The notes: generated from the letters alone by a model not told the origin. Numbered from the stretch's first letter, positions 1 through 64,000 are shown. The stretch: 64,000 nt of DNA from Candidatus Woesearchaeota archaeon (GCA_038850615.1 JAWCLR010000003.1:1506-65505); one strand, 5' to 3'. Made by a program: numbers and translations.

Positions 1-105
1 CGCCCGGATTTGAACCGGGATGCCCGTAAGGGCGCGGTTTGCACGACACCTGGTTCGAGATTCAGCACTTTGTTCCGCTGCACTACCAGGTTATGCGACG
101 CCGGC
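1..105 (-). tRNA. tRNA-Ser, probable anticodon CGA, with intervening sequence; 3' acceptor strand cut by the window edge
   Basis: The reverse complement gives acceptor GCCGGCG, a GCA/TGC D-stem, long variable arm GCCCTTACGGGCA and T-arm TCCCGGTTCAAATCCGGG. The body is near-identical to the tRNA-Ser at 3353-3435. 45 nt sit where a 17-nt anticodon arm is expected. Confidence 0.75.
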
Positions 106-715
106 AAGAGAATTTATTAGCTTTTCTTGCTTTGCAGGATGATTAAACCCCACACGATTTAAAAAGTTTTGCCTATCATATTTACGATTAATTGAGAGAA
201 TGTGATTTGTGTTCCAATTCTTTTGTTTTCTATGATAAACATACAATCTGCTTTGGATTCCCAGCTCCCTCAAGAAGTCCTTGCACCTGCCTGAGACCAA
301 TCTCATTTACGCTATTAACAACAATAGTATTGCGCCCAACATATGCTTCTGAATCAAAGAAAGCCCTCAACCATTCTATTTTGCATTCTAAGTTATCCAG
401 AACAGGATACGGCAATCTCCATGCAAGTCCTTGAAAACTTTGCCAACGAGCTTAATTCTGTTCCTACAGTCTTATGCACAATTCTGACCCTATAATGATT
501 CGGCTCATTGGTTATTGTGGGTTTCCGGCCATAAAGCTTTTGAAAAGTATCAGCTATTAAGTGTGCAACTTCTAAATTATCTGGATAGAAGACAATATCA
601 TAACGAACATTATTTCTTTGTTTACGGATTACAAGAGACCCATCTCCTTGTAAGTAAGTAATAATTCTTGATAGAAATTTATTGTGCGCGCTTATATCTT
701 TAATTGATGATTCAT
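91..715 (-). pseudogene. Double-motif LAGLIDADG homing endonuclease, frame-disrupted
   Basis: Minus-strand translation gives ...ITYLQGDGSLVIRKQRNNVRYDIVFYPDNLEVAHLIADTF... (motif 1) and ...KIEWLRAFFDSEAYVGRNTIVVNS... (motif 2). The tail reads ...RELGIQSRLYVYHRKQKNWNTNHILSINRKYDRQNFLNRVGFNHPAKQEKL. These pieces lie in three different frames. The only ATG (715-713) hits a stop after 7 codons. Confidence 0.6.
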
Positions 716-880
716 GTTCGTGGACTGCTTGTTTTTCCCCATCTCACAAGCACCCTTTGGCGTTGAAGTTCAGATGAAAAATCCATCACCAAAACAAGAT
801 TGAACAATAATATAAATGCCACGCAAGCACGACCAGTGACCAGTGAAGCATTTTTAAACCTTGCCTTAATTACTGCACAC

Positions 881-1291
881 ATGGTAAGAGTCTGGCTTGT
901 CCCGCCCGAATGCCTTGATGACCAGCGCCTGCTTGGCGAACACCTCGAAATCCACATAATCATCGGCGCAATCGCAAAAAGACATCAGGGAAAAAAAGGC
1001 GGGTGGGTAAATCATCCTGAAACAATAAGGTATGAAAACAGGGTAAAAGCGCTCATCAAAAGACACCAAAAACTGATTGAGGAAATGAAAAAGCGCGGCT
1101 GGAACGCAGGAAAAATCCACAAGACACCGCTTCCAACAAAAGGAATCCCAAAAAGCGCATTCAAGGACTTCAAGCCAACAAAACAAATGATTCTAAAGGA
1201 CATTTCTGACCTGAAAAAGCGCTGGAAAAAAGAAGGAAAGAAAGGCGGAAGAGTGCCTTTGAGTTCCTATAACGCCCCCGACGGACAATGA
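881..1291 (+). CDS. Pyrimidine-dimer DNA glycosylase (T4 endonuclease V / DenV-like)
   Basis: The N-terminus MVRVWLVPPECLDDQRLLGEHLEIHIIIGAI matches the phage T4 endoV pattern MTRINL..SEL.DQHL.AE.REL. Start placed at the internal ATG at 881 rather than the ORF-track start at 800. Confidence 0.7.
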   Translation: MVRVWLVPPECLDDQRLLGEHLEIHIIIGAIAKRHQGKKGGWVNHPETIRYENRVKALIKRHQKLIEEMKKRGWNAGKIHKTPLPTKGIPKSAFKDFKPTKQMILKDISDLKKRWKKEGKKGGRVPLSSYNAPDGQ

Positions 1292-1368
1292 AAATCCCGA
1301 TTCGCAAGCTCATCAGGAATTTTCAAACCCGCGTGTGCGTTCTCACTACGTTCGAACGCCCCCGACGG
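1271..1368 (-). repeat. 14-nt direct repeat of the tRNA-Glu(CTC) 3' end flanking a ~70-nt hairpin element
   Basis: AACGCCCCCGACGG occurs at 1271-1284 and at 1355-1368. Inverted repeat TGAAAATCCC (1289-1298) / GGAATTTTCA (1316-1325). The spacer is homologous to that at 39770-39827. Confidence 0.8.
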
Positions 1369-1429
1369 GATTTGAACCCGTGTCAAAGCCGCGAGAGGGC
1401 TTTATCCTTGGCCGCTAGACGACAGGGGC
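1357..1429 (-). tRNA. tRNA-Glu(CTC)
   Basis: 73-nt cloverleaf: acceptor GCCCCTG/CGGGGGC, anticodon stem AAGCC/GGCTT with loop CTCTCGC, T-arm CGGGTTCAAATCCCG. Confidence 0.9.
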
Positions 1430-1466
1430 ATCACTACGACGAAAAACCAAGCGTGGCTTTTAAAGT

Positions 1467-2297
1467 TTATGTCTGCCTCTGAAACCGCTTCAGCACGAAA
1501 GGAATCATGTCAACCAAGTCGCTCGCAAGATAACCAAAGCCCTTTTTCTTGTAAAGAATGTCCGCCGCCTTGCCGTTTACGAAAGCAGCGGCGCAGGCAG
1601 CCCTGAAAGCGTCATTGCCCTGCGCCATCAAGCCAGCAACAATGCCTGCAAGAACATCGCCCGTGCCTCCATGCGTCATTCCGGCATTGCCTGTTGAATT
1701 CACTGCAATTTTGTCCATTGAAATGATTTCTGTTTTTGGATGCCCTTTCTTGACGAGCACGTTTGACCCCAGATGCTTTTGCAAATCCCCGGCCGCAATA
1801 TTGCTGTTCTCAAGCAAAGCCTCAAACTCCTTCGCGTGAGGCAAGAACACAGCACCCGACACATCCTGCAACCTTACCACGCGCAATGCCGCTGCGTCAA
1901 GCACAAGAGGCCTGTGGACTCGAGTGGCAACCTTCCAGATGAACTCTGCGACTCCGGGTGTGAATGAAATGCCGTTCCCGATTTCAACAACATCCGCCTT
2001 TTCTGCAAGCGCAAGGATTTCAGGAATGTTTTTCGGCGTGAAGTTGTTGCACTTTATTTTCTTAGTTATAAGGTCAGGGGCGATGCTGTTAATTGTCCAG
2101 GCAACCTTTTCAGGGGCTGCGACGGTGACAAGGTCTGCGCCGCTTCGCAAAACAGCCATTGCGGCCATTCCGACAAGCGCAGGCGCGCCGATGTAGTCCT
2201 CGCTTCCGCCAACCACAAGCACCGTGCCATTGTCTCCCTTATGCGAGTCTTTCCTTCTCGGCTTCAGAACAATGTCGCGACTAGTGAGACTCCTCAT
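1467..2297 (-). CDS. nnrD: ADP/ATP-dependent NAD(P)HX dehydratase (YjeF C-terminal, carbohydrate-kinase-like)
   Basis: HKGDNGTVLVVGGSEDYIGAPALVGMAAMAVLRSGADLVTV ... THGGTGDVLAGIVAGLMAQG are typical family motifs. Confidence 0.8.
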   Translation of the reverse strand: MRSLTSRDIVLKPRRKDSHKGDNGTVLVVGGSEDYIGAPALVGMAAMAVLRSGADLVTVAAPEKVAWTINSIAPDLITKKIKCNNFTPKNIPEILALAEKADVVEIGNGISFTPGVAEFIWKVATRVHRPLVLDAAALRVVRLQDVSGAVFLPHAKEFEALLENSNIAAGDLQKHLGSNVLVKKGHPKTEIISMDKIAVNSTGNAGMTHGGTGDVLAGIVAGLMAQGNDAFRAACAAAFVNGKAADILYKKKGFGYLASDLVDMIPFVLKRFQRQT

Positions 2298-3313
2298 GGG
2301 TTTAGCGGCTTAACCAAATTTTGAGGTGACTTTTTCAGAAACGACTCAATGTTGCTGATTGTTGTGTCAAGAATTCTCTCCAACGCTTCCTTGGAATAGA
2401 AAGCACAATGTGGCGTAACGTAAACATTGGGCTGCTCAAAAAGCACGTGCTCTGCAAGAAGGGTTTGGATGTCGCGAGCTTTCTTAAAGCCCTTCGAGAG
2501 AAACTCCAATTCCTCCTTTATTGCACATTCCTCCTCAAGAACATCAAGCCCCACTCCGGAGAATATCTTTCTTGATATGCCCTCCAGGATTGCTCCTGTT
2601 TCAATAACAGCGCCGCGCGATGTGTTTATCAGTATTGCACCCTTCTTGACCTTGTTCAGGTTCTTTTTGTTGAGCATATGGGTTGTTTCCTTCGTAAGAG
2701 GCACATGGAATGTTATCACATCGGACTCTGAAAGCAATTTCTCAAAAGGCACGTACTTGAACCCGCATTCCTTTGCGAGCTCTTCATTTGGATAAACGTC
2801 GTATGCAATAACTTTCATGCCGAAGCCGCAACTGCCGATGTGAGCGACATTCCTGCCAATTCTTCCTGTGCCGACAACGCCAAGGGTTTTGCCTTTCAGG
2901 TCAAAGCCACACAACCCCTCAATCTCAAAGTGGGCTTTGCGCGTGCGCTCCACAGCGTCAACAATCTTCCGAGAAATGGCAAGAATCAGCCCGAATGTGT
3001 GTTCTGCAACGGTGATATCACCGTACGCTGGCACATTGCTGACAGCAATCTTCCTTTTTGCGCATTCCTTGAGGTCGATATGGTCAAAGCCGGTGCTCCT
3101 GGTCGTCACCAGCTTCACCTTTGGCAGAAGGTTAAGCACCTTTTTGTCTATTTTGGAATGGATGAATACCGCGAGAATGTCAGCGCCTTTTGCCTTTGCT
3201 GCATTCTCGGGCTTGAGGGCGTCATCAATAAAAACAAGGTTGTGCTTACTCAGCCGTTTCCTGATGTATCTCTTCTGCCAAGGCTCCAGCTCAAAAAATG
3301 CTATCGTTGCCAC
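2294..3313 (-). CDS. D-isomer-specific 2-hydroxyacid dehydrogenase (D-lactate / phosphoglycerate dehydrogenase family)
   Basis: NAD-binding GVVGTGRIGRNVAHI, the catalytic-domain layout, and a 4-nt overlap with the downstream gene. Confidence 0.75.
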   Translation of the reverse strand: MATIAFFELEPWQKRYIRKRLSKHNLVFIDDALKPENAAKAKGADILAVFIHSKIDKKVLNLLPKVKLVTTRSTGFDHIDLKECAKRKIAVSNVPAYGDITVAEHTFGLILAISRKIVDAVERTRKAHFEIEGLCGFDLKGKTLGVVGTGRIGRNVAHIGSCGFGMKVIAYDVYPNEELAKECGFKYVPFEKLLSESDVITFHVPLTKETTHMLNKKNLNKVKKGAILINTSRGAVIETGAILEGISRKIFSGVGLDVLEEECAIKEELEFLSKGFKKARDIQTLLAEHVLFEQPNVYVTPHCAFYSKEALERILDTTISNIESFLKKSPQNLVKPLNP

Positions 3314-3352
3314 AGCACAAAACGCCTAACAATTAGTATTTAAATATTACGA

Positions 3353-3435
3353 CGCCGCAGCCCGGATTTGAACCGGGATGCCCTTGCGGGCCAGGCTCTC
3401 CAGGCCTGTGCAATACCAGGTTATGCGACTGCGGC
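3353..3435 (-). tRNA. tRNA-Ser(GGA)
   Basis: Acceptor GCCGCAG/CTGCGGC plus G, anticodon stem CAGGC/GCCTG with loop CTGGAGA, long variable arm GCCCGCAAGGGCA, T-arm TCCCGGTTCAAATCCGGG. Confidence 0.9.
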
Positions 3436-3470
3436 ATTCGCCTTTTCGCGATACCTCTTGTAGAACTGCA

Positions 3471-3488
3471 AGGTTATGCGACGGCGGC
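3471..3488 (-). repeat. Decayed copy of the first 18 nt of tRNA-Ser(GGA), 53 nt upstream of the real 5' end
   Basis: Plus strand AGGTTATGCGACGGCGGC (3471-3488) versus AGGTTATGCGACTGCGGC (3418-3435), one mismatch. Confidence 0.7.
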
Positions 3489-3510
3489 AAACAAAAATTG
3501 AGAATAATAT

Positions 3511-3519
3511 CTTATAAAG
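3511..3519 (-). promoter_or_regulatory. TATA-like box (CTTTATAAG on the minus strand)
   Basis: Lies 23-31 nt upstream of the duplicated tRNA-Ser 5' fragment, not at promoter distance from the mature tRNA 5' end. Confidence 0.4.
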
Positions 3520-3548
3520 CTTTCTTACAAAAAAAGAAAAAATTGCGC

Positions 3549-3707
3549 TTACCTGTGCTTTTCCTTTGTTGTCAGGTGGTGGTAGCCGGAGATAAGCAAT
3601 GACAGCGCCAGTGCAAGCAAAGCCCACTTCGTGTTGCCTATCCAAACGAGATAGCCTGCAACAAGCGCAATTATCACGTAAAGCCAGCCTCTTGTCTTTG
3701 CATCCAT
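3549..3707 (-). CDS. Small membrane protein (52 aa), hypothetical
   Basis: Below the ORF-track size cut-off. MDAKTRGWLYVIIALVAGYLVWIGNTKWALLALALSLLISGYHHLTTKEKHR has two hydrophobic helices and is preceded by GAGGTGAT. Confidence 0.45.
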   Translation of the reverse strand: MDAKTRGWLYVIIALVAGYLVWIGNTKWALLALALSLLISGYHHLTTKEKHR

Positions 3708-3754
3708 TAGTATCACCTCAACGCAGGAATTAACAAATCAGTATATAAACATTA

Positions 3755-3828
3755 TGGCGGTGACGAGATTTGAACTCGTGACCCACGGCTTATGAAACCG
3801 TTGCTCTGCCAGGCTGAGCTACACCGCC
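3755..3828 (-). tRNA. tRNA-Met(CAT), elongator type
   Basis: GGCGGTG acceptor with a G1:C72 pair, anticodon stem ACGGT/GCCGT with loop TTCATAA, T-arm ACGAGTTCAAATCTCGT. Confidence 0.85.
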
Positions 3829-3868
3829 TTAAAAAAGAACAGGAAAGAAGTTTGTTTAAAAAGCTTGC

Positions 3869-4276
3869 TCACAGGTTTGCTTTAATTGCTTCCTGCACTT
3901 TTTTCATTTCATCATCAGAAAGCGTCTTGTGCGGCCAATGCCTCAATCCGTCATTCCTGAACCTCGGCATTATGTGCAGGTGGGTGTGGAACACCGCCTG
4001 GCCTGCTGCCGGCTTTGTGTTTATGCCAACATTGAAGCCGTCAGCATTGACCGCCTTCATAACTGCCGTTGCGATTTTCTTTGTCCTTGTTATCATATCG
4101 CTCAACACGTCATCAGGAGTTTCAAGAAGGTCAGCATGATGGGCTCGCGGCACAACAAGGGTGTGACCGGGATTCACGGGCATGATGTCAAGGAATGCCA
4201 AAATTTTGTCATTCTCGTAAACCTTCATTGACGGTATTTTTCCCGCAATGATTTTGCAAAAAATGCAGTCGTCCAT
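3869..4276 (-). CDS. HIT-family (histidine triad) nucleotide hydrolase
   Basis: MDDCIFCKII... and the triad HTHLHIMPR. Start moved to the ATG preceded by GAGGTGAT. Confidence 0.8.
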   Translation of the reverse strand: MDDCIFCKIIAGKIPSMKVYENDKILAFLDIMPVNPGHTLVVPRAHHADLLETPDDVLSDMITRTKKIATAVMKAVNADGFNVGINTKPAAGQAVFHTHLHIMPRFRNDGLRHWPHKTLSDDEMKKVQEAIKANL

Positions 4277-4286
4277 CCCAATCACC

Positions 4287-4940
4287 TCAAAGGAATTTTT
4301 CAATCTCGGCAAGGTTTTTTATCTTGTTGGCATACGCCCGCGTGCCCTTGCGGTCAACCAGCACTGCCAGCACACCCGCCTTTTCAGCTCCTGCAATATC
4401 ACTCTCAAGGCTGTCGCCAACCATTACGGCGTCGTCCTTGCCCACGCCGAGCTTCCGAAGCGCAATGTCAAACATTTCAGGATCCGTCTTAAGAAAGCCG
4501 GTCTCATATGAGAAACACACTGCATCAAAGAGCTTGTCAAAACCGAACTTCTCAAGCAGTCCTTCCACGGATAATTTCGGGGTATTTGAAACAATGGCAA
4601 TCTTTATTCCTCTTGATTTCAGCATTTCCAATGCCTGCAGTGTGTCGGGATAAAGCCTTGCAAGGAGCTTGTTCTTGTTCCATATGCCAATCAATCTCTC
4701 AATCACCCAGTCAGGAGCCTTAATCCCAAATGCCTCAAAAGCGTCCTTGAACATCTGCGCTTGGTCGTCATACGGCTTTGTCATTGTAAAGCGCTCAAAT
4801 TTCTCAACAAAATCGCCAAAATGCATTTTTGGACGCATGAACTTGTAAGTCTGCTTCAAAGGCGAATAAGCGCCCTGCTGTACAAGCGTGCCCCAAAAGT
4901 CAAACAAAACAGCTTTTTTCATTCTGCCCCTTTGATTCAA
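4287..4940 (-). CDS. HAD-superfamily hydrolase
   Basis: Motif I VLFDFWGTLV, motif II VSNT, motif IV MVGDSLESDIAGA. Confidence 0.75.
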   Translation of the reverse strand: MNQRGRMKKAVLFDFWGTLVQQGAYSPLKQTYKFMRPKMHFGDFVEKFERFTMTKPYDDQAQMFKDAFEAFGIKAPDWVIERLIGIWNKNKLLARLYPDTLQALEMLKSRGIKIAIVSNTPKLSVEGLLEKFGFDKLFDAVCFSYETGFLKTDPEMFDIALRKLGVGKDDAVMVGDSLESDIAGAEKAGVLAVLVDRKGTRAYANKIKNLAEIEKFL

Positions 4941-4971
4941 ACGCCTCCCTGTTTAAAAGATTATGGTAATA

Positions 4972-5045
4972 TGGACCAGCCGAGATTTGAACTCGGAGCC
5001 TCACCGCTGCCAGCGGCGCGTTCTGCCGGATTGAACTACTGGCCC
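4972..5045 (-). tRNA. tRNA-Ala(GGC)
   Basis: GGGCCAG/CTGGTCC acceptor with G3:U70, anticodon loop CTGGCAG. Confidence 0.9.
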
Positions 5046-5048
5046 GAC

Positions 5049-5120
5049 TGGACCTGCCGGGAATTGAACCCGGCGCCTCACCCGTGCGAGGGGTGCGTTC
5101 TACCGATGAACTACAGGCCC
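5049..5120 (-). tRNA. tRNA-Ala(CGC)
   Basis: GGGCCTG/CAGGTCC acceptor with G3:U70, anticodon stem CACCC/GGGTG with loop CTCGCAC. Only 3 nt separate it from the previous tRNA. Confidence 0.9.
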
Positions 5121-5280
5121 TGATGTGTTAAATAATTGTCGTCTTAACCGCTTTAAAAAACTTCTTATTAGAATGGCGCCTGATTAAAAAATAAGGGCGT
5201 CAGAAGAAAAATAACGCCCCTTTGGTCTTTGACAGATGCAATGAGCAGGATTTGGTTTAAAAGCTTTGTTGTTTTGCAGT

Positions 5281-5529
5281 TCAGTCTTTGAGTTTTAGCG
5301 CCTTTTTAAGCTTCTCGCGGTCAAAACCCACAATAACTATCTTGTCGTCGAGAATTATTACCGGAACGCCCATTTGCCCGCTTTTCTCAACCATTTCATT
5401 AGCGGCATCCTTGTCTTCTGCAACATTGACGTCCTCAAACTCAACCCCGTGCTCTTTCAAATAATCCTTTACCATATGGCAGTAAGGGCATGTTGGCGTT
5501 GAGTAAACTTTTACCTTGTGCTTTGGCAT
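5281..5529 (-). CDS. Glutaredoxin-like small redox protein
   Basis: 82 aa with VKVYSTPTCPYCHMVKDYL (CPYC active site) and GVPVIILDDKIVIVGFD. Confidence 0.8.
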   Translation of the reverse strand: MPKHKVKVYSTPTCPYCHMVKDYLKEHGVEFEDVNVAEDKDAANEMVEKSGQMGVPVIILDDKIVIVGFDREKLKKALKLKD

Positions 5530-5538
5530 AAAAACACC

Positions 5539-5871
5539 TCATTGCTTGATGTACACGTATTTTGTCTCCCCTTCTGCAATGGAAACCGGCTCAGTGGTCC
5601 ACCCGCTTTTCACGGCCTGCGTTGTTGAGTTAGCAGGCACGGATTTCGGCCTTACAGCAACAGTTGATTTGTTCTGCTCAGGCAACGGCGCCAACGGGTT
5701 CAAAACAGTCTTGTTTACGACCGGCTTTGGCTCAGGCGCGGCAACCGGCTGGGAAACAATCTGAGCAGGTTCGGGCTCGTAAATGCTTTCAGCAACAGGC
5801 TTCTCATCCGCAAATTCCACGCAGCCGGCAAGAAACGCAAGAAGCAACAAGACCGTGGTTGTTTTCTTCAT
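5539..5871 (-). CDS. Putative lipoprotein, hypothetical
   Basis: Signal peptide MKKTTTVLLLLAFLAGC with lipobox LAGC, followed by a Pro/Val-rich linker. Confidence 0.6.
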   Translation of the reverse strand: MKKTTTVLLLLAFLAGCVEFADEKPVAESIYEPEPAQIVSQPVAAPEPKPVVNKTVLNPLAPLPEQNKSTVAVRPKSVPANSTTQAVKSGWTTEPVSIAEGETKYVYIKQ

Positions 5872-5898
5872 ATGGGTGCAAAAGCGCTTTAGAGATAT

Positions 5899-6654
5899 TT
5901 AAACCTTTCTCGCAATCCAGAAAAACAAGACAATCCCCGCGATAAACATAGGGATATTAAGCGCTTGTCCAAGGGTCAGCGGTCCGACAAATGCGGTTGG
6001 CTCGCGGAAATACTCGGCTATGAAGCGGAACACTGAATAAAGCACAAGAAAGAGGGCAAGGAGCGAGCCGTTTGCCATCTTTTTATTCCTCAAGCATAGC
6101 AAGACAAAGAAGATAATCACGTCATAAGCAGCTTCGTACAACTGCGACGGGTGCCTGTAACCCTCTGCACCGGGAAACTTCACAGCCCACGGCACATTTG
6201 TAATCCTCCCAAAAAGCTCGCCGTTGATGAAATTGCCAATCCTTCCAAGCGCCTGTCCAAGGGCAATTGGAACAACACACACGTCGCAGAGGTTTAGGAA
6301 GCGGATTTTCCTGCGCCGCGCAAATAAGTACCCCGCAATAAGTCCGCCAAGAAGCCCGCCGTGAAAACTCAACCCGCCGTGCCATATCGCAATAATCTCG
6401 CCCGGATTGGCGAAATAATACGCCGGCTCCCATACCAAGACCTCAAGCAGGCGCGCGCCAATAATCACTCCCGCAACGAGCCACACCATCAGCCAGTCAA
6501 CATCATCCTGCGTCAGATTTATCATCCCTGTGCGCACAGAACGCCTCACATAAAAATAAACAAAAAGGAAGCTTAATGCCCACATCACGCCATACCATCT
6601 CACCTGCAACGGACCAAGCTCAATCAGGACGGGGTTAATCGCGTGCTCAAACAT
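5899..6654 (-). CDS. lgt: Prolipoprotein diacylglyceryl transferase (bacterial Lgt family)
   Basis: LGPLQVRWYGVMWALSF, HGGLSFHGGLLGG, GRIGNFINGELFG, HPSQLYEA; polytopic membrane protein of 251 aa. Confidence 0.85.
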   Translation of the reverse strand: MFEHAINPVLIELGPLQVRWYGVMWALSFLFVYFYVRRSVRTGMINLTQDDVDWLMVWLVAGVIIGARLLEVLVWEPAYYFANPGEIIAIWHGGLSFHGGLLGGLIAGYLFARRRKIRFLNLCDVCVVPIALGQALGRIGNFINGELFGRITNVPWAVKFPGAEGYRHPSQLYEAAYDVIIFFVLLCLRNKKMANGSLLALFLVLYSVFRFIAEYFREPTAFVGPLTLGQALNIPMFIAGIVLFFWIARKV

Positions 6655-7450
6655 CCGGCAATCCCCTCACGACAAAAGTGATGTATGCGCGCGACCATGC
6701 AAGAAGCATCAGCAAAATTATTGCGCCCATCACAAGCGCAGCTGTTTTGCTGATTCCCGCAACCAGCTTAAGGACAGCATTGCCAACAAAAAACTGGGCA
6801 ATGACAATGGCAACTGCTGGAACCAGCACCAATGCATTCCTGGCTCCTGACACAAATGCTTTTCTCAAATTAAGCAAAGGATATGAAATAATTGCAAAAT
6901 AGGCAACAAGCCCAAGAATCACGTACATTACTGCACCCGGCGGAGTCCTGCCTGCGCCGATAAAAATGCTCCTAAGCTCAAGAGCTATGCTGATGCAGTG
7001 CCAGAGGCAATAAAGCCCGAACCAAAACAGGTTAATTCTAGCAAAGCGCAAAAGAAACAAGCGCCAGTGCGTTTTCAGCCCAGAAAGTATTCCTGCAATG
7101 CGCCAAGCAAGCCCCTGAAAAATGCAATAAAGCATGAATACAGCCAACGCAAGCACCAAAAGCAACACAACACACTGCAAGGTGTACCTGCTCACAGGAG
7201 GGCTGAAAAGCACGTTCGCCACAGCAGGCCTTGCGCTGCCCTCCACAACGCGCATCTGGACAGAAAGCATGACCCCAATTGCAATTATGTGCTCTGAAAT
7301 CCTAGCCAGCAATGGCGCTGTCATAAAGCCATACAGGACAAGGAAAGCAAAATCAAGCGCTGCGCTGAAAGGCAAATACCATTTTGCTGAAAAAACAGCC
7401 TTCCATGAATGAATCCATTCAATTGCAAACGCAGGTTTTGACCTCTTCAT
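6647..7450 (-). CDS. Polytopic membrane protein, hypothetical
   Basis: At least 6 hydrophobic segments and an 8-nt overlap with lgt. Start placed at MKRSKPAF. Confidence 0.55.
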   Translation of the reverse strand: MKRSKPAFAIEWIHSWKAVFSAKWYLPFSAALDFAFLVLYGFMTAPLLARISEHIIAIGVMLSVQMRVVEGSARPAVANVLFSPPVSRYTLQCVVLLLVLALAVFMLYCIFQGLAWRIAGILSGLKTHWRLFLLRFARINLFWFGLYCLWHCISIALELRSIFIGAGRTPPGAVMYVILGLVAYFAIISYPLLNLRKAFVSGARNALVLVPAVAIVIAQFFVGNAVLKLVAGISKTAALVMGAIILLMLLAWSRAYITFVVRGLPDV

Positions 7451-7451
7451 T

Positions 7452-7577
7452 TTATGGCGCAGGAATAAGCGACTGCGGCGCTGGCACTGGAAACAGCGTG
7501 TGAGCATTCAATACAACAAAAAGCAGTCCAAGAAAGACAATCAGGACAACGATAACAAACCAAAAATTCTCGTTCAT
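7452..7577 (-). CDS. 41-aa single-pass membrane peptide, hypothetical
   Basis: MNENFWFVIVVLIVFLGLLFVVLN... is packed tightly between its two neighbours. Confidence 0.3.
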   Translation of the reverse strand: MNENFWFVIVVLIVFLGLLFVVLNAHTLFPVPAPQSLIPAP

Positions 7578-7585
7578 CAGCGCCT

Positions 7586-7897
7586 TTACGGCCACCAGCA
7601 GCACTTTATGTATGGAAGCAGGCCCTGTTCGCAAACCCCGCCGGCAGCAATAAACTGGTTGGCAGTCCTCAAGTCAGTCACCGCATTGCCACGCGGGCAT
7701 GCATTTTGCACAGGAACCAGCGTGACTTCGCCTGTCATTGACGGCAGGTTGCCAGTAAAGAACATCACAAGTATCACTATAACGAAAATCGCAACAATAC
7801 CCCACGTGGCAAGCCAAATATCCTTTGATGTCCCTCGTGTGTCTTCTTCAAGCTGAACAGGTGCTGTTGGGCGGAACTCAAGTTTTTTCTTAACCAT
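7586..7897 (-). CDS. Small signal-anchored Cys-containing protein, hypothetical
   Basis: Transmembrane helix WLATWGIVAIFVIVILVMFF followed by ...SMTGEV... and a 4-Cys tail. Loosely resembles the 31.1-33.1 kb family. Confidence 0.5.
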   Translation of the reverse strand: MVKKKLEFRPTAPVQLEEDTRGTSKDIWLATWGIVAIFVIVILVMFFTGNLPSMTGEVTLVPVQNACPRGNAVTDLRTANQFIAAGGVCEQGLLPYIKCCWWP

Positions 7898-7973
7898 TAA
7901 GGTTTCACCCCTTTTAAGCTTTAATGCTTGGTTTCAGGGCGACATTAGGGTATATATAGTTTTCGCTTGTTGG

Positions 7974-8405
7974 TCAGGAAAGGTCTGTGAACTCGCCGTA
8001 AGGGCTTATCAGCTTCCAGCCGTTGTCCTTCAGCCTGAGCGTAAGGGTCTGGTTTGACAGCAAAAACCTGCCATCAAGAGTTTCAACCTCAACGGCTGCT
8101 GAAACCGTTGACTGGCTTCCTGTGTTTGACTGCTCTGAGGCAAAAACCAGCCTTATGCTCTTAGCGCTCTTGTAAAACCCGTTCAGGTATTTTGCAAAGC
8201 TTTCTTCTGTGTGCGCAGTTGGCTCAACTGCCTTCCAGCCGTCAGACACGAGAGTGTACATCGTCTTGTAGTCCTTGGCGCCCCATGCGGCATAATACTT
8301 CTGCACAATCTCAACAGGGGTGCCTTCAACAAAAGGCGTCGGCTCCCTTGGCGCGCATGCAGCCAAGAGGGCAAGCAAAAGCAAAACTGCAATGATTTTT
8401 TTCAT
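7974..8405 (-). CDS. Putative lipoprotein, NTF2/SnoaL-like fold
   Basis: MKKIIAVLLLLALLAAC (lipobox LAAC), then VEIVQKYYAAWGAKDYKTMYTLV. Confidence 0.55.
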   Translation of the reverse strand: MKKIIAVLLLLALLAACAPREPTPFVEGTPVEIVQKYYAAWGAKDYKTMYTLVSDGWKAVEPTAHTEESFAKYLNGFYKSAKSIRLVFASEQSNTGSQSTVSAAVEVETLDGRFLLSNQTLTLRLKDNGWKLISPYGEFTDLS

Positions 8406-8438
8406 TTTATAAGCAAATAAGGCGATTGGTATTTAATC

Positions 8439-11051
8439 TTATCGCTTAATCATCTTGACAATCTCGCCGAACACGAGCACGCTTGCTGAGACTCCCACTG
8501 CAATAAGCCAGTCCTTAACACCAAGGCTGACAGTGCCGAACAGGTGCTGGAAGAAAGGCACGTAAACAACGGCAAACTGCAGTCCGACTGATAGCATTAT
8601 TGCAAGCCACAACCACCTGTTCTTGAAAAATCCAACAACAAACAATGATTCTGTTTCAGAACGCTGGTTTAAAACATTGAACATCTGGAACAGCATCAGT
8701 GTCGTGAATGCCATTGTCTGCGCCTTTGCCAACTGCAGCTCAGGCTCGTAAAGGTCAAACACAAACAATGTGCCAAGCATCATTATCAAGCCAATAAGCA
8801 AAATCATCGTTCCCCTTGACTTGTTGACTATGTTTTCCTCAATCTTTCTTGGCTGCCGCTTCATCACGCCCGGCTCTGCAGGGTCAATTCCGAGTGCAAG
8901 TGCTGGCGCACCATCAGTAACAAGATTAATCCACAAAATCATCAATGCTGTTACGGGCAAGGGCCAACCAAGAAGTATCCCAGTGAACAACGTAAGCACC
9001 TCACCCATGTTGCTTGAAAGCAAGTACTCAACAAACTTCTTGATATTGTCAAAAATCACCCTTCCCTCCTCAACAGCCCTCACGATTGTTGCAAAATTGT
9101 CATCAGCCAAAACCATTGCGCTCGCTTCCTTAGCCACGTCAGTGCCCGTGATGCCCATCGCAATGCCAAGGTCTGCCTTCTTTAATGCAGGCGCGTCATT
9201 CACGCCATCACCGGTCATTGCAACAACATGACCTTTTTTTTGCAGTGCTTCCACAATGCGAATCTTGTGAGCAGGATTAACCCTTGCATAAACATTGATT
9301 TCCTCAACAAGGGGCTCAAGGTCTGTGATGTGGTCAAGCTCAACGCCAGTGATTGCCTTTCCAGTTATGCCTAGCTCTTTTGCAATTGCCTTTGCGGTTG
9401 TCAAATGGTCTCCTGTTATCATCACCACTTTAATTCCTGCAATCTCGCATTTTTGTATTGCCTCCTTGACTTCAGTTCTTGGAGGATCAATCATTGCCTG
9501 CAATCCGACAAATATCATGTCAGACTCAAGCTTTTCCTTGCTTCCCGGAACGACCTGCTTGTACGCAAACCCAAGAACCCTTAATGCCCTGTTCGCATAC
9601 GCCTCGTTCATTGCGAGCACTTTCTCCGCATCGCTTCTTGAGAACCTGACAATCTTTCCATTAACCAATTGCCTTGTGCAGAGCTTCACTATGACTTCTG
9701 GCGCACCTTTTGTGCAAACAAGCATTTTTGCACCCATCCTGTGCACAGTAGTCATTATTTTTCGTTCGCTCGTGAACTCAATTTCCCGCAGCCGGGGATA
9801 AGTTATGTTCAATTGTTCAACATTAATCCCTGCCTTTCTGGCACTCACAATCAATGCTGCTTCTGTAGGGTCGCCGATGACTTTCCACTCATTGTTTTCT
9901 TGCTCAACCTTTGCATTGTTGTTCAGGGCTCCAATCTTGAGAAGCATGCCGAACTGGTCAGGATTTTTTGCAAACCTCCCGATAGGGCTATAGCCAGAGC
10001 CAGACACAGGTATTGATTCCTGGTTTGCAAAAACATACTTTACTGTCATCTGATTGTGCGTCATTGTGCCTGTCTTGTCAGCACAAATCACAGAACAAGT
10101 ACCCAGCGTTTCAACAGAAGGCAGTTTCCGGACAAGGGCCTTGCACTTTGCCATCCTCTGCACGCCAAGAGCCAACGCAACAGTTACCACTGCAGGCAAG
10201 CCCTCCGGAATTGCGGCAACAGCCAACGCAATTGCCGCAAGGAACATCTCGAAAACAGGCAACCCATAAAACACGCCAGCACCAAAAACAACAAGCGCAA
10301 TAATTATCACGAGGACTCCGAGCATTTTGCTGAGGCTTGCAAGCTTTTTCTGCAAAGGAGTCGGCTCTGCCTTTGTTTCCTTGATCATTTTAGCAATCTT
10401 GCCTATTTCGGTTGCTACCCCTGTGCTCACAACAACAGCCTTGCCTCTTCCGCTCGTGACAATCGTGCCCGAAAAGACCATATTGTGCTGGTCTGCAACA
10501 GAAACATGGTCATGCAACGTTTCTGTGTTCTTCAGCACAGGGGTTGATTCACCAGTGAGTGTAGCTTCCTGCGTGGAAAGGTTGACTGTTTCAATCAGCC
10601 TTGCATCAGCAGGCACCTTGTCGCCTGTCTCGAGCAAAATAATGTCGCCAGGCACGATTTCAGAAGCATCAATCTCAACAACCTTGCCTTCCCTGAGCAC
10701 TTTTGCCTTCAGGCTTACCATTTTTTTCAATGCCTCAATGGCTTCCTCTGCACGATATTCCTGCAAACAACCAAGAATTGCATTCAATATCACTATTGCC
10801 GCAATCACCCAGAAATCAGTCCATTCAGGAATCAATGCGCAAATCAGCATTGCAGCAAGCAAAATCCACACAATCGGGCTCGCAAACTGGTTAAGGAATA
10901 TCTTAATCAACGAAATCTTGTGCGCTTCCTCAATGCTGTTCTTGCCATACTTCTCAAGCCTCGACTTTGCCTCTCCATCAGAAAGCCCTTTTGTGGGAGA
11001 AACACCCAATTCCCTCAAGACAGCAGGCACAGACTGGTCAAACCAAGCCAT
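8439..11051 (-). CDS. P-type cation-transporting ATPase (P2, Ca2+-ATPase-like)
   Basis: ICADKTGTMTHNQM (phosphorylation site), TGES, MTGDGVNDAPALKKADLGIAMG, and 10 predicted transmembrane segments. Confidence 0.9.
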   Translation of the reverse strand: MAWFDQSVPAVLRELGVSPTKGLSDGEAKSRLEKYGKNSIEEAHKISLIKIFLNQFASPIVWILLAAMLICALIPEWTDFWVIAAIVILNAILGCLQEYRAEEAIEALKKMVSLKAKVLREGKVVEIDASEIVPGDIILLETGDKVPADARLIETVNLSTQEATLTGESTPVLKNTETLHDHVSVADQHNMVFSGTIVTSGRGKAVVVSTGVATEIGKIAKMIKETKAEPTPLQKKLASLSKMLGVLVIIIALVVFGAGVFYGLPVFEMFLAAIALAVAAIPEGLPAVVTVALALGVQRMAKCKALVRKLPSVETLGTCSVICADKTGTMTHNQMTVKYVFANQESIPVSGSGYSPIGRFAKNPDQFGMLLKIGALNNNAKVEQENNEWKVIGDPTEAALIVSARKAGINVEQLNITYPRLREIEFTSERKIMTTVHRMGAKMLVCTKGAPEVIVKLCTRQLVNGKIVRFSRSDAEKVLAMNEAYANRALRVLGFAYKQVVPGSKEKLESDMIFVGLQAMIDPPRTEVKEAIQKCEIAGIKVVMITGDHLTTAKAIAKELGITGKAITGVELDHITDLEPLVEEINVYARVNPAHKIRIVEALQKKGHVVAMTGDGVNDAPALKKADLGIAMGITGTDVAKEASAMVLADDNFATIVRAVEEGRVIFDNIKKFVEYLLSSNMGEVLTLFTGILLGWPLPVTALMILWINLVTDGAPALALGIDPAEPGVMKRQPRKIEENIVNKSRGTMILLIGLIMMLGTLFVFDLYEPELQLAKAQTMAFTTLMLFQMFNVLNQRSETESLFVVGFFKNRWLWLAIMLSVGLQFAVVYVPFFQHLFGTVSLGVKDWLIAVGVSASVLVFGEIVKMIKR

Positions 11052-11139
11052 GACGTGCTTACGTTGCTTAATTCTATATAAATATTACCTGAACGGCGCG
11101 GTTATCAGTAATGTTTATATAATGCCCTTTTATTAAGAT

Positions 11140-12018
11140 ATGCGAAAAAAGATGGTAACTGCATCTGACATTGCACGGACAGACTTCATTATTGCTGACA
11201 TTAATGACACAGTTTCCTCGCTGATTGGGCAGATGGAAAGGCACAAGGAATGCTACGCAGTGGTTTTTGAGGACAGTAATTACAAGGGGATTGTTGCAAA
11301 AAAATGGCTTTTGTCATCAAGGATTGACCCTGCAGAAATGAAACTGAAAAACCTATTCAAGCATCGCTCAAAAAGCAAAACACCTTTCTTTGTCCCAAAA
11401 CTTTCGCCAGACACTGAACTGAGAGAAATTGCGCGATTGATGGCAACGGCAGACGTGCACGCACTGCCAGTCATAATCACAGAGCATAAAAAAGAACACG
11501 TAATTGGGATGGTGCACTCGCTGGATTTGATAGCAAACCTGAGAAATTTCTATTCAAGGGTAAGGGCAGACGAACTTGCAAGCATGAAACTTGTCACGAT
11601 ACACCAAAATGAAAAAGTCAGCAAGGCAATGAACCTGATGAGCAAACAAGGAATCAGTAAAATCGTCGTGGTTGACAGCCAAAACAAGCTAATAGGCATA
11701 CTCGGTTTAACAGACATACTCATTGATGTCCACGCGTTCCCACGAACAAGAATGCGCATACCAAAGGCAGCAAGCCACCAAATGGGAAAACACACTGGCT
11801 TTGGAGTGGGAGAAAAAACAAACCTGCTCGAACTGCCAGTGCATAATGTCATAACTCACGTGCCAAACTGCATAACAGCAACACCAGAAGAATCAATGGC
11901 AAGCATCATTGACATTATGGTAAACAACAACGTAAGCTCAGTGGTGCTTGTCAAGAAGGAAATACCAGTAGGAATAATAACAATAAAGGACATTCTTGAA
12001 GATTTCTCAAAAGAATAA
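11140..12018 (+). CDS. CBS-domain protein (four CBS repeats)
   Basis: Repeated pattern: ..HALPVI.., ..ISKIVVVDSQNKLIGILGLTDIL.., ..VSSVVLVKKEIPVGIITIKDIL.. Confidence 0.75.
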   Translation: MRKKMVTASDIARTDFIIADINDTVSSLIGQMERHKECYAVVFEDSNYKGIVAKKWLLSSRIDPAEMKLKNLFKHRSKSKTPFFVPKLSPDTELREIARLMATADVHALPVIITEHKKEHVIGMVHSLDLIANLRNFYSRVRADELASMKLVTIHQNEKVSKAMNLMSKQGISKIVVVDSQNKLIGILGLTDILIDVHAFPRTRMRIPKAASHQMGKHTGFGVGEKTNLLELPVHNVITHVPNCITATPEESMASIIDIMVNNNVSSVVLVKKEIPVGIITIKDILEDFSKE

Positions 12019-12188
12019 TCACATACCTGCAAGAAAACAGAAATCTCACCACGTGTTAATTCCAATCAACAAATACAAACCAAGCTTTCAAACTTACTTA
12101 AACATATCTTCTTATTAAAAAAAGAAATATTTAAATATAAAGTATTAAACAAGTATACAAAAATCACCACTAGTGGCGCAGAGGCAGG

Positions 12189-12449
12189 ATGTTTCCACCA
12201 ACACAGAGAAACCCCAAGCGAACTTTCAAAGAACTAAGGCACGACATCCTATCTGACCTTCTAAAAGGACGCAAGACAGTCAACCAGCTCGCAAAAGACA
12301 CAGGAATAAACTGGAAAACCGTAGACAACCACTTAATCTGGCTCAAAGGCAGAGGATTTGTCCGAGAAGTATTTGCAAGCTCTTACGTCAAGATTTACGA
12401 ACTAAGCGAGGAAGGAAGAAAATTCCTCGGCGTGGAGGCAGAACAATGA
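12189..12449 (+). CDS. Winged helix-turn-helix DNA-binding protein
   Basis: 86 aa, ...RKTVNQLAKDTGINWKTVDNHLIWLKGRGFV.... Its stop overlaps the start of the next gene (ATGA). Confidence 0.6.
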   Translation: MFPPTQRNPKRTFKELRHDILSDLLKGRKTVNQLAKDTGINWKTVDNHLIWLKGRGFVREVFASSYVKIYELSEEGRKFLGVEAEQ

Positions 12450-13663
12450 AAAAGCCCCTGCGCGTGCTCATGTTCGGATGGGAATTCCCACCCTTCAAGA
12501 CCGGAGGGCTTGGAACTGCCTGCTACGGGCTCACAAAAGGGCTGGCAAGAAACGGCGTGCAAGTCACGTTCGTCATGCCTATCGCTCCCGAAGGCGCAAA
12601 AGCAGAATTCGTAAAGCTCGTTGGGGCAAACAATTTCGCGAAAAACATCAAGACAATCCCCGTACACTCAATGCTTGCACCATACCAAACAGCAGAACAA
12701 TACGAAGAAGACTATGCGCCATTAAGCACCAAAGGGTTCTATGGAAAAAACATTTATGCAGAAGCAAGAAGGTTTGCAAGAATAGGCAGGGCAATTGCGA
12801 AAAAAGAACACCACGACGTCATCCACGCACACGACTGGATGACATACGAGGCAGGAATCGAGGCAAGGAAAGCATCCGGAAAGCCGCTGGTCATCCACAT
12901 CCACGCAACAGAATTTGACCGCACAGCAGACAACCCAAACCACTACATAGCGCACAAGGAATACGAAGGGCTCAAGGCAGCAGACATCATCATTGCAAAC
13001 AGCAACTTCACAAAAAACAATGTGATAAGACACTACAAGATCCCGGAGCACAAAATCAAGGTTGTGCACTGGGGAATTGAGGAAGACAACCCTGATTATC
13101 ACACCAACTACAAGTCGCCGCTGAACAAAAAAAGCAAGGTCGTTCTTTTCCTCGGCAGGGTAACAATACAAAAAGGACCTGACTATTTCATAGAGGTTGC
13201 GAAAAAAGTCAGCGAGTTCGAGCCAGACGCCCTGTTCGTGATTGCTGGCGACGGAGACATGATGCCAAGAATAATCAACAGGGCTCACGAGCTCGGCATT
13301 GCTGACAAAACAATATTCACCGGCTTCCTGCAGGGCCCTGAGGTGCACAAGGCATTCCAGATGGCAGATGTGTACGTGATGCCGAGCGTTTCAGAACCAT
13401 TCGGGCTTGTTGCCTTGGAGAGCCTGAAGAACAAGACACCAATAATCGTTAGCAAGCAAAGCGGAGTTTCAGAAGTGCTCAATCACTGCCTGAAGACAGA
13501 CTTCTGGGACATAAACAAAATGACAGACATGATAGTAAGCGTGCTCAGGCACAAGGAGCTTCAGGAGGAACTGAGGGAGAATGGGCACGCGGAATCAAAA
13601 AAATTCAACCTTGACGAACCAGCAAAAAAAGTCAAGGCAATATACGAAGAGGTGACAAGATGA
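12446..13663 (+). CDS. glgA: Glycogen synthase-like glycosyltransferase (GT-B)
   Basis: LRVLMFGWEFPPFKTGGLGTACYGLTKGLARNGVQVTFVMP and the C-terminal ...MPSVSEPFGLVALES motif. Confidence 0.75.
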   Translation: MKKPLRVLMFGWEFPPFKTGGLGTACYGLTKGLARNGVQVTFVMPIAPEGAKAEFVKLVGANNFAKNIKTIPVHSMLAPYQTAEQYEEDYAPLSTKGFYGKNIYAEARRFARIGRAIAKKEHHDVIHAHDWMTYEAGIEARKASGKPLVIHIHATEFDRTADNPNHYIAHKEYEGLKAADIIIANSNFTKNNVIRHYKIPEHKIKVVHWGIEEDNPDYHTNYKSPLNKKSKVVLFLGRVTIQKGPDYFIEVAKKVSEFEPDALFVIAGDGDMMPRIINRAHELGIADKTIFTGFLQGPEVHKAFQMADVYVMPSVSEPFGLVALESLKNKTPIIVSKQSGVSEVLNHCLKTDFWDINKMTDMIVSVLRHKELQEELRENGHAESKKFNLDEPAKKVKAIYEEVTR

Positions 13664-14874
13664 CAAACATTTGCTTGTATTTCCAAGTGCACCAGCCATT
13701 CCGGATGAGAAAATACAACGTGTTTGACATAGGCCACAACACGAACTATTTTGACGAAAACAAAAACAAGGAAGTAATGCAGAAGGTCGCGAAAAAATGC
13801 TACATTCCAGCAAACAGGATAATAAGGAACTTGATTGCAAGGCATGACGACTTCAAAGTCGCGTTCAGTATTACAGGAACAGCAATGGAACAGTTCGCAA
13901 AATACGCGCCAGCGGTCATTGACAGCTTTGAAGAACTCGCGGCAACAGGCGCTGTGGAGTTCCTCAACGAGACATATTACCACTCCCTTGCATTCCTGCA
14001 CGACAAAAACGAGTTTGCTGATCAAGTGAGGATGCACCAGCGCATGATAAAAGAAATGTTCAAGCAAAAGCCGGTTGTCTTCAGGAACACAGAGCTTATT
14101 TACAATAATTACCTCGCAAAAACAGCAGAAGAAATGGGCTACAAGGCAATACTTGCGGAAGGCGCAGATCACATCCTTGGCTGGAAATCGCCAAACTACG
14201 TCTACAAGCCAAAAACAACAAAACGAATGCGGCTTTTGCTCAAGAACTACAAGCTCTCTGACGATGTCGCGTTCAGGTTCGGAGATAAAAGCTGGCAGGG
14301 ACACCCATTGACCGCATCAAAGTATGCTGACTGGATTGCACCAATCCTCGGCGACACAATCAACCTGTTTATGGACTATGAAACATTTGGCGAACACCAG
14401 TGGGAGGACACGGGCATATTCAAGTTCTTAGAACACTTGCCGGCAGAATTAAAGAAAAGAAACATTTCATTCCACTGGCCCTCTGAACTCATAAAAGTTG
14501 AGCCAAAGGACGAGCTTGACATCCACGCGCCAATAAGCTGGGCAGACATTGAAAGAGACACTTCTGCATGGCTTGGCAATAGAATGCAAAACTCAGCAGC
14601 ACAAAGACTCTACTCGCTCAGAAAAGAAGTGGTTGCGAGCAGGGACGAGGCGCTCATTGATGCTTGGAGAAAGCTCAGCACAAGCGACCACTTTTACTAC
14701 ATGTGCACAAAATGGTTCAATGACGGAGACGTGCACAAGTACTTCAACCCATACGACAGCCCTTATGAAGCATTCATTGCATACATGAACATACTTAACG
14801 ATATAATCCTCAGGGTAAAGTCAGAAGAGCGAAGCTCGGTAGGCTTTGCCCTCAGGAGGCTCATGCAAATCTAA
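13660..14874 (+). CDS. Glycoside hydrolase family 57 enzyme (alpha-amylase / branching-enzyme type)
   Basis: ICLYFQVHQPFRMRKY..., ...DYETFGEHQWE... Confidence 0.8.
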   Translation: MTNICLYFQVHQPFRMRKYNVFDIGHNTNYFDENKNKEVMQKVAKKCYIPANRIIRNLIARHDDFKVAFSITGTAMEQFAKYAPAVIDSFEELAATGAVEFLNETYYHSLAFLHDKNEFADQVRMHQRMIKEMFKQKPVVFRNTELIYNNYLAKTAEEMGYKAILAEGADHILGWKSPNYVYKPKTTKRMRLLLKNYKLSDDVAFRFGDKSWQGHPLTASKYADWIAPILGDTINLFMDYETFGEHQWEDTGIFKFLEHLPAELKKRNISFHWPSELIKVEPKDELDIHAPISWADIERDTSAWLGNRMQNSAAQRLYSLRKEVVASRDEALIDAWRKLSTSDHFYYMCTKWFNDGDVHKYFNPYDSPYEAFIAYMNILNDIILRVKSEERSSVGFALRRLMQI

Positions 14875-14892
14875 AAAAGGAGGGAACAAACA

Positions 14893-15174
14893 ATGAAAAA
14901 ACAAACAAACAAGAAAAACACGAGCGCTCTGGCGCCGGAAAAGTGCTTTTACGTAAGCGACGGAAGCGTCTATGCAACACTTGCACAACTCGCAAAAGGA
15001 TTGCGGAAGATGCATCCTGACACGTATGCATACCACGCAAACGAGCAGAAGAACGACTTCCACAACTGGGTAAGGGACGTCTTTGGTGAACAAAAACTTG
15101 CACAAAAACTCCTAACAGCAAAAAACCAGTTTGACAGTGCAAAGGCAGTGGAAGCATTCCTGAAAAAGAAATAA
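14893..15174 (+). CDS. Small protein with KNDFxxW domain (paralogue A)
   Basis: ...FYVSDGSVYATLAQLAKGLRKMHPDTYAYHANEQKNDFHNWVRDVFGEQKLAQKL... Confidence 0.7.
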   Translation: MKKQTNKKNTSALAPEKCFYVSDGSVYATLAQLAKGLRKMHPDTYAYHANEQKNDFHNWVRDVFGEQKLAQKLLTAKNQFDSAKAVEAFLKKK

Positions 15175-15237
15175 AGCGGTTTAGGACGTAATATTTAAAA
15201 ACAAGATATTACTCTGAAACCTGACAGAGGTGGGTTT

Positions 15238-15702
15238 ATGGTAAAAAAGAGGAAGCTTAAAACCAGAAAGGTGCATGCTGCGAGAAAGCCAGCAAAAGTC
15301 GTCAAGGCAGAGCCAACAACAAGGCTTGAGGTGTTTTACAGGAAGAAAGAATTCGGAAAAGCGCCTGTAGAAAAACACTTCGTGCTACAAGACGGCAGGA
15401 AAATAGAAAGTCTCTTCCAACTGATTGACGAACTTGAAACAATGGCAGAAGAAACATTCAAAAGCCACGTCAACGAGTGGAAGAACGACTTTGCAAACTG
15501 GATAAGAGACGTGTTTGAAGCACCAAGCCTTGCAGAGGAAATCCAGAAAATCAGGGACAGAATTGAAACCCAACGCGCAATAATGAAACACCTCTTAAGA
15601 GAGGTTGCGCAGCTCGCAAGCAAAGAGCACCGCGAAGAAGTCAAAAAGGAAATTGAAAAGGAAAAGAAAACCACAAAGGCAGTAAAGTGCGTAATACGCT
15701 GA
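15238..15702 (+). CDS. Small protein with KNDFxxW domain (paralogue B), basic N-terminus and charged C-terminus
   Basis: ...FVLQDGRKIESLFQLIDELETMAEETFKSHVNEWKNDFANWIRDVFEAPSLAEEI... Confidence 0.7.
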   Translation: MVKKRKLKTRKVHAARKPAKVVKAEPTTRLEVFYRKKEFGKAPVEKHFVLQDGRKIESLFQLIDELETMAEETFKSHVNEWKNDFANWIRDVFEAPSLAEEIQKIRDRIETQRAIMKHLLREVAQLASKEHREEVKKEIEKEKKTTKAVKCVIR

Positions 15703-15703
15703 A

Positions 15704-16078
15704 ATGAGCTTTTTGAAAGATGTTCATCCAGACCACGTGTTCCATTTAAAGAGCGGAAGCACCATAAAAAACCTGTACGAACTGGCAAACGAGCTCGCAA
15801 CAATGGACGAGGAGGTCTTCAGGCACCACGTCAATGACGAAAAGAATGACTTCCACAACTGGATACTCCACATCATCCGCGACGACCACCTCGCAAACGT
15901 CTTTTCGGAAATCAAGGACAGACGCCTGATGCTCGCAGCAGTCGAGAAAAGAATCCAAGAACTTGAAAACCCTCCAAAGCCCTTGCACAAGCTGCCATTC
16001 CACATAACAGCAAAAGAATACCTCTTAGGCATAGTCATTGGCGCAGTGGCAATGCTGATGATAACAAGATTATTGTAA
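15704..16078 (+). CDS. Small protein with KNDFxxW domain (paralogue C) and a C-terminal transmembrane helix
   Basis: ...FHLKSGSTIKNLYELANELATMDEEVFRHHVNDEKNDFHNWILHIIRDDHLANVF... followed by LLGIVIGAVAMLMITRLL. Confidence 0.7.
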   Translation: MSFLKDVHPDHVFHLKSGSTIKNLYELANELATMDEEVFRHHVNDEKNDFHNWILHIIRDDHLANVFSEIKDRRLMLAAVEKRIQELENPPKPLHKLPFHITAKEYLLGIVIGAVAMLMITRLL

Positions 16079-16128
16079 GAAATATTTATATACGCTAACG
16101 GCTCGTTCTTTCACAAAAAGAGGCAAAA

Positions 16129-17094
16129 ATGTACGACGTAATCACACTTGGCTCTGGAACAATAGACGTGTTCGTAAAAACAAAAAAACCAGAAATAATC
16201 AGGCACAAAGGGCACGAGGACGTTTGTTATGCAATAGGAGAAAAAATCCTTGTCGAAGACATCCATGTTGACACTGGCGGAGGAGGAACAAACACTGCAG
16301 TCGCTTTTTCCAGACTCGGGCTAAAAACAGCATGGATTGGCGAAGTCGGCACAGACCTGCACGCAAAAACACTCCTTGACGAAATGAAGCGAGAAAAAGT
16401 AGACTTCCTCGGCGGAAAAGCCAGAGGAATGACCGGTTACAGCGTAATACTGACAGGGCTTGAGCACGACAGAAGCATACTCGCATTCAAGGGAGTTAAT
16501 GACAAGCTCGCACCGTATGAGGTCCCATGGAAAAAACTCAGGACAAAATGGTTTTATTTCAGCGCAATGATGAACCAAAGCTTTGAAACACTTAAAAAAA
16601 TGGCAATGTTTGCAAAGAAAAAAGGAATCAGCTACGCATTCAACCCAAGCATGTACATCGCAAAGATGGGCACAAAAGCGCTCAAGCCAATAATTGACGG
16701 CTGCGACCTGCTCGTAATGAACAAGGAGGAAGCGCAAGCACTTACAGGAATGCATACAGCAGGCTGCAAGGAATTGCTTTCTGAACTGCAAAAACACGCA
16801 AAAATCGCAGTAATAACAGACGGACCAAGAATTGTGCACGCATACAACGGATTTGAGCACTATCAATTGATACCCCCGCACATCAAGGTTGTGGAAACAA
16901 CAGGCGCAGGAGACGCTTTTGCAGCAGGAATGCTGGCAGGAATAATCATCAAGAAAAACCTGAAAGAAGCAATGCAGTGGGGAATGGCAGAAGCAGCAGC
17001 AGTCATCCAACAAGTTGGCGCAAAACAAAACCTCCTCACAAGAAGGCAAATTGAGAAGGCGCCAAAGGCAAAAGTAATCGTGACGAGGCTATAA
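16129..17094 (+). CDS. PfkB-family carbohydrate kinase
   Basis: DTGGGGTNTAVAFSRLG near the N-terminus and TTGAGDAFAAGMLAG near the C-terminus. Confidence 0.8.
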   Translation: MYDVITLGSGTIDVFVKTKKPEIIRHKGHEDVCYAIGEKILVEDIHVDTGGGGTNTAVAFSRLGLKTAWIGEVGTDLHAKTLLDEMKREKVDFLGGKARGMTGYSVILTGLEHDRSILAFKGVNDKLAPYEVPWKKLRTKWFYFSAMMNQSFETLKKMAMFAKKKGISYAFNPSMYIAKMGTKALKPIIDGCDLLVMNKEEAQALTGMHTAGCKELLSELQKHAKIAVITDGPRIVHAYNGFEHYQLIPPHIKVVETTGAGDAFAAGMLAGIIIKKNLKEAMQWGMAEAAAVIQQVGAKQNLLTRRQIEKAPKAKVIVTRL

Positions 17095-17098
17095 AAAA

Positions 17099-18016
17099 AT
17101 GCTTGCAACGCTCAAACAAGTTCTATCAAAAGCGCAAAAAGAAAAATACGCTGTCGGAGCATTCAACATAAACAACCTTGAAATAATGCAGGCAATAGTC
17201 AATGCGGCTGCAAAACTAAAATCCCCAGTGATTCTGCAAACAAGCGAGGGCGCAATAGCGTACGCAGGAATCAAATACCTTAAATGCCTTGTTGCGCAGG
17301 CAGCACAAGACAACAAAATACCAATGGTCCTGCACCTTGACCATGGCAGAAACACTGAAATCATCAAAGAGGCAATAAAAACAGGATACACAAGCATAAT
17401 GTACGACGGCTCACACCTACCATTTGAGGAAAACATCTCAAACACAAAAAAAGTCGTTTCAATGGCTCACGCAAAAGGGATTTCTGTAGAAGGAGAACTC
17501 GGCACGATAGGCGGAGCAGAAGAAAAAATAATTGCCAGAAAAATCATTTACACAGACCCAAACGCGGCAAAAGAATTTGTTGACAGAACAGGGGTTGATG
17601 CGCTGGCTGTCGCAATCGGAACATCACACGGCGCTTACAAGTTCGCAGGAGCAGCAAAGCTCGACATAAAAAGGCTAGGAGAAATCAGGCAAAAAGTGAA
17701 AGTTCCCCTTGTACTGCACGGCGCAAGCGGAGTTCCGGACTGGGTTGTCAGGACAGCAGAGCATTACGGCGCAAAGCTCGGAAAGCCAGAAGGGGTGCCG
17801 GACGAACAAATCAAGGAGGCAATAAAGAATGGCATTTGCAAGGTAAACACAGACACTGACTTAAGGCTAGCATTTGACGCAGGAATCAGGGAATTCCTGT
17901 CAAAAATGCCTGAAGACTTTGACCCAAGGCACATTCTTGGAAGAGCCCGCGAACTAATGCAGGAAGTTGTTGAGCACCGCATAAAACTCTTTGGAAGCGC
18001 AGGAAAATCACGATGA
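17099..18016 (+). CDS. fba: Class II fructose/tagatose-bisphosphate aldolase
   Basis: YAVGAFNINNLEIMQAIVNAA...PVILQTSEGA...LHLDHG...GTSHGAYKF...LVLHGASG. Confidence 0.85.
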   Translation: MLATLKQVLSKAQKEKYAVGAFNINNLEIMQAIVNAAAKLKSPVILQTSEGAIAYAGIKYLKCLVAQAAQDNKIPMVLHLDHGRNTEIIKEAIKTGYTSIMYDGSHLPFEENISNTKKVVSMAHAKGISVEGELGTIGGAEEKIIARKIIYTDPNAAKEFVDRTGVDALAVAIGTSHGAYKFAGAAKLDIKRLGEIRQKVKVPLVLHGASGVPDWVVRTAEHYGAKLGKPEGVPDEQIKEAIKNGICKVNTDTDLRLAFDAGIREFLSKMPEDFDPRHILGRARELMQEVVEHRIKLFGSAGKSR

Positions 18017-18471
18017 AAACAGTCCACATCGGCGCAGACCATGCAGGATTCAAGCTCAAGCAGGAACTGAAAAAATTCCTTGACCACGCAGGATACCGCG
18101 TTGTTGACGAAGGCGCATTTGAACTAAACCCACAGGATGACTATCCTGTTTATGCGTACAAGGTAGCAAAGGCGGTTTCAAAAGGGAAAGGCATGGGAAT
18201 CCTTATTTGCGGAAGCGCAGAAGGAGTAAGCATTGCGGCAAACAAGGTCAAGGGAATACGTGCAGTCGCGGTGTGGACCCTCTGCAATGCCCGACTAAGC
18301 AGGCAACACAATGACGCAAACGTCCTCTGCCTCTCAGGATGGGAATTATCCCTGAATCACGCAAAAAAAATCGCAAAGTTATGGCTGGAAACAAAATTCT
18401 CAGGCGAAGAAAGACACAAAAGAAGACTGGAAGAAATAAAGAGGATAGAAAATGGAAAAGCGCCAAGTTGA
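18013..18471 (+). CDS. rpiB: Ribose-5-phosphate isomerase B
   Basis: IGADHAGFKLKQELKKFL...GILICGSAEGVSIAANKVKGIRA...RQHNDANVLCL. Confidence 0.85.
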   Translation: MKTVHIGADHAGFKLKQELKKFLDHAGYRVVDEGAFELNPQDDYPVYAYKVAKAVSKGKGMGILICGSAEGVSIAANKVKGIRAVAVWTLCNARLSRQHNDANVLCLSGWELSLNHAKKIAKLWLETKFSGEERHKRRLEEIKRIENGKAPS

Positions 18472-19102
18472 GATAGTTCCCTCACTATTGTGCAAGACAA
18501 AAAAAGAATTCCTCGCAAAACTCAGGAGGATTGAGCCGTACGTAAAAAGAGCCCAGTTTGACATAATGGACAACAAATTCGTGCCAAACAAGACAGTCCA
18601 GCCAAAAGAATTCAAGGGGCTAAAAACAAGCGTTGAAATAGAATGCCAATTAATGGTCAAGAACCCTGCAGAATACCTGTCAGACTGCCTTAACATGAAC
18701 GCAAAAAGAATAATCTTCCATTACGAATCACTAAAAGACACCAAAAAAATCCTTGCCCTCATCAACCAGCTAATAACAAGAGGCTTGCAGGCAGGAATAG
18801 CAATAAACCCAAAAACACCAGCAACAAAAATCAAGCGATTCCTCAAGCTCGTTGACGTGGTACTCGTGATGACTGTCAAGCCAGGCTTCGGCGGACAAAA
18901 ACTAATCCCAAGCACCCTCAAAAAAGTCACGCAAATCCGAAAATGGGCTCCAAAACTGGACATAGAAGTTGACGGCGGAATAAACAAGGACACAGCACCC
19001 CTTGCAGTAAAAGCAGGCGCAAACATCCTCGTAGCAGGCAATGCAATACACAAGGCAAAAACAGTGCCAGAAGGACTTGAGGCAATAAGAAGCAAGATTT
19101 AA
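18452..19102 (+). CDS. rpe: Ribulose-phosphate 3-epimerase
   Basis: IVPSLL...FDIMDNKFVPN...MTVKPGFGGQK...DGGIN...AGANILVAG. Confidence 0.85.
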   Translation: MEKRQVEIVPSLLCKTKKEFLAKLRRIEPYVKRAQFDIMDNKFVPNKTVQPKEFKGLKTSVEIECQLMVKNPAEYLSDCLNMNAKRIIFHYESLKDTKKILALINQLITRGLQAGIAINPKTPATKIKRFLKLVDVVLVMTVKPGFGGQKLIPSTLKKVTQIRKWAPKLDIEVDGGINKDTAPLAVKAGANILVAGNAIHKAKTVPEGLEAIRSKI

Positions 19103-19148
19103 ATAATCAACAACCGAAAGTTCTTGACGGAAAAAGAGGTTAAAAAAA

Positions 19149-20000
19149 ATGCAGTTCAAGAAAATCAAAGACATCAAGAAACTAAACATTATTGCAAACA
19201 CGCTCAGGCAGGACATAATAAAGATGATTTCTACCGCAGGCTCCGGACATCCTGCAGGCTCGCTTGGAATGGCAGACGTCTTCACCGCGCTATACTTCAA
19301 TGTCCTAAAGCACGACCCGAAAAAGCCAGACTGGCCAGAAAGAGACATTCTTGTACTTAGTAACGGACATATTTGCCCAGCAAGATACGCAGCAATGGCC
19401 CACTCAGGATACTTTCCTGTAAAGGAACTAATGACGCTGAGGAAATTCGGCTCAAGGCTGCAAGGACACCCTCACAGGAATGCACTGCCTGGACTGGAAA
19501 CAACATCAGGACCACTCGGCTGCGGAATCTCACAAGCAGCAGGAATGGCGCTCGCATTGAGAATGGACAAAAAACCAAACCACGTTTACTGCATAACAAG
19601 CGACGGGGAGCACGACGAAGGAAACACGTGGGAAGGAATAATGTTTGCGAACAAAATGCAGTTAAGCAACCTCACAGTAATCATTGACCGCAACAACATA
19701 CAGATTGACGGCCACACTGAAGAAGTAATGCCATTGGAACCATTAAGGGAGAAATACGAGGCATTTGGCTGGCACGTCATTGAAATAGACGGGCATAACA
19801 TGCAGGAAATCATTGACGCCCTTGAAAACAGCAAAGAACACGACTTACCCACCTGCATAATCGCGCACACAACGCCAGGTAAGGGAGTCTCATTCATGGA
19901 AAACGACCCTGAATGGCACGGAAAAGCGCCAAACGAGGAACAAACCAAGAAAGCGCTTCAGGAGCTTGAAGCAGAACGCAAAAAACTCGAGAAAAAATGA
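19149..20000 (+). CDS. Transketolase, N-terminal (thiamine-diphosphate-binding) subunit
   Basis: GSGHPAGSLGMADVF...LSNGH...GPLGCGISQAAGMA...SDGEHDEGNTWE. Confidence 0.9.
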   Translation: MQFKKIKDIKKLNIIANTLRQDIIKMISTAGSGHPAGSLGMADVFTALYFNVLKHDPKKPDWPERDILVLSNGHICPARYAAMAHSGYFPVKELMTLRKFGSRLQGHPHRNALPGLETTSGPLGCGISQAAGMALALRMDKKPNHVYCITSDGEHDEGNTWEGIMFANKMQLSNLTVIIDRNNIQIDGHTEEVMPLEPLREKYEAFGWHVIEIDGHNMQEIIDALENSKEHDLPTCIIAHTTPGKGVSFMENDPEWHGKAPNEEQTKKALQELEAERKKLEKK

Positions 20001-21274
20001 CAGACTCAATCATGTTCACAAAGCCAGAACTTAAGGCAACCAGAACAGGATTCGGAGAAGGAATAGTTATTGCCGCAGAAAAAAACAAAAACATTGTTGC
20101 TCTCTGCGCAGACCTTACAGAAAGCACACGCCTGACAGAATTCAAAAAAAGATTCCCTGAAAGATTTATTGAAGTGGGTGTTGCAGAACAAAACCTTGCA
20201 ACAATAGCAGCAGGAATGGCAGCAATGGGAAAAATACCATTTATCGCATCATTTGCAGTATTCAATCCAGGCAGGAACTGGGAGCAAATAAGGACAACGA
20301 TATGCTACAATGACGTCCCTGTCAAGATTGTCGGATCGCACGCAGGACTAGCAACAGGCGAGGACGGCGCAACACATCAAGGAACAGAAGACATTGCCCT
20401 GATGCGCTCGCTGCCTAACATGACGGTGATTGTTCCTTGCGATGCAATAGAAGCAAGAAAAGCAACAATTGCAGCAGCAAAAACAAAAGGACCCGTCTAC
20501 CTGAGGCTTGCAAGGGACAAAACACCAACAATAACTGAAGAAGAAACAGGTTTTGAGATTGGCAAAGCGCAAACACTAAAGGAAGGAAAGGACGTCACAA
20601 TAATCGCCTGCGGACCAGTTGTTTATCAGGCATTGATTGCCGCGCAAATGCTTGAAAAACAAGGAATAAGCGCACAAGTAATCAACAACCACACGATAAA
20701 ACCAATTGACAAAAAAACCCTGATAAGCGCAGCAAGAAAAACAGGCGCTTTCGTCACAGTAGAAGACCACCAAATAATTGGCGGGTTGGGAAGCGCTGTT
20801 GCAGAAGCAGTTTCAGAAGCATTCCCAATCCCAATAAAGCGCCTGGGAGTGCAGGACTCATTTGGCGAAAGCGGCAAATCAATAGAATTATGGGAAAAAC
20901 ACGGCATGACAGCAAAACACATTGCAAGGGCAGCAGAAGAGACAATTATGCTGAAAGAATCCTGCGCAGGAAGACACCCAATGACATTTGAGCCACAAGA
21001 AGCAGGAAGATTACTTTCAGAAATCGCGCCAGAACAATACTTCAGACTATGGGGCGGAGAAATAATCAAGACAGTGCCAGAACTTGAGAAAGCGCTGGAA
21101 AAAATGCCACAAGAAACATTCCACCACCACGTCAACAAGAACAAGAACGACTTCAGCCAATGGATTCAAGACTGCTTTGGCGACAAAATCCTTGCAGAAG
21201 AACTAAAGAAAAGAAACAGCAAGGAAGCAATGGCTGAAATCATCAAAAAAAGGCTGAAGGAAGCAAAAAAATAA
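19997..21274 (+). CDS. Transketolase C-terminal subunit fused to a ~95-aa KNDFxxW domain
   Basis: FGEGIV...ERFIEVGVAEQNLATIAAGMA...THQGTEDIALMR, then the extra tail ...YFRLWGGEIIKTVPELEKALEKMPQETFHHHVNKNKNDFSQWIQDCFGDKILAEEL... Confidence 0.85.
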   Translation: MTDSIMFTKPELKATRTGFGEGIVIAAEKNKNIVALCADLTESTRLTEFKKRFPERFIEVGVAEQNLATIAAGMAAMGKIPFIASFAVFNPGRNWEQIRTTICYNDVPVKIVGSHAGLATGEDGATHQGTEDIALMRSLPNMTVIVPCDAIEARKATIAAAKTKGPVYLRLARDKTPTITEEETGFEIGKAQTLKEGKDVTIIACGPVVYQALIAAQMLEKQGISAQVINNHTIKPIDKKTLISAARKTGAFVTVEDHQIIGGLGSAVAEAVSEAFPIPIKRLGVQDSFGESGKSIELWEKHGMTAKHIARAAEETIMLKESCAGRHPMTFEPQEAGRLLSEIAPEQYFRLWGGEIIKTVPELEKALEKMPQETFHHHVNKNKNDFSQWIQDCFGDKILAEELKKRNSKEAMAEIIKKRLKEAKK

Positions 21275-21496
21275 TCACAATTTTCCTTCATTAACTGCTT
21301 TCTTTAGCGCCTTCCGGAGCATTTCCAACTGCTTTTTGTTCATATCCGCAATCTTCTTCCACATAACTACAAAATCATGATGCCCGCACTTCTTGGCATC
21401 CTTTATGTATTGCTCAAAACGCCACAAATCATCCGTGACACGCGCTAAGTGATGCACGATATCGTGCTCGCAGTCAGGGATACAATACTTCTTCAT
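21275..21496 (-). CDS. Hypothetical small His/Cys-containing protein
   Basis: 73-aa ORF MKKYCIPDCEHDIVHHLARVTDDLWRFEQYIKDAKKCGHHDF...; sits next to the VIT1 gene on the same strand. Confidence 0.45.
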   Translation of the reverse strand: MKKYCIPDCEHDIVHHLARVTDDLWRFEQYIKDAKKCGHHDFVVMWKKIADMNKKQLEMLRKALKKAVNEGKL

Positions 21497-21509
21497 ATTC
21501 TCACCTCAT

Positions 21510-22235
21510 TCATATTGTTACTCCAAGAAACATTCCAATCGCATAACTAACTATTGCAGCAGCCATTCCAATGCAGGCAAGCTCAAGCCCAGACTTCCAC
21601 CAAACACCCACTGTTATTTTTGCTTTTATTGCTCCAACAATGAACAATGCAAGAGTGCAAACCGCCAGCGAAACCCACACAGATGCAAATGCAGAAAGGA
21701 AAAAGAACGGAAGCAAAGGAATTAATGAACCAACAATGCTTGCAACACCAACAACAACACCCGCCCTCAAAGGGTCGTGGTATTCCTCAGGAAAAACTTT
21801 CAACTCCTCAGCCATCATGGTATCAAGCCACAATCTTCTTGAGGATGTTATCCTGTTGACAATCCTGTTGAGCAATCTCCCCCTAAAGCCCTTGTGGTAA
21901 TAAATGTCAGCAATCTCCTTTTTTTCCTGAGCTGGCGTCTTCCGGATTTCAATAAGTTCCTTTTTCCTGAGGCTCAAATAGTATTCCTTCGCAGCCTTTG
22001 TGCTCGTGTAAGCAACAGCACCCATGGAAATGCTTTCCGCAAAAGTGGCTGCAAGACCTGAAATAATGACAATCCTTGTGCTCATTGTCGCAGCAGCCAC
22101 GCCAAGCACAATACCCAGCACGTTGACTAAGCCATCCTGCCCGCCAAGAATGATTTCGCTCAGCCTTGAACCCCAACCGTTATGCACTGGTTCAGGACCA
22201 AGCACGTGCTCGTGACTCACCATCTTTTCCAACAC
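21510..22235 (-). CDS. VIT1/CCC1-family iron/manganese transporter
   Basis: LSEIILGGQDGLVNVLGIVLGVA and five transmembrane helices in the family's usual layout. Confidence 0.75.
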   Translation of the reverse strand: MLEKMVSHEHVLGPEPVHNGWGSRLSEIILGGQDGLVNVLGIVLGVAAATMSTRIVIISGLAATFAESISMGAVAYTSTKAAKEYYLSLRKKELIEIRKTPAQEKKEIADIYYHKGFRGRLLNRIVNRITSSRRLWLDTMMAEELKVFPEEYHDPLRAGVVVGVASIVGSLIPLLPFFFLSAFASVWVSLAVCTLALFIVGAIKAKITVGVWWKSGLELACIGMAAAIVSYAIGMFLGVTI

Positions 22236-22324
22236 AAATAATTAACAATGCGTATTTAAACATTGCTTAAAAACGCAGGGTTTTTATACCCATTTTTACA
22301 TCCCACGCAAAAAAGAGTGAGTAG

Positions 22325-22888
22325 ATGAAAAAGCTTGCAGTGTTGTTGCTGGCATTGTTTGTTGTGCCTTGTGTTCTTGCTGAGGTTGTGAAAGAGTCGC
22401 GCACTGTTGCAATGCAAAGCACACTCATAACTCCAGGATACGAATATGCTGTTGTCACAGGGGTTAACAGCCTTGACAGGCCGATAAGCATCCAGCAGTG
22501 GAATATGAAGGCGATCCTGGGTCCGTCATACGCATTCTGCGAATTCCAGCCCACAATACTGCCACCAGGGGCTTTTGCAGTGAACGTGGCGATCCAGTGC
22601 CAGACAAGGTCAGGATTCACAACAATGTTCACGAAAGGCACAATGGTTGCCATAGAAACATATGTCCCTGAAGACGTTCCAGCAGGCTCATTCAGCATCG
22701 ACACAATAACCGTTGAGACAAAGCCCAGACTGCTTACCACCGCATTCCCGATTGTAGCAGTATCAGGCACATATGTCCTTCAGGCGCAACCAAGCAACGC
22801 AGGCTCGTTCATATTCCTTGCAGGAATCGGCGCAATAATCACACTGGCAATAACAGTAATTCTGTTCTCATTGTTGCGAAGAGAATAA
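22325..22888 (+). CDS. Secreted protein with a C-terminal membrane anchor, hypothetical
   Basis: Signal peptide MKKLAVLLLALFVVPCVLA and the C-terminal FIFLAGIGAIITLAITVILFSLLRRE. Confidence 0.55.
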   Translation: MKKLAVLLLALFVVPCVLAEVVKESRTVAMQSTLITPGYEYAVVTGVNSLDRPISIQQWNMKAILGPSYAFCEFQPTILPPGAFAVNVAIQCQTRSGFTTMFTKGTMVAIETYVPEDVPAGSFSIDTITVETKPRLLTTAFPIVAVSGTYVLQAQPSNAGSFIFLAGIGAIITLAITVILFSLLRRE

Positions 22889-23054
22889 ATAATGCAACAA
22901 CAACCAATTACAGTGACGTCACCAACGGTAATGGCATCTCTTCATTATTTATTCCGAGCTGGTGAATAAGCTGACGAGCAAGCAGAACCGCCCCAGAGGC
23001 ATGCAGGCAGCGAGGCCGCTGTCCGCAGGATGACCACCACGATCGATAAAGAAG

Positions 23055-23666
23055 TTACTGCCTTTCGTATGAGTAGCCAGTCATCTGCTTCTCGCCAAGA
23101 ATTGGGGAAGGCATATAGTACGCCTGCTTTGTAATCTTGCCAATAAGCACAGTATCACCAGAAGGCCTTGGGTCCTTGTCATCCCGGGGCTCTCGCGTAA
23201 CAACAACAAAGTCAAACGGGTCAAAATACTTCTGCATACTGAATTGCATGCTTCCAACACCGCCTCCAATAGTATCAAACACACCAAGGCTCAAATAATA
23301 TCCTGATTCAGGGTCATAAAGCCACGCCTGATACATGCTGTTGTCATAATCAGAAGGCCTCAAGTCCTTAACCTTAAGCAGGATATTGCCCAGAGGAACA
23401 TACGGGCTGCGCTGGCTCTGGATCCTCGCAGTGCCGCGCGGATAGTAATGCGGCTGCCCTGTTGCGAAAACAGGCGGCTCTGGTGGCTCAAGATAAACCC
23501 ATGTGTCCTGCTTGAATGTCTGGACGCGCGGGTCGTAAAAGTACTCATTAAACCTCTGAACCCCGCCCTCGCGGAACTTGATGTCCTCTGGCTTGATATA
23601 AACATAGCCTATCACAAAAGGGGCCAACAGCAGGAATGCGATTCCGATGGCAACAAGCTTCCTCAC
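23055..23666 (-). CDS. Secreted protein with an RskA-like (anti-sigma-K C-terminal) domain, paralogue 1
   Basis: N-terminal signal/anchor, then ...YQAWLYDPESGYYLSLGVFDT...FDFVVVTREPRDDKDPRPSGDTVLIG. Confidence 0.5.
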   Translation of the reverse strand: MRKLVAIGIAFLLLAPFVIGYVYIKPEDIKFREGGVQRFNEYFYDPRVQTFKQDTWVYLEPPEPPVFATGQPHYYPRGTARIQSQRSPYVPLGNILLKVKDLRPSDYDNSMYQAWLYDPESGYYLSLGVFDTIGGGVGSMQFSMQKYFDPFDFVVVTREPRDDKDPRPSGDTVLIGKITKQAYYMPSPILGEKQMTGYSYERQ

Positions 23667-24397
23667 GGCAGCCTCACCCCTTCTTTAAGCAGGCCTGACA
23701 AAATCACCTGGCCTGGCATCGGGTTGTCATCAGGGAAAGGCTCTATAGTGACCATCATTGAGTCAAAAGGCCAGAGAGGGACTACAGATTTATAATCAAG
23801 CGATGCCACCCTGCCGATGTTCGCGGGCTGGAAAAGCCCAAGACTCATTGAGTATCCTGTATCCTCATCCACAAGCCACAGTTCATAAAGAAACTCAGGG
23901 GCCAATGGTGGCAAATCCTTTGTCCTGAAAAAGACGGTTGCCAGAGGGAATCCGACGCCGTTGTCCTTTATGTTCACCACGCGGGCATACCCCTTTGGTG
24001 TGCCGTTGATTTGGGGTCGTGAAACAAGCCCAAGCCCAACAGGCTCAAGCTCAACGTATTTGTTGACAATGTGATACCCCCGCGCGCTCGCGTAATAATT
24101 GCTTATCGCGGAAGGGTCGCTTCCGCGCGGTATGAAGTCGTTATAAGGCAGGTTTGAGGCGCCCTCTTCCTCACCCTTCATTCCAAAACTGCCCCTGCTT
24201 GCAGCCTTTGCGCCATAACCGCCATAAGGCTTGACATAATTCATCCAATATCTGTTTGACGAAAATACAATATCCCTTGGCACAATCGTTGATTGGTACC
24301 ACGAATACCGCGTCTCAGCAGTGTAGCCTGTCTGGGTGGCAATAACCACTGCGCTCATCACGAGAAGGATAACAATGCCCAAAACAAGCTTCTGCAT
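23663..24397 (-). CDS. Secreted protein with an RskA-like domain, paralogue 2
   Basis: ...LYELWLVDEDTGYSMSLGLFQP...FDSMMVTIEPFPDDNPMPGQVILSG. Overlaps paralogue 1 by 4 nt. Confidence 0.5.
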   Translation of the reverse strand: MQKLVLGIVILLVMSAVVIATQTGYTAETRYSWYQSTIVPRDIVFSSNRYWMNYVKPYGGYGAKAASRGSFGMKGEEEGASNLPYNDFIPRGSDPSAISNYYASARGYHIVNKYVELEPVGLGLVSRPQINGTPKGYARVVNIKDNGVGFPLATVFFRTKDLPPLAPEFLYELWLVDEDTGYSMSLGLFQPANIGRVASLDYKSVVPLWPFDSMMVTIEPFPDDNPMPGQVILSGLLKEGVRLP

Positions 24398-24440
24398 TTT
24401 AAGTAATCACCTTTTTGTCACAAAACAGCGATATTCAGGT

Positions 24441-24923
24441 TTATAAACTTTGTGTTTGCGAAGGCGATGATGGATTATTCTCTGCAAGCGACCGGGCAGC
24501 ATTCTCAAGCGAAACACAGATGTAATTCACAGGAACAGCTGGCTCTTTTTTAACAATGCTCCGCCCTTTTCTCAATTGTTGCAAATCCCCAAGACTCAAA
24601 TGAATGTCATAAGTCCGCCTGTTCCAATAAACCGCATTTGAAGGCAAGCCCTCAAACCTGAACATTCCACGCAAGTAAGCTGTGAAAACGCATTTGTTGG
24701 GCTTGAGCCCTGAGCCTGATGTTTTTTTGCATTTTCTCCCTGATATTACTATTGAATTTTTGTCATACAAGCGTTCATCGCCAGCATCTTCCTGCGATTG
24801 CGGCTGGACAACCGGCTTTTCCATAATACCCTTAATCGACCTCTCGCGCTCTAGCGCCTCAACGTCCTCAACAGTAAGCGTTACATAAACTTCAAGGTTC
24901 TTGTCAATACGCCCCTTAAGCAT
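24441..24923 (-). CDS. Hypothetical protein
   Basis: 160-aa ORF with no recognisable motif and no signal peptide. Confidence 0.4.
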   Translation of the reverse strand: MLKGRIDKNLEVYVTLTVEDVEALERERSIKGIMEKPVVQPQSQEDAGDERLYDKNSIVISGRKCKKTSGSGLKPNKCVFTAYLRGMFRFEGLPSNAVYWNRRTYDIHLSLGDLQQLRKGRSIVKKEPAVPVNYICVSLENAARSLAENNPSSPSQTQSL

Positions 24924-24969
24924 AACACGGCAGAAACAATTTTTTGTTTTTAAAAGTAACTAGACAGGA

Positions 24970-25941
24970 TTAAATCCTTGCCCAAGGCATTGGCTTCTCC
25001 CGATTTACCACACCCGGGAAAAAGTTCTGGCCAGTGCACCTTCCTGCAATGCACGCGCAAGAACCGCCACAGTCCAAGGTCCCAGGCATGCATTCCATCG
25101 TGCACATTATCCTGCTGCAATCAGGCGCCTTTTCCTTAATCACGCAGTCAGCAGCATGGCAGCACTGCGCCTTTACACAGTCAGAATCCTCATCACACTC
25201 CGGAGGGAAAAGCTCTGGAAGAACACCCACTGTTGCAGGCATGGAAACAAGACTGCCGAGGGTAAAAGTCACGTTGTAAGTTCCTGGCTTTTCATACCTG
25301 TGAATTGCTGAGTATCTTGTTGGAACCTCTGCTTCAGGAAACCAAGGAACACAGCTTGGTGACAAAAATTCATCTTTGCCATCACCAAAACTCCACTTCA
25401 TAGGGACGCAGTAAAACCTTGCATCATTTGGTTCTGCATTCCTCAGAATTGCAGTAAGGTTAACAAGCAAGGGCGCCTCGCCAATCCGCGGGTTTGTCAT
25501 AACTTCTATTGAGGGACCAACAGGCAGGGGCGTTTCAAGCTTCACAATCACGCACCTGTTCTCAACACACTTGACACCCCTGTCGCCTGCGATGCCCGTA
25601 CAAAAATCAGGACAATCTCTTTCCTTGTCAACAAAAACATCATAATACTTCCTGTTGCCAACAAAGCACTGCCCTGTCCTTGGGTCAAAGCCGTCGCAAA
25701 TGCAGTCATCGTCAGCCTCGCAATAATCACTCCCTCTTTCAGGGCACGGTGCGAATTCACAATTGGGACCGACTCTTCCAACAACACTGCCGTCAGGACA
25801 GATTTTTGCCTCCTCTGTGCATGCACCAGGCTTCCGAAGCACCCCTTTAGGAGGAACAACAGCGCACGAACTTAAAAAAACAAATAAAAAAAGAAAAACA
25901 AGAAACTTATTCAATCTCAAACACCACCTGCACGCTTGCAC
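24970..25941 (-). CDS. Cys-rich secreted putative lipoprotein with a PKD-like domain
   Basis: FLFLFVFLSSC (lipobox LSSC), many Cys residues, and WSFGDGKDEF...HRYEKPGTYNVTFTL (PKD signature). Confidence 0.6.
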   Translation of the reverse strand: MQACRWCLRLNKFLVFLFLFVFLSSCAVVPPKGVLRKPGACTEEAKICPDGSVVGRVGPNCEFAPCPERGSDYCEADDDCICDGFDPRTGQCFVGNRKYYDVFVDKERDCPDFCTGIAGDRGVKCVENRCVIVKLETPLPVGPSIEVMTNPRIGEAPLLVNLTAILRNAEPNDARFYCVPMKWSFGDGKDEFLSPSCVPWFPEAEVPTRYSAIHRYEKPGTYNVTFTLGSLVSMPATVGVLPELFPPECDEDSDCVKAQCCHAADCVIKEKAPDCSRIMCTMECMPGTLDCGGSCACIAGRCTGQNFFPGVVNREKPMPWARI

Positions 25942-26632
25942 TCACGTCAAGCTCCTGAGGCATAATCGGCGGAGGAACTGCAGAATCCTTTGCAGCCATA
26001 ACCTCTGCCCCTGCGCGCATTATCGGGTACGCATAATACTCATTGATGCTCACGCTCACAACCTTTCCAAGACGCTTGCCAATGCCGTCAGCCAAAGCCT
26101 CTGCCTTGCTCTTTGCGTCCTGAACAGCGCGCTTCAGTGCCTCATTCTTAGCGTCCTTCTCAGCAACCTTGCTCAATTCAAAACTGATGCTGTTAACGCT
26201 TGTTGCGCCAGCATCAATGCCAACCTGTATGTAAGTGCCGACCTTCTTTATGTCATTAGTAGTTATTTTCAGCGAGTGGGATGCCTTGTAGCCAGCCTCA
26301 ACCTGGCGCTGCTTCTCATAATCCCAGTAAGTGTAGGGATAAACATTGTAATACGTCGTTTCCATGTCGCGCGAATCAAGCCCTGCACGCAATAACGCAT
26401 TCTGTACCGCGTCCATTATCCTGCTGTTCTTGTCCTGGGCCTCCTTTGCAGTCGTGCCATTTGTCTCAACCTGCAAATAAACAGTTGCCTGGTCAGGAAC
26501 TGCCTTGAACTGGCTTGAACCAGTTACAGTAATAACATCTTGCCTTTCTGTCGGCTGCTGCACCGTAATTGTGCACGCAGACAAAAGCAGTACTGCCAAA
26601 ACCATTCCGAAAATCATTGATAGTTTGTTCAT
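25907..26632 (-). CDS. SIMPL/DUF541-family putative lipoprotein
   Basis: MVLAVLLLSAC (lipobox), then ITVTGSSQFKAVPDQATVYLQVETNGTTAKEAQDKNSRIMDAVQNAL... Confidence 0.7.
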   Translation of the reverse strand: MNKLSMIFGMVLAVLLLSACTITVQQPTERQDVITVTGSSQFKAVPDQATVYLQVETNGTTAKEAQDKNSRIMDAVQNALLRAGLDSRDMETTYYNVYPYTYWDYEKQRQVEAGYKASHSLKITTNDIKKVGTYIQVGIDAGATSVNSISFELSKVAEKDAKNEALKRAVQDAKSKAEALADGIGKRLGKVVSVSINEYYAYPIMRAGAEVMAAKDSAVPPPIMPQELDVSASVQVVFEIE

Positions 26633-26668
26633 TTTTGCATCACCACTATGCGTATAGGAAAAGGACGC

Positions 26669-27241
26669 TTATATATTCTTTTTGTTGCTTAGGGATTTAC
26701 CTAACCAACCGTGCTTCTTCAGAAGCATTATCAAAACAACCAGCAACACAAGCGCCGCAGCTCCAAATAATATTAGCCAGACGGGTGAAGCAGCCTTAGC
26801 AATAGCTTCTGGGGCAGCGGCCAGCATCGGCGCAGACTCAGCAGCATCTTTTGCAACCATAAGCCTCTGAGCTCCTGCACCATAAGCAGCTCCTGCCCCA
26901 AAGAACTTAATCGCACTAATCACAGTTGCCGCAGCACTGAAAAGGAACAAACCAAGCACAAACCAAATAGCGGTGGTGTTGGGATGCAAAAGCATTCTCG
27001 CCTTTTGCGTGAGAGAATAATACTTCCACTTCCTTGCAGTCTCCTCCTTTTCAACAAGCTCTGCATCAACCAATGCCTTCAAGTGCTCGACAACAGTCGG
27101 CAGGCTCATTTTCAGCTCAGAAGCAATATCAGAAGGAGTCATCTGCTTCTTGTCAAGCAATTTCAAAATCCTCACCCTTGTCTCCCCAGCCAGTGCCTTC
27201 AGCGTCGGCTGGTCAAGGCAGATACGTTCCATAAGAACCAC
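26669..27241 (-). CDS. ArsR-type winged-helix regulator fused to C-terminal transmembrane helices
   Basis: LKALAGETRVRILKLLDKKQMTPSDIASELKMSLPTVVEHLKALVDAELV, then two hydrophobic helices. Confidence 0.65.
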   Translation of the reverse strand: MVLMERICLDQPTLKALAGETRVRILKLLDKKQMTPSDIASELKMSLPTVVEHLKALVDAELVEKEETARKWKYYSLTQKARMLLHPNTTAIWFVLGLFLFSAAATVISAIKFFGAGAAYGAGAQRLMVAKDAAESAPMLAAAPEAIAKAASPVWLILFGAAALVLLVVLIMLLKKHGWLGKSLSNKKNI

Positions 27242-27268
27242 GAAAAAAACCAGAGGGGTTTATAAGAC

Positions 27269-27706
27269 TTATCTGAAAAACATTTCTTTCTCAGCGCGTT
27301 CCCTAAGCCGGTCCTTGTAGCTATGCGAATTGAAATACTCGCACATCGCCCTTAATTTTGCGCGCAATGGAGCAGGCATTTCACAAAACTCAATTCCTGC
27401 GTAAATCCTGCCCTCTTTCGGGTTCTCAAAACACCTGCGCACAACACCCTCCAAAGGAATCACTTCATCATACTTTTGAATTGTCAGCGCCAAACGCACT
27501 TTTGTCTTGACCTTTATTCGTTCAGCAACATTAATGCATACTCCTCCAACTGACAAGTCAACAACAGAAGCCTCACGCTCATTCAAACGCCTAAGAAAAG
27601 GAAAATACGAAAGCAAGCCTGTGCTGTACACAACACTTGCTTCTTCAGGCTTGCACCGTTCATACCTGCGCCTGTCAGGAACAACAACAGTCTGGTCAAT
27701 GCTCAT
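27269..27706 (-). CDS. PilZ-domain protein
   Basis: DRRRYER (RRxxxR) and VVDLSVGGV (DxSxxG), spaced as in c-di-GMP-binding PilZ domains. Confidence 0.65.
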   Translation of the reverse strand: MSIDQTVVVPDRRRYERCKPEEASVVYSTGLLSYFPFLRRLNEREASVVDLSVGGVCINVAERIKVKTKVRLALTIQKYDEVIPLEGVVRRCFENPKEGRIYAGIEFCEMPAPLRAKLRAMCEYFNSHSYKDRLRERAEKEMFFR

Positions 27707-27863
27707 GAAGCACGTAAGAAGACACGTAAAATATAAATTTTACTCACAATAATCAGAACAATTCATTGAACTATGCAATGAAACAAGATTAGTTAGAAAA
27801 AATGAGTTCTGCAAAATACAAAAAATTATATACCCAATCGAATAAGCACTGTTATGGGACTTT

Positions 27864-28331
27864 TTGGATTCGGAAAGAAAAAAATCAAAGGCAGAGACTG
27901 CTTTGGAAAAAGTCAGGGCGCTTTTTTTGAATATTTATGATGCCACAATGCATTTCTATGAAACGCCTCAAATCACAACCCGGCAATTATCTGAAATGCT
28001 AAGGACCGCAGCAACTTATGAAGGCGCACTTATTGATCAAATCGATGCATTGGAAAAAGAGCTTAAGCAATTAGGGGCTGTCAGAGAGTGGCGCGAACTT
28101 ACCGAGGAAGAACAGTCAGCAATAGCATTTTGTGCAGACATGGCGGGTGAAACACAAAAACTCGTCAAGAAGGTTGTCCAGTTAAAAGCGTTGGTACTCT
28201 CAGGGAAAGAATATAAAAATTTATTAAGCGAGATCAAGGAAACAATTTCCACAATAATTAAGCATCTGGAAGTGCTGAACAGACTGGTTAAACAGATCGA
28301 AAGCATTAAGGCAAGAAGAAGCGCTGCCTGA
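27864..28331 (+). CDS. Coiled-coil protein, hypothetical; N-terminus probably disrupted at an A7 run
   Basis: The ORF starts at TTG. An ATG at 27854 in another frame encodes MGLFGFGKKK and joins this frame if one A of the run at 27878-27884 is removed. Confidence 0.5.
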   Translation: MDSERKKSKAETALEKVRALFLNIYDATMHFYETPQITTRQLSEMLRTAATYEGALIDQIDALEKELKQLGAVREWRELTEEEQSAIAFCADMAGETQKLVKKVVQLKALVLSGKEYKNLLSEIKETISTIIKHLEVLNRLVKQIESIKARRSAA

Positions 28332-28333
28332 AA

Positions 28334-30061
28334 TCAGAACAATTCATTGCACAATTCTATAAACATTGCCGAGCTCCATGCCTGCGAGACGCAACCGTGG
28401 CTTGACAACGCCCGTGCCGAGCTCAGTTCTGCGTGGTGACCTATTGCGCCAAGCTCAAGGATTTCGTGCGAGCTTGCCTCAACAATTTGCTCAATGAAAT
28501 GCTTGTACTTTGCTGCATTCGTCCTGTACAAAACAAGCGCAGCTAGGTTATTTAGCCAGAACCAGCTGTCTCCGCGGTGATAGCTCACATTGTCCTGGCC
28601 CGTATAATGGTCCGTGAATAATTCATGATTAATATCAATGCTTGAAATTCCACCCCACCGAAGCCAGAGCCGAGGCAAAACAGTATCAAAGCATTTTTCC
28701 CATTGCTCCCTTGACAATAATTCAGGATAAGCATAAGCAGCAATGAAAACATTAGGCCTTATCGTCGGATCGTTAAGCCCGTCGTGCAGCACGCTGCCGT
28801 CCCAGAAAGTGTCGCGGACACGCTGGACAAGGTCTTTTTCAAACTCATTTTCGCCAAGCGCAGAGGCAAGAGCAAGAGTCAATGCCTGGATTTCAATGCG
28901 CGCGCCATCCCGCACATCCTTACCATCAACGGAAGTGTCCATCCACGTCTCAAGAGGACCATTCATAACAAGACCATTCTGCATCCTTGCCTTAAGCGCA
29001 TTCAAGGCATTGCGCAGTTTTTTCTCTGCCTCTGACTGCTCCCTTTTCGAGAATAAATCCCTGCTTTGCGAATACCTCAAGCCAACCCAGCCAGGACCGT
29101 CAGCAGCGCAAAGACCGTAATCAGCAAAGGCATACGGCAAATGCCTGCCAGCAAATGAACCTACATGTCTCTTCAGGATGTTTTTCACCAGCTTTTTCCT
29201 GCCAAGCAGCTTCAATGCGTTGCAACTTACTGCCTCATCACGAAGCCAAAACTGGTAAAACCAAGGAACGCCTGCATAAAGCCCCTCATCGCCAACAGCC
29301 AACGAGTCAAGCGCATTACAGGCGCACTGGTAAGCCAAAGAGATTTTTTTGGGCATCGGCGCCCTCGGCTGCGAAATTGCTGACACAGCCTTCATCTGCC
29401 TGTGGATAAGGAGCATGCGCGAATTCAGCACGCGCCTTGCTTCTGCAACAGCCTCTTTTTTTGTGCGGGCGGCGGCAATCACAAAGCGCTGCGCGTTGAT
29501 TGTGCCTGCATTGTAGACCCATCGTGAATACGGTGGGCTCTTCCTCTGCTCATCAAATGAGTAATGCTGCTCAACCCATTTCGCCAACGGAACAAAGCCA
29601 AGGTTGTTTCCTGCAATGGCAACAAACAAGTCATACTCAACATTACATTTGCTGTTGTCATCGCGGTTATCATTCCGTTTTTGGAATTTTATGACAATGC
29701 ACCCTTTTTCCTGGCTTACCACTTCGTAATTCCTCCCCCACTCGCGGTTGTCATCTATCATTTTGCAGTCAAGTAGGATGTCTGCACTTGCAGACGAAGA
29801 AAACTCAACAATCAAGGCATTCCTGCCGTAAGGCATTGTCAGGCGCTGGTTTACTGACGCGTAATCGCGCTGGACACCCCAAAGCATGTTTGTCAGACTG
29901 TGCAGGGGCTCGCCAACGTAAATGTCCGCAACAGTCTTGAAAACAGAACCCCCTATCCTGAAAAACAAACCCTGATACCTTGATTCGGGACGTGTTCCGA
30001 GCCAGGCAAAGCCGCCGCGCCTGTTTGCCAGCAATGCGCTTGCAGATTCCTCCATTGTCAC
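28334..30061 (-). CDS. Amylo-alpha-1,6-glucosidase / glycogen-debranching-type six-hairpin glycosidase
   Basis: 575 aa with ...VPWFYQFWLRDEAVS... and ...YHRGDSWFWLNN..., as in the GDE C-terminal family. Confidence 0.7.
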   Translation of the reverse strand: MTMEESASALLANRRGGFAWLGTRPESRYQGLFFRIGGSVFKTVADIYVGEPLHSLTNMLWGVQRDYASVNQRLTMPYGRNALIVEFSSSASADILLDCKMIDDNREWGRNYEVVSQEKGCIVIKFQKRNDNRDDNSKCNVEYDLFVAIAGNNLGFVPLAKWVEQHYSFDEQRKSPPYSRWVYNAGTINAQRFVIAAARTKKEAVAEARRVLNSRMLLIHRQMKAVSAISQPRAPMPKKISLAYQCACNALDSLAVGDEGLYAGVPWFYQFWLRDEAVSCNALKLLGRKKLVKNILKRHVGSFAGRHLPYAFADYGLCAADGPGWVGLRYSQSRDLFSKREQSEAEKKLRNALNALKARMQNGLVMNGPLETWMDTSVDGKDVRDGARIEIQALTLALASALGENEFEKDLVQRVRDTFWDGSVLHDGLNDPTIRPNVFIAAYAYPELLSREQWEKCFDTVLPRLWLRWGGISSIDINHELFTDHYTGQDNVSYHRGDSWFWLNNLAALVLYRTNAAKYKHFIEQIVEASSHEILELGAIGHHAELSSARALSSHGCVSQAWSSAMFIELCNELF

Positions 30062-30996
30062 TGCTCTCCGCGATAGAATTTTGCAGCAAGCTCAGGCAAG
30101 ACGGAGTTTATGACCGCTCCTGAGCCGCGCTCAAACCCCCCGTAAACCGCAATCTGCGGCATAACGCTGATGTGTAAATGCAAATCCTCGCCCGGAGGCG
30201 AATACGTCAGGTAAAAATTGTAGTCAACATTTAGTGTTGCTAGACGCGAAAGAACGCTCCTCAGCATATCGGCAAGCCCCTGCAGATCAGCATCAGCAAG
30301 CGCGCCAATGTGCTGTTTTGGAAAAATCCAAACTTCATAATTGTACATTGACGCATAAGGGCAGAATGCAAGCCAGCCGTCATTTTCAAAACATTTTCGC
30401 TCGCTGTTTTTCTCGATGGCAACAATACCGCAATAAGGGCAACTGATGAACCTTCTGACTGCAACAACCTTTTCCCTTACTGCAGGAGGAACAAATGCTG
30501 TTGCAAAAACCTGGGTATGCGTGTGGACAAGGGATGTCCCGCCGTGGTAGCCGTGGTTCTTTATTATGCTGACATACTTTATTTTCGGCTTTTTCAGCAA
30601 AGCCTCGATTCTTTCCCGATAAACCCCAAGGACTGCTGCAATCTCTCCTGCGCTCAAGTCAGAGAGCTGCCTGGAATGGTCGGGTGTTTCGACAATTATT
30701 TCATGATATCCGTAATTGCCTGCAAAAGTGAAAAACCTGTTGTCCGTGCGCGGTTCTGCCTGCCCTTCTGGGACAAGAGCAGGGAACTTGTTTTCAAACC
30801 AGCGGACCTGCCATTTGTTCTTTGTGCCTAGCCTCCCTATTTCAGGAGGAGTCATATACTCATTGCCGGGACAGAAACAGCACTTATCGTTTGCCACTTT
30901 CTCTGTTGCGTGCCTGAATTCCCTTGGCCTTGCACTACGGCCTGCGGAATAAACAACCCACTTATCAAGAATGTAATCCTTGCGAAGCTCCCCCAC
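30058..30996 (-). CDS. galT: Galactose-1-phosphate uridylyltransferase
   Basis: ELRKDYILDKWVV, CCFCPGNE, HGGTSLVHTHTQV (HxHxQ). Start assigned to a GTG preceded by AAGGTGA; the ORF-track start at 31113 adds an implausible N-terminal extension. Confidence 0.75.
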   Translation of the reverse strand: MGELRKDYILDKWVVYSAGRSARPREFRHATEKVANDKCCFCPGNEYMTPPEIGRLGTKNKWQVRWFENKFPALVPEGQAEPRTDNRFFTFAGNYGYHEIIVETPDHSRQLSDLSAGEIAAVLGVYRERIEALLKKPKIKYVSIIKNHGYHGGTSLVHTHTQVFATAFVPPAVREKVVAVRRFISCPYCGIVAIEKNSERKCFENDGWLAFCPYASMYNYEVWIFPKQHIGALADADLQGLADMLRSVLSRLATLNVDYNFYLTYSPPGEDLHLHISVMPQIAVYGGFERGSGAVINSVLPELAAKFYRGEQ

Positions 30997-31128
30997 ATCA
31001 TTCACCTTTTCGTACAGGTCCAGTGATAACCTGCTATATAAGCATTTCCCTACACCCCCAACAGAAAGATATTTATAGTCCCAGTATACACAAAGGTATA
31101 TTGAAATCAGCAAAAAAGGTGATAACCA

Positions 31129-31446
31129 ATGGTTGAGGTTGAAGAAGGAAAGGGAGTAGCATTAGTCATTCTTGGCATAGTTGCAGTAATCGCTGTCGTG
31201 GGTCTTGTACTGCTTTTCAGCAAGGCAAGCACAACAGGTAAATACGTTGAAGCAGGGACATTCGTACAATTTGAGCCTAAAGAGGCGTGTGAGCGCGCGG
31301 GATGCATACTGAAAGGCATTGAAGGCGGAATAAACTACGCCTCACAAGGACCGCTTATGGCAGTCTGCGATTGTATGGGCCGCGAAATGGTCACACCAAT
31401 AGTCAGGCCATTTGACTGGCGCGAAGAATACTATCCAGCAGGATAA
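31129..31446 (+). CDS. Small signal-anchored CX4C...CXC protein, array member 1
   Basis: GVALVILGIVAVIAVVGLVLLF-SKASTTG-...ACERAGC...VCDC; AAGGTGAT ribosome-binding site. Confidence 0.7.
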   Translation: MVEVEEGKGVALVILGIVAVIAVVGLVLLFSKASTTGKYVEAGTFVQFEPKEACERAGCILKGIEGGINYASQGPLMAVCDCMGREMVTPIVRPFDWREEYYPAG

Positions 31447-31452
31447 ATAAGA

Positions 31453-31557
31453 ATGCAGAGAAACAGAATAGGCCTCGTAGTACTGGCAATCGTAGGAATA
31501 ATGGGCCTTGTTGCACTCGTGCTTTTGTCAAAGCACGCGCAGATAGCCCTTAAGTAA
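31453..31557 (+). CDS. 34-aa peptide carrying only the family's N-terminal helix, array member 2 (truncated)
   Basis: MQRNRIGLVVLAIVGIMGLVALVLLSKHAQIALK; below the ORF-track size cut-off. Confidence 0.35.
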   Translation: MQRNRIGLVVLAIVGIMGLVALVLLSKHAQIALK

Positions 31558-31574
31558 AAAAGAGGTGAATGATT

Positions 31575-31949
31575 ATGGCAGGAGGCAAGGAAATTGCTCT
31601 GGCAATCCTGGGCATCGTTGTAATAATTGCCGTTGTCGGAATGATTCTCCTATTCAAGGGAGGCACAGGACAAGCGACATATAGCTATGCGAAGCCCTTC
31701 ACAATGATAGCACCCACTGCTGAAAAGGCATGTAGCATTCTTGACTGCCAGAATGGCGTTGGCGCAGTTGTTATTGGGGAAGAAACCCGCCTTGACGGCG
31801 AATATTGGGTTTGCGGATGCCCTACGCAGTTCAAGGACCAAAGAATAACAGACTGGTCAAACCAGTGGAAAGGCGACAAGGCCCGTGACGGCCTTGATTT
31901 TGGCAATTACGAGTTTATCTGGCGCGTGCGCAAGATAAGGGAGTACTGA
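31575..31949 (+). CDS. Small signal-anchored CX4C...CXC protein, array member 3
   Basis: MAGGKEIALAILGIVVIIAVVGMILLF-KGGTGQ-...ACSILDC...VCGC; GAGGTGA lies 7 nt upstream of this ATG. Confidence 0.7.
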   Translation: MAGGKEIALAILGIVVIIAVVGMILLFKGGTGQATYSYAKPFTMIAPTAEKACSILDCQNGVGAVVIGEETRLDGEYWVCGCPTQFKDQRITDWSNQWKGDKARDGLDFGNYEFIWRVRKIREY

Positions 31950-32272
31950 TGGAAACCGAACAAAACGACTCACTCGGGCTCAAGCTTGTGAGCCTAGGCT
32001 TTGTGGCAATCATTGCCATTGCAGGGCTTGTGATATTGTTCACGCAGACGTCTGTCACTGGAAACCTTGCCGGAATGCAAAAACTCGGCACAGCAGGAGT
32101 GATTGAGCGCACGCCGTACGAGGCGTGCAGAAGCGTCAGGATACAAGGGCAACAGTTTGTCTGGAGCGGTTTTGTGGACCCGTGGAACCAATTGGCAGAA
32201 TGCGTTGATCCGCTTGACCCAACAAACCCGAACCGGGTATTTTACGCAGAGCTAAAGCTTGCATACGGGTGA
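31949..32272 (+). CDS. Small signal-anchored protein, array member 4 (retains 2 of the 4 Cys)
   Basis: LKLVSLGFVAIIAIAGLVILF-TQTSVTG-...EACRSVRI...AECVD. Confidence 0.65.
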   Translation: METEQNDSLGLKLVSLGFVAIIAIAGLVILFTQTSVTGNLAGMQKLGTAGVIERTPYEACRSVRIQGQQFVWSGFVDPWNQLAECVDPLDPTNPNRVFYAELKLAYG

Positions 32273-32275
32273 AAG

Positions 32276-32611
32276 ATGGAAGAAAAAACAACAGCCATAA
32301 CGGTCCTTGCAATTGTCGCGGTTATTGCGGTATGCGGCTGCGTGCTGCTTTACAAAAGCTTAACAACCCTTGCGGTATATGAGCAGCCCGCAAACAATAA
32401 GCCACCATTCTTATTGACAAGCTCGTACATGAAGGACTTTGACCTCTGCCGACAGTTCCTCTGCGGATACTACACTCCAGGATATTACGGCGAAAGCGAG
32501 CCCGCAACTGTTGTTGGATACGAAGTAATAACAAACAACCTTGTCTGCAGGTGCCCTGATGGAAGGACATTTCAGGTAAGACCTGACAGGATTGAAGTGG
32601 AGACGTACTAA
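32276..32611 (+). CDS. Small signal-anchored CX4C...CXC protein, array member 5
   Basis: ITVLAIVAVIAVCGCVLLY...LCRQFLC...VCRC. Confidence 0.7.
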   Translation: MEEKTTAITVLAIVAVIAVCGCVLLYKSLTTLAVYEQPANNKPPFLLTSSYMKDFDLCRQFLCGYYTPGYYGESEPATVVGYEVITNNLVCRCPDGRTFQVRPDRIEVETY

Positions 32612-32877
32612 TGAACGAAAGGTTTGGCTTCGCACTGGTCTTGATTGTTGCAGCAGCGTCTGTAGCCAGCATGCTGTTTCTCGCAGGCGCAAGCACGACA
32701 GGCTATGTGGCAAGCAAGCAACTGCTCTCATACGGCCGCACCGTTGATTTTGGCACGGATGAATGCAGGCACGTTTTGTGCCCTGCGCACGCGCCAGCAA
32801 CACCGCTGGTTGACCAGTACGGCAGGATCGTCTATCAGGACAATGGAAGACCAGTATGCCTATGCCCGCTGAGGTAA
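32611..32877 (+). CDS. Small signal-anchored CX4C...CXC protein, array member 6
   Basis: FALVLIVAAASVASMLFLAG-ASTTG-...ECRHVLC...VCLC. Confidence 0.7.
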   Translation: MNERFGFALVLIVAAASVASMLFLAGASTTGYVASKQLLSYGRTVDFGTDECRHVLCPAHAPATPLVDQYGRIVYQDNGRPVCLCPLR

Positions 32878-32880
32878 GCC

Positions 32881-33147
32881 ATGCCGAATTTCAAGATAGA
32901 CTCTGAATTTGCCCTCGCCCTGCTCGGCATTTTCGCAGTCATCCTGATCGTTACAATAATACTTTTCATCAGCCGCCAACTCGGAATACAGACATACAGT
33001 GTGCTTAAGGTCGGAACGCCCTGCCACAAAATTTATTGCGGCAATGAACGGCTTCCAGCCAAGGAAATAGGCAGGGACTGGGAGCGCGGCATAGTTTACT
33101 GCCAGTGCAGGGACGGCCCAATAAGGCAGGAAAGGCTGTTTTCGTAA
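32881..33147 (+). CDS. Small signal-anchored CX4C...CXC protein, array member 7
   Basis: FALALLGIFAVILIVTIILF...PCHKIYC...YCQC. Confidence 0.7.
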   Translation: MPNFKIDSEFALALLGIFAVILIVTIILFISRQLGIQTYSVLKVGTPCHKIYCGNERLPAKEIGRDWERGIVYCQCRDGPIRQERLFS

Positions 33148-33158
33148 AAACAATTCTG

Positions 33159-34691
33159 TCAGCCTATTGATGCATAGAGCGCTCTAAAGCATTCTGTGTA
33201 TTCCTCATCATGCAGCTTTTCGCATTCCTTGCGCTTCAAATCAAACTCATTACTTCTCAGGCAGTCGTCGCGGTAGCCTCCTTCAAGTATATCGCATGCT
33301 TGTTCTGCCAAGTCAATCCTGCCATTGCTAAAGAAATTTGGCCGCACGCCTGCAATGCACAACTCGGGTTGCCATGCCTGCCTGCATAATTCTATCGCGA
33401 TTGCATCGTTTCGCTTTGCTATGTTTTCTGCCACTTGAATCAGACACCTGTCCTTCGTGCTACTTGCTCCGCCCAAAATATTGCATATTTCAAGGGCGCG
33501 CCCAGTATCTTCCACCTGATTCGATACCCCGACATAACACATATTTTTCCCGTCCAAAACCCATTCGTTATCTGAAGGAATAGCATCACAAAAAGCCAGC
33601 GCGTCATCAATCTTGCCTTTCCTTGCGAAAACATATCCTGCGCGTTCAAAGCAGCTTCTCGGGAATGGCAGAAGTTCACCATTCACTATTTCAGGCGGAC
33701 AGTTCTTCTGCAATTTCTCTATCAAACTGGCTGTGCTTTGACCACTTTCAAAAATCACGTATGCAATATCTGCCAGGCACAAAACAGCATCATCAGACAC
33801 CTTACAGGCCTCTAGTGCAACATCAGGATTGCTGGCCGATATTGCTTCTGCAACTCTTTGCACACACTCCCCATACGAACTGCTCTGATTTTCAAACGAT
33901 TCTGAACACAACCGCAAGGCTCTCTGATGGTCCCACATTGAGATTTTTTCAGCTACTTGTATCCTGCACAACCAGTCCTCGACTGGCACAGCATCACATT
34001 CTGCAATAACAGCTTGCAGTTCAGCCTCTGTTGTTTTTGGCGACAATTCTATTTTTGACAGCACATCTTTTGCCCGCAGGTGCTTTGGCTGAGGTTCTTG
34101 CATTCCACCAAACATTGCATTTAAAGCAAACCCATAAATAACGCCAAAAATAATGAACGCTATGAAAGAAAGTAACACAATCCATCCAAAAACCATCCAT
34201 GCACTGGTGGAATGCAGTTCCGCAAGTATCTTAACATAACTGATCATAAGCCACACAATTACAACCGTAAAAAGCAAAAATAGAATCGTTCCGAAAATTA
34301 CCAGTATCCACACCGATGTCAAAAATCCAATTCCTACAAAAAGCAAATAAAGAAGGCTGAGTATGCCGTAAATTGGCAGCGAATACGCCGAATAAGCAAA
34401 GTTGACCTGAAATACTTCGCCCCAAGTGACATGTTTGGTTTTGAATGGAGCATTAATTATCAAGATAAACAGGAAAGGTGAAATAACAGACAATGCCACG
34501 ATCGCGAGTGTAACCATGCCCATTTTGCCAAAAAAAGAAACCAAAATCTGAGGCAATAATAACAACAGGTTAACTCCAACAACAATAAGCGCATACGCCC
34601 ACCACGGCCAGCCATCAGTTAACTTGTCATTTGCAAAATCGGCTGGGTGAAAAAACAGATTTTTGTAATGCTCAAAAACCTCCATAGGCAT
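33159..34691 (-). CDS. Polytopic (Yip1-like) membrane protein with about 8 C-terminal Cys-pair repeats
   Basis: The N-terminal ~200 aa contain about 5 transmembrane helices. The C-terminal ~300 aa repeat the pattern A(L/I)xxC...xC(L/I)xxVAExI, e.g. ALEICNILGGASSTKDRCLIQVAENIA. Confidence 0.6.
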   Translation of the reverse strand: MPMEVFEHYKNLFFHPADFANDKLTDGWPWWAYALIVVGVNLLLLLPQILVSFFGKMGMVTLAIVALSVISPFLFILIINAPFKTKHVTWGEVFQVNFAYSAYSLPIYGILSLLYLLFVGIGFLTSVWILVIFGTILFLLFTVVIVWLMISYVKILAELHSTSAWMVFGWIVLLSFIAFIIFGVIYGFALNAMFGGMQEPQPKHLRAKDVLSKIELSPKTTEAELQAVIAECDAVPVEDWLCRIQVAEKISMWDHQRALRLCSESFENQSSSYGECVQRVAEAISASNPDVALEACKVSDDAVLCLADIAYVIFESGQSTASLIEKLQKNCPPEIVNGELLPFPRSCFERAGYVFARKGKIDDALAFCDAIPSDNEWVLDGKNMCYVGVSNQVEDTGRALEICNILGGASSTKDRCLIQVAENIAKRNDAIAIELCRQAWQPELCIAGVRPNFFSNGRIDLAEQACDILEGGYRDDCLRSNEFDLKRKECEKLHDEEYTECFRALYASIG

Positions 34692-34820
34692 CCCTCAAAG
34701 CAAACAATGTGCCTGCTTAATTTAAAACTTGTTTTTTCAGACCTTGCTGAAAGCACTCTTTGGGGATTGTTTTTGTGAAAAAGCAAATTCTTTATAATCC
34801 GCAATTTGCTTGCATAGCTT

Positions 34821-35471
34821 ATGCACGATGCACTGCCTAAGCAGATAAGGGAAGTCCTTGCAAAGCTGAACATTACAGAATTCCGTCCTGCCCAGATAAA
34901 AGCAATTGATGCAGGGCTGCTGGAGGGCAGAAATTTGCTTGTGTGCACGCCGACAGCATCAGGAAAGACGCTCATTGCGGAAATGGCTGCCGGCAAGTCC
35001 ATCCTCGAAGGAAAGGGAAAAACAGTCTATATTGTGCCGCTTGTTGCCCTTGCAAACGAAAAGGCAAAGGACTTCAAGAAGAGGTATGGGCATTTGTTCA
35101 AGGTCGCGCTTTCTGTCGGAGACTTTGACTCGTCAGACCCGCACCTGATGGACTATGACTTAATCATCTGCACTGCTGAAAAGCTAGACTCTTTAATAAG
35201 ACACCAAGCGCCCTGGCTCAAATTCGTCAGCGTTGTAATAGTCGATGAAGTGCATTTGCTCAATGATGTCTCAAGAGGACCAACGCTTGAAATCCTGATA
35301 ACGCTGCTGAAGAAAATACTGCCCAAAGCACAGATTATTGCCTTGTCTGCAACAATCGGCAATCCTGAAGAGCTTGCAAAATGGCTTGACGCAAATCTTG
35401 TGAAGGATGACTGGCGCCCTGTGCCACTGCATAAGGGTGTTTATTTTGACAACACAATAGAATTTGAGTAA
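34821..35471 (+). CDS. Hel308/Ski2-like helicase, N-terminal RecA1 fragment only (truncated)
   Basis: FRPAQ (Q motif), TPTASGKT (I), DEVH (II), SAT (III). The ORF stops 216 aa in, just after ...DWRPVPLHKGVYF. Confidence 0.65.
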   Translation: MHDALPKQIREVLAKLNITEFRPAQIKAIDAGLLEGRNLLVCTPTASGKTLIAEMAAGKSILEGKGKTVYIVPLVALANEKAKDFKKRYGHLFKVALSVGDFDSSDPHLMDYDLIICTAEKLDSLIRHQAPWLKFVSVVIVDEVHLLNDVSRGPTLEILITLLKKILPKAQIIALSATIGNPEELAKWLDANLVKDDWRPVPLHKGVYFDNTIEFE

Positions 35472-35510
35472 AAATTTTATACCCCCATTCCTCTCAAAAA
35501 CAACAAGGAG

Positions 35511-35927
35511 GTGTTATTCATGTTTAAGGCACTTGAAAACGCGTATGAATTCGCCGCTCTGCCATTGCGCATTGGCTTGGCTGCCTTGTTCCTAACGGCA
35601 GGGGTCCTCAATGTTATGAACTTTGCAGGCGCAACAGACAATATGGCAAGCCTTGGCCTTCCTGTGCCAATAGTGTTTGCAATAATAATGCTTGTTTCTC
35701 AGCTTATTGGCGGAACCCTGATACTACTTGGCCTGCTGACACGAGTGGCTGCAATCTGGATGACCATAGTTCTGTTATTCCTCGTGATAATGGCTCACGT
35801 TGTGCATTACACCCCTGACAGCCTTATTGAAATAACAAAGTACGTTGCCTGGATTGGCGGAACGCTCTGCCTGATGCTATTAGGACCAGGAAAATTGAGC
35901 CTGGATGAAGCATTTTTGTGGGAATAA
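35511..35927 (+). CDS. DoxX-family membrane protein
   Basis: LPLRIGLAALFLTAGVLNV... and four transmembrane helices in 138 aa. Confidence 0.65.
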   Translation: MLFMFKALENAYEFAALPLRIGLAALFLTAGVLNVMNFAGATDNMASLGLPVPIVFAIIMLVSQLIGGTLILLGLLTRVAAIWMTIVLLFLVIMAHVVHYTPDSLIEITKYVAWIGGTLCLMLLGPGKLSLDEAFLWE

Positions 35928-35938
35928 AAATAAAAAAA

Positions 35939-36262
35939 TCAACCTAACAATGACCTTACGACTTCTGCACTCGCGCAGTAGCCGACGCCATTGTAGTTTA
36001 TTCTTGCTGCGGTGTACGGGCTGAAATCAGGACCGTATTTCTCGCGGCCAGCCTGCCTCAATGCCTCAATACCCTCCGCGCTCAGCAAGACTTCTCCTGC
36101 ATTGCAACCCGCAATAGTCTGGTCGCTGATTCCAGGCCTCATTGCCAGCCCTGTAGTGCTTGTTTCATTGAACATCAGCAAAAGCCCTGCAAAACCAATA
36201 ACCGCGACAAGCACAACTGCGAGTAAGTGTTTTCCGCAGTGGCTCTCCTTGGTCTGCTCCAT
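35939..36262 (-). CDS. Small signal-anchored protein, dispersed member of the STTG family
   Basis: LLAVVLVAVIGFAGLLLMF-NETSTTG-...GCNAG...YCAS. Confidence 0.6.
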   Translation of the reverse strand: MEQTKESHCGKHLLAVVLVAVIGFAGLLLMFNETSTTGLAMRPGISDQTIAGCNAGEVLLSAEGIEALRQAGREKYGPDFSPYTAARINYNGVGYCASAEVVRSLLG

Positions 36263-36280
36263 TCTTTCACCTCAATCGTT

Positions 36281-36616
36281 TTACAATTTCAGCATTTCAC
36301 CATACTTGCCAATAATCGGCAACGGCTTTTCCTTGCCAGTGAGGGCATTAATGACCCCAAAAAGCCATAGTACAAACAGCAGGATTCCTCCAATTGGCAG
36401 GATGATAAACCAGCCAAGGAGGGGTATAACAATCCCCACCAAATAAAGGACAACCCATGCAACAAACAAAACAAGACTTTGCTTTGCATGATACATTGCA
36501 AACTTGTCATCCTTCTTTGCAAGCAGGACAATAATAAAGCCCACAATGTTCAGCAGGTATGCCAAGAAGGCAAACAATTTGCTTTCACCGGACACTTCTT
36601 TTGCCAAAATAATCAC
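36281..36616 (-). CDS. DUF4870-like small membrane protein
   Basis: AFLAYLLNIVGFIIVLLAKKDDKFAMYHAKQSLVLFVAW... Confidence 0.55.
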   Translation of the reverse strand: MIILAKEVSGESKLFAFLAYLLNIVGFIIVLLAKKDDKFAMYHAKQSLVLFVAWVVLYLVGIVIPLLGWFIILPIGGILLFVLWLFGVINALTGKEKPLPIIGKYGEMLKL

Positions 36617-36660
36617 CTCGTGTTTTAGACGATAAAAAAAGCCGCAGTATAAAAGCGTTT

Positions 36661-37944
36661 CTAAAGCCCGATGCTTGCAATGAGCTTGTCCTTGTCAAAA
36701 GCCTGCAGGTCAGCATATTCTTGCCCAACGCCAAGATAGAGAATTGGCTTCTTGGTAACATAACTGACTGATATTGCTGCACCGCCCTTCTCATCAACAT
36801 CTGCCTTTGCAAGAATAATTCCATCAATCCCAATGGCATTGTCAAACTGTCTTGCCTGTTCAATGCAGTCATTACCAGTAATGCTCTCGCCGACAAACAA
36901 TTTTAGGTCGGGCTTTGCAACCCTCATTATCTTCTTCATTTCATCCATCAGGTTTGTGTTTGAGTGCAGTCTTCCTGCGGTGTCAATCAGGACAACATCC
37001 TTCTTGGTGGCTTCTGCGTGCTTGATTGCATCAAAGGCAACAGCCGCAGGGTCAGAACCGTAATCATGCCTTATCAGCTTGACCCCGAGCTTGTCAGCAT
37101 GCAATTGCAACTGGTCAATTGCTGCAGCACGGAATGTGTCAGCAGCAGCAAGCACAACAGAATAACCGTTCTGCTTGAGCAAATGCGCAACTTTCGCTAT
37201 TGAAGTCGTCTTTCCAGAGCCATTCACTCCGACAAAGCATATCACGAAAGGCTTTTTCTTTCCCACCATCTTCAGGAGGTCAGGCGGCTCAACAGGAAAC
37301 AAGTCAGAAATGCTCCTCCTCAATGAACTTACTATTGTGTCCTCAACCCTGCCTCTTGGAATTGGCTTTTCAACAAGCTCTGACTTCAAATCAGACTTTA
37401 TCTTTTCAATGACCTCAACCGCGGCATTGTTCTCAAGCAATGCGAGCTCCATTTCCCAGAACATTTCATCAAACTGCTTTTCGCTGATTTTTTTTGTTGT
37501 TATTGCTTCCTTGATTCTTGCAAAAAAGCCCTTTTTTTCCTCAACAACCTTTTCCTCCTCGACTTTCGGGACAGAAACTTCAGCTTTTTTCTCTTCAACC
37601 TTTGGCTTTTCAACCTCTGCTTTCAGGACTTCTGCTTTTCTCTCCTCAATCCTCGGCTTTTCAGGCATTACTTTTGGTTCTGCAACTTCAACCTTGGGAG
37701 CAACTTCCGGTTTTTTCTCGCCTGCTTTCGGCTTCTTTGCCTTTGATTCTGGCTTCTTCTCAACAACCTTTGGCTTTTCTTCCTTGATAGGCTTCTTTGC
37801 AGGCTTCTCAGCCTTCTTCACCTCCTTGACATGCTTCTTTGCTTCTTTCTCTATCTCAACAATCTCTTCCTTTGCCTCTGTTTCAACCTTTTTAGTGAAT
37901 TTTGAAACAAGGCTCTTAAGCTTGTCCTTCAAGAATCCAAACAT
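36661..37944 (-). CDS. ftsY: Signal recognition particle receptor FtsY
   Basis: Lys/Glu-rich N-terminal domain, then GVNGSGKTTSIAK, DTFRAAAIDQL, DTAGRLH, LAKADVDEKGG. Ends in TAG. Confidence 0.9.
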   Translation of the reverse strand: MFGFLKDKLKSLVSKFTKKVETEAKEEIVEIEKEAKKHVKEVKKAEKPAKKPIKEEKPKVVEKKPESKAKKPKAGEKKPEVAPKVEVAEPKVMPEKPRIEERKAEVLKAEVEKPKVEEKKAEVSVPKVEEEKVVEEKKGFFARIKEAITTKKISEKQFDEMFWEMELALLENNAAVEVIEKIKSDLKSELVEKPIPRGRVEDTIVSSLRRSISDLFPVEPPDLLKMVGKKKPFVICFVGVNGSGKTTSIAKVAHLLKQNGYSVVLAAADTFRAAAIDQLQLHADKLGVKLIRHDYGSDPAAVAFDAIKHAEATKKDVVLIDTAGRLHSNTNLMDEMKKIMRVAKPDLKLFVGESITGNDCIEQARQFDNAIGIDGIILAKADVDEKGGAAISVSYVTKKPILYLGVGQEYADLQAFDKDKLIASIGL

Positions 37945-37946
37945 GC

Positions 37947-38390
37947 TTACTCACCTGTCAGTTCCTGCAATTCGCGCTGCAATTCTGCAGCCCTTTCTGC
38001 CATCTTTTCAAACTGCTCAATCATTTCTGCCTGGAACTTCCTCATATCAACAGCCTGCTCCTCAAGCATCGCCTTTGTCGAAGGAATGTCCTTTTTCACA
38101 ACAGTGCTTCCGCCAACATTGACAGCAAGGCTCTTGTTGTCCTCAAGCCTTGCCTTTACAAATATGCCGTTGCTAATCGGCACAAACATCTCAGAACCCG
38201 TCCTGCTTGCCGCGAGCTCGTCAAGGCTTTTGCGCACTTCCTCTATCTCAGCAACCTGCCTTTCAACAGCTTCAACCTGCTTCTGCACCTGCTTCATCTG
38301 TTGGTCAAGCAATTGCAGTTCAAAGTATTTTTGCTGCAACTTCTTGGCATTCTCTCCCTTCTTCTTGTCTTCCTTCTCCGTCATTTTCAT
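37947..38390 (-). CDS. pfdA: Prefoldin alpha subunit
   Basis: Two coiled-coil arms flank ...MFVPISNGIFVKARLEDNKSLAVNVGGSTVVKKD.... Lies immediately upstream of ftsY, as in many archaea. Confidence 0.8.
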   Translation of the reverse strand: MKMTEKEDKKKGENAKKLQQKYFELQLLDQQMKQVQKQVEAVERQVAEIEEVRKSLDELAASRTGSEMFVPISNGIFVKARLEDNKSLAVNVGGSTVVKKDIPSTKAMLEEQAVDMRKFQAEMIEQFEKMAERAAELQRELQELTGE

Positions 38391-38557
38391 TCCAGCTTTT
38401 TCAACAAATCCTCAAGGAAATGAACATAATCATGCCCGCCCTTTAAGAAACTAAGGGGCAAATCAACAAGCAGCGTCTTCCTGTCACGCTTATAATGCTC
38501 CAATTCCTTCTGCACCACAAATCTCAAAAACTTTTTTTCGTCGCTCGTAAGCGTCAT
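38387..38557 (-). CDS. 56-aa hypothetical protein, translationally coupled on both sides
   Basis: MTLTSDEKKFLRFVVQKELEHYKRDRKTLLVDLPLSFLKGGHDYVHFLEDLLKKLE, with ATGA overlaps to both scpA and pfdA. Below the ORF-track cut-off. Confidence 0.45.
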   Translation of the reverse strand: MTLTSDEKKFLRFVVQKELEHYKRDRKTLLVDLPLSFLKGGHDYVHFLEDLLKKLE

Positions 38558-39303
38558 TTTCCTTCCTCCGGCTGCGAGATTTCAATCTCGCCAAAATGCT
38601 CTTTCTGCCCAAGCTCAACCTTGCTCTCGTTCGCAAGGTGAAGCAACGGGATAAAAGTGTAAACCTTGTCCTCCTTTTTATTTGTCGGCACAAGCGAGGA
38701 AAAAGTGAGCTTTCTTTTCCCGCCTGCAAAAATGCTCAACAGTTTTGCATACAAAGACCTCATTGCCGCAGTAATGTCAAGCTTTTTCTCAGGAACAACA
38801 ACATTCACTTCGTGCAAGGAATTGAACAATCTGCGCTTCTTGACCTCCAACGCCTTTTCCAAAGCCCTGACAAGGTCATAAACAGAAACCTTTCTCTTCC
38901 TCGGCTGCGGCAACCTTGGAATAAGCTCCAAGGTCTGGTCCTGCATTCCTGCCACCTCGCCCTTTGCAAGCGCCTGTTCGAGCTCGTCATAGAACTGCTC
39001 CTCAGAAATATCGCTTGCTGCCAAGAGGCGATCAAACTCGTCCATGTCTTCGCCAACAAGCCTCTTACTCTTGATTTTCAAAAGAATTGCAGCAGCCAGA
39101 AGAACCTTGCCTGAAACTTTCAGGTTTGTTTCCTTCAATTGCTTAATCCTCTCAATATACCTTTGCGTAAGAACTCCTATATCAATATCCCAAGGATTCA
39201 TCTGTTCGCTGTTAACAAGATCCAACAGAATGCTCTTCCAACTAATATCGTCACTCTCAACAATAATCTGGTAAAGCTTTTCCTGCATACTCAAGCTTAA
39301 CAA
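38554..39303 (-). CDS. scpA: Segregation and condensation protein A (kleisin)
   Basis: ...ILLDLVNSEQMNPWDIDIGVLTQRYIERIKQLKETNLKVSGKVLLAAAILLKIKSKRL... Confidence 0.8.
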   Translation of the reverse strand: MLSLSMQEKLYQIIVESDDISWKSILLDLVNSEQMNPWDIDIGVLTQRYIERIKQLKETNLKVSGKVLLAAAILLKIKSKRLVGEDMDEFDRLLAASDISEEQFYDELEQALAKGEVAGMQDQTLELIPRLPQPRKRKVSVYDLVRALEKALEVKKRRLFNSLHEVNVVVPEKKLDITAAMRSLYAKLLSIFAGGKRKLTFSSLVPTNKKEDKVYTFIPLLHLANESKVELGQKEHFGEIEISQPEEGK

Positions 39304-39344
39304 GGATTAGTTATATAAAGGTATTGTGAGAGTATATTGAATAC

Positions 39345-39417
39345 GAGCCCGTAGTTTAGCGGTTATAACGCCTCGTTTACACCGAGGAGGTCGCCAGTTC
39401 GAATCTGGCCGGGCTCA
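39345..39417 (+). tRNA. tRNA-Val(TAC)
   Basis: GAGCCCG/CGGGCTC acceptor, anticodon stem CCTCG/CGAGG with loop TTTACAC, T-arm GCCAGTTCGAATCTGGC. TATA-like TTATATAAAG lies ~28 nt upstream. Confidence 0.9.
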
Positions 39418-39483
39418 TCAAAGCAAAGCATTCTAACACAACATAAGTCTCGAACTGGCGATAGACCAACCTCAGTTGGGCGT

Positions 39484-39512
39484 GTCGCCAGTTCGAATCT
39501 GGCCGGGCTCAT
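39484..39512 (+). repeat. Perfect 29-nt second copy of the tRNA-Val 3' end (T-arm plus acceptor 3' strand)
   Basis: GTCGCCAGTTCGAATCTGGCCGGGCTCAT occurs at 39390-39418 and at 39484-39512. The antisense 12-mer TCGAACTGGCGA at 39450-39461 lies between them. Confidence 0.85.
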
Positions 39513-39698
39513 GAGTTAAGCGAATGGGCACGGACAGGCTCGTCAACCGCAGTTGACCGCTGTCTGGTCGGGCTCGTGAAAACTTTCGGAATAAATGCTA
39601 TAAATTGGGCGGCTCTGCCACAGAGACCAACCATAAACGGGTTTTATAAGAAAACTTAAAAAGCAACCACTATCCAACGAGTGAGTATTATATAGTTC

Positions 39699-39769
39699 GC
39701 GCCTGTGGTTTAGTGGTAGAATACGACCTTGCCAAGGTTGAGACGCGGGTTCGATTCCCGCCAGGCGCA
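39699..39769 (+). tRNA. tRNA-Gly(GCC)
   Basis: GCGCCTG/CAGGCGC acceptor, anticodon stem CGACC/GGTTG with loop TTGCCAA, T-arm GCGGGTTCGATTCCCGC. Confidence 0.9.
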
Positions 39770-39840
39770 TCGGCGCACAGCGGACCTGAAAATCCCAGAC
39801 GAGCAATGCGAGTTGGAATTTTCATTACCTGCCAGGCGCA
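39770..39840 (+). repeat. Second copy of the hairpin element plus a repeat of the tRNA-Gly 3' end
   Basis: TGAAAATCCC (39787-39796) / GGAATTTTCA (39815-39824). GCCAGGCGCA occurs at 39760-39769 and 39831-39840 (13 nt with one mismatch). Confidence 0.8.
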
Positions 39841-39851
39841 CACATCTCTTT

Positions 39852-40283
39852 TTATTCCAATAATGCCTTCAACTTCCTGAACGCATCCTCCTGGGTATCC
39901 CACTCAAGCCGTTTTAGTGCATCATCAAACGAAACCCACTGAAAGTCGTCATGCTCCTTGCAGACATTAACATCAAGGCGCACTTTGGCATCAGGAGTGA
40001 CTTCAAAACAGAAAACGTGCTCTGTAATTGGATTTCCCTTATCAAGCCACGTGAATACATGCACGTTCTCAATAACCCTAATGACGCCCCTTTTTCCAAT
40101 TCCTGTTTCTTCAAGCATTTCACGATACGCTGCATCCTTGATTGAAGCATCGGTGCTTTCAACGCTTCCTGTTATCGGCTGCCAACTGCCACTCCCAATG
40201 CGCTTTAGCAGAAGAAACTCATATTCGTTGTTTTTCTTACGAAAAAGTATGCAGTTGACTTTGGTGTCCTTGCTCATAATCAA
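39852..40283 (-). CDS. NUDIX hydrolase
   Basis: NUDIX box GSVESTDASIKDAAYREMLEETGI. Confidence 0.8.
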   Translation of the reverse strand: MIMSKDTKVNCILFRKKNNEYEFLLLKRIGSGSWQPITGSVESTDASIKDAAYREMLEETGIGKRGVIRVIENVHVFTWLDKGNPITEHVFCFEVTPDAKVRLDVNVCKEHDDFQWVSFDDALKRLEWDTQEDAFRKLKALLE

Positions 40284-40345
40284 TAGGGAAATGCGACCAG
40301 TTAATAAATAATTTTATATAAGCCCCATCAGTTTTATAGCACAAT

Positions 40346-40457
40346 GGCCCTTTAGCTCAGTCCGGTAGAGCAACGGTCTTATATGACCGCTGACGGAACA
40401 AGAAGTCAATGGCTCTAAGAGCACCGTCGGTCGCCGGTTCAAATCCGGCAGGGGCCA
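40346..40457 (+). tRNA. tRNA-Ile(TAT) with a 38-nt intron at 37/38
   Basis: Acceptor GGCCCTT/AGGGGCC, D-arm GCTCAGTCCGGTAGAGC, anticodon stem ACGGT...ACCGT, loop CTTATA|intron|C, T-arm GCCGGTTCAAATCCGGC. The spliced length is 74 nt. Confidence 0.7.
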
Positions 40458-40513
40458 CTTTTATTTTTTTGTGCGATACCTTTTTAAAACAGCCAAGTTC
40501 TTATTGGCATATT

Positions 40514-40607
40514 GCCCCTGTCGTCTAGTCCGGCCAAGGATAAGGGCCTTTCGTGCGGCAAAACGCAAGGAAAGCCTTTGACACGGGTTCAAATCCCGTC
40601 GGGGGCA
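40514..40607 (+). tRNA. tRNA-Glu(TTC) with a 19-nt intron at 37/38
   Basis: The body is near-identical to tRNA-Glu(CTC). Anticodon stem AGGGC...GCCTT, loop CTTTCG|intron|A. Confidence 0.85.
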
Positions 40608-40734
40608 TATGATTGTCCGCGAAGAATTGCTTGGCTACTACACCAAAAGCAAAGCAGAAATCCAAAAAGCAATTGCAAGATACCGCGAACTGAAGGCATT
40701 ATTTGAATAGTATAATGACAAGGAACTTCTTGAA

Positions 40735-41088
40735 ATGCTGCAAGATGTTGTTGACGCATGCAGAAAATACGTCGAGGCAGTCATCAGGATGGAATACAAG
40801 GCGGGAGAAATAAAGAAAAGATACGGCGACAACCCTACAGCGTGGAAACTGGAAATAGAACCGCTTGACGAGGCAAGACGCATAGCACACAACCCACTGA
40901 TTTCACATTTGGTGGCATTCAACCGCAATGCTGCAAAAAAATACAGCTGGCAGCCAAAAGGTAAAATGCCAATAGGCGGAATTTTCACGCTTGAACCGGA
41001 ATTATTATCAAACCCATATTCTACCTTTTCACGCGGAGAAATCGCAAACTGGGCATTTTATCTCTCAATCAGTCTGGGAATGGAGTGA
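40735..41088 (+). CDS. Hypothetical protein (the reading frame continues upstream across one TAG)
   Basis: 117-aa ORF. The same frame is open from the ATG at 40609 apart from a TAG at 40708-40710. Confidence 0.45.
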   Translation: MLQDVVDACRKYVEAVIRMEYKAGEIKKRYGDNPTAWKLEIEPLDEARRIAHNPLISHLVAFNRNAAKKYSWQPKGKMPIGGIFTLEPELLSNPYSTFSRGEIANWAFYLSISLGME

Positions 41089-41123
41089 AGTTTTTTAAAA
41101 TAGGTGGCCAGTTATAATATTCT

Positions 41124-41393
41124 ATGGCAGAAGCAACAAGAGGCAATATTGAGTGGCTGTTGCAGGAAGACCCAAGCCTTTTTTCTGCGCTTGCAGAAAA
41201 GGCAAGCCAACTAATTATGCATCCAGAGCAAAGATTACAGTTGCGTGATGAATTCAGCGACCTGGTTGAGAGATACAACAACATAGCAAAAAAAAAGCAG
41301 GAGAATGCACATATATTCCACCTAATGAACTCGTCCAATTCGCGGCAGACATCTGCGCATACTTCTGGGAAAACCGAAGCAAATAAACAATAA
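41124..41393 (+). CDS. Hypothetical protein
   Basis: 89-aa ORF with no recognisable motif. Confidence 0.35.
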   Translation: MAEATRGNIEWLLQEDPSLFSALAEKASQLIMHPEQRLQLRDEFSDLVERYNNIAKKKQENAHIFHLMNSSNSRQTSAHTSGKTEANKQ

Positions 41394-41467
41394 AATCTGT
41401 TAGCCACCAATCAATAACACAGATTACTCCGCAAGATATATAAATGAAACATTTGCAAGGCATATTT

Positions 41468-41578
41468 ATGAAACGTTCTTCGCGACGCTGGAAGAAAAAA
41501 GGGCAGATGCGCTGGAAATGGCAGAGAAAGCGCATGAAGAAGGAAAAGAGAAAGCGCAAACAAAGAGCAACAGCGTAA
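41468..41578 (+). CDS. rpl41e: Ribosomal protein L41e (eL41)
   Basis: 36 aa, MKRSSRRWKKKGQMRWKWQRKRMKKEKRKRKQRATA, which is the characteristic Arg/Lys/Trp peptide. Below the ORF-track cut-off. Confidence 0.7.
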   Translation: MKRSSRRWKKKGQMRWKWQRKRMKKEKRKRKQRATA

Positions 41579-41619
41579 AATTCTGTGTGTATTCTTTTTC
41601 CCACACCTTTACCAAAAAC

Positions 41620-41629
41620 TTTATAAATA
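41620..41629 (+). promoter_or_regulatory. Candidate rRNA-operon promoter (TATA box TTTATAAATA with an A-rich BRE-like upstream segment)
   Basis: ACCAAAAACTTTATAAATAACC lies ~290 nt upstream of the 16S 5' end, with no ORF in between. Confidence 0.4.
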
Positions 41630-41916
41630 ACCTACTAAATCCTAATTAGCATCAACGCCAAGCGCCGGTAAATCATTCCGGCAAGCTTTCTGTCCTCGGG
41701 AAAACTGAGGATGCCTACCAAAAACACGGTAGGAATGAGTGTCTCAGCTGAGCCTGAGGCATGATGGAGGGCAGCAATAGAACCCAAAAGCCAAATTCCA
41801 TTTTAGTCTGATGCGACCACAAATGTGGGAAGGGTTAACGACGAGGCTCCATTGATTCGTCAATGGTCATATCGTCTTGACATAACTTTCCTCAGGAGAA
41901 AACTCCGACATCACAG

Positions 41917-43382
<1,466 letters not shown>

Positions 43383-43471
43383 AATTTACTTTAAAGGACG
43401 GAGTCCATTGCTGCGAGCAACTTCGAAATTCCATCCGCAGACTCCGAGTGGAGCGAAGCGGAACGAGGTTG

Positions 43472-43496
43472 CCTGCGGATGGATCACCTCCTAATT
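43472..43496 (+). repeat. Perfect 25-nt duplicate of the 16S 3' terminus, including the anti-Shine-Dalgarno sequence
   Basis: CCTGCGGATGGATCACCTCCTAATT occurs at 43362-43386 and at 43472-43496. The antisense TCCATCCGCAG at 43430-43440 lies between them. Confidence 0.85.
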
Positions 43497-43606
43497 CGTT
43501 TACTCGTGTATTCGTACACGCGTTAACTCGGCTGAAGGTTTTGCTGCCCTCCTTTTTTGTTTTCACGGATCCGCTGAGTCGGGTCCTTGAAGAGTGCAAG
43601 ACTTCC

Positions 43607-43699
43607 GGGCCCGTAGCTCAACGGTAGAGCACCTGCCTTGCAGGAAACAAATGTTTCCAGGAGCGCGGGAGGCTTCGGGTTCAAATCCCGACGGGTCCA
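43607..43699 (+). tRNA. tRNA-Ala(TGC) with a 21-nt intron, in the 16S-23S spacer
   Basis: GGGCCCG/CGGGTCC acceptor with G3:U70, anticodon stem CCTGC...GCGGG, loop CTTGCA|intron|C. Confidence 0.85.
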
Positions 43700-43924
43700 T
43701 CCATCCGAGTATCACATTCATCATTTCATTCGATGAACGCAAATCGCGATTCTAACTAATCGCGGTTGAAGGGCAATAGGCTGTAGGAGCGCATAATGCA
43801 AGACGTAAGACGCACGACGCATAAAAAAAGCGGCCGGCGTCAAGCGCAAGGCGTCCTGCGCGCCCAATAACCACACCTACTACATGCTAATGACGGCCGT
43901 GCAAAGATTGAGATCATATCTGGT

Positions 43925-46835
43925 CCTACACTACCCTAACAGGTGGAAGACTTGGTTCGAGACGCCGATGAAGGACGCGGCTAACGGCGAAATGCCCCGG
44001 CGACGTGTATGCAACGGTTGAACCGGGGATATCCGAATGGGACTTCCTCTTGAGCACGAAAGTGCGGGGAACGCGGGGAATTGAAACGTCTTAGTACCCG
44101 CAGGAAAAGAAATCAATCGAGATGCGCTGAGTAAGAGCGACTGAAAAGCGCATAGGGCAAACCGAACGAGGGAATGAAAGTTCTCTCGAATGTGGTGTTT
44201 GGACCCGTGCCAATACCTCGCTGGGAAACGCAAAGTCGCCTGGAACGGCGCGCGACACAGGGTGACAGCCCCGTAGCGGCACCTCAGCAGGTTACGAGCA
44301 TGGAGTTCCAGAGTACTGTTCCTCGGAAATGGAGCAGGAATACGGGGGGCATCAACCTCCAACCCTAAATACGTCTCGAGTCCGATAGCATACAAGTACC
44401 GTGAGGGAACGTTGAAAAGAACCCCTGACCGGGAGTTCAAAGATCCTGAAACCTGTTAGGTATGGATCGCTAGGGCACCACGGTGTTCTAGCGTTCGTTT
44501 AGAATAACGAGCCGGGGAGTGCATCTCAGTGGCAAGGCTAACCTTTATCAGGGAAGCCGAAGCGAAAGCAACAAGCCCGCAGGCAACGAGGGGCGGGGTG
44601 CTAATCCGCCTGGAGTCACTGGGATTCGACCCGAAACCGCTCGATCTTATCCTGAGTAAGGTGAAGTGCGGGTAAAACCGTGCGGAGGCCTGAAGAGGTT
44701 CTATGAGCAAGTGTTCTTCTAACTTGGGATAAGGGGTGAAAAGCCAATCGAGAGCGGTGATAGCTGGTTCCTATCGAAGTAGGCGTCAGTCTAACCTGGG
44801 ACGAGCTGACAGGTGCTGTAGAGCGACGGATTGGGGGTTAAGGCATCGAAAGGTGTCGACCCTCTGTCCAACTCCGAAAGTGCCTGTAGCGTAGACTCCC
44901 GGAGACGGGGTGTCGGCGTAAGGTTGACATCCGAGAGGGGAACAACCCTGACGCTGGTTAAGGTCCCAAAAGACGCATTAAGTGTGAACGGGCATAAGGG
45001 TATCTGCGTCCAGAGACAGCGGGGAGGTTGGCTTAGAAGCAGCCATCCTTTAAAAAGTGCGTAACAGCTTACCCGTCAAGGATGCGGGTCCCTAAAATGG
45101 ACGGGGCTAAATGCGTTACCGATACCAGCGACGCCCCAAAAGGGCGGAGTAGGTAGGCGTACTGCGTGGGCAGAAGCTTCTCCGTAAGGAGGGGTGGACC
45201 GCGTAGTAATGAAAATCCCGGCAGTAGTAGGATCGTAGCAGCGTGAGAATCGCTGCCACCGAAAGGGCAAGGGTTCCTTGGCACTGTCGATCAGCCAAGG
45301 GTCAGTTGGTCCTAACAGAGCTCCCAACAGGAGCCGATGTGGAAAGGGAAACCGGTTAATATTCCGGTACTGTCTGTGTATGCGTGGCAACACAAGCCTC
45401 GTGTCAGACGCTTTTGGCTAGATGGGCGCAGACCGTCGTCTGCGTTAACCCGGATACGCCGCGGGAGTATCATCATGATGAGAACGCGGGGAAACCGGGG
45501 AACAGCATTCCTTTGGAGTGTCCTGTCAATGCCTGGAGCCCATGAAAATGGCACAGGGAAAAATCACAGGCATCCGTACCCAGAACCAGCACTGGTGCCC
45601 CTAGGTGAGAAGCCTAAGGTGTGAAGGACGAACCTAGACAAGGGAACTCGGCAAATTGGTCCCGTAACTTCGGTTTAAGGGATTCCTGCTCCTGTGCGCA
45701 CATGCGTGGTGGGAGCAGGGCGCAGTGACTCGGGGGTCCCGACTGTTTAACAAAAACACAACTGGTTGCAAAGCCGTAAGGCCGTGTACAACCGGTGACG
45801 TCTGCCCAGTGTCGGTATCCGAATCTCGTTTTCAAGCGGGCTAAGGACCGATTAACGGCGGGAGTAACTATAACTCTCTTAAGGTAGCGTAATGCCTTGT
45901 CGTTTGATTGGCGACGTGCATGAAGGGCGTAACGAGGTCCCCACTGTCCCTGTCTGGGAGCCTCCGAATAAATCCTTCTGGTGCAGAGACCAGAGATCTC
46001 CAGTGGGAAGCGAAGACCCCGTGAAACTTTACTGTAGCTTGTCGTTGCGGCGTGAGCTGCGTTGTATAGGGTATGTGGGAGCTGCTTGAGCCCAGTGCCG
46101 TCAGGCGCTGGGTGAGGCGACGATGTAACACCACACTCCGCGACTTGCGTTGCTTACCTTCCGAAAGGAAGGGACACCGGCTGGCGGACAGTTCGGCTGG
46201 GGTGGCACGCAGTTGAAAGGATATCAATTGCGACCAAAGGTCTGCTCAACCCGGTCAGAAATCGGGTGTAGAGTTTAAGGGCAAAAGCAGGCCTGATGGG
46301 ATACTTAATAAGATTGTATCCCAAGGCGAAAGCCTGGCCTAGCGAACCTCAATGTCCTTCTTGATGAGGGCTTGGGATGACCGAAAAGTTACTCCGGGGG
46401 TAACAGAGTCGTCGCGCCTGAGAGTTCACATCGACGGCGCGGCTTGCTACATCGACGTCGGCTCTTCCTATCCTGGGCGTGCAGAAGCGTCCAAGGGTGC
46501 GGGAGTTCACCGTTTAAAAGGGATCGTTAGCTGGGTTCACAACGCTGTGAGGCAGTTGGTTTGATATCTACTGGAGATGCGAGATGTCTGAGGGGAAGGA
46601 AGCTCTAGTACGAGAGGAACGAGCTTTCGGCGCCACTAGTGTACCGGTTATCCGATAGGGTATCACGCCGGGCAGCTACGCGCTGAGGGATAAGTTCTGA
46701 AAGCATCTAAGAATGAAACCCTCCTCGAAAAGAGACATCATAGTGCACGGATACAACATCCGTTTGATGGAAGCGGGGTGTACGCGCGAAGGTAACGACG
46801 CGCTCAGCCTGCGCTCCCCAACGCACATACTTGGA
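43925..46835 (+). rRNA. 23S rRNA (archaeal); ends approximate (about +/-15 nt)
   Basis: 5' ...AGGTGGAAGACTTGGTTCGAGACGCCGATGAAGGACGCGG; internal GGATAACAGAG-like and ...CTGAAAGCATCTAAG... blocks. The flanks ATCTGGTCC (43913-43921) and GGATTAGAT (46833-46841) can pair as a processing stem. Confidence 0.85.
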
Positions 46836-47045
46836 TTAGATGCGATTTCAGTCTTTGCATGGCCATCATTTTTCCTTTTTTTCTTAATTCATTGACTATG
46901 CAGATCCGGAAGTTTCGCAATTCTTCCGCAAAACAATCTATTTTCAGGAATTCTTCCGGCTTAAATGCAAATGTGTTTGGTCAAACCGCAATCGTCACAA
47001 GATTTTCACCAAAATTCACTTTAAGACTGTTGTCTTTTTTTTGCA

Positions 47046-47489
47046 ATGATGCTTTGTGGCAAGTTTGAGTACAAGAAACTTGAGATATATGAGCTTGCTC
47101 ATCAGTTCGTACTGCACATTTATGATTTGTGCGCAAATTTCCCCCAGGAGGAATCAAATAACATCGCATCGCAAATCAAGCGCGCGGCAGTGAGTCTTCC
47201 GCTTAACATAGCTGAGGCAACAGGCTGTATGAGCTTCCGCACATGCCTTAATTTCTTGAGTTTCAGTTTCCGCTCATGCAAGGAGCTTGAGGCTGCTTTG
47301 CGATTATGCAGGGACCTGAAATACTTAAATGACCCGCAGTACCTTGACACTAGCGAACGCCTTGATATGCTGATGAGGAAGCTTTTCAAGTACATGGAAT
47401 ACATCAGCGCTCAGGCTGACAAGCGCAGCGGTTATCGCCGGCAACAGGCGATGAATACGGAATTCATAAAGAAAAGTTCAGGGACTTAA
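47046..47489 (+). CDS. Four-helix-bundle protein (23S rRNA intervening-sequence protein family)
   Basis: ...LEIYELAHQFVLHIYDLCANFPQEESNNIASQIKRAAVSLPLNIAEATG...SCKELEAALRLCRDLKYL... fits the family pattern. Confidence 0.7.
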   Translation: MMLCGKFEYKKLEIYELAHQFVLHIYDLCANFPQEESNNIASQIKRAAVSLPLNIAEATGCMSFRTCLNFLSFSFRSCKELEAALRLCRDLKYLNDPQYLDTSERLDMLMRKLFKYMEYISAQADKRSGYRRQQAMNTEFIKKSSGT

Positions 47490-48571
47490 TATCCAAGGTC
47501 ATTCAGCTCATCTTCTATTTGTTTGCTCACGCGATGGCGCTCCTTGCCATGCTTTATGAATTTGGTCTCAACCTTGCGTTCTGCAACATCAGGCTTTGCA
47601 GAATGGTTTTTACCACGCAAGGTCATAATCTTGGCATGCATCGCGTCCCTGACATGAAGATACTCGTTTGCAAGGTTGAAATGGTTCTTCACAAGAGCAT
47701 AGTAATGAATTGCTGTCTTTCTCCACCTGTCATCACCTGTGTAATCATACAAAGCCTCTGCAAACTTGCCAATGTTTCCACACGTTATTGCCCAATGAGT
47801 CGGGTTTATTTGGCGGACAAGTTCAGCGCCTTTTTTACCAGCCTCAAATGCGTTAATAAGCAGCTCATTTCGCCTGTTAATATCAGCTGTAATCAGGGCG
47901 GCATTGTAAAAATGGTCTGCGGCAAAAGTGTACTGGTAAGCGCTGTGCGACGGGTCAAACTGCTCTGAGCGCCGGCCGCCTTCAAGTAAATCATGTGCTG
48001 CCTCAATCATGAGGGAGCGCTTCTCTTCATCAACACAAATCTCTGCAAGTGCAAGGGCAACTTTTGCCTTGAACATAAACTGGTACGCAGGATGCTCTGC
48101 TTCAACCTGCTGGCTTATGCGTATGCTTTCTGAAATGTGGTTCTTTGCGGCAAAAAGCATCTTTTTCTTTTTATCCAAATCCTGAATTTCCATTGCCAAA
48201 ATCATTTCAAACTCGCCCAGATGAGAGTACAGGTGGCCGTGCATCTTGACAACATCTTCAATCGATAATCTGAGCCCATCCCATACAAACGCGCCTGATT
48301 CAACGCGTTCAATCCCTGCCTTGCAGTATCGTGCTGCAGCCTCAACAACATCCTTGGTGTAATTGATGCCGCTGATAAGCGACATTTCATTATCTACACC
48401 GTGGCTTGCAATCTTGGTCAGGAACTTTATTCGCAGTATGTTCAGGTGCTCATCAATCTCCTCAGGAAAAGGGTATTGTAGCAGAAAATTGCCCACATCA
48501 GAAAGGACCTGGCGGTCGTCGGGCATTTCGTAATTTGTTTTCAGATAGTCCTCAAATGATTGCGGAAACAT
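47486..48571 (-). CDS. Hypothetical protein (all-helical, repeat-like)
   Basis: 361-aa ORF with no recognisable catalytic motif. Confidence 0.45.
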   Translation of the reverse strand: MFPQSFEDYLKTNYEMPDDRQVLSDVGNFLLQYPFPEEIDEHLNILRIKFLTKIASHGVDNEMSLISGINYTKDVVEAAARYCKAGIERVESGAFVWDGLRLSIEDVVKMHGHLYSHLGEFEMILAMEIQDLDKKKKMLFAAKNHISESIRISQQVEAEHPAYQFMFKAKVALALAEICVDEEKRSLMIEAAHDLLEGGRRSEQFDPSHSAYQYTFAADHFYNAALITADINRRNELLINAFEAGKKGAELVRQINPTHWAITCGNIGKFAEALYDYTGDDRWRKTAIHYYALVKNHFNLANEYLHVRDAMHAKIMTLRGKNHSAKPDVAERKVETKFIKHGKERHRVSKQIEDELNDLGY

Positions 48572-48601
48572 GTTAAGTATTAAATAAAACTGCTTTTTTT
48601 A

Positions 48602-48832
48602 TTACTTCGCACAACCCTTTCTGCCCTTGCCCTGCAATAATGCACCAATCACTGCGCCAACAATCCCGCAAACAACCGCAAAGCCAAAAGCCACAGAATA
48701 ACTTATTGTTATGAAATAAGCAGAACCCACACTTAATGCCCTTGTCAAAGCACCAAGCTCGACCATACCAATTGCTTGAACAACAAAACCAAAAACAAAA
48801 CCAATCAATCCGCCGATGACTGCCTTTTTCAT
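48602..48832 (-). CDS. Small Gly-rich membrane protein, paralogue 1
   Basis: MKKAVIGGLIGFVFGFVVQAIG...VVCGIVGAVIGALLQG; start moved to the internal ATG. Confidence 0.5.
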   Translation of the reverse strand: MKKAVIGGLIGFVFGFVVQAIGMVELGALTRALSVGSAYFITISYSVAFGFAVVCGIVGAVIGALLQGKGRKGCAK

Positions 48833-48833
48833 C

Positions 48834-49058
48834 TTAATGCTTGAAGAACACAAACCCCTCTTCCAGCACTGCACCGATAAAAGCGCCGATTATGCCGTAG
48901 GACGAGGCAACAAAAAGCATAGCTACAAAGGAGACTGCAAGGATGTGCGCGCCTTCAGGAGACAATGAAGCTATTTCTGTCACCCAAGGACTGTATGCCT
49001 GGAGTGAAAGCCCTATGAGAAAGCTAATAATGGCACCGATAAGGAGTCCTTTGCACAT
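48834..49058 (-). CDS. Small Gly-rich membrane protein, paralogue 2
   Basis: MCKGLLIGAIISFLIGLSLQAY...YGIIGAFIGAVLEEG. Confidence 0.5.
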   Translation of the reverse strand: MCKGLLIGAIISFLIGLSLQAYSPWVTEIASLSPEGAHILAVSFVAMLFVASSYGIIGAFIGAVLEEGFVFFKH

Positions 49059-49301
49059 AAATTGAGGTTAATTAAGTGGGGTATAAAATGATTGCGAGCC
49101 AGGCAAACCTAATTGTCCGTTCTGCCCCTCCATCTTCGTTATATATTACTTTTCACTACCACAGCAATGCCAGCATAAATAACTATTTTAATAGGAATCG
49201 TGTCAACTAAGTCATAAAATGCTGTGAGATGAGATTGGTTCATGTTTATAAACGCGCTTGTTTTTTGTAGAAACCAATAAATAATTGTTTTTCACTCCAT
49301 T

Positions 49302-49952
49302 TTGCAAATGGCAAGCACTGAGAAAGCAATTGAAGTCCTGCACTTGCTCAAAAAAACATATCCGAACGCCAAATACTATCTTAACTTTAATACACCTCTT
49401 GACTTGCTTGTTGCTGCAATACTCTCTGCGCAGGTAAGGGATGAGGTCGTGAATGCAGCAACAGCAGAGCTTTTCAAGCACTACAAAAAAGCAGAGGATT
49501 ATGCAAAAGCATCAGTCAATGACCTTTTGAAATATGTCGGCAAGGTGACTTTTGCAGGTAACAAGGCAAAAAACATAATCGAGGCATGCAGGATGCTTGT
49601 TGAGAAACACAAGGGGCAAGTGCCAAAAACAATTGAGGAACTTACACAACTGCCCGGCATTGGAAGAAAGACAGCAATAGTGATACTGACAAATGCTTTT
49701 GGCATAGTGCAGGGAGTGGTTGTTGACACGCACGTCATAAGGATTTCTTACAGGCTTGGATGGACCAAACAGAAAGACCCTGAAAAAATAGAGGAAGACC
49801 TAAACAAGCTAATTCCTGAGAAATACTGGAAGGAAGTCCAGTGGCTTCTCAAGGCTCACGGAAGGGCGGTCTGCCAGGCACCAACACCTTACTGCTCAAA
49901 ATGCCCCATTTCTCACCTGTGCCCAAAGATTGGCGTGACAAAAAAATTCTAA
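49302..49952 (+). CDS. nth: Endonuclease III (HhH-GPD DNA glycosylase/lyase with a 4Fe-4S cluster)
   Basis: LVAAILSAQVRDE, LTQLPGIGRKTAIVIL, VVDTHV, and the C-terminal CQAPTPYCSKCPISHLC. Confidence 0.85.
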   Translation: MQMASTEKAIEVLHLLKKTYPNAKYYLNFNTPLDLLVAAILSAQVRDEVVNAATAELFKHYKKAEDYAKASVNDLLKYVGKVTFAGNKAKNIIEACRMLVEKHKGQVPKTIEELTQLPGIGRKTAIVILTNAFGIVQGVVVDTHVIRISYRLGWTKQKDPEKIEEDLNKLIPEKYWKEVQWLLKAHGRAVCQAPTPYCSKCPISHLCPKIGVTKKF

Positions 49953-50473
49953 TGGTTCTCGGTTATTTTGTAAAATTCTGGCTTGTAATGCGCAAATGCC
50001 TTAAAAACAAGGTGTGTTTTTGGATTGTCCGCTCTTATATGTACCTGCTTAAGCTGGTTTTCAAGCCCGACAGATTCAGGCATAAGAAGCAATTCTTTGG
50101 CAGGCCTGTCAAGCTCTAGCCCAAGTATTACACCAACAGGCGGATTTTGAAGGTGTTGCAATGCGGCATTGTAAGTGCCATAAAGCCTTACTGACTTCAG
50201 CCATTCTTCCTCCGACGGCATCTTGTCAGTTTTTATCCTGATATCAACAGGATGCCTTATGCTTGCAACACGCATTGCAAGATCAGAAAGGGTATCGTGG
50301 GGGCGCAAGTATGTTTCAACATAAGTGTCAAAACGTGTTTTCTCATCAGGGTCTTGGCTTTGCTGAAGCCTGAAAAGCCTTCTCAATTCATACAGCCACG
50401 GGCAGAATATCATACCCCTTTCTGCAAGGGCAAGTGCTGTTTCAATTGAGTCAGGATAATAAAAGAGGGTCAT
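49949..50473 (-). CDS. Hypothetical protein
   Basis: The start at MTLFYYPD overlaps the upstream stop (ATGA); no recognisable motif. Confidence 0.45.
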   Translation of the reverse strand: MTLFYYPDSIETALALAERGMIFCPWLYELRRLFRLQQSQDPDEKTRFDTYVETYLRPHDTLSDLAMRVASIRHPVDIRIKTDKMPSEEEWLKSVRLYGTYNAALQHLQNPPVGVILGLELDRPAKELLLMPESVGLENQLKQVHIRADNPKTHLVFKAFAHYKPEFYKITENH

Positions 50474-51462
50474 GCTGCTGCCACCACAAACAAACTCTGA
50501 GCCCAACCCAGAGGCGTGTTCTCGTTGTGCACTGAGGAGTTTGCAAAATACAGTTCTGGAAGCTCGCCCTGCTCGTTCATTGCTGACTTTGTTTTTTCAA
50601 GGAAAAACCTGTATTTGTTCATTATTCCAAGTTGCTTGTAAATGATTGCAAGCCAGGCAAGGCCCATGGTCCATTCAGCCTCGCCATCCTTGTTGTAATA
50701 CTTGTCTCCTGCATAACGGATGACTCCCCTTTCCCTGAGCAGCTTTTCCTCAACATTCTTGAGGATTGCGTCGCGCTGTTTTTCGTCAACAACATTGTAA
50801 GGATAAATCAGTGAAAGCAGTGCAAGGTCGGTTTCCTTAGTGACTGATTCGCGAGGCAGGAGGGCGTTCAAGGCATCTTTTCCCTTCTGTATCAGTTCGT
50901 CTGGGACTTCAACAATTCCTTTTACTGCCTGAAGTCCTGCAACACAAGCTCCAACAGATGAAGCATGGACTTCCTCGTTTTCCTCCCACATTCCGTTGTC
51001 TGCGTCGTGCCAGTACTCAATGGCTGCAAGATACTGCACGAGCTTCTGGATTATTCGCTTGTCATCATCAGAAAGCTGCAATATTCCTTTTTTCACCAAT
51101 TCACCAATCTTGAACAGAATTGCTCCAATTGCGTCGTTCTGCTTATTGCCCCATTCCTCACGGATTTCATCGCCTGTTATTGGGTCATAACGCGCGTGGA
51201 TGTAACGATAAGCTGCCTTTGGCATTGGCTCCTTTATCATCCAGTCAATCTTGTACTCGTGTTTTTTAAGGATTTCAAGAAGTGCTTTGTAAGTCTTGAC
51301 AACTGCGTCATAATTGCCGATAGCCTCCAAGCCCAGGGTTGCATAAACATTGTCCCTGAGCCATGCACGGTTATAGCCGGTTTTGACGGTCTGGGCTGCA
51401 GCTGCAAAAAGCCCTGAAGGATACTGCAATTGCTGCAAAAGCATAACACTATGAGCTATCAT
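50470..51462 (-). CDS. Glycoside hydrolase family 15-like (glucoamylase-type six-hairpin) protein
   Basis: ...GYNRAWLRDNVYATLGL..., ...EEVHASSVGACVAGL..., ...PLGWAQSLFVVA. Confidence 0.65.
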   Translation of the reverse strand: MIAHSVMLLQQLQYPSGLFAAAAQTVKTGYNRAWLRDNVYATLGLEAIGNYDAVVKTYKALLEILKKHEYKIDWMIKEPMPKAAYRYIHARYDPITGDEIREEWGNKQNDAIGAILFKIGELVKKGILQLSDDDKRIIQKLVQYLAAIEYWHDADNGMWEENEEVHASSVGACVAGLQAVKGIVEVPDELIQKGKDALNALLPRESVTKETDLALLSLIYPYNVVDEKQRDAILKNVEEKLLRERGVIRYAGDKYYNKDGEAEWTMGLAWLAIIYKQLGIMNKYRFFLEKTKSAMNEQGELPELYFANSSVHNENTPLGWAQSLFVVAAA

Positions 51463-51587
51463 TTTAGCACCCCCGAGTATAGTAAAGTAGGATTTCAGAA
51501 TTTATAAACTTTTCTATTTTGTAGTCACTCAATAGTGACTACTAATAAGCTTGTTTTCTTCGCCAATAAGGGCTATAAGGCATAATT

Positions 51588-52202
51588 TTAATCCCAGTCT
51601 TTGGCAATAATATGGGCAAAATGCTCATTATTAATCACAAGTTCGTGTATTTCGCGAATCTTTCGCATACCCAGAACGGTTGAAAGCAACCCATCCGTCT
51701 TTTTGAGGAATACTTGGGCTGCATAATTTATTCCAACAAAGGCAGCATATTCTGCCCTATCATCCAAAGGCGCATCCTCCACAGCCCGCCTGCAAATTTC
51801 TGCCTGTTGGTTTGCAGAATGACTATTATGCTTGTGCATAAGGCAAACAAGCCCTGAATAAGCCATTGCCAAGTGCGACCAGAATTTGTACCTTGCAAAC
51901 TCATCGTCAGAAAGCCTCTCACGGTGAAATCCAGCAATACGGATAAGCGGTCTCAAATCCGCATTCTGGTGGTAAAGCATGACAAGACCTGCAGCATTGC
52001 CGTACTTGAATACCTTTCTCCCCCCTGTGTACTCTGAATATGATATTGGAAGCAGGAGTTCCCTTCCATCATATTGCGGCGCGTCTATCTTTGCAAAACG
52101 GATAGAAGGGCTTGGTTTGCAGGCTGTTTCTGCCTTTTTTGCAAGAAAAATTATTGTGTCCTTTGTGGCGCGCTGAATCCTCTCTTCTAATCGCTGTGCC
52201 AT
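51588..52202 (-). CDS. Hypothetical protein
   Basis: 204-aa ORF with no recognisable motif. Confidence 0.4.
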   Translation of the reverse strand: MAQRLEERIQRATKDTIIFLAKKAETACKPSPSIRFAKIDAPQYDGRELLLPISYSEYTGGRKVFKYGNAAGLVMLYHQNADLRPLIRIAGFHRERLSDDEFARYKFWSHLAMAYSGLVCLMHKHNSHSANQQAEICRRAVEDAPLDDRAEYAAFVGINYAAQVFLKKTDGLLSTVLGMRKIREIHELVINNEHFAHIIAKDWD

Positions 52203-52238
52203 AAGCCCTCACTCACAATACCTGCAAAGCACGATGTC

Positions 52239-52246
52239 TTTATAAA
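52239..52246 (+). promoter_or_regulatory. TATA box (TTTATAAA) for kae1, implying a leaderless mRNA
   Basis: Centred ~27 nt upstream of the ATG at 52269, with no ribosome-binding site in between. Confidence 0.4.
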
Positions 52247-52268
52247 GCTTCAGACACACTTGCAAAGT

Positions 52269-53249
52269 ATGACAAAATACTGCCTCGGAATTGAAAGCAC
52301 AGCGCACACGTTTGGAATAGGCATAGTCAGTTTTGACGGCAAGATACTGGCAAATGCCAAGAGCACTTTTACCACTGAAAAAGGAGGCATGATTCCTAAT
52401 GAGGTTGCAAGGCACCACGAACAGGTCAAGGACGCAGTATTGGCTGATGCATTGGCAAAGGCAGGAATAAATCTCGAGCAGGTTTCATTGATTGCTTATT
52501 CACGAGGTCCTGGACTAACCCCTGCAATACTTGGTGTCGGCCAAAAAATGGCTGTTGAGCTCGCAAAAAAACTCAAAGTTCCTCTCATAGGAGTAAACCA
52601 CTCTGTCGCCCACCTGAGCATCGGCAACCTGATAACAGGGGCAAAAGACCCTGTTTACCTCTATGTTTCAGGACCAAACACACAAGTCATTGCGCTTGCC
52701 GGCAAAAGGTACAGGATTTTCGGCGAAACCCTTGACATAGGTCTTGGAAACCTGCTTGACAAGTTTGCACGCGACGCAGGGCTTGGATTTCCCGGCGGTC
52801 CGAAAATAGAAGAGTTAGCAAAAGGGGGAAAATACATCGAGCTCCCTTATGCAGTCAAGGGAATGGACGTAAGCTTCTCAGGCATTTTGACAAAAGCAGA
52901 GCATTTGCTGAAGAAAGGCGCCTCTGTAAATGACCTCTGTTTCTCTTTGCAGGAGACATGTTTTGCAATGCTTGCAGAAGTCGCCGAGCGGGCAATAGCA
53001 CACACGGGCAAAAAAGAATTATTGCTCATCGGTGGGGTGGCAGCAAACAAGCGGCTTAAGGAAATGCTTGAGAAAATGTGCTCTGCGCGGGGAGCCAAGT
53101 TCTTTGCTGTTCCTCTCGAGTATTCAGGGGACCAGGGCGCAATGATCGCGTGGCAGGGAATACTCCAGCAAAAAGAGGCGGTTGCTCCTGAAAAAGCAGG
53201 CATTGCACCGTACGAGAGGATTGATGAAATAGAAGTTAATTGGACATAA
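52269..53249 (+). CDS. kae1: tRNA N6-adenosine threonylcarbamoyltransferase Kae1 (KEOPS catalytic subunit), not fused to Bud32
   Basis: CLGIESTAHTFGIGIV..., ...GVNHSVAHL..., ...GGVAANKRLKEML..., ...SGDQGAMIAW. Confidence 0.85.
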   Translation: MTKYCLGIESTAHTFGIGIVSFDGKILANAKSTFTTEKGGMIPNEVARHHEQVKDAVLADALAKAGINLEQVSLIAYSRGPGLTPAILGVGQKMAVELAKKLKVPLIGVNHSVAHLSIGNLITGAKDPVYLYVSGPNTQVIALAGKRYRIFGETLDIGLGNLLDKFARDAGLGFPGGPKIEELAKGGKYIELPYAVKGMDVSFSGILTKAEHLLKKGASVNDLCFSLQETCFAMLAEVAERAIAHTGKKELLLIGGVAANKRLKEMLEKMCSARGAKFFAVPLEYSGDQGAMIAWQGILQQKEAVAPEKAGIAPYERIDEIEVNWT

Positions 53250-53290
53250 GACAGTGTCGCCTAACAAAAACAAAAAGAGAAAAAATCGTT

Positions 53291-53590
53291 TTACCACCAG
53301 CCCCACTTCTTCTTGGCTGGCTTCCTTGCCTTCTTTTTCGGCTTTGGCTTTTTTGCAGGGCTTATCCTTGCCTTCTTAGGCCTTGCCTTTCGTGCGGCTT
53401 TCTTTTTTGCCTTCCTTGCAGGCATTGCGCGCGGTGCAACCAAGGGCTTTTCTATCGGCGCAAACGGCTCAAAAACCAAGCCACAGTCCTTGCAAATAAC
53501 CTGGTCGCGCATCGTGCTGTGCACGATGTTCTCTGAAGCGCAGTCAGGGCATTCATTTATGCTCTGCAAATGGTCATCTTCGTTCCCCAT
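53291..53590 (-). CDS. Stand-alone TFIIB/TFB-type zinc ribbon with a Lys/Pro/Ala-rich basic tail
   Basis: CPDCASENIVHSTMRDQVICKDCGLVF, followed by ~50 aa of ...ARKAKKKAARKARPKKARISPAKKPKPKKKARKPAKKKWGWW. Confidence 0.6.
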   Translation of the reverse strand: MGNEDDHLQSINECPDCASENIVHSTMRDQVICKDCGLVFEPFAPIEKPLVAPRAMPARKAKKKAARKARPKKARISPAKKPKPKKKARKPAKKKWGWW

Positions 53591-53641
53591 AAGGCGGCGG
53601 GCTGACTAGAGAGTATAAAAAGATTATGGAATTATTGCGCA

Positions 53642-55498
53642 TTATCGCTTGCTGATTTTGCCAGCCAGAGCCTCCTCAAGCACTTCAGAAATTGTTTCCA
53701 CAGGGATTACCTTGATTTTTTCAAGACGCTTCTTGTCAACAACAATGTCCTGCAAGTTGCTCTTGGGAACAATAACGCGCTTCAGGCCCGCCTCAATTGC
53801 CGCCTCTACCTTGGCACTGACTCCGCCGATTGGCAGGACTTCGCCCCTGACTGACAATGAACCAGTCATAGCAGTATCCTGCCTGACAGGAACCCTTGTC
53901 AGTGCAGAGATTATTGACGTGGCAACAGCAATGCTTGCACTGTCGCCCTCAACACCCTCATAAGTCTGCAAGAACTGCACGTGAATGTCATAATTCTTTA
54001 TGTCCTTTCCAAAGCGCCTCTTTATTATTGCAGAAACATTCTTTACTGCCTCTTTTGCTATCTCGCCAAGCTTTCCTGTTGCCACGATTTCCTTTTCCTT
54101 GCCACCCGGCGTCACCTCTGACTCTATCGGAAGAATAATCCCTGAGTAAGAGCCACCTCCGCCAATGACCGCCAGCCCGTTGACCCTGCCGACCTGCTTT
54201 CCGTCTGTAACTATAACGTCGTATTCCTTCTTGCGCTCAATGAACTTGTCAGCAATCTGCTGTTCAAGAGTTCTTGCAATCTTCTTTGCCTCCTTGACGT
54301 GCTCCACATCAACAAACTTGGCTTTTTGCTCAAGCGCCAGGTCTCCAGCAGCCCTAATAAGCCCGCCAAGCTCCCTAAAACGCAACGTAAGGGAATTCTT
54401 CCTGTTAGCCATCTTCCTTGCTTCTTCAAGGATCACGTCAACAGCGGCTCTTGTGAAGTGCGGTATTTTCTTGTCCTTGACGACCTCTTGCGCCACAAAC
54501 CGCGCAATCTTGAGCCGGTTCTCAGGGGTATCAGGCATTGTGTCCTTCATGAAAACCTCATAACCATAACCCCTTATCCTTGAGCGAAGCGCAGGATGCA
54601 TGTGGCTTATTGTTTCCACATTTCCTGCCGCAACAAGGATGAAGTTGCACGGCACTGGCTCTGTCCTCACCATTGCGCCAGAGCTCCTTTCTGACTGTCC
54701 TGTTATTGAATACTTGCCCTCCTGCAGTGCTGTCAAAAGCTCTTGCTGGGTGGAGGGCTGCAAAGTGGCTATCTCGTCAATAAACAACACACCCATGTTT
54801 GCCTTGTGAATCATTCCCGCAACCACACGCTCGTGAGCAGGAGTGCCCAGGCCACCGGATTGCAAGGGGTCGTGGAGCACGTCGCCAAGCAGTGCTCCTG
54901 CGTGTGCGCCTGTCGCGTCCCAGAAAGGCGCGGTCTTCCTGCCAAAATTATCAACAATTATTTTCGGAATCTCAATCCTCCGCTGAGGGTTTATACGGCA
55001 GCTAAGACTCGTGATAAGCGCAATGCCAAGCACAAAAACCATGCCGGTAATCATTGAGGCAGCATAAACAACAGGGTTGTCAAAAGGAAACATCTTTCTT
55101 GCATAAAGGTAATAAGGAATGAGCGAGATAACAATTGCGAGCGCAAGAAGGAACCAATTCATGCCACCCAAAGACCCAATTGAATGCATCCTGCTTCTTG
55201 CAACAATGTCCCTCCCCTTTCCTGCAGGAACAACCCTTATCAACGGCTGGTTCTCGTCATTTGGATTTGGCAGGGCAAGGACATCAACGAGCTTTTCCCT
55301 TGGCAGTAATTCTGCAAGAGCCAGGCCGAGCATTGACTTCCCTGTGCCGGGCTCTCCGATAAGCAACACGTGCCTTCTCTGCAACGCTGCTTTCCTGATG
55401 ACCTCTACAGCATCCTCCTGCCCAATAACCTGCTCCACAATACGTTCAGGGACTTTCAGGTCTGCAGTTGTTCGGAATTCAGCAGAACCCTTTGCCAT
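53642..55498 (-). CDS. lonB: Archaeal membrane-bound Lon protease (LonB)
   Basis: Walker A GEPGTGKS, two transmembrane helices inserted in the AAA+ domain, ...GVLFIDEI..., and the protease domain ...[18 protein letters not shown]... / ...[10 protein letters not shown]. Confidence 0.9.
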
Positions 55499-55607
55499 GC
55501 ATTGCCAGAACCGTCGGTGGTTTATAAAGGTTTACACGACAATAATTAACCTCTTTTAAGTAGTAAAAATGAAAAAGTTTATATATTCCAAATGACAATG
55601 AATTGGA

Positions 55608-56327
55608 ATGGGGGTTACTAACATGGCTGAAAACATTGAAGAGGAAGCCAAGAAAACAAGCGAGGAACTGAAAAGGATTGCTCCAACAGTCAAGGGGCTG
55701 GAGCTCGAGAAAATAATCAAAAAGCGCAAGCCAATGGAGCCAAACCCTGAAATCCTGATTTTTGTGCCGTTTGCTGAAAAAACAGACCTCAAGCCAGCTG
55801 ATGCGTACAAGAAATATGTTGAGGAAATAGCAAAGAAGGGAATAGACGAAAAATACCTCCTGCTCGCGTCCATAAGGAAGCTTTCTGAAAAGTACAATTC
55901 AGCAACAATCCTTGATTTGAAGCACTACACGCACACCGGGCTGACAGAGGACATCATAAAGGACAAGGAAAAGACTAAAGAATTCCTCAAGAACAGATTT
56001 GAGGAAAACAAGGAAACACTTGAAAAAATAGTCAAGAATGCAGACAAGGCATGGGAAGACCCTGAAACGCCTGCGGTGGTGACGCCGCCTCACGCAAGGG
56101 AAGCATACGAGGACGCAACAAACACCCTGCCTGACGATGAAGGGACTTTTCTGCAGAAGTCAGGAGTCCTACAGCGATTCATTGCAGAAAACGGCTCAAA
56201 GAAGGACCAAAGGCATTGCATTGAGGGAAGCCGCTTCTACGTCGCCCATTACAAAAAAGCCAAGAATGACGAGGGAGAGGAAAGGCTTGTGCTTGACTAT
56301 GTTGAAGTCTGGAAGAAAAAAGAGTAA
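55608..56327 (+). CDS. Hypothetical charged (Lys/Glu-rich) protein
   Basis: 239-aa ORF with no recognisable motif. Confidence 0.45.
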   Translation: MGVTNMAENIEEEAKKTSEELKRIAPTVKGLELEKIIKKRKPMEPNPEILIFVPFAEKTDLKPADAYKKYVEEIAKKGIDEKYLLLASIRKLSEKYNSATILDLKHYTHTGLTEDIIKDKEKTKEFLKNRFEENKETLEKIVKNADKAWEDPETPAVVTPPHAREAYEDATNTLPDDEGTFLQKSGVLQRFIAENGSKKDQRHCIEGSRFYVAHYKKAKNDEGEERLVLDYVEVWKKKE

Positions 56328-56903
56328 TTATTCTTCCAGGAGAGGCGTCCTGCCTTTTATTATCTTTGATTTCTCAATCCCTGGCACTTCCTCTGGCTTC
56401 TGCCTTGCTTTGGGCGGCTTTTCAGCTTTCTGTTCAAGCACCCAATAAACAATGGCTATGGCAATGTAGACCGCAATCATCAACGGCAGTATCACCCTGT
56501 AAGCAGTGTCAGGATAAAGCACGTCAGCCATCACCAAAACCTTGAGGAAAACAAAGGAAAGCAGGACAAGCGAGACATACATGAAAATCGTGTGATAACG
56601 CCCCTTCAGCCCGAGGAATGAAAACAAGATTCCGAGGAAAACAAAGGCAAGGAGCAAAAGCGCAATGTAGCGGACCAACCATGTCACAACCTTCAAGGTC
56701 TGCATCATCACAAGCACAAAAAATGCGAGCACAAAAGCAACCATTGCATTATAATTTGCCTTTGGCTTGCCTTTTGCATCAGTGCCAAGCACCTTGCTCT
56801 TTTGCAATACAGCAAAAACAACAGTAAAGACAAGGATAAAAGGCAGAATCACGTCAGTAAGCCCGATCTGCTCCATCGCCAGCAAAGCATCTTTCAGCGC
56901 CAT
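56328..56903 (-). CDS. Polytopic membrane protein, hypothetical
   Basis: Five hydrophobic helices; start placed at MALKDALLAMEQIGL. Confidence 0.5.
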   Translation of the reverse strand: MALKDALLAMEQIGLTDVILPFILVFTVVFAVLQKSKVLGTDAKGKPKANYNAMVAFVLAFFVLVMMQTLKVVTWLVRYIALLLLAFVFLGILFSFLGLKGRYHTIFMYVSLVLLSFVFLKVLVMADVLYPDTAYRVILPLMIAVYIAIAIVYWVLEQKAEKPPKARQKPEEVPGIEKSKIIKGRTPLLEE

Positions 56904-57022
56904 ACACTCACGGGCAAATATTTGAGTATAAAAATAATACTGATCAGGACCCAAACAAACCGCATTAAACAACAACCGCTAAAATGGCTCCCTCCGGTCG
57001 CGTTACTAATAATAAGACGCAG

Positions 57023-57874
57023 TTATTCTTCTGCCTTCTTGACCAAAGAAGCTTCACTTACGAAAGTCTCCTCCGGGTGCTCGTCAAAAGGCTTGCATAT
57101 GTCAAAGAAGTCGCACTGTCCTGTTGACCACTTGCACAACTTGCCCGGCTTTTTCGGATAATCATTGATGTTTGTTGTTTTCGTCAGGCTATGCATTAAG
57201 GAAATCTCCTTCTTTGCAAGCTCAAGAAGGGATTCGTCAACATCAATGAACTTCGGCCTGTCCTTGAGGAAATAAATACCCGCCTTATCAGGGAGCCTTC
57301 CGTGCTTTTCGTGATAAAGCAAGGTATAAATTGCAAGCTGCAGCCTGTATTCTTCTTCATCACTGTGACTGCTTGTCTTGTAGTCCATAATCCTTACTTG
57401 TCCGTCATAGTTCTCAATGGCATCAATTATGCCCTTTGCCTGCAATGCATCGCTCCTTATGAGCTCCTCGCGTATGGGCGTGAGCTTTGCAAAGCGCTCT
57501 GGAAATGAGCCTTCTATCGTGTAAACCTTCCTCACAAAGTGGTTCAGCCAGTTCAGAAGCATCAGCAAGGTGTCCTCGAAATAAAACTGCCTCTGCGCAG
57601 GCGTTAAACCCAATGACTTTAGCTTTGCGTCTGCCTTGTTCCACTCCCGCAAGAGCAAATCCTGCATCAATTCCATCAGGCCAAGCTCAAAACTGTCCAA
57701 GGTCAGCTTTGAGACATCCTGGTCAAAGAAGGTTTCAAGGACAGAATGCGCAATATTGCCCCTTACTTGGTGGATATTTGGTTTTGTCTCAAGCTGTTCA
57801 ATGTACTGGTAATAATACTTTCTTGGGCACTGCTTGAAGCAACTTATTGAGCTTGGACTCTCCACACGAGGCAT
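57023..57874 (-). CDS. PD-(D/E)XK nuclease with Cas4/AddB-type Cys cluster
   Basis: N-terminal ...FKQCPRKYYYQYI..., central ...IDAIENYDGQVRIMDYKTS..., C-terminal ...CKWSTGQCDFFDIC. Confidence 0.65.
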   Translation of the reverse strand: MPRVESPSSISCFKQCPRKYYYQYIEQLETKPNIHQVRGNIAHSVLETFFDQDVSKLTLDSFELGLMELMQDLLLREWNKADAKLKSLGLTPAQRQFYFEDTLLMLLNWLNHFVRKVYTIEGSFPERFAKLTPIREELIRSDALQAKGIIDAIENYDGQVRIMDYKTSSHSDEEEYRLQLAIYTLLYHEKHGRLPDKAGIYFLKDRPKFIDVDESLLELAKKEISLMHSLTKTTNINDYPKKPGKLCKWSTGQCDFFDICKPFDEHPEETFVSEASLVKKAEE

Positions 57875-57929
57875 TCACAAAAGGCTTGCTCAGGGATTTA
57901 TATGCTTTGTGCAAGAATGTCCAGTGCGG

Positions 57930-58640
57930 TCAGCCTACTGAAGTGAGGTTCTCAATCGCTTCCTCCATTCCAGGAGAAAGCCCGTAATTAAGCCAGAGGA
58001 ACCTTCCAATAAGCAAGAGAAGAATGACAACAAGCGAAACCGCAATAACCTTCCTGATTATTGCCCTAATCCTTTGCCTGCGCTCGTAAAACGCATCCTC
58101 CCTTGTCCTGACCCTGAACAGCCTGACAGGATACTTCAGCCCCCTCAGCTGTTGCCAGCCAAGACTAACAAATGGAATCTCGTTCTTGTTCATTGCAGAA
58201 AACACTGCATCAGAAAAAACCACCTGGCCGGGCTTGGCGATGGACTCAATCCTTGAGGCAGTATTTACAGCATCGCCAAAAACATCATTGTCGCGCTTCA
58301 AAACCTCACCTGAATGAATTGCAACACGAATCCTTAAGGGGTTGCGCAGCCTGTTCGTGATATTATAGCGCCTGAAGGCGTGCTGCAACGCAATGCCGCA
58401 AAGCACTGCATCTGTGGGAGACCTGAACGTGACAAGGAGGGCGTCACCAATCTTCTTCACAAGGGTTCCGCCATATCTCGCAATGACAGGCATTGGTATG
58501 CTCTCAAAGGCATTCAGAAGCTGGTCTATGTGCTCCCTTGTGAGGGTTGTGGTTGTCTTGGTGTACTCAACAAGGTCGACAAACATTACCGTAAGTGTTT
58601 CAGAAACAACCCTTCTCCTTGATTGCTGAAGATTCTGCAT
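57930..58640 (-). CDS. Class III adenylate/guanylate cyclase domain with a C-terminal transmembrane anchor
   Basis: TVMFVDLVEYT, KKIGDALLVTF, RVAIHSGEV, VFGDAVNTASRIES, then VIAVSLVVILLLLIGRFLWL. Confidence 0.75.
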   Translation of the reverse strand: MQNLQQSRRRVVSETLTVMFVDLVEYTKTTTTLTREHIDQLLNAFESIPMPVIARYGGTLVKKIGDALLVTFRSPTDAVLCGIALQHAFRRYNITNRLRNPLRIRVAIHSGEVLKRDNDVFGDAVNTASRIESIAKPGQVVFSDAVFSAMNKNEIPFVSLGWQQLRGLKYPVRLFRVRTREDAFYERRQRIRAIIRKVIAVSLVVILLLLIGRFLWLNYGLSPGMEEAIENLTSVG

Positions 58641-58901
58641 ATAATCAACCTTCGCTGAGTGTCTTATAATATTGGCCTACGCCTGTACGAAAAAAGGTAC
58701 AACCCCTATATAAATTTTTTGTTTTTCGCTACTTTAAAGTGGCTACAAACTCTTGTTTAAAAAGCTTGATTCAGCCGGAAACATTTCTCGTAACGCATAT
58801 AAAGAAACTCGAATTTGAAAAAGACTTTACGATAGACCTGTTATTTTCGGAAACCCTACGAAAAATCCGAAAACTTTCCCGATAATTAGCGTGAGCGCTG
58901 A

Positions 58902-60083
58902 ATGATAACCGCATTCCTCCTCGGCATTGCGTTTGGCGCAATTGCAGGACTGGTGCCAGGAATCCACATAAACCTGATTTCCTCGGCAATACTGGCAGGA
59001 AGCGCTTATTTGCTTGGCCATTTTTCTGCAACAGAGCTTGGGGTATTCATTGTTGCAATGGGAATAACCCACGCATTTGTGGAAACAGTTCCGTCAATAT
59101 TCCTCGGAGCCCCTGATGACAGCACCGCCCTGATAATGCTTCCAGGCCACAAAATGCTCCACGAGGGATTGGGTTATGATGCAGTAAGGTTTGCCACAAT
59201 CGGCGCGCTCGGCTGCCTCGTCTCAACACTTGCCTTGTTCCCAGTCCTCCTCATCATCTTTCCGCCAATCTTCAGAATTCTCAAGCACTTCATCGGCTGG
59301 CTTCTCCTTGCACTCGTCATAATATTAATCGCCAAAGAAAAACAGGATTGGTGGAAAGCATTAATCGTGTTCTCATTAACAGGACTGCTTGGGTTTATAG
59401 TGCTGAAAAAAATGACACTCCAACAACCCCTCCTGCCATTATTGTCAGGCCTCTTTGGCGCGAGCTCCTTGGCATTGTCATTGTTTGAGCGCACAAAAAT
59501 ACCAGTCCAAATAGGCAGGTTCGCCCGGCTTGACAAAAAAGAAGGCTTAAAAGGAATCATTGGCGGTCTTATCAGTGGAACACTCGTAACGCTGTTTCCA
59601 GGACTTGGACCAGGCCACGCAGGAACATTAGCCACGACGATATTCAGGTCAACAGGCAGAACATACCTCGTGCTCATCGGCGGGCTGCACACAGCAGACT
59701 TCCTGGCATCAATAACGACCCTCGTGGCCATCGGCAAGGCAAGGAACGGAGCAATAGCAACCCTTGAACAACTGATGAAAGTGACTGCCAAGGACCTCTG
59801 GCTTTTCGGAATAACCGCACTGATTGCAGGAATCATTGCAGCAGCACTTGCATTACTTTGCGCAAAGGGATTTTCAGAAATAGTTGAGAGAATCAATTAC
59901 CCTACCCTGAGCTTATCAGTGCTTGTTTTCCTTGTTATTCTTGTCGCATTGATTGCTGGATGGAAAGCCATAATCGTTCTAATAGTCAGTTCGCTAATCG
60001 GCCTCTTGGCGCCCTGGCTGAAGGTCAGCAGGGCCCACGCAATGGGTTGTTTGCTCGTTCCAACACTAACTTATTATTTATGA
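58902..60083 (+). CDS. TctA/DUF112-family membrane transporter subunit
   Basis: MITAFLLGIAFGAIAGLVPGIHINLISS... and at least 10 transmembrane helices. Confidence 0.6.
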   Translation: MITAFLLGIAFGAIAGLVPGIHINLISSAILAGSAYLLGHFSATELGVFIVAMGITHAFVETVPSIFLGAPDDSTALIMLPGHKMLHEGLGYDAVRFATIGALGCLVSTLALFPVLLIIFPPIFRILKHFIGWLLLALVIILIAKEKQDWWKALIVFSLTGLLGFIVLKKMTLQQPLLPLLSGLFGASSLALSLFERTKIPVQIGRFARLDKKEGLKGIIGGLISGTLVTLFPGLGPGHAGTLATTIFRSTGRTYLVLIGGLHTADFLASITTLVAIGKARNGAIATLEQLMKVTAKDLWLFGITALIAGIIAAALALLCAKGFSEIVERINYPTLSLSVLVFLVILVALIAGWKAIIVLIVSSLIGLLAPWLKVSRAHAMGCLLVPTLTYYL

Positions 60084-60128
60084 TTAAATTCCGAAATATT
60101 TAAATATTTGGAATAATATTCCATTTTT

Positions 60129-60578
60129 ATGGATAAACTGGATGAAAATGACGATAAGTTATTGCAACTTCTTCAGTCAAATTCAAAATCATCTGTTCAA
60201 GAGCTTGCCAAAGAAACAAGCATTCCACCAACAACAGTGCACAACAGAATCAAGCGGCTGGAAAAGCTCGGAATAATCAAGAAATACACTGCAGAAATTG
60301 ACTGGAAAAAAGCAGGAAAACAAGTCCTTGCATACGTACTTGTTTCTGTTGAATACATCCTACCAACAGGCGGAAAAGTCCAGCAGGAAGATGCTGCAAA
60401 AGAAATAAAGCAAATGGAAGGCGTTGAGGAAGTAAGCATTCTGACAGGCGGCGCAGACATCCTCATAAAAGTCCGCACAAAAGACCTCGACGACCTGAAC
60501 AACTTTGTCGTCAGAAAGCTCAGAAACGTGCAGGGAGTTGACAAAACACAAACAATGATAGTGCTGTCATCATACTAA
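60129..60578 (+). CDS. Lrp/AsnC-family transcriptional regulator
   Basis: LDENDDKLLQLLQSNSKSSVQELAKETSIPPTTVHNRIKRLEKLGIIKKY plus a C-terminal RAM-type domain. Confidence 0.85.
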   Translation: MDKLDENDDKLLQLLQSNSKSSVQELAKETSIPPTTVHNRIKRLEKLGIIKKYTAEIDWKKAGKQVLAYVLVSVEYILPTGGKVQQEDAAKEIKQMEGVEEVSILTGGADILIKVRTKDLDDLNNFVVRKLRNVQGVDKTQTMIVLSSY

Positions 60579-60617
60579 CACAAGCTTTTTAAACAAACCA
60601 CTGATTTTGGCACAATC

Positions 60618-60881
60618 ATGGAAGGAAGAATCAGCGCATTCCGAGGAACTTTCAGGAGAAAGTCAGGAAACCAGATGATAATAGTCATTGACGGCGTTGA
60701 CAACAAAGAAAAGGCAAAAGCACTAATCGGAAAAACAGTCATCTGGACAGCCCCCGGAAAGAACAAAAAGCAATTGAAAGGAAAGATTTCTGCAATACAC
60801 GGCAGCAAAGGAGCAGTCAGGGCAATCTTCGAGACAGGAATGCCAGGACAAAGCCTTGGCGAAGTTGTAAAGATTGAATAA
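60618..60881 (+). CDS. rpl35ae: Ribosomal protein L35Ae (eL33)
   Basis: 87 aa, ...QMIIVIDGVDNKEKAKALIGKTVIW...GKISAIHGSKGAVRAIF... Confidence 0.75.
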   Translation: MEGRISAFRGTFRRKSGNQMIIVIDGVDNKEKAKALIGKTVIWTAPGKNKKQLKGKISAIHGSKGAVRAIFETGMPGQSLGEVVKIE

Positions 60882-60904
60882 ACAAAAGTCTCAATCTAGA
60901 AAAA

Positions 60905-61324
60905 TCACTGCATCCAAGCAGGCAGGACAGGAGCTATCAAGGGCCACACATAAGGCGCTGCAACAACAAGCGCTCCAATAAGCAAGCTGTGGAACCAAGT
61001 TTCTCTCATACCAACACTAATGCCCATTCCAGTGGTCTTGATTGCAGCACTCACGCCGTGAATCTTAATCATTGTTATCACTCCCACAAGAATCTGCAGC
61101 GTCAGGGCAGACATCAAAGGAATGCCCTCAAGAAAAGTAAAATTTGCCAACACCCACTCAGCATTCATTGTGACAAAACAAGCAATGACCGCATAAACAA
61201 GTGCGTGAATGCCATGACCAAAACGATGCATAGGCACAGTAACGTCCCTGTGCAGAAGAATAATCTCATAAAGCCCTATAACCAATCCTACAATAAGTGG
61301 TGGCACGACTAAAAATTCTGTCAT
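60905..61324 (-). CDS. Membrane protein, hypothetical
   Basis: 139 aa, four hydrophobic helices, His-rich loop HRFGHGIH. Confidence 0.45.
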   Translation of the reverse strand: MTEFLVVPPLIVGLVIGLYEIILLHRDVTVPMHRFGHGIHALVYAVIACFVTMNAEWVLANFTFLEGIPLMSALTLQILVGVITMIKIHGVSAAIKTTGMGISVGMRETWFHSLLIGALVVAAPYVWPLIAPVLPAWMQ

Positions 61325-61434
61325 AACTTTCCAAGCGAATGACTAGTATTTAAACATTTCTTTACGCATCCAGTAACTGCCAAAAATTATTTATATACAA
61401 GTTGCAGAAGGTAGAGCAAAAGAGCTGGTAGACT

Positions 61435-63729
61435 ATGGCAATAACTGACATCGCCAACATTCCTGTTCTGGGCGCGCTTCCAAACATACCAAAGCTCTAT
61501 TCCAGCAATCCAAGCCTGAGCTTCATCATTGACATGGTTTTGCTTTCTGTCGTGTTCGGAAGCTTGCTCGCGCCGCTTGGGCACCGCGTTGTGAGGGACA
61601 AGCCCCTTGGCAGAAGGTTTGGAGCAGTGCTCGGCCTCGTGTTCGGAGTCACATCTGCATTCGCACTGCACAACGCAGGAGTCACACTGTTCACTTACTG
61701 GCTGACAAGCTTCGCAGTTGTGGTAGTAATCAGCGTTGTCATTTTCAAAATAATGAGAGCGCTGGGCATGAACAAGGTTTGGTCAAGCGTCGGATTAGTA
61801 GCAGCCGCATATGCGCTTTCATTACTCTGGTTTTCTCAGTCTGGTTTGTGGAGTGAAAATGTAGTGGTTGGCTTTAATTACGGCTTGCTCTTGGTTATTC
61901 CAATACTAATCGTCATCCTGATTTTAGTTCTTTTCCACATATTCGCGACAGGACCAGCAGCCGGCCTGCTTGGCAGGATTTTTGGGCGCGGACCACCACC
62001 AGCAGCACCAACCCCGCCAGGACCTGCACCACCAGGAGCACCGCCATCAGAAGGACCCACTCCACCAGAACCTGCACCACCAGGAGCACCACCTTCAGGA
62101 AAAAGGCGCAGCCTGATTAGCAAAATAGTCGAAAAACGCAGACCAACCCCTCCAGGAGCACCGCCAGAAGGACCAACAACGCCTGAAAGAACAGCAGAAG
62201 CAGCAACAGAAGCAACCAAAACAGCAGAGGACGCAGGAGACGCTGCAGTTGCAAGCGAAAAAGAAAAGGAAAAAGTGGCAGAAGAAGGGATTGAACTAAC
62301 AGACAGGTTCAAAAACGCCCTGATGAAGCTCCTTGTAAAAATTGACGAGCTTCTCGACAAAACAACAGCAATAAACAAGTACGATGTAGGATATGTAAAA
62401 AAGCTGGTTGACGAAATCATTCCGCTGTATGATGCCTTAAGCAAGCTATTGGGCAACCTGCAGAGGCACGTAAAAACACTGCAGGATTATGAACAGGCGC
62501 TAAATGCAGCAATGGCCTGGCACGGCACGCTGGAGCGTGACATTGAAAAATGGAAGCAGAGAGTACGCGAGTTTGAAGCAGGCATACGCGCACTCGCGGA
62601 TGAAACAGTAAAAGCACGGCTTCTTTGGACAGCGGAACAGATAGAAAATAAAGTAACAGCCCTGGGCAACATTGTTAATACGCTTAATCCTGTGATTGCC
62701 CGCATTAATTCGCGGCATTTGCCAATGCTGCAGAGAATAAAAGTTGACAATAGATATGCGGTTCTTTACGACCTGCTGACAGCAAGGCCTGAACGGCTAA
62801 AGCAGCCATTGAAATACGCAAGCAGCGCCCTTGCCAAACTTGCCGGCACTGCAGAAGTGCCCAAGGAAGAAATAAGAGAAATTCTGGAAGGCATCAAGAA
62901 AATGCTTACGCCGCTCGTAACTGTTGACGCGCCAAAACTAAGGAATGCCTGGGAAGGGATAAGCGCAACGTACGAAACAGAACTGAAACAAATACAGAAG
63001 GATGTCACGTACTTAAACAATCAATACAAATTCATACCAGCAAAGCTGAACGAAATAAGAAGACTCCAAAATAAGCTTGTTGAGAAATTCCAGGCGCAAA
63101 AGGCGCGCGAGGAAGCAGAGGAAAAAGCAGAATTTGAAGTGCTAACAATTAACACAGAAGCAAATCTCGCGGAAATAAAAAATGAACTGCAGAGGGAGAA
63201 AATAAATCTTAGGTCACTGGTGAAAAGCGTAACGGTTCTTGTTGAAGAAATGAACAAGGAAATAGAAAAGACTTGGAATAGCTTTAAAATGGATGAGAAG
63301 AAGAACTTTTTGGAAAGAGCATTTGATGCTGCAAAAACAAAAACACAATACACGGAAGCGCCAGCAGACACAGTGACGAGCGCGCTGGAAAGCATATCGC
63401 TTCAGCATCGCAGGGTACAAGGGCTAATTACATCATTGCCTACCAACACCCCTGAACTCGCGCAGCTGACAAAAATCAATGCAAACCTTGAAACGTTCAT
63501 GCGCGCAAAGCAAGCGCTTGTTGCACTTCTGACAAATACAAGGAATGAATTGGTTGCAGCAGGACTTAATGCCCTATCAGGCCCTCGCCCAAACCTGCAG
63601 CAAATCGTAAAAGAAATGCTGAGGGATGTGGCCAACAACGCAATACAACTTCTTACCCTGCTGGAGCCACCAACACACCAATCCACCACGCCAGCAGGAC
63701 CGCAGGCTTATCCTGGGGCAGGTAGTTAA
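61435..63729 (+). CDS. Large membrane-anchored protein with Pro-rich repeats and a long coiled coil, hypothetical
   Basis: About 5 N-terminal transmembrane helices, PPGAPP-type repeats (aa ~190-250), then ~500 aa of heptad-like Lys/Glu/Leu-rich sequence. Confidence 0.6.
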   Translation: MAITDIANIPVLGALPNIPKLYSSNPSLSFIIDMVLLSVVFGSLLAPLGHRVVRDKPLGRRFGAVLGLVFGVTSAFALHNAGVTLFTYWLTSFAVVVVISVVIFKIMRALGMNKVWSSVGLVAAAYALSLLWFSQSGLWSENVVVGFNYGLLLVIPILIVILILVLFHIFATGPAAGLLGRIFGRGPPPAAPTPPGPAPPGAPPSEGPTPPEPAPPGAPPSGKRRSLISKIVEKRRPTPPGAPPEGPTTPERTAEAATEATKTAEDAGDAAVASEKEKEKVAEEGIELTDRFKNALMKLLVKIDELLDKTTAINKYDVGYVKKLVDEIIPLYDALSKLLGNLQRHVKTLQDYEQALNAAMAWHGTLERDIEKWKQRVREFEAGIRALADETVKARLLWTAEQIENKVTALGNIVNTLNPVIARINSRHLPMLQRIKVDNRYAVLYDLLTARPERLKQPLKYASSALAKLAGTAEVPKEEIREILEGIKKMLTPLVTVDAPKLRNAWEGISATYETELKQIQKDVTYLNNQYKFIPAKLNEIRRLQNKLVEKFQAQKAREEAEEKAEFEVLTINTEANLAEIKNELQREKINLRSLVKSVTVLVEEMNKEIEKTWNSFKMDEKKNFLERAFDAAKTKTQYTEAPADTVTSALESISLQHRRVQGLITSLPTNTPELAQLTKINANLETFMRAKQALVALLTNTRNELVAAGLNALSGPRPNLQQIVKEMLRDVANNAIQLLTLLEPPTHQSTTPAGPQAYPGAGS

Positions 63730-63764
63730 AGAAATTCTCCAATAAGCCTAAAAACCAGCGCTTC

Positions 63765-64000
63765 TTATATTGACTCCTGGTTCATAATATTGTCCGGCGG
63801 GGGAGTTGGAGAACCTTGCTGATCTGCGCATGGGGACGCAAAAGGCTGTGTGAACAGTGGTTTAATGCCAAGCTGAACCTTGCAGTGAGCCATACGCTCT
63901 CTGGCGCCATAATCACAAATGCCTTTTTCATACGCCTTAAGAGCCTTGCGGTAATACTCAAGGCGATTGGTGTCTTCTGTTTCGTCTGCTTTTCTTGCCA
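63765..64000 (-). CDS. Hypothetical protein, C-terminal part only (the 5' end lies beyond the window)
   Basis: Open minus-strand frame ...NRLEYYRKALKAYEKGICDYGARERMAHCKVQLGIKPLF...PPPDNIMNQESI, stop at 63765-63767. Confidence 0.3.
   Translation of the reverse strand, partial: ARKADETEDTNRLEYYRKALKAYEKGICDYGARERMAHCKVQLGIKPLFTQPFASPCADQQGSPTPPPDNIMNQESI

What the first reader, a model, noticed from the sequence alone, without database searches (positions are those of the whole stretch)
43362..43496. The 16S rRNA 3' terminus, including the anti-Shine-Dalgarno sequence, is duplicated 110 nt downstream
CCTGCGGATGGATCACCTCCTAATT is present at 43362-43386 (the true 16S end) and again, perfectly, at 43472-43496. 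Similarity continues into ...TTTACT. Between them, TCCATCCGCAG (43430-43440) is antisense to both copies. The 3' trailer sequence that can pair with the 5' leader is GGACGGAGTCC at about 43397-43407, matching ACTCCG...GTCC at about 41902-41920. It lies before the second copy, so copy 2 should be outside the mature 16S. Possible meanings: an insertion with a 25-nt target duplication, an intron-like segment whose excision restores the same end, or a cis element that sequesters or mimics the anti-SD during maturation.
Basis: seen in the sequence. Interest (0 to 1): 0.65.

Follow-up and report, generated by a model that had tools for sequence, protein, structure and literature searches.

The report
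Second 16S 3'-end copy in trailer
Small DPANN archaea, including this hot-spring one, carry a structured ~110-base piece just after the 16S rRNA gene that ends in an exact second copy of the rRNA's 3' tail and its cutting site; it is real and conserved, apparently undescribed, and probably takes part in finishing the small ribosomal subunit RNA.

Summary
CCTGCGGATGGATCACCTCCTAATT occurs exactly twice, at 43362-43386 (the end of the archaeal 16S) and at 43472-43496.

It is not an assembly artefact. Independent hot-spring DNA runs hold the same sequence, and a related strain carries both copies on a single contig.

It is not strain-specific. I found 15 distinct DPANN-type rRNA operons (labelled Woese-, Nano- and Micrarchaeota) with a second copy of the 16S tail 95-114 nt downstream. 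No convincing case came from other archaea.

- The repeat (20-49 nt) always spans the mature 3' end.
- Copy 2 always follows a conserved hairpin that shows compensatory changes.
- Copy 2 always carries the lineage's own trailer start, so the two copies evolve in concert.
- Both copies lie inside the long leader-trailer processing helix (41766-41792 / 43530-43552).

No bulge-helix-bulge motif fits an intron one period long. The variable repeat length and the deep conservation argue against a transposon footprint.

Best reading: an old tandem duplication of helix 45, tail and trailer, kept as a mimic of the 16S 3' processing (Nob1 "D") site within the pre-16S RNA. The function is inferred. No RNA data covered the spacer. 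In two metagenomes the number of units is polymorphic.

The parts
41766..41792 (+). Leader strand of the outer (long) 16S processing helix
   Evidence: A perfect 12-bp inverted repeat, GGAGGGCAGCAA / TTGCTGCCCTCC (I3). RNAcofold extends it to 20 pairs with 43530-43552. The leader strand is identical in L039, where the trailer strand has one G:C to G.U change.
41916..43382 (+). 16S rRNA gene (archaeal SSU)
   Evidence: Rfam RF01959, 1404 bits, model positions 1-1478.
43349..43370 (+). Authentic helix 45 (43349-57 pairs with 43362-70; GGAA loop)
   Evidence: Pair list. The helix stays formed in every truncated and full-length fold.
43362..43386 (+). Copy 1: helix 45 3' strand, the 3' tail GGAUCACCUCCU with the anti-SD, and the first 4 nt of trailer. 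The expected mature end (D site) lies between 43382 and 43383.
43383..43492 (+). D1-D2 segment (110 nt): a highly structured spacer that ends in the second tail
   Evidence: MFE -42.9 kcal/mol, z -4.07, 0 of 200 shuffles as stable. The equivalent segments of all 15 lineages give z -2.0 to -5.9.
43397..43407 (+). Hairpin P1 (GGAC-GGA-GUCC). Its 5' side, with A43395-G43396, forms an SD-like 'anti-tail' AGGACGGAG.
   Evidence: Compensatory changes read from the aligned sequences: GGAA/UUCC in L039, GGAU/AUCC in L010, GGAC/GUCU in L017, GGAC/GUCC in L027 and L023. It can also pair with tail 1 or tail 2 in MFE folds.
43404..43414 (+). Proximal remnant of a processing-stem strand (TCCATTGCTGC), complementary to leader 41771-41781
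   Evidence: I6 (11 nt, 91%). L021 has the same logic with a perfect 13-bp proximal helix.
43430..43440 (+). 5' strand of a pseudo-helix 45 (P3); pairs with 43473-43483 of copy 2
   Evidence: I4 (11 bp perfect). RNAalifold on 7 lineages gives 9 pairs, 2 of them with compensatory double changes.
43441..43471 (+). Apical insertion of P3, taking the place of the GGAA loop
   Evidence: In relatives this part is a stem that differs in sequence in each lineage yet is always paired.
43472..43496 (+). Copy 2: an exact repeat of the helix 45 3' strand, the tail and 4 nt of trailer. The second D-like junction lies between 43492 and 43493.
   Evidence: The same layout occurs in 14 other DPANN-type loci.
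43505..43520 (+). Hairpin in the distal trailer (CGUGUA-UUCG-UACACG)
   Evidence: Present in L017 and deleted in L039.
43530..43552 (+). Trailer strand of the outer processing helix, downstream of copy 2
   Evidence: The main leader-trailer helix also lies downstream of copy 2 in L008, L019, L021, L023, L024 and L027.
43607..43699 (+). Spacer tRNA-Ala(UGC) with a 21-nt intron (43643-43663) in a canonical bulge-helix-bulge
   Evidence: Rfam tRNA, 59.3 bits. The intron and BHB were read from the sequence. This shows that EndA-type splicing substrates exist in this organism.
43919..46840 (+). 23S rRNA gene; no comparable duplication at its 3' end

Best explanation
The second copy belongs to a conserved module in the 3' trailer of the pre-16S rRNA of DPANN archaea. 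The module is a structured spacer whose last hairpin (here a pseudo-helix 45, 43430-43483) is followed by an exact copy of the single-stranded 16S tail GGAUCACCUCCU and of the first bases of the trailer. It therefore reproduces the whole context of the 16S 3' processing site, the archaeal/eukaryotic 'site D' cut by Nob1 and bound by Dim2/Pno1.

Origin (inferred): a tandem duplication of helix 45, tail, trailer start and processing-stem strand. The two copies are kept alike by unequal recombination or slippage.

Place (shown): inside the long leader-trailer helix, so the primary pre-16S carries both copies. By homology the mature 16S ends at copy 1.

Function (inferred, not shown): the module acts in cis during 30S maturation as a second D-type site. 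It is either cut by, or holds, the same 3'-end machinery. That would separate the pre-16S from the downstream tRNA and 23S, leaving a ~110-nt 3' extension that is removed in the final cut at 43382/43383.
For: Real DNA:
- X1 and X2 contigs hold 43362-43496 exactly, at the depth of the flanks.
- A related strain in X3 holds 16S end + copy + about 81 nt of divergent spacer + copy on one contig at depth 30.5.

Conserved:
- There are 15 distinct lineages. Nine of the 28 genome-contig hits and 6 more distinct metagenome loci show the layout. All the genome-contig hits with a genuine 16S-linked duplication have DPANN-type rRNA; the rest are N-bridged scaffold joins or non-rRNA repeats.

Anatomy points to the D site:
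- The repeat always spans the mature end.
- Its left edge is either the first base of the helix 45 3' strand (9 lineages) or exactly the first G of GGAUCACCUCCU (6 lineages).
- A hairpin always precedes tail 2.

Selection on structure:
- Type 2 hairpins: 24 pairs, 8 with compensatory double changes in 4 sequences.
- Pseudo-helix 45: 9 pairs, 2 compensatory.
- Apical stems are all different in sequence but all paired.
- z -2.0 to -5.9 in all 15 segments.

Position: the main processing helix lies downstream of copy 2 in all 7 loci that have a leader.

Concerted evolution and its engine:
- Trailer starts differ between close relatives (AATT, TATTCGTTT, ATATTATTT) but are the same in both copies of each genome.
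- The X1 contig joins 43467-43496 directly to 43387-43496, so words for a third copy exist.

Biochemistry from the literature: P. horikoshii Nob1 cuts short RNAs, and hairpin-loop constructs that carry only the D-site sequence, at the correct bond (PMC3326319).
Against: - No RNA evidence was obtained. No metatranscriptome reached held the spacer, so neither the mature end nor a cut at copy 2 has been seen.
- The right edge of the repeat varies from 1 to 28 nt. That looks more like conversion tracts than a fixed recognition site.
- In several MFE folds tail 2 is paired with the SD-like anti-tail rather than free.
- A second D site is not obviously needed, because one cut at copy 1 would already free the 16S.
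- The presence of Nob1 or Dim2 in this genome was not checked.
- The scan only saw gaps of 80-110 nt and exact 12-mers, so the fraction of DPANN that have or lack the module is unknown.
Confidence: 0.45

Rival explanations
1. A neutral, self-perpetuating tandem duplication. A slip duplicated the 16S end plus trailer. Copy 1 is held constant by ribosome function, and unequal recombination or template switching keeps copying it onto copy 2. The module has no role of its own.
For: - Variable right edge of the repeat, 1-28 nt.
- Concerted change of unconstrained trailer bases.
- Polymorphic unit number in X1 and X2.
- A bacterial-type ITS with a similar ~110-nt tandem duplication (L044) shows that such slips do happen.
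Against: - Direct repeats 100 nt apart are prone to deletion, yet the two-copy state is found in lineages only about 72-80% identical in 16S.
- The left edge sits at the same structural landmark in many lineages.
- The hairpins next to copy 2 show many compensatory changes.
- All convincing cases are DPANN. None came from the other archaea or the bacteria among 185,579 species genomes.
Confidence: 0.25
2. A folding switch. Antisense elements in the spacer (the SD-like anti-tail at 43395-43407 and TCCATCCGCAG at 43430-40) first hold the real 3' tail or helix 45 strand. Copy 2, made 110 nt later, then takes them over and releases the real end. It would be a co-transcriptional timer, or an antidote for the released spacer.
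For: - Tail 1 pairs with the anti-tail in truncated transcripts of the window, L017, L039, L010, L027, L023 and L019. In the window's full-length fold the anti-tail moves to tail 2.
- The antisense strand covaries with lineage-specific bases of the copies.
- This model explains why copy 2 must equal copy 1.
Against: - Helix 45 stays formed in every truncated fold, so the antisense strand never wins against it.
- An SD-like anti-tail is absent from L038, L037, L008, L024, L026 and L032 (sequences).
- The covariation of P1 favours a local hairpin over pairing with an invariant tail.
- The switch seen in the window's MFE is not reproduced in L017.
Confidence: 0.12
3. The mature 16S is longer than annotated. 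It keeps the spacer as a 3' expansion and ends at copy 2, giving two anti-SD sequences, or some molecules do.
For: Both copies lie inside the processing helix. The spacer is as structured as an expansion segment.
Against: - The SSU model ends at copy 1 in every locus.
- Spacer sequence diverges quickly even between genomes with 99% identical 16S 3' regions, unlike rRNA proper.
- RNA contigs of DPANN-like 16S in four metatranscriptomes stop at the canonical end. This is weak evidence, because they come from other organisms.
Confidence: 0.06
4. An intron-like segment. A 110-nt piece is cut out at equivalent points of the two copies and the ends are rejoined, restoring a single 16S end.
For: Excision of any 110-nt register restores the same sequence. 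The organism splices BHB introns (tRNA-Ala intron).
Against: - No BHB with cuts one period apart was found in any of 14 loci.
- Identical sequences at both cuts cannot pair with each other. The only palindrome, GATC, lacks flanking helices (read from the sequence).
- At 85-110 nt the piece is too short for a group I or II intron, and Rfam finds nothing there.
Confidence: 0.04
5. An assembly artefact, or the footprint (target-site duplication) of a recent mobile-element insertion.
For: Many database hits to the same pattern are artefacts: 11 scaffolds carry N-bridged duplicated 16S ends.
Against: - Unique, structured spacer sequence.
- The same sequence in independent runs at flank depth.
- L026, L034 and L048 are identical across three data sets.
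- Homologous spacers occur in distant lineages.
- Repeat length is not fixed.
- The spacer is single-copy.
Confidence: 0.03

Closest known systems
Site D (Nob1 cleavage site) at the 3' end of archaeal 16S / eukaryotic 18S rRNA, with Dim2/Pno1 bound to the tail
   Same: Copy 2 reproduces the authentic site base for base on both sides of the scissile bond: 21 nt upstream and 4 nt downstream here, and up to 28 nt downstream in L037. It also has the same hairpin-then-single-strand layout. Nob1 is known to cut short RNAs that carry only this sequence (PMC3326319).
   Different: It lies in the trailer, not at the end of the rRNA body. Its hairpin lacks the GGAA loop of helix 45. Cleavage or binding there has not been observed.
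Two-step 3' maturation of eukaryotic 18S (cut in ITS1 at A2 or site 2 first, final cut at D), and ITS1 elements that pair with the 18S 3' end (own knowledge: Lamanna & Karbstein 2011)
   Same: A spacer element just downstream of the SSU 3' end. It would leave a short 3'-extended precursor and contains sequences complementary to the SSU end.
   Different: In eukaryotes the upstream-spacer cut site is not a copy of site D and is made by other enzymes. Here the spacer holds a literal repeat of the rRNA end.
Archaeal rRNA processing stems with bulge-helix-bulge motifs (EndA cleavage, circular pre-16S; PMC7038931, PMC10351888)
   Same: A long leader-trailer helix encloses the 16S (41766-41792 / 43530-43552).
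   Different: A canonical BHB can be drawn only in a competing register in the window, and it is not kept in L039. The helix encloses an extra module that the model archaea do not have, as far as I know.
Archaeal BHB introns in rRNA genes (e.g. Thermoproteales 16S introns, PMC4496867)
   Same: Extra sequence associated with a 16S gene in a thermophilic archaeon. The host splices BHB introns.
   Different: No BHB at the boundaries. It lies at or after the mature end rather than inside the rRNA body. It is flanked by direct repeats, which BHB introns are not.
Short tandem segmental duplications under concerted evolution
   Same: Direct repeats with a fixed period, identity of unconstrained flanks within a genome, and unit-number polymorphism in natural populations.
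   Different: Retained across phylum-level distances, with conserved RNA structure next to the repeat.

Membership tests
Archaeal BHB (EndA-spliced) intron | Bulge-helix-bulge: two 3-nt bulges on opposite strands, 4 bp apart, holding the two splice sites | tested here: not met
   A geometric search was calibrated on the window's own tRNA-Ala intron. No BHB with cuts one repeat period apart was found in any of 14 loci, and the window had 0 hits.
Archaeal BHB (EndA-spliced) intron | Excision restores a conserved mature RNA sequence | tested here: inconclusive
   This is trivially true for any 110-nt register because of the repeat, so it cannot discriminate.
Archaeal BHB (EndA-spliced) intron | Spliced or circular intron RNA is observed | not testable with these tools
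   No RNA run held the spacer.
Transposable element insertion with target-site duplication | Target-site duplication of a fixed length set by the transposase | tested here: not met
   Repeat length is 20-49 nt across lineages.
Transposable element insertion with target-site duplication | Terminal inverted repeats, and further copies elsewhere in the genome | tested here: not met
   There are no inverted repeats at the spacer termini. Two 30-32-mers of the spacer occur once each in the 64 kb window, even with 3 mismatches allowed. Only the window could be searched.
Transposable element insertion with target-site duplication | Patchy, recent distribution among relatives | tested here: not met
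   Homologous modules occur in lineages 72-99% identical in the 16S 3' region.
Nob1 'D' processing site | The sequence around the scissile bond matches the authentic 16S 3' end and trailer start | tested here: met
   25 of 25 identical in the window, covering 21 nt before and 4 nt after the bond. Every one of the 15 lineages repeats at least GGAUCACCUCCU plus 1-28 nt of its own trailer.
Nob1 'D' processing site | A single-stranded site directly 3' of a hairpin (helix 45 context) | tested here: inconclusive
   A conserved hairpin precedes tail 2 in all lineages. However, in 6-7 MFE folds tail 2 pairs with an SD-like anti-tail.
Nob1 'D' processing site | Cleavage by Nob1, or binding by Dim2/Pno1 | not testable with these tools
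   This needs enzyme assays or RNA end mapping. The presence of Nob1 and Dim2 genes in this genome was not checked.
Archaeal pre-rRNA processing stem | Extended complementarity between 5' leader and 3' trailer that encloses the rRNA | tested here: met
   41766-41792 / 43530-43552: 12 bp perfect, 20 pairs in the cofold. Conserved in L039 with one G:C to G.U change. Analogous helices occur in 6 other loci.
Archaeal pre-rRNA processing stem | A canonical BHB within the stem | tested here: inconclusive
   The window allows ggaggg-CAGC-aat-AGAACC / GGTTTT-gctg-CCC-tccttt. This competes with the perfect 12-bp register, and its inner helix is lost in L039. The 23S stem (43895-43907 / 46852-46864) has no bulges.
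Tandem duplication under concerted evolution | Variable unit number and homogenised flanks | tested here: met
   The X1 contig joins 43467-43496 to 43387-43496, and its 140 nt equals the period plus k-1. The trailer starts are identical within genomes and differ between them.

The most novel reading that the evidence does not exclude
DPANN archaea finish their 16S rRNA in two cuts by the same D-site machinery: first at the copied site, then at the true end. This would be functionally parallel to the eukaryotic ITS1-then-D order. It would release a stable, highly structured ~110-nt RNA ending in a free anti-Shine-Dalgarno tail, which could itself act in trans, for example by holding Dim2/Nob1 or by competing for SD sequences.
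Probability: 0.18. Interest if true: 0.8.

Novelty: new variant of a known kind. Interest (0 to 1): 0.62.

Why it matters
How archaea make the ends of their rRNAs is still only partly known, and for DPANN archaea almost nothing has been measured.

A conserved literal copy of the 16S 3' end and its cutting site inside the precursor gives a concrete, testable handle. It predicts specific RNA ends (43382 and 43492), a specific ~110-nt by-product, and a specific substrate for Nob1/Dim2.

If it is functional, it shows a lineage-specific way to stage small-subunit maturation in organisms with very reduced genomes. It may also explain how rRNA operons whose processing stems lack clear BHB motifs are taken apart.

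Practically, it warns annotators and primer or probe designers that these genomes hold two anti-SD-bearing 16S ends. It also warns that the unit number can vary within a population.

Tried and rejected
1. RNA evidence. I searched public RNA runs with the window trailer, L034 and L032. I then laid a hot-spring, a groundwater, a wetland, a riverine, a sediment and four salt-marsh metatranscriptomes on the window, L032 and L038. Only conserved 16S words matched and none covered a spacer, so there is no RNA evidence either way.

2. BHB intron. The geometric search was negative.

3. A third RNA partner that would force both junctions to stay identical. RNAduplex of tail plus trailer start against 250 nt of leader was no better than shuffles in 7 loci.

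4. It is at chance level in the window (z -0.43). Only L021 approaches significance (z -1.9 for the stretch after copy 1 and -3.1 for the stretch after copy 2).

5. A canonical BHB in the outer stem. The window candidate is not conserved in L039.

6. Known RNA families. Rfam with permissive thresholds on 43340-43610 finds only the SSU end.

7. Literature. Four full-text searches found no description of a duplicated 16S 3' end in archaeal spacers. The library is incomplete, so this is not proof of novelty.

8. A comparable duplication at the 23S 3' end. None was found.

Only gaps of 80-110 nt were therefore surveyed.

Full report
**1. The observation**

The window holds an archaeal rRNA operon:
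- 16S at 41916-43382
- a tRNA at 43607-43699
- 23S at 43919-46840

The 25-mer CCTGCGGATGGATCACCTCCTAATT occurs at 43362-43386 and again at 43472-43496. Both copies have no mismatch, there is no third copy, and none is expected by chance.

Copy 1 consists of the 3' strand of helix 45, the single-stranded tail with the anti-Shine-Dalgarno sequence, and four bases of trailer. The similarity resumes after a 4-nt indel: AATT|TACT against AATT|CGTT|TACT. TCCATCCGCAG at 43430-43440 is a perfect antisense of both copies.

**2. It is real DNA**

- Logan contigs of two hot-spring DNA runs (X1, X2) hold 43362-43496 exactly. Their depth is 7-8, the same as the 16S and the downstream spacer, which also shows that these are DNA libraries.
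- A related strain in a third run (X3) carries TAGGGGAA + copy + CGTTT + about 81 nt of different spacer + copy + CGTTT... on one 239-nt contig at depth 30.5.
- In X1 and X2 the spacer sits on a 140-nt contig. That length equals the 110-nt period plus k-1.
- One search shows that the X1 contig reads 43467-43496 followed directly by 43387-43496. So 31-mers joining spacer end, copy and spacer start exist.
- That is the signature of molecules with three copies and two spacers. Judged by depth (7.96 against 5.8-7.0 in the flanks) they are a minority.
- No words for a one-copy deletion were present in X1.

**3. It is not strain-specific**

I scanned one genome per species (185,579 species) for GGATCACCTCCT, a gap of 80-110 nt, then GGATCACCTCCT. 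The scan gave 28 loci:
- 11 are scaffold joins with an N between duplicated contig ends.
- 8 are unrelated coding or tandem repeats.
- 9 are rRNA operons with a unique spacer between the copies.

All nine have DPANN-type rRNA. Six are labelled Woesearchaeota, Nanoarchaeota or Micrarchaeota. Three are labelled Methanosarcinales MAGs, but their 16S 3' regions are about 79-87% identical to those of the other operons found here (L008 87% to the Nanoarchaeota-labelled L023) and they share their 16S-end signature GTCACAAGG.

The metagenome scan added six more distinct loci. Together with the window that makes 15 lineages. L039 and L017 are 99.2% and 97.5% identical to the window in the last 480 nt of 16S. 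Most others are near 80% and the Micrarchaeota locus is near 72%.

**4. Common anatomy**

- The period is 95-114 nt and the exact repeat is 20-49 nt.
- The repeat always spans the mature 3' end.
- The left edge has only two positions.
  - In nine lineages ("type 1", including the window) it is the first base of the helix 45 3' strand.
  - In six lineages it is exactly the first G of GGAUCACCUCCU. In four of these ("type 2") the helix 45 strand is also present, but two hairpins (~50 nt) separate it from the tail.
- The right edge varies from 1 to 28 nt into the trailer.
- A hairpin always comes immediately before the second tail.
  - In type 1 the hairpin is a pseudo-helix 45. Its 5' strand (43430-40 here) follows lineage-specific bases of the copy: 9 pairs, 2 with compensatory double changes. 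Its apical stem differs in sequence in every lineage yet always pairs.
  - In type 2 the two hairpins show 8 compensatory pairs out of 24 in only four sequences.
- Every D1-D2 segment folds far better than shuffles, with z from -2.0 to -5.9.
- A small hairpin about 12 nt after the true end also covaries. Here it is GGAC-GGA-GUCC at 43397-43407, against GGAA/UUCC in L039 and GGAU/AUCC in L010.

These are marks of selection on RNA structure, not of decaying junk.

**5. Where the module lies in the precursor**

The strong leader-trailer helix is 41766-41792 / 43530-43552: 12 bp perfect and 20 pairs in the cofold. That is downstream of copy 2. The same holds in all six other loci whose leader is available. 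In L039 the helix is kept with one G:C to G.U change.

So both copies lie within the stem-enclosed pre-16S.

A canonical bulge-helix-bulge can be drawn in the window's stem. It competes with the perfect register and is not kept in L039. I therefore do not claim an EndA site there. The 23S stem (43895-43907 / 46852-46864) also has no bulges. The spacer tRNA-Ala has a textbook BHB intron (43643-43663), so the splicing endonuclease pathway itself is in use.

**6. Origin and maintenance**

A stretch after copy 1 (43404-14) can pair with the same leader strand as the distal stem strand (I6). In L021 a perfect 13-bp proximal helix and a 28-bp distal helix coexist. In L037 the similarity between the two units runs for about 50 nt. 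This fits a tandem duplication of helix 45, tail, trailer and stem strand.

Since then the copies have evolved in concert. The trailer start is AATT in the window, TATTCGTTT in L017, ATATTATTT in L039 and AATTCGTTT in the X3 strain. In each genome it is the same after both copies. The unit-number polymorphism seen in X1 and X2 points to unequal recombination or slippage as the homogenising process. No complementary third partner was found in the leader that would otherwise explain the identity.

**7. What it does**

This part is inference.

The feature shared by all three architectures is hairpin, then GGAUCACCUCCU, then the junction, then the lineage's own trailer start. That is the context of the 16S 3' processing site. 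Archaeal Nob1 cuts short RNAs, and hairpin-loop constructs that carry only this sequence, at the right bond (PMC3326319). The tail is also the element reported to be bound by archaeal Dim2 (Jia et al. 2010, cited from my own knowledge and seen only as a reference).

I therefore favour a second D-type site used in cis during 30S maturation. A plausible use is an early cut or a holding site that leaves a ~110-nt extension for the final cut at 43382/43383. My confidence is about 0.45 for the whole statement. It is about 0.9 for "real, conserved, inside the pre-16S" and about 0.4 for the function.

Rivals:
- A neutral duplication kept alive by conversion (0.25).
- A strand-exchange folding switch (0.12). 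It is weakened because helix 45 always wins in truncated folds and the anti-tail is missing in six lineages.
- A 3'-extended mature 16S (0.06).
- An intron-like excision (0.04). No BHB with cuts one period apart was found.
- An artefact or transposon footprint (0.03).

**8. Limits**

- No RNA data could be found for any spacer.
- The collection scans were limited to gaps of 80-110 nt and exact 12-mers, so I cannot say how many DPANN lack the module.
- The Nob1, Dim2 and EndA gene content of this genome was not examined.
- Shine-Dalgarno use by this organism is only modestly supported: 51% of 63 ORF starts against 27% of controls at -6 kcal/mol.
- I found no prior description in the searchable literature, but that library is incomplete.

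**9. Verdict**

The feature is real and conserved, and apparently undescribed, in the pre-rRNA of DPANN archaea. It is best seen as a new variant of pre-rRNA spacer processing elements. Its origin is clear, its anatomy is suggestive, and its function is untested.

Noticed in passing
window 47046-47489 (+): The first gene after the 23S rRNA encodes a 147-aa protein of the '23S rRNA-intervening sequence protein' family (PF05635, E 3.7e-27). Here it lies outside the rRNA rather than in an intervening sequence.
   Followed up: partly
window 43607-43699; also 40346-40457 and 40513-40608: The spacer tRNA is tRNA-Ala(UGC) with a 21-nt canonical BHB intron at 43643-43663. ARAGORN mis-called it as Ser(gga). 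Two further tRNAs upstream are 94-112 nt long and probably also hold introns. One of them was not found by ARAGORN, and the other was given no amino acid.
   Followed up: partly
L027 about 1960-2375 (- strand): This Woesearchaeota 16S has an insertion of about 420 nt after ...CACACACCG (near E. coli position 1390). Because of it, cmscan ended the SSU match about 500 nt before the true 3' end.
   Followed up: no
L026 4318-4593 (- strand): A group I intron (Rfam RF00028, 53 bits) lies inside the 23S rRNA gene of a Nanoarchaeia MAG. The 23S genes of L008 and L010 are also about 600 nt longer than the model.
   Followed up: no
L008, L010, L024: These three MAGs are labelled 'uncultured Methanosarcinales archaeon'. 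Their rRNA operons have 16S 3' regions about 79-87% identical to those of the other operons found here (L008 87% to the Nanoarchaeota-labelled L023), and they share their end signature GTCACAAGG. The rRNA contigs are probably mis-binned.
   Followed up: partly
L001, L005, L007, L009, L011, L012, L014, L015, L020, L022, L025: Eleven public genome scaffolds, mostly bacteria plus Haloferax gibbonsii, show a 'duplicated' 16S 3' end in which an N joins two overlapping contig ends. These are scaffolding artefacts that could be mistaken for the feature studied here.
   Followed up: yes
L044 2263-2372 (- strand): A bacterial-type 16S end (GTCGTAACAAGG...) is followed by a tandem duplication of about 110 nt that includes GGCTGGATCACCTCCTTTAAGGAA and a diverged copy of the ITS start. 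It has no N and is not palindromic. It may be a genuine independent case in a bacterium.
   Followed up: no
window 43895-43907 / 46852-46864: The helix flanking the 23S rRNA is 13 continuous base pairs (one G.U) with no bulges. No canonical BHB was found for the 23S stems of the window or of the other DPANN loci. These operons may therefore not use the usual EndA/BHB route for rRNA excision.
   Followed up: partly
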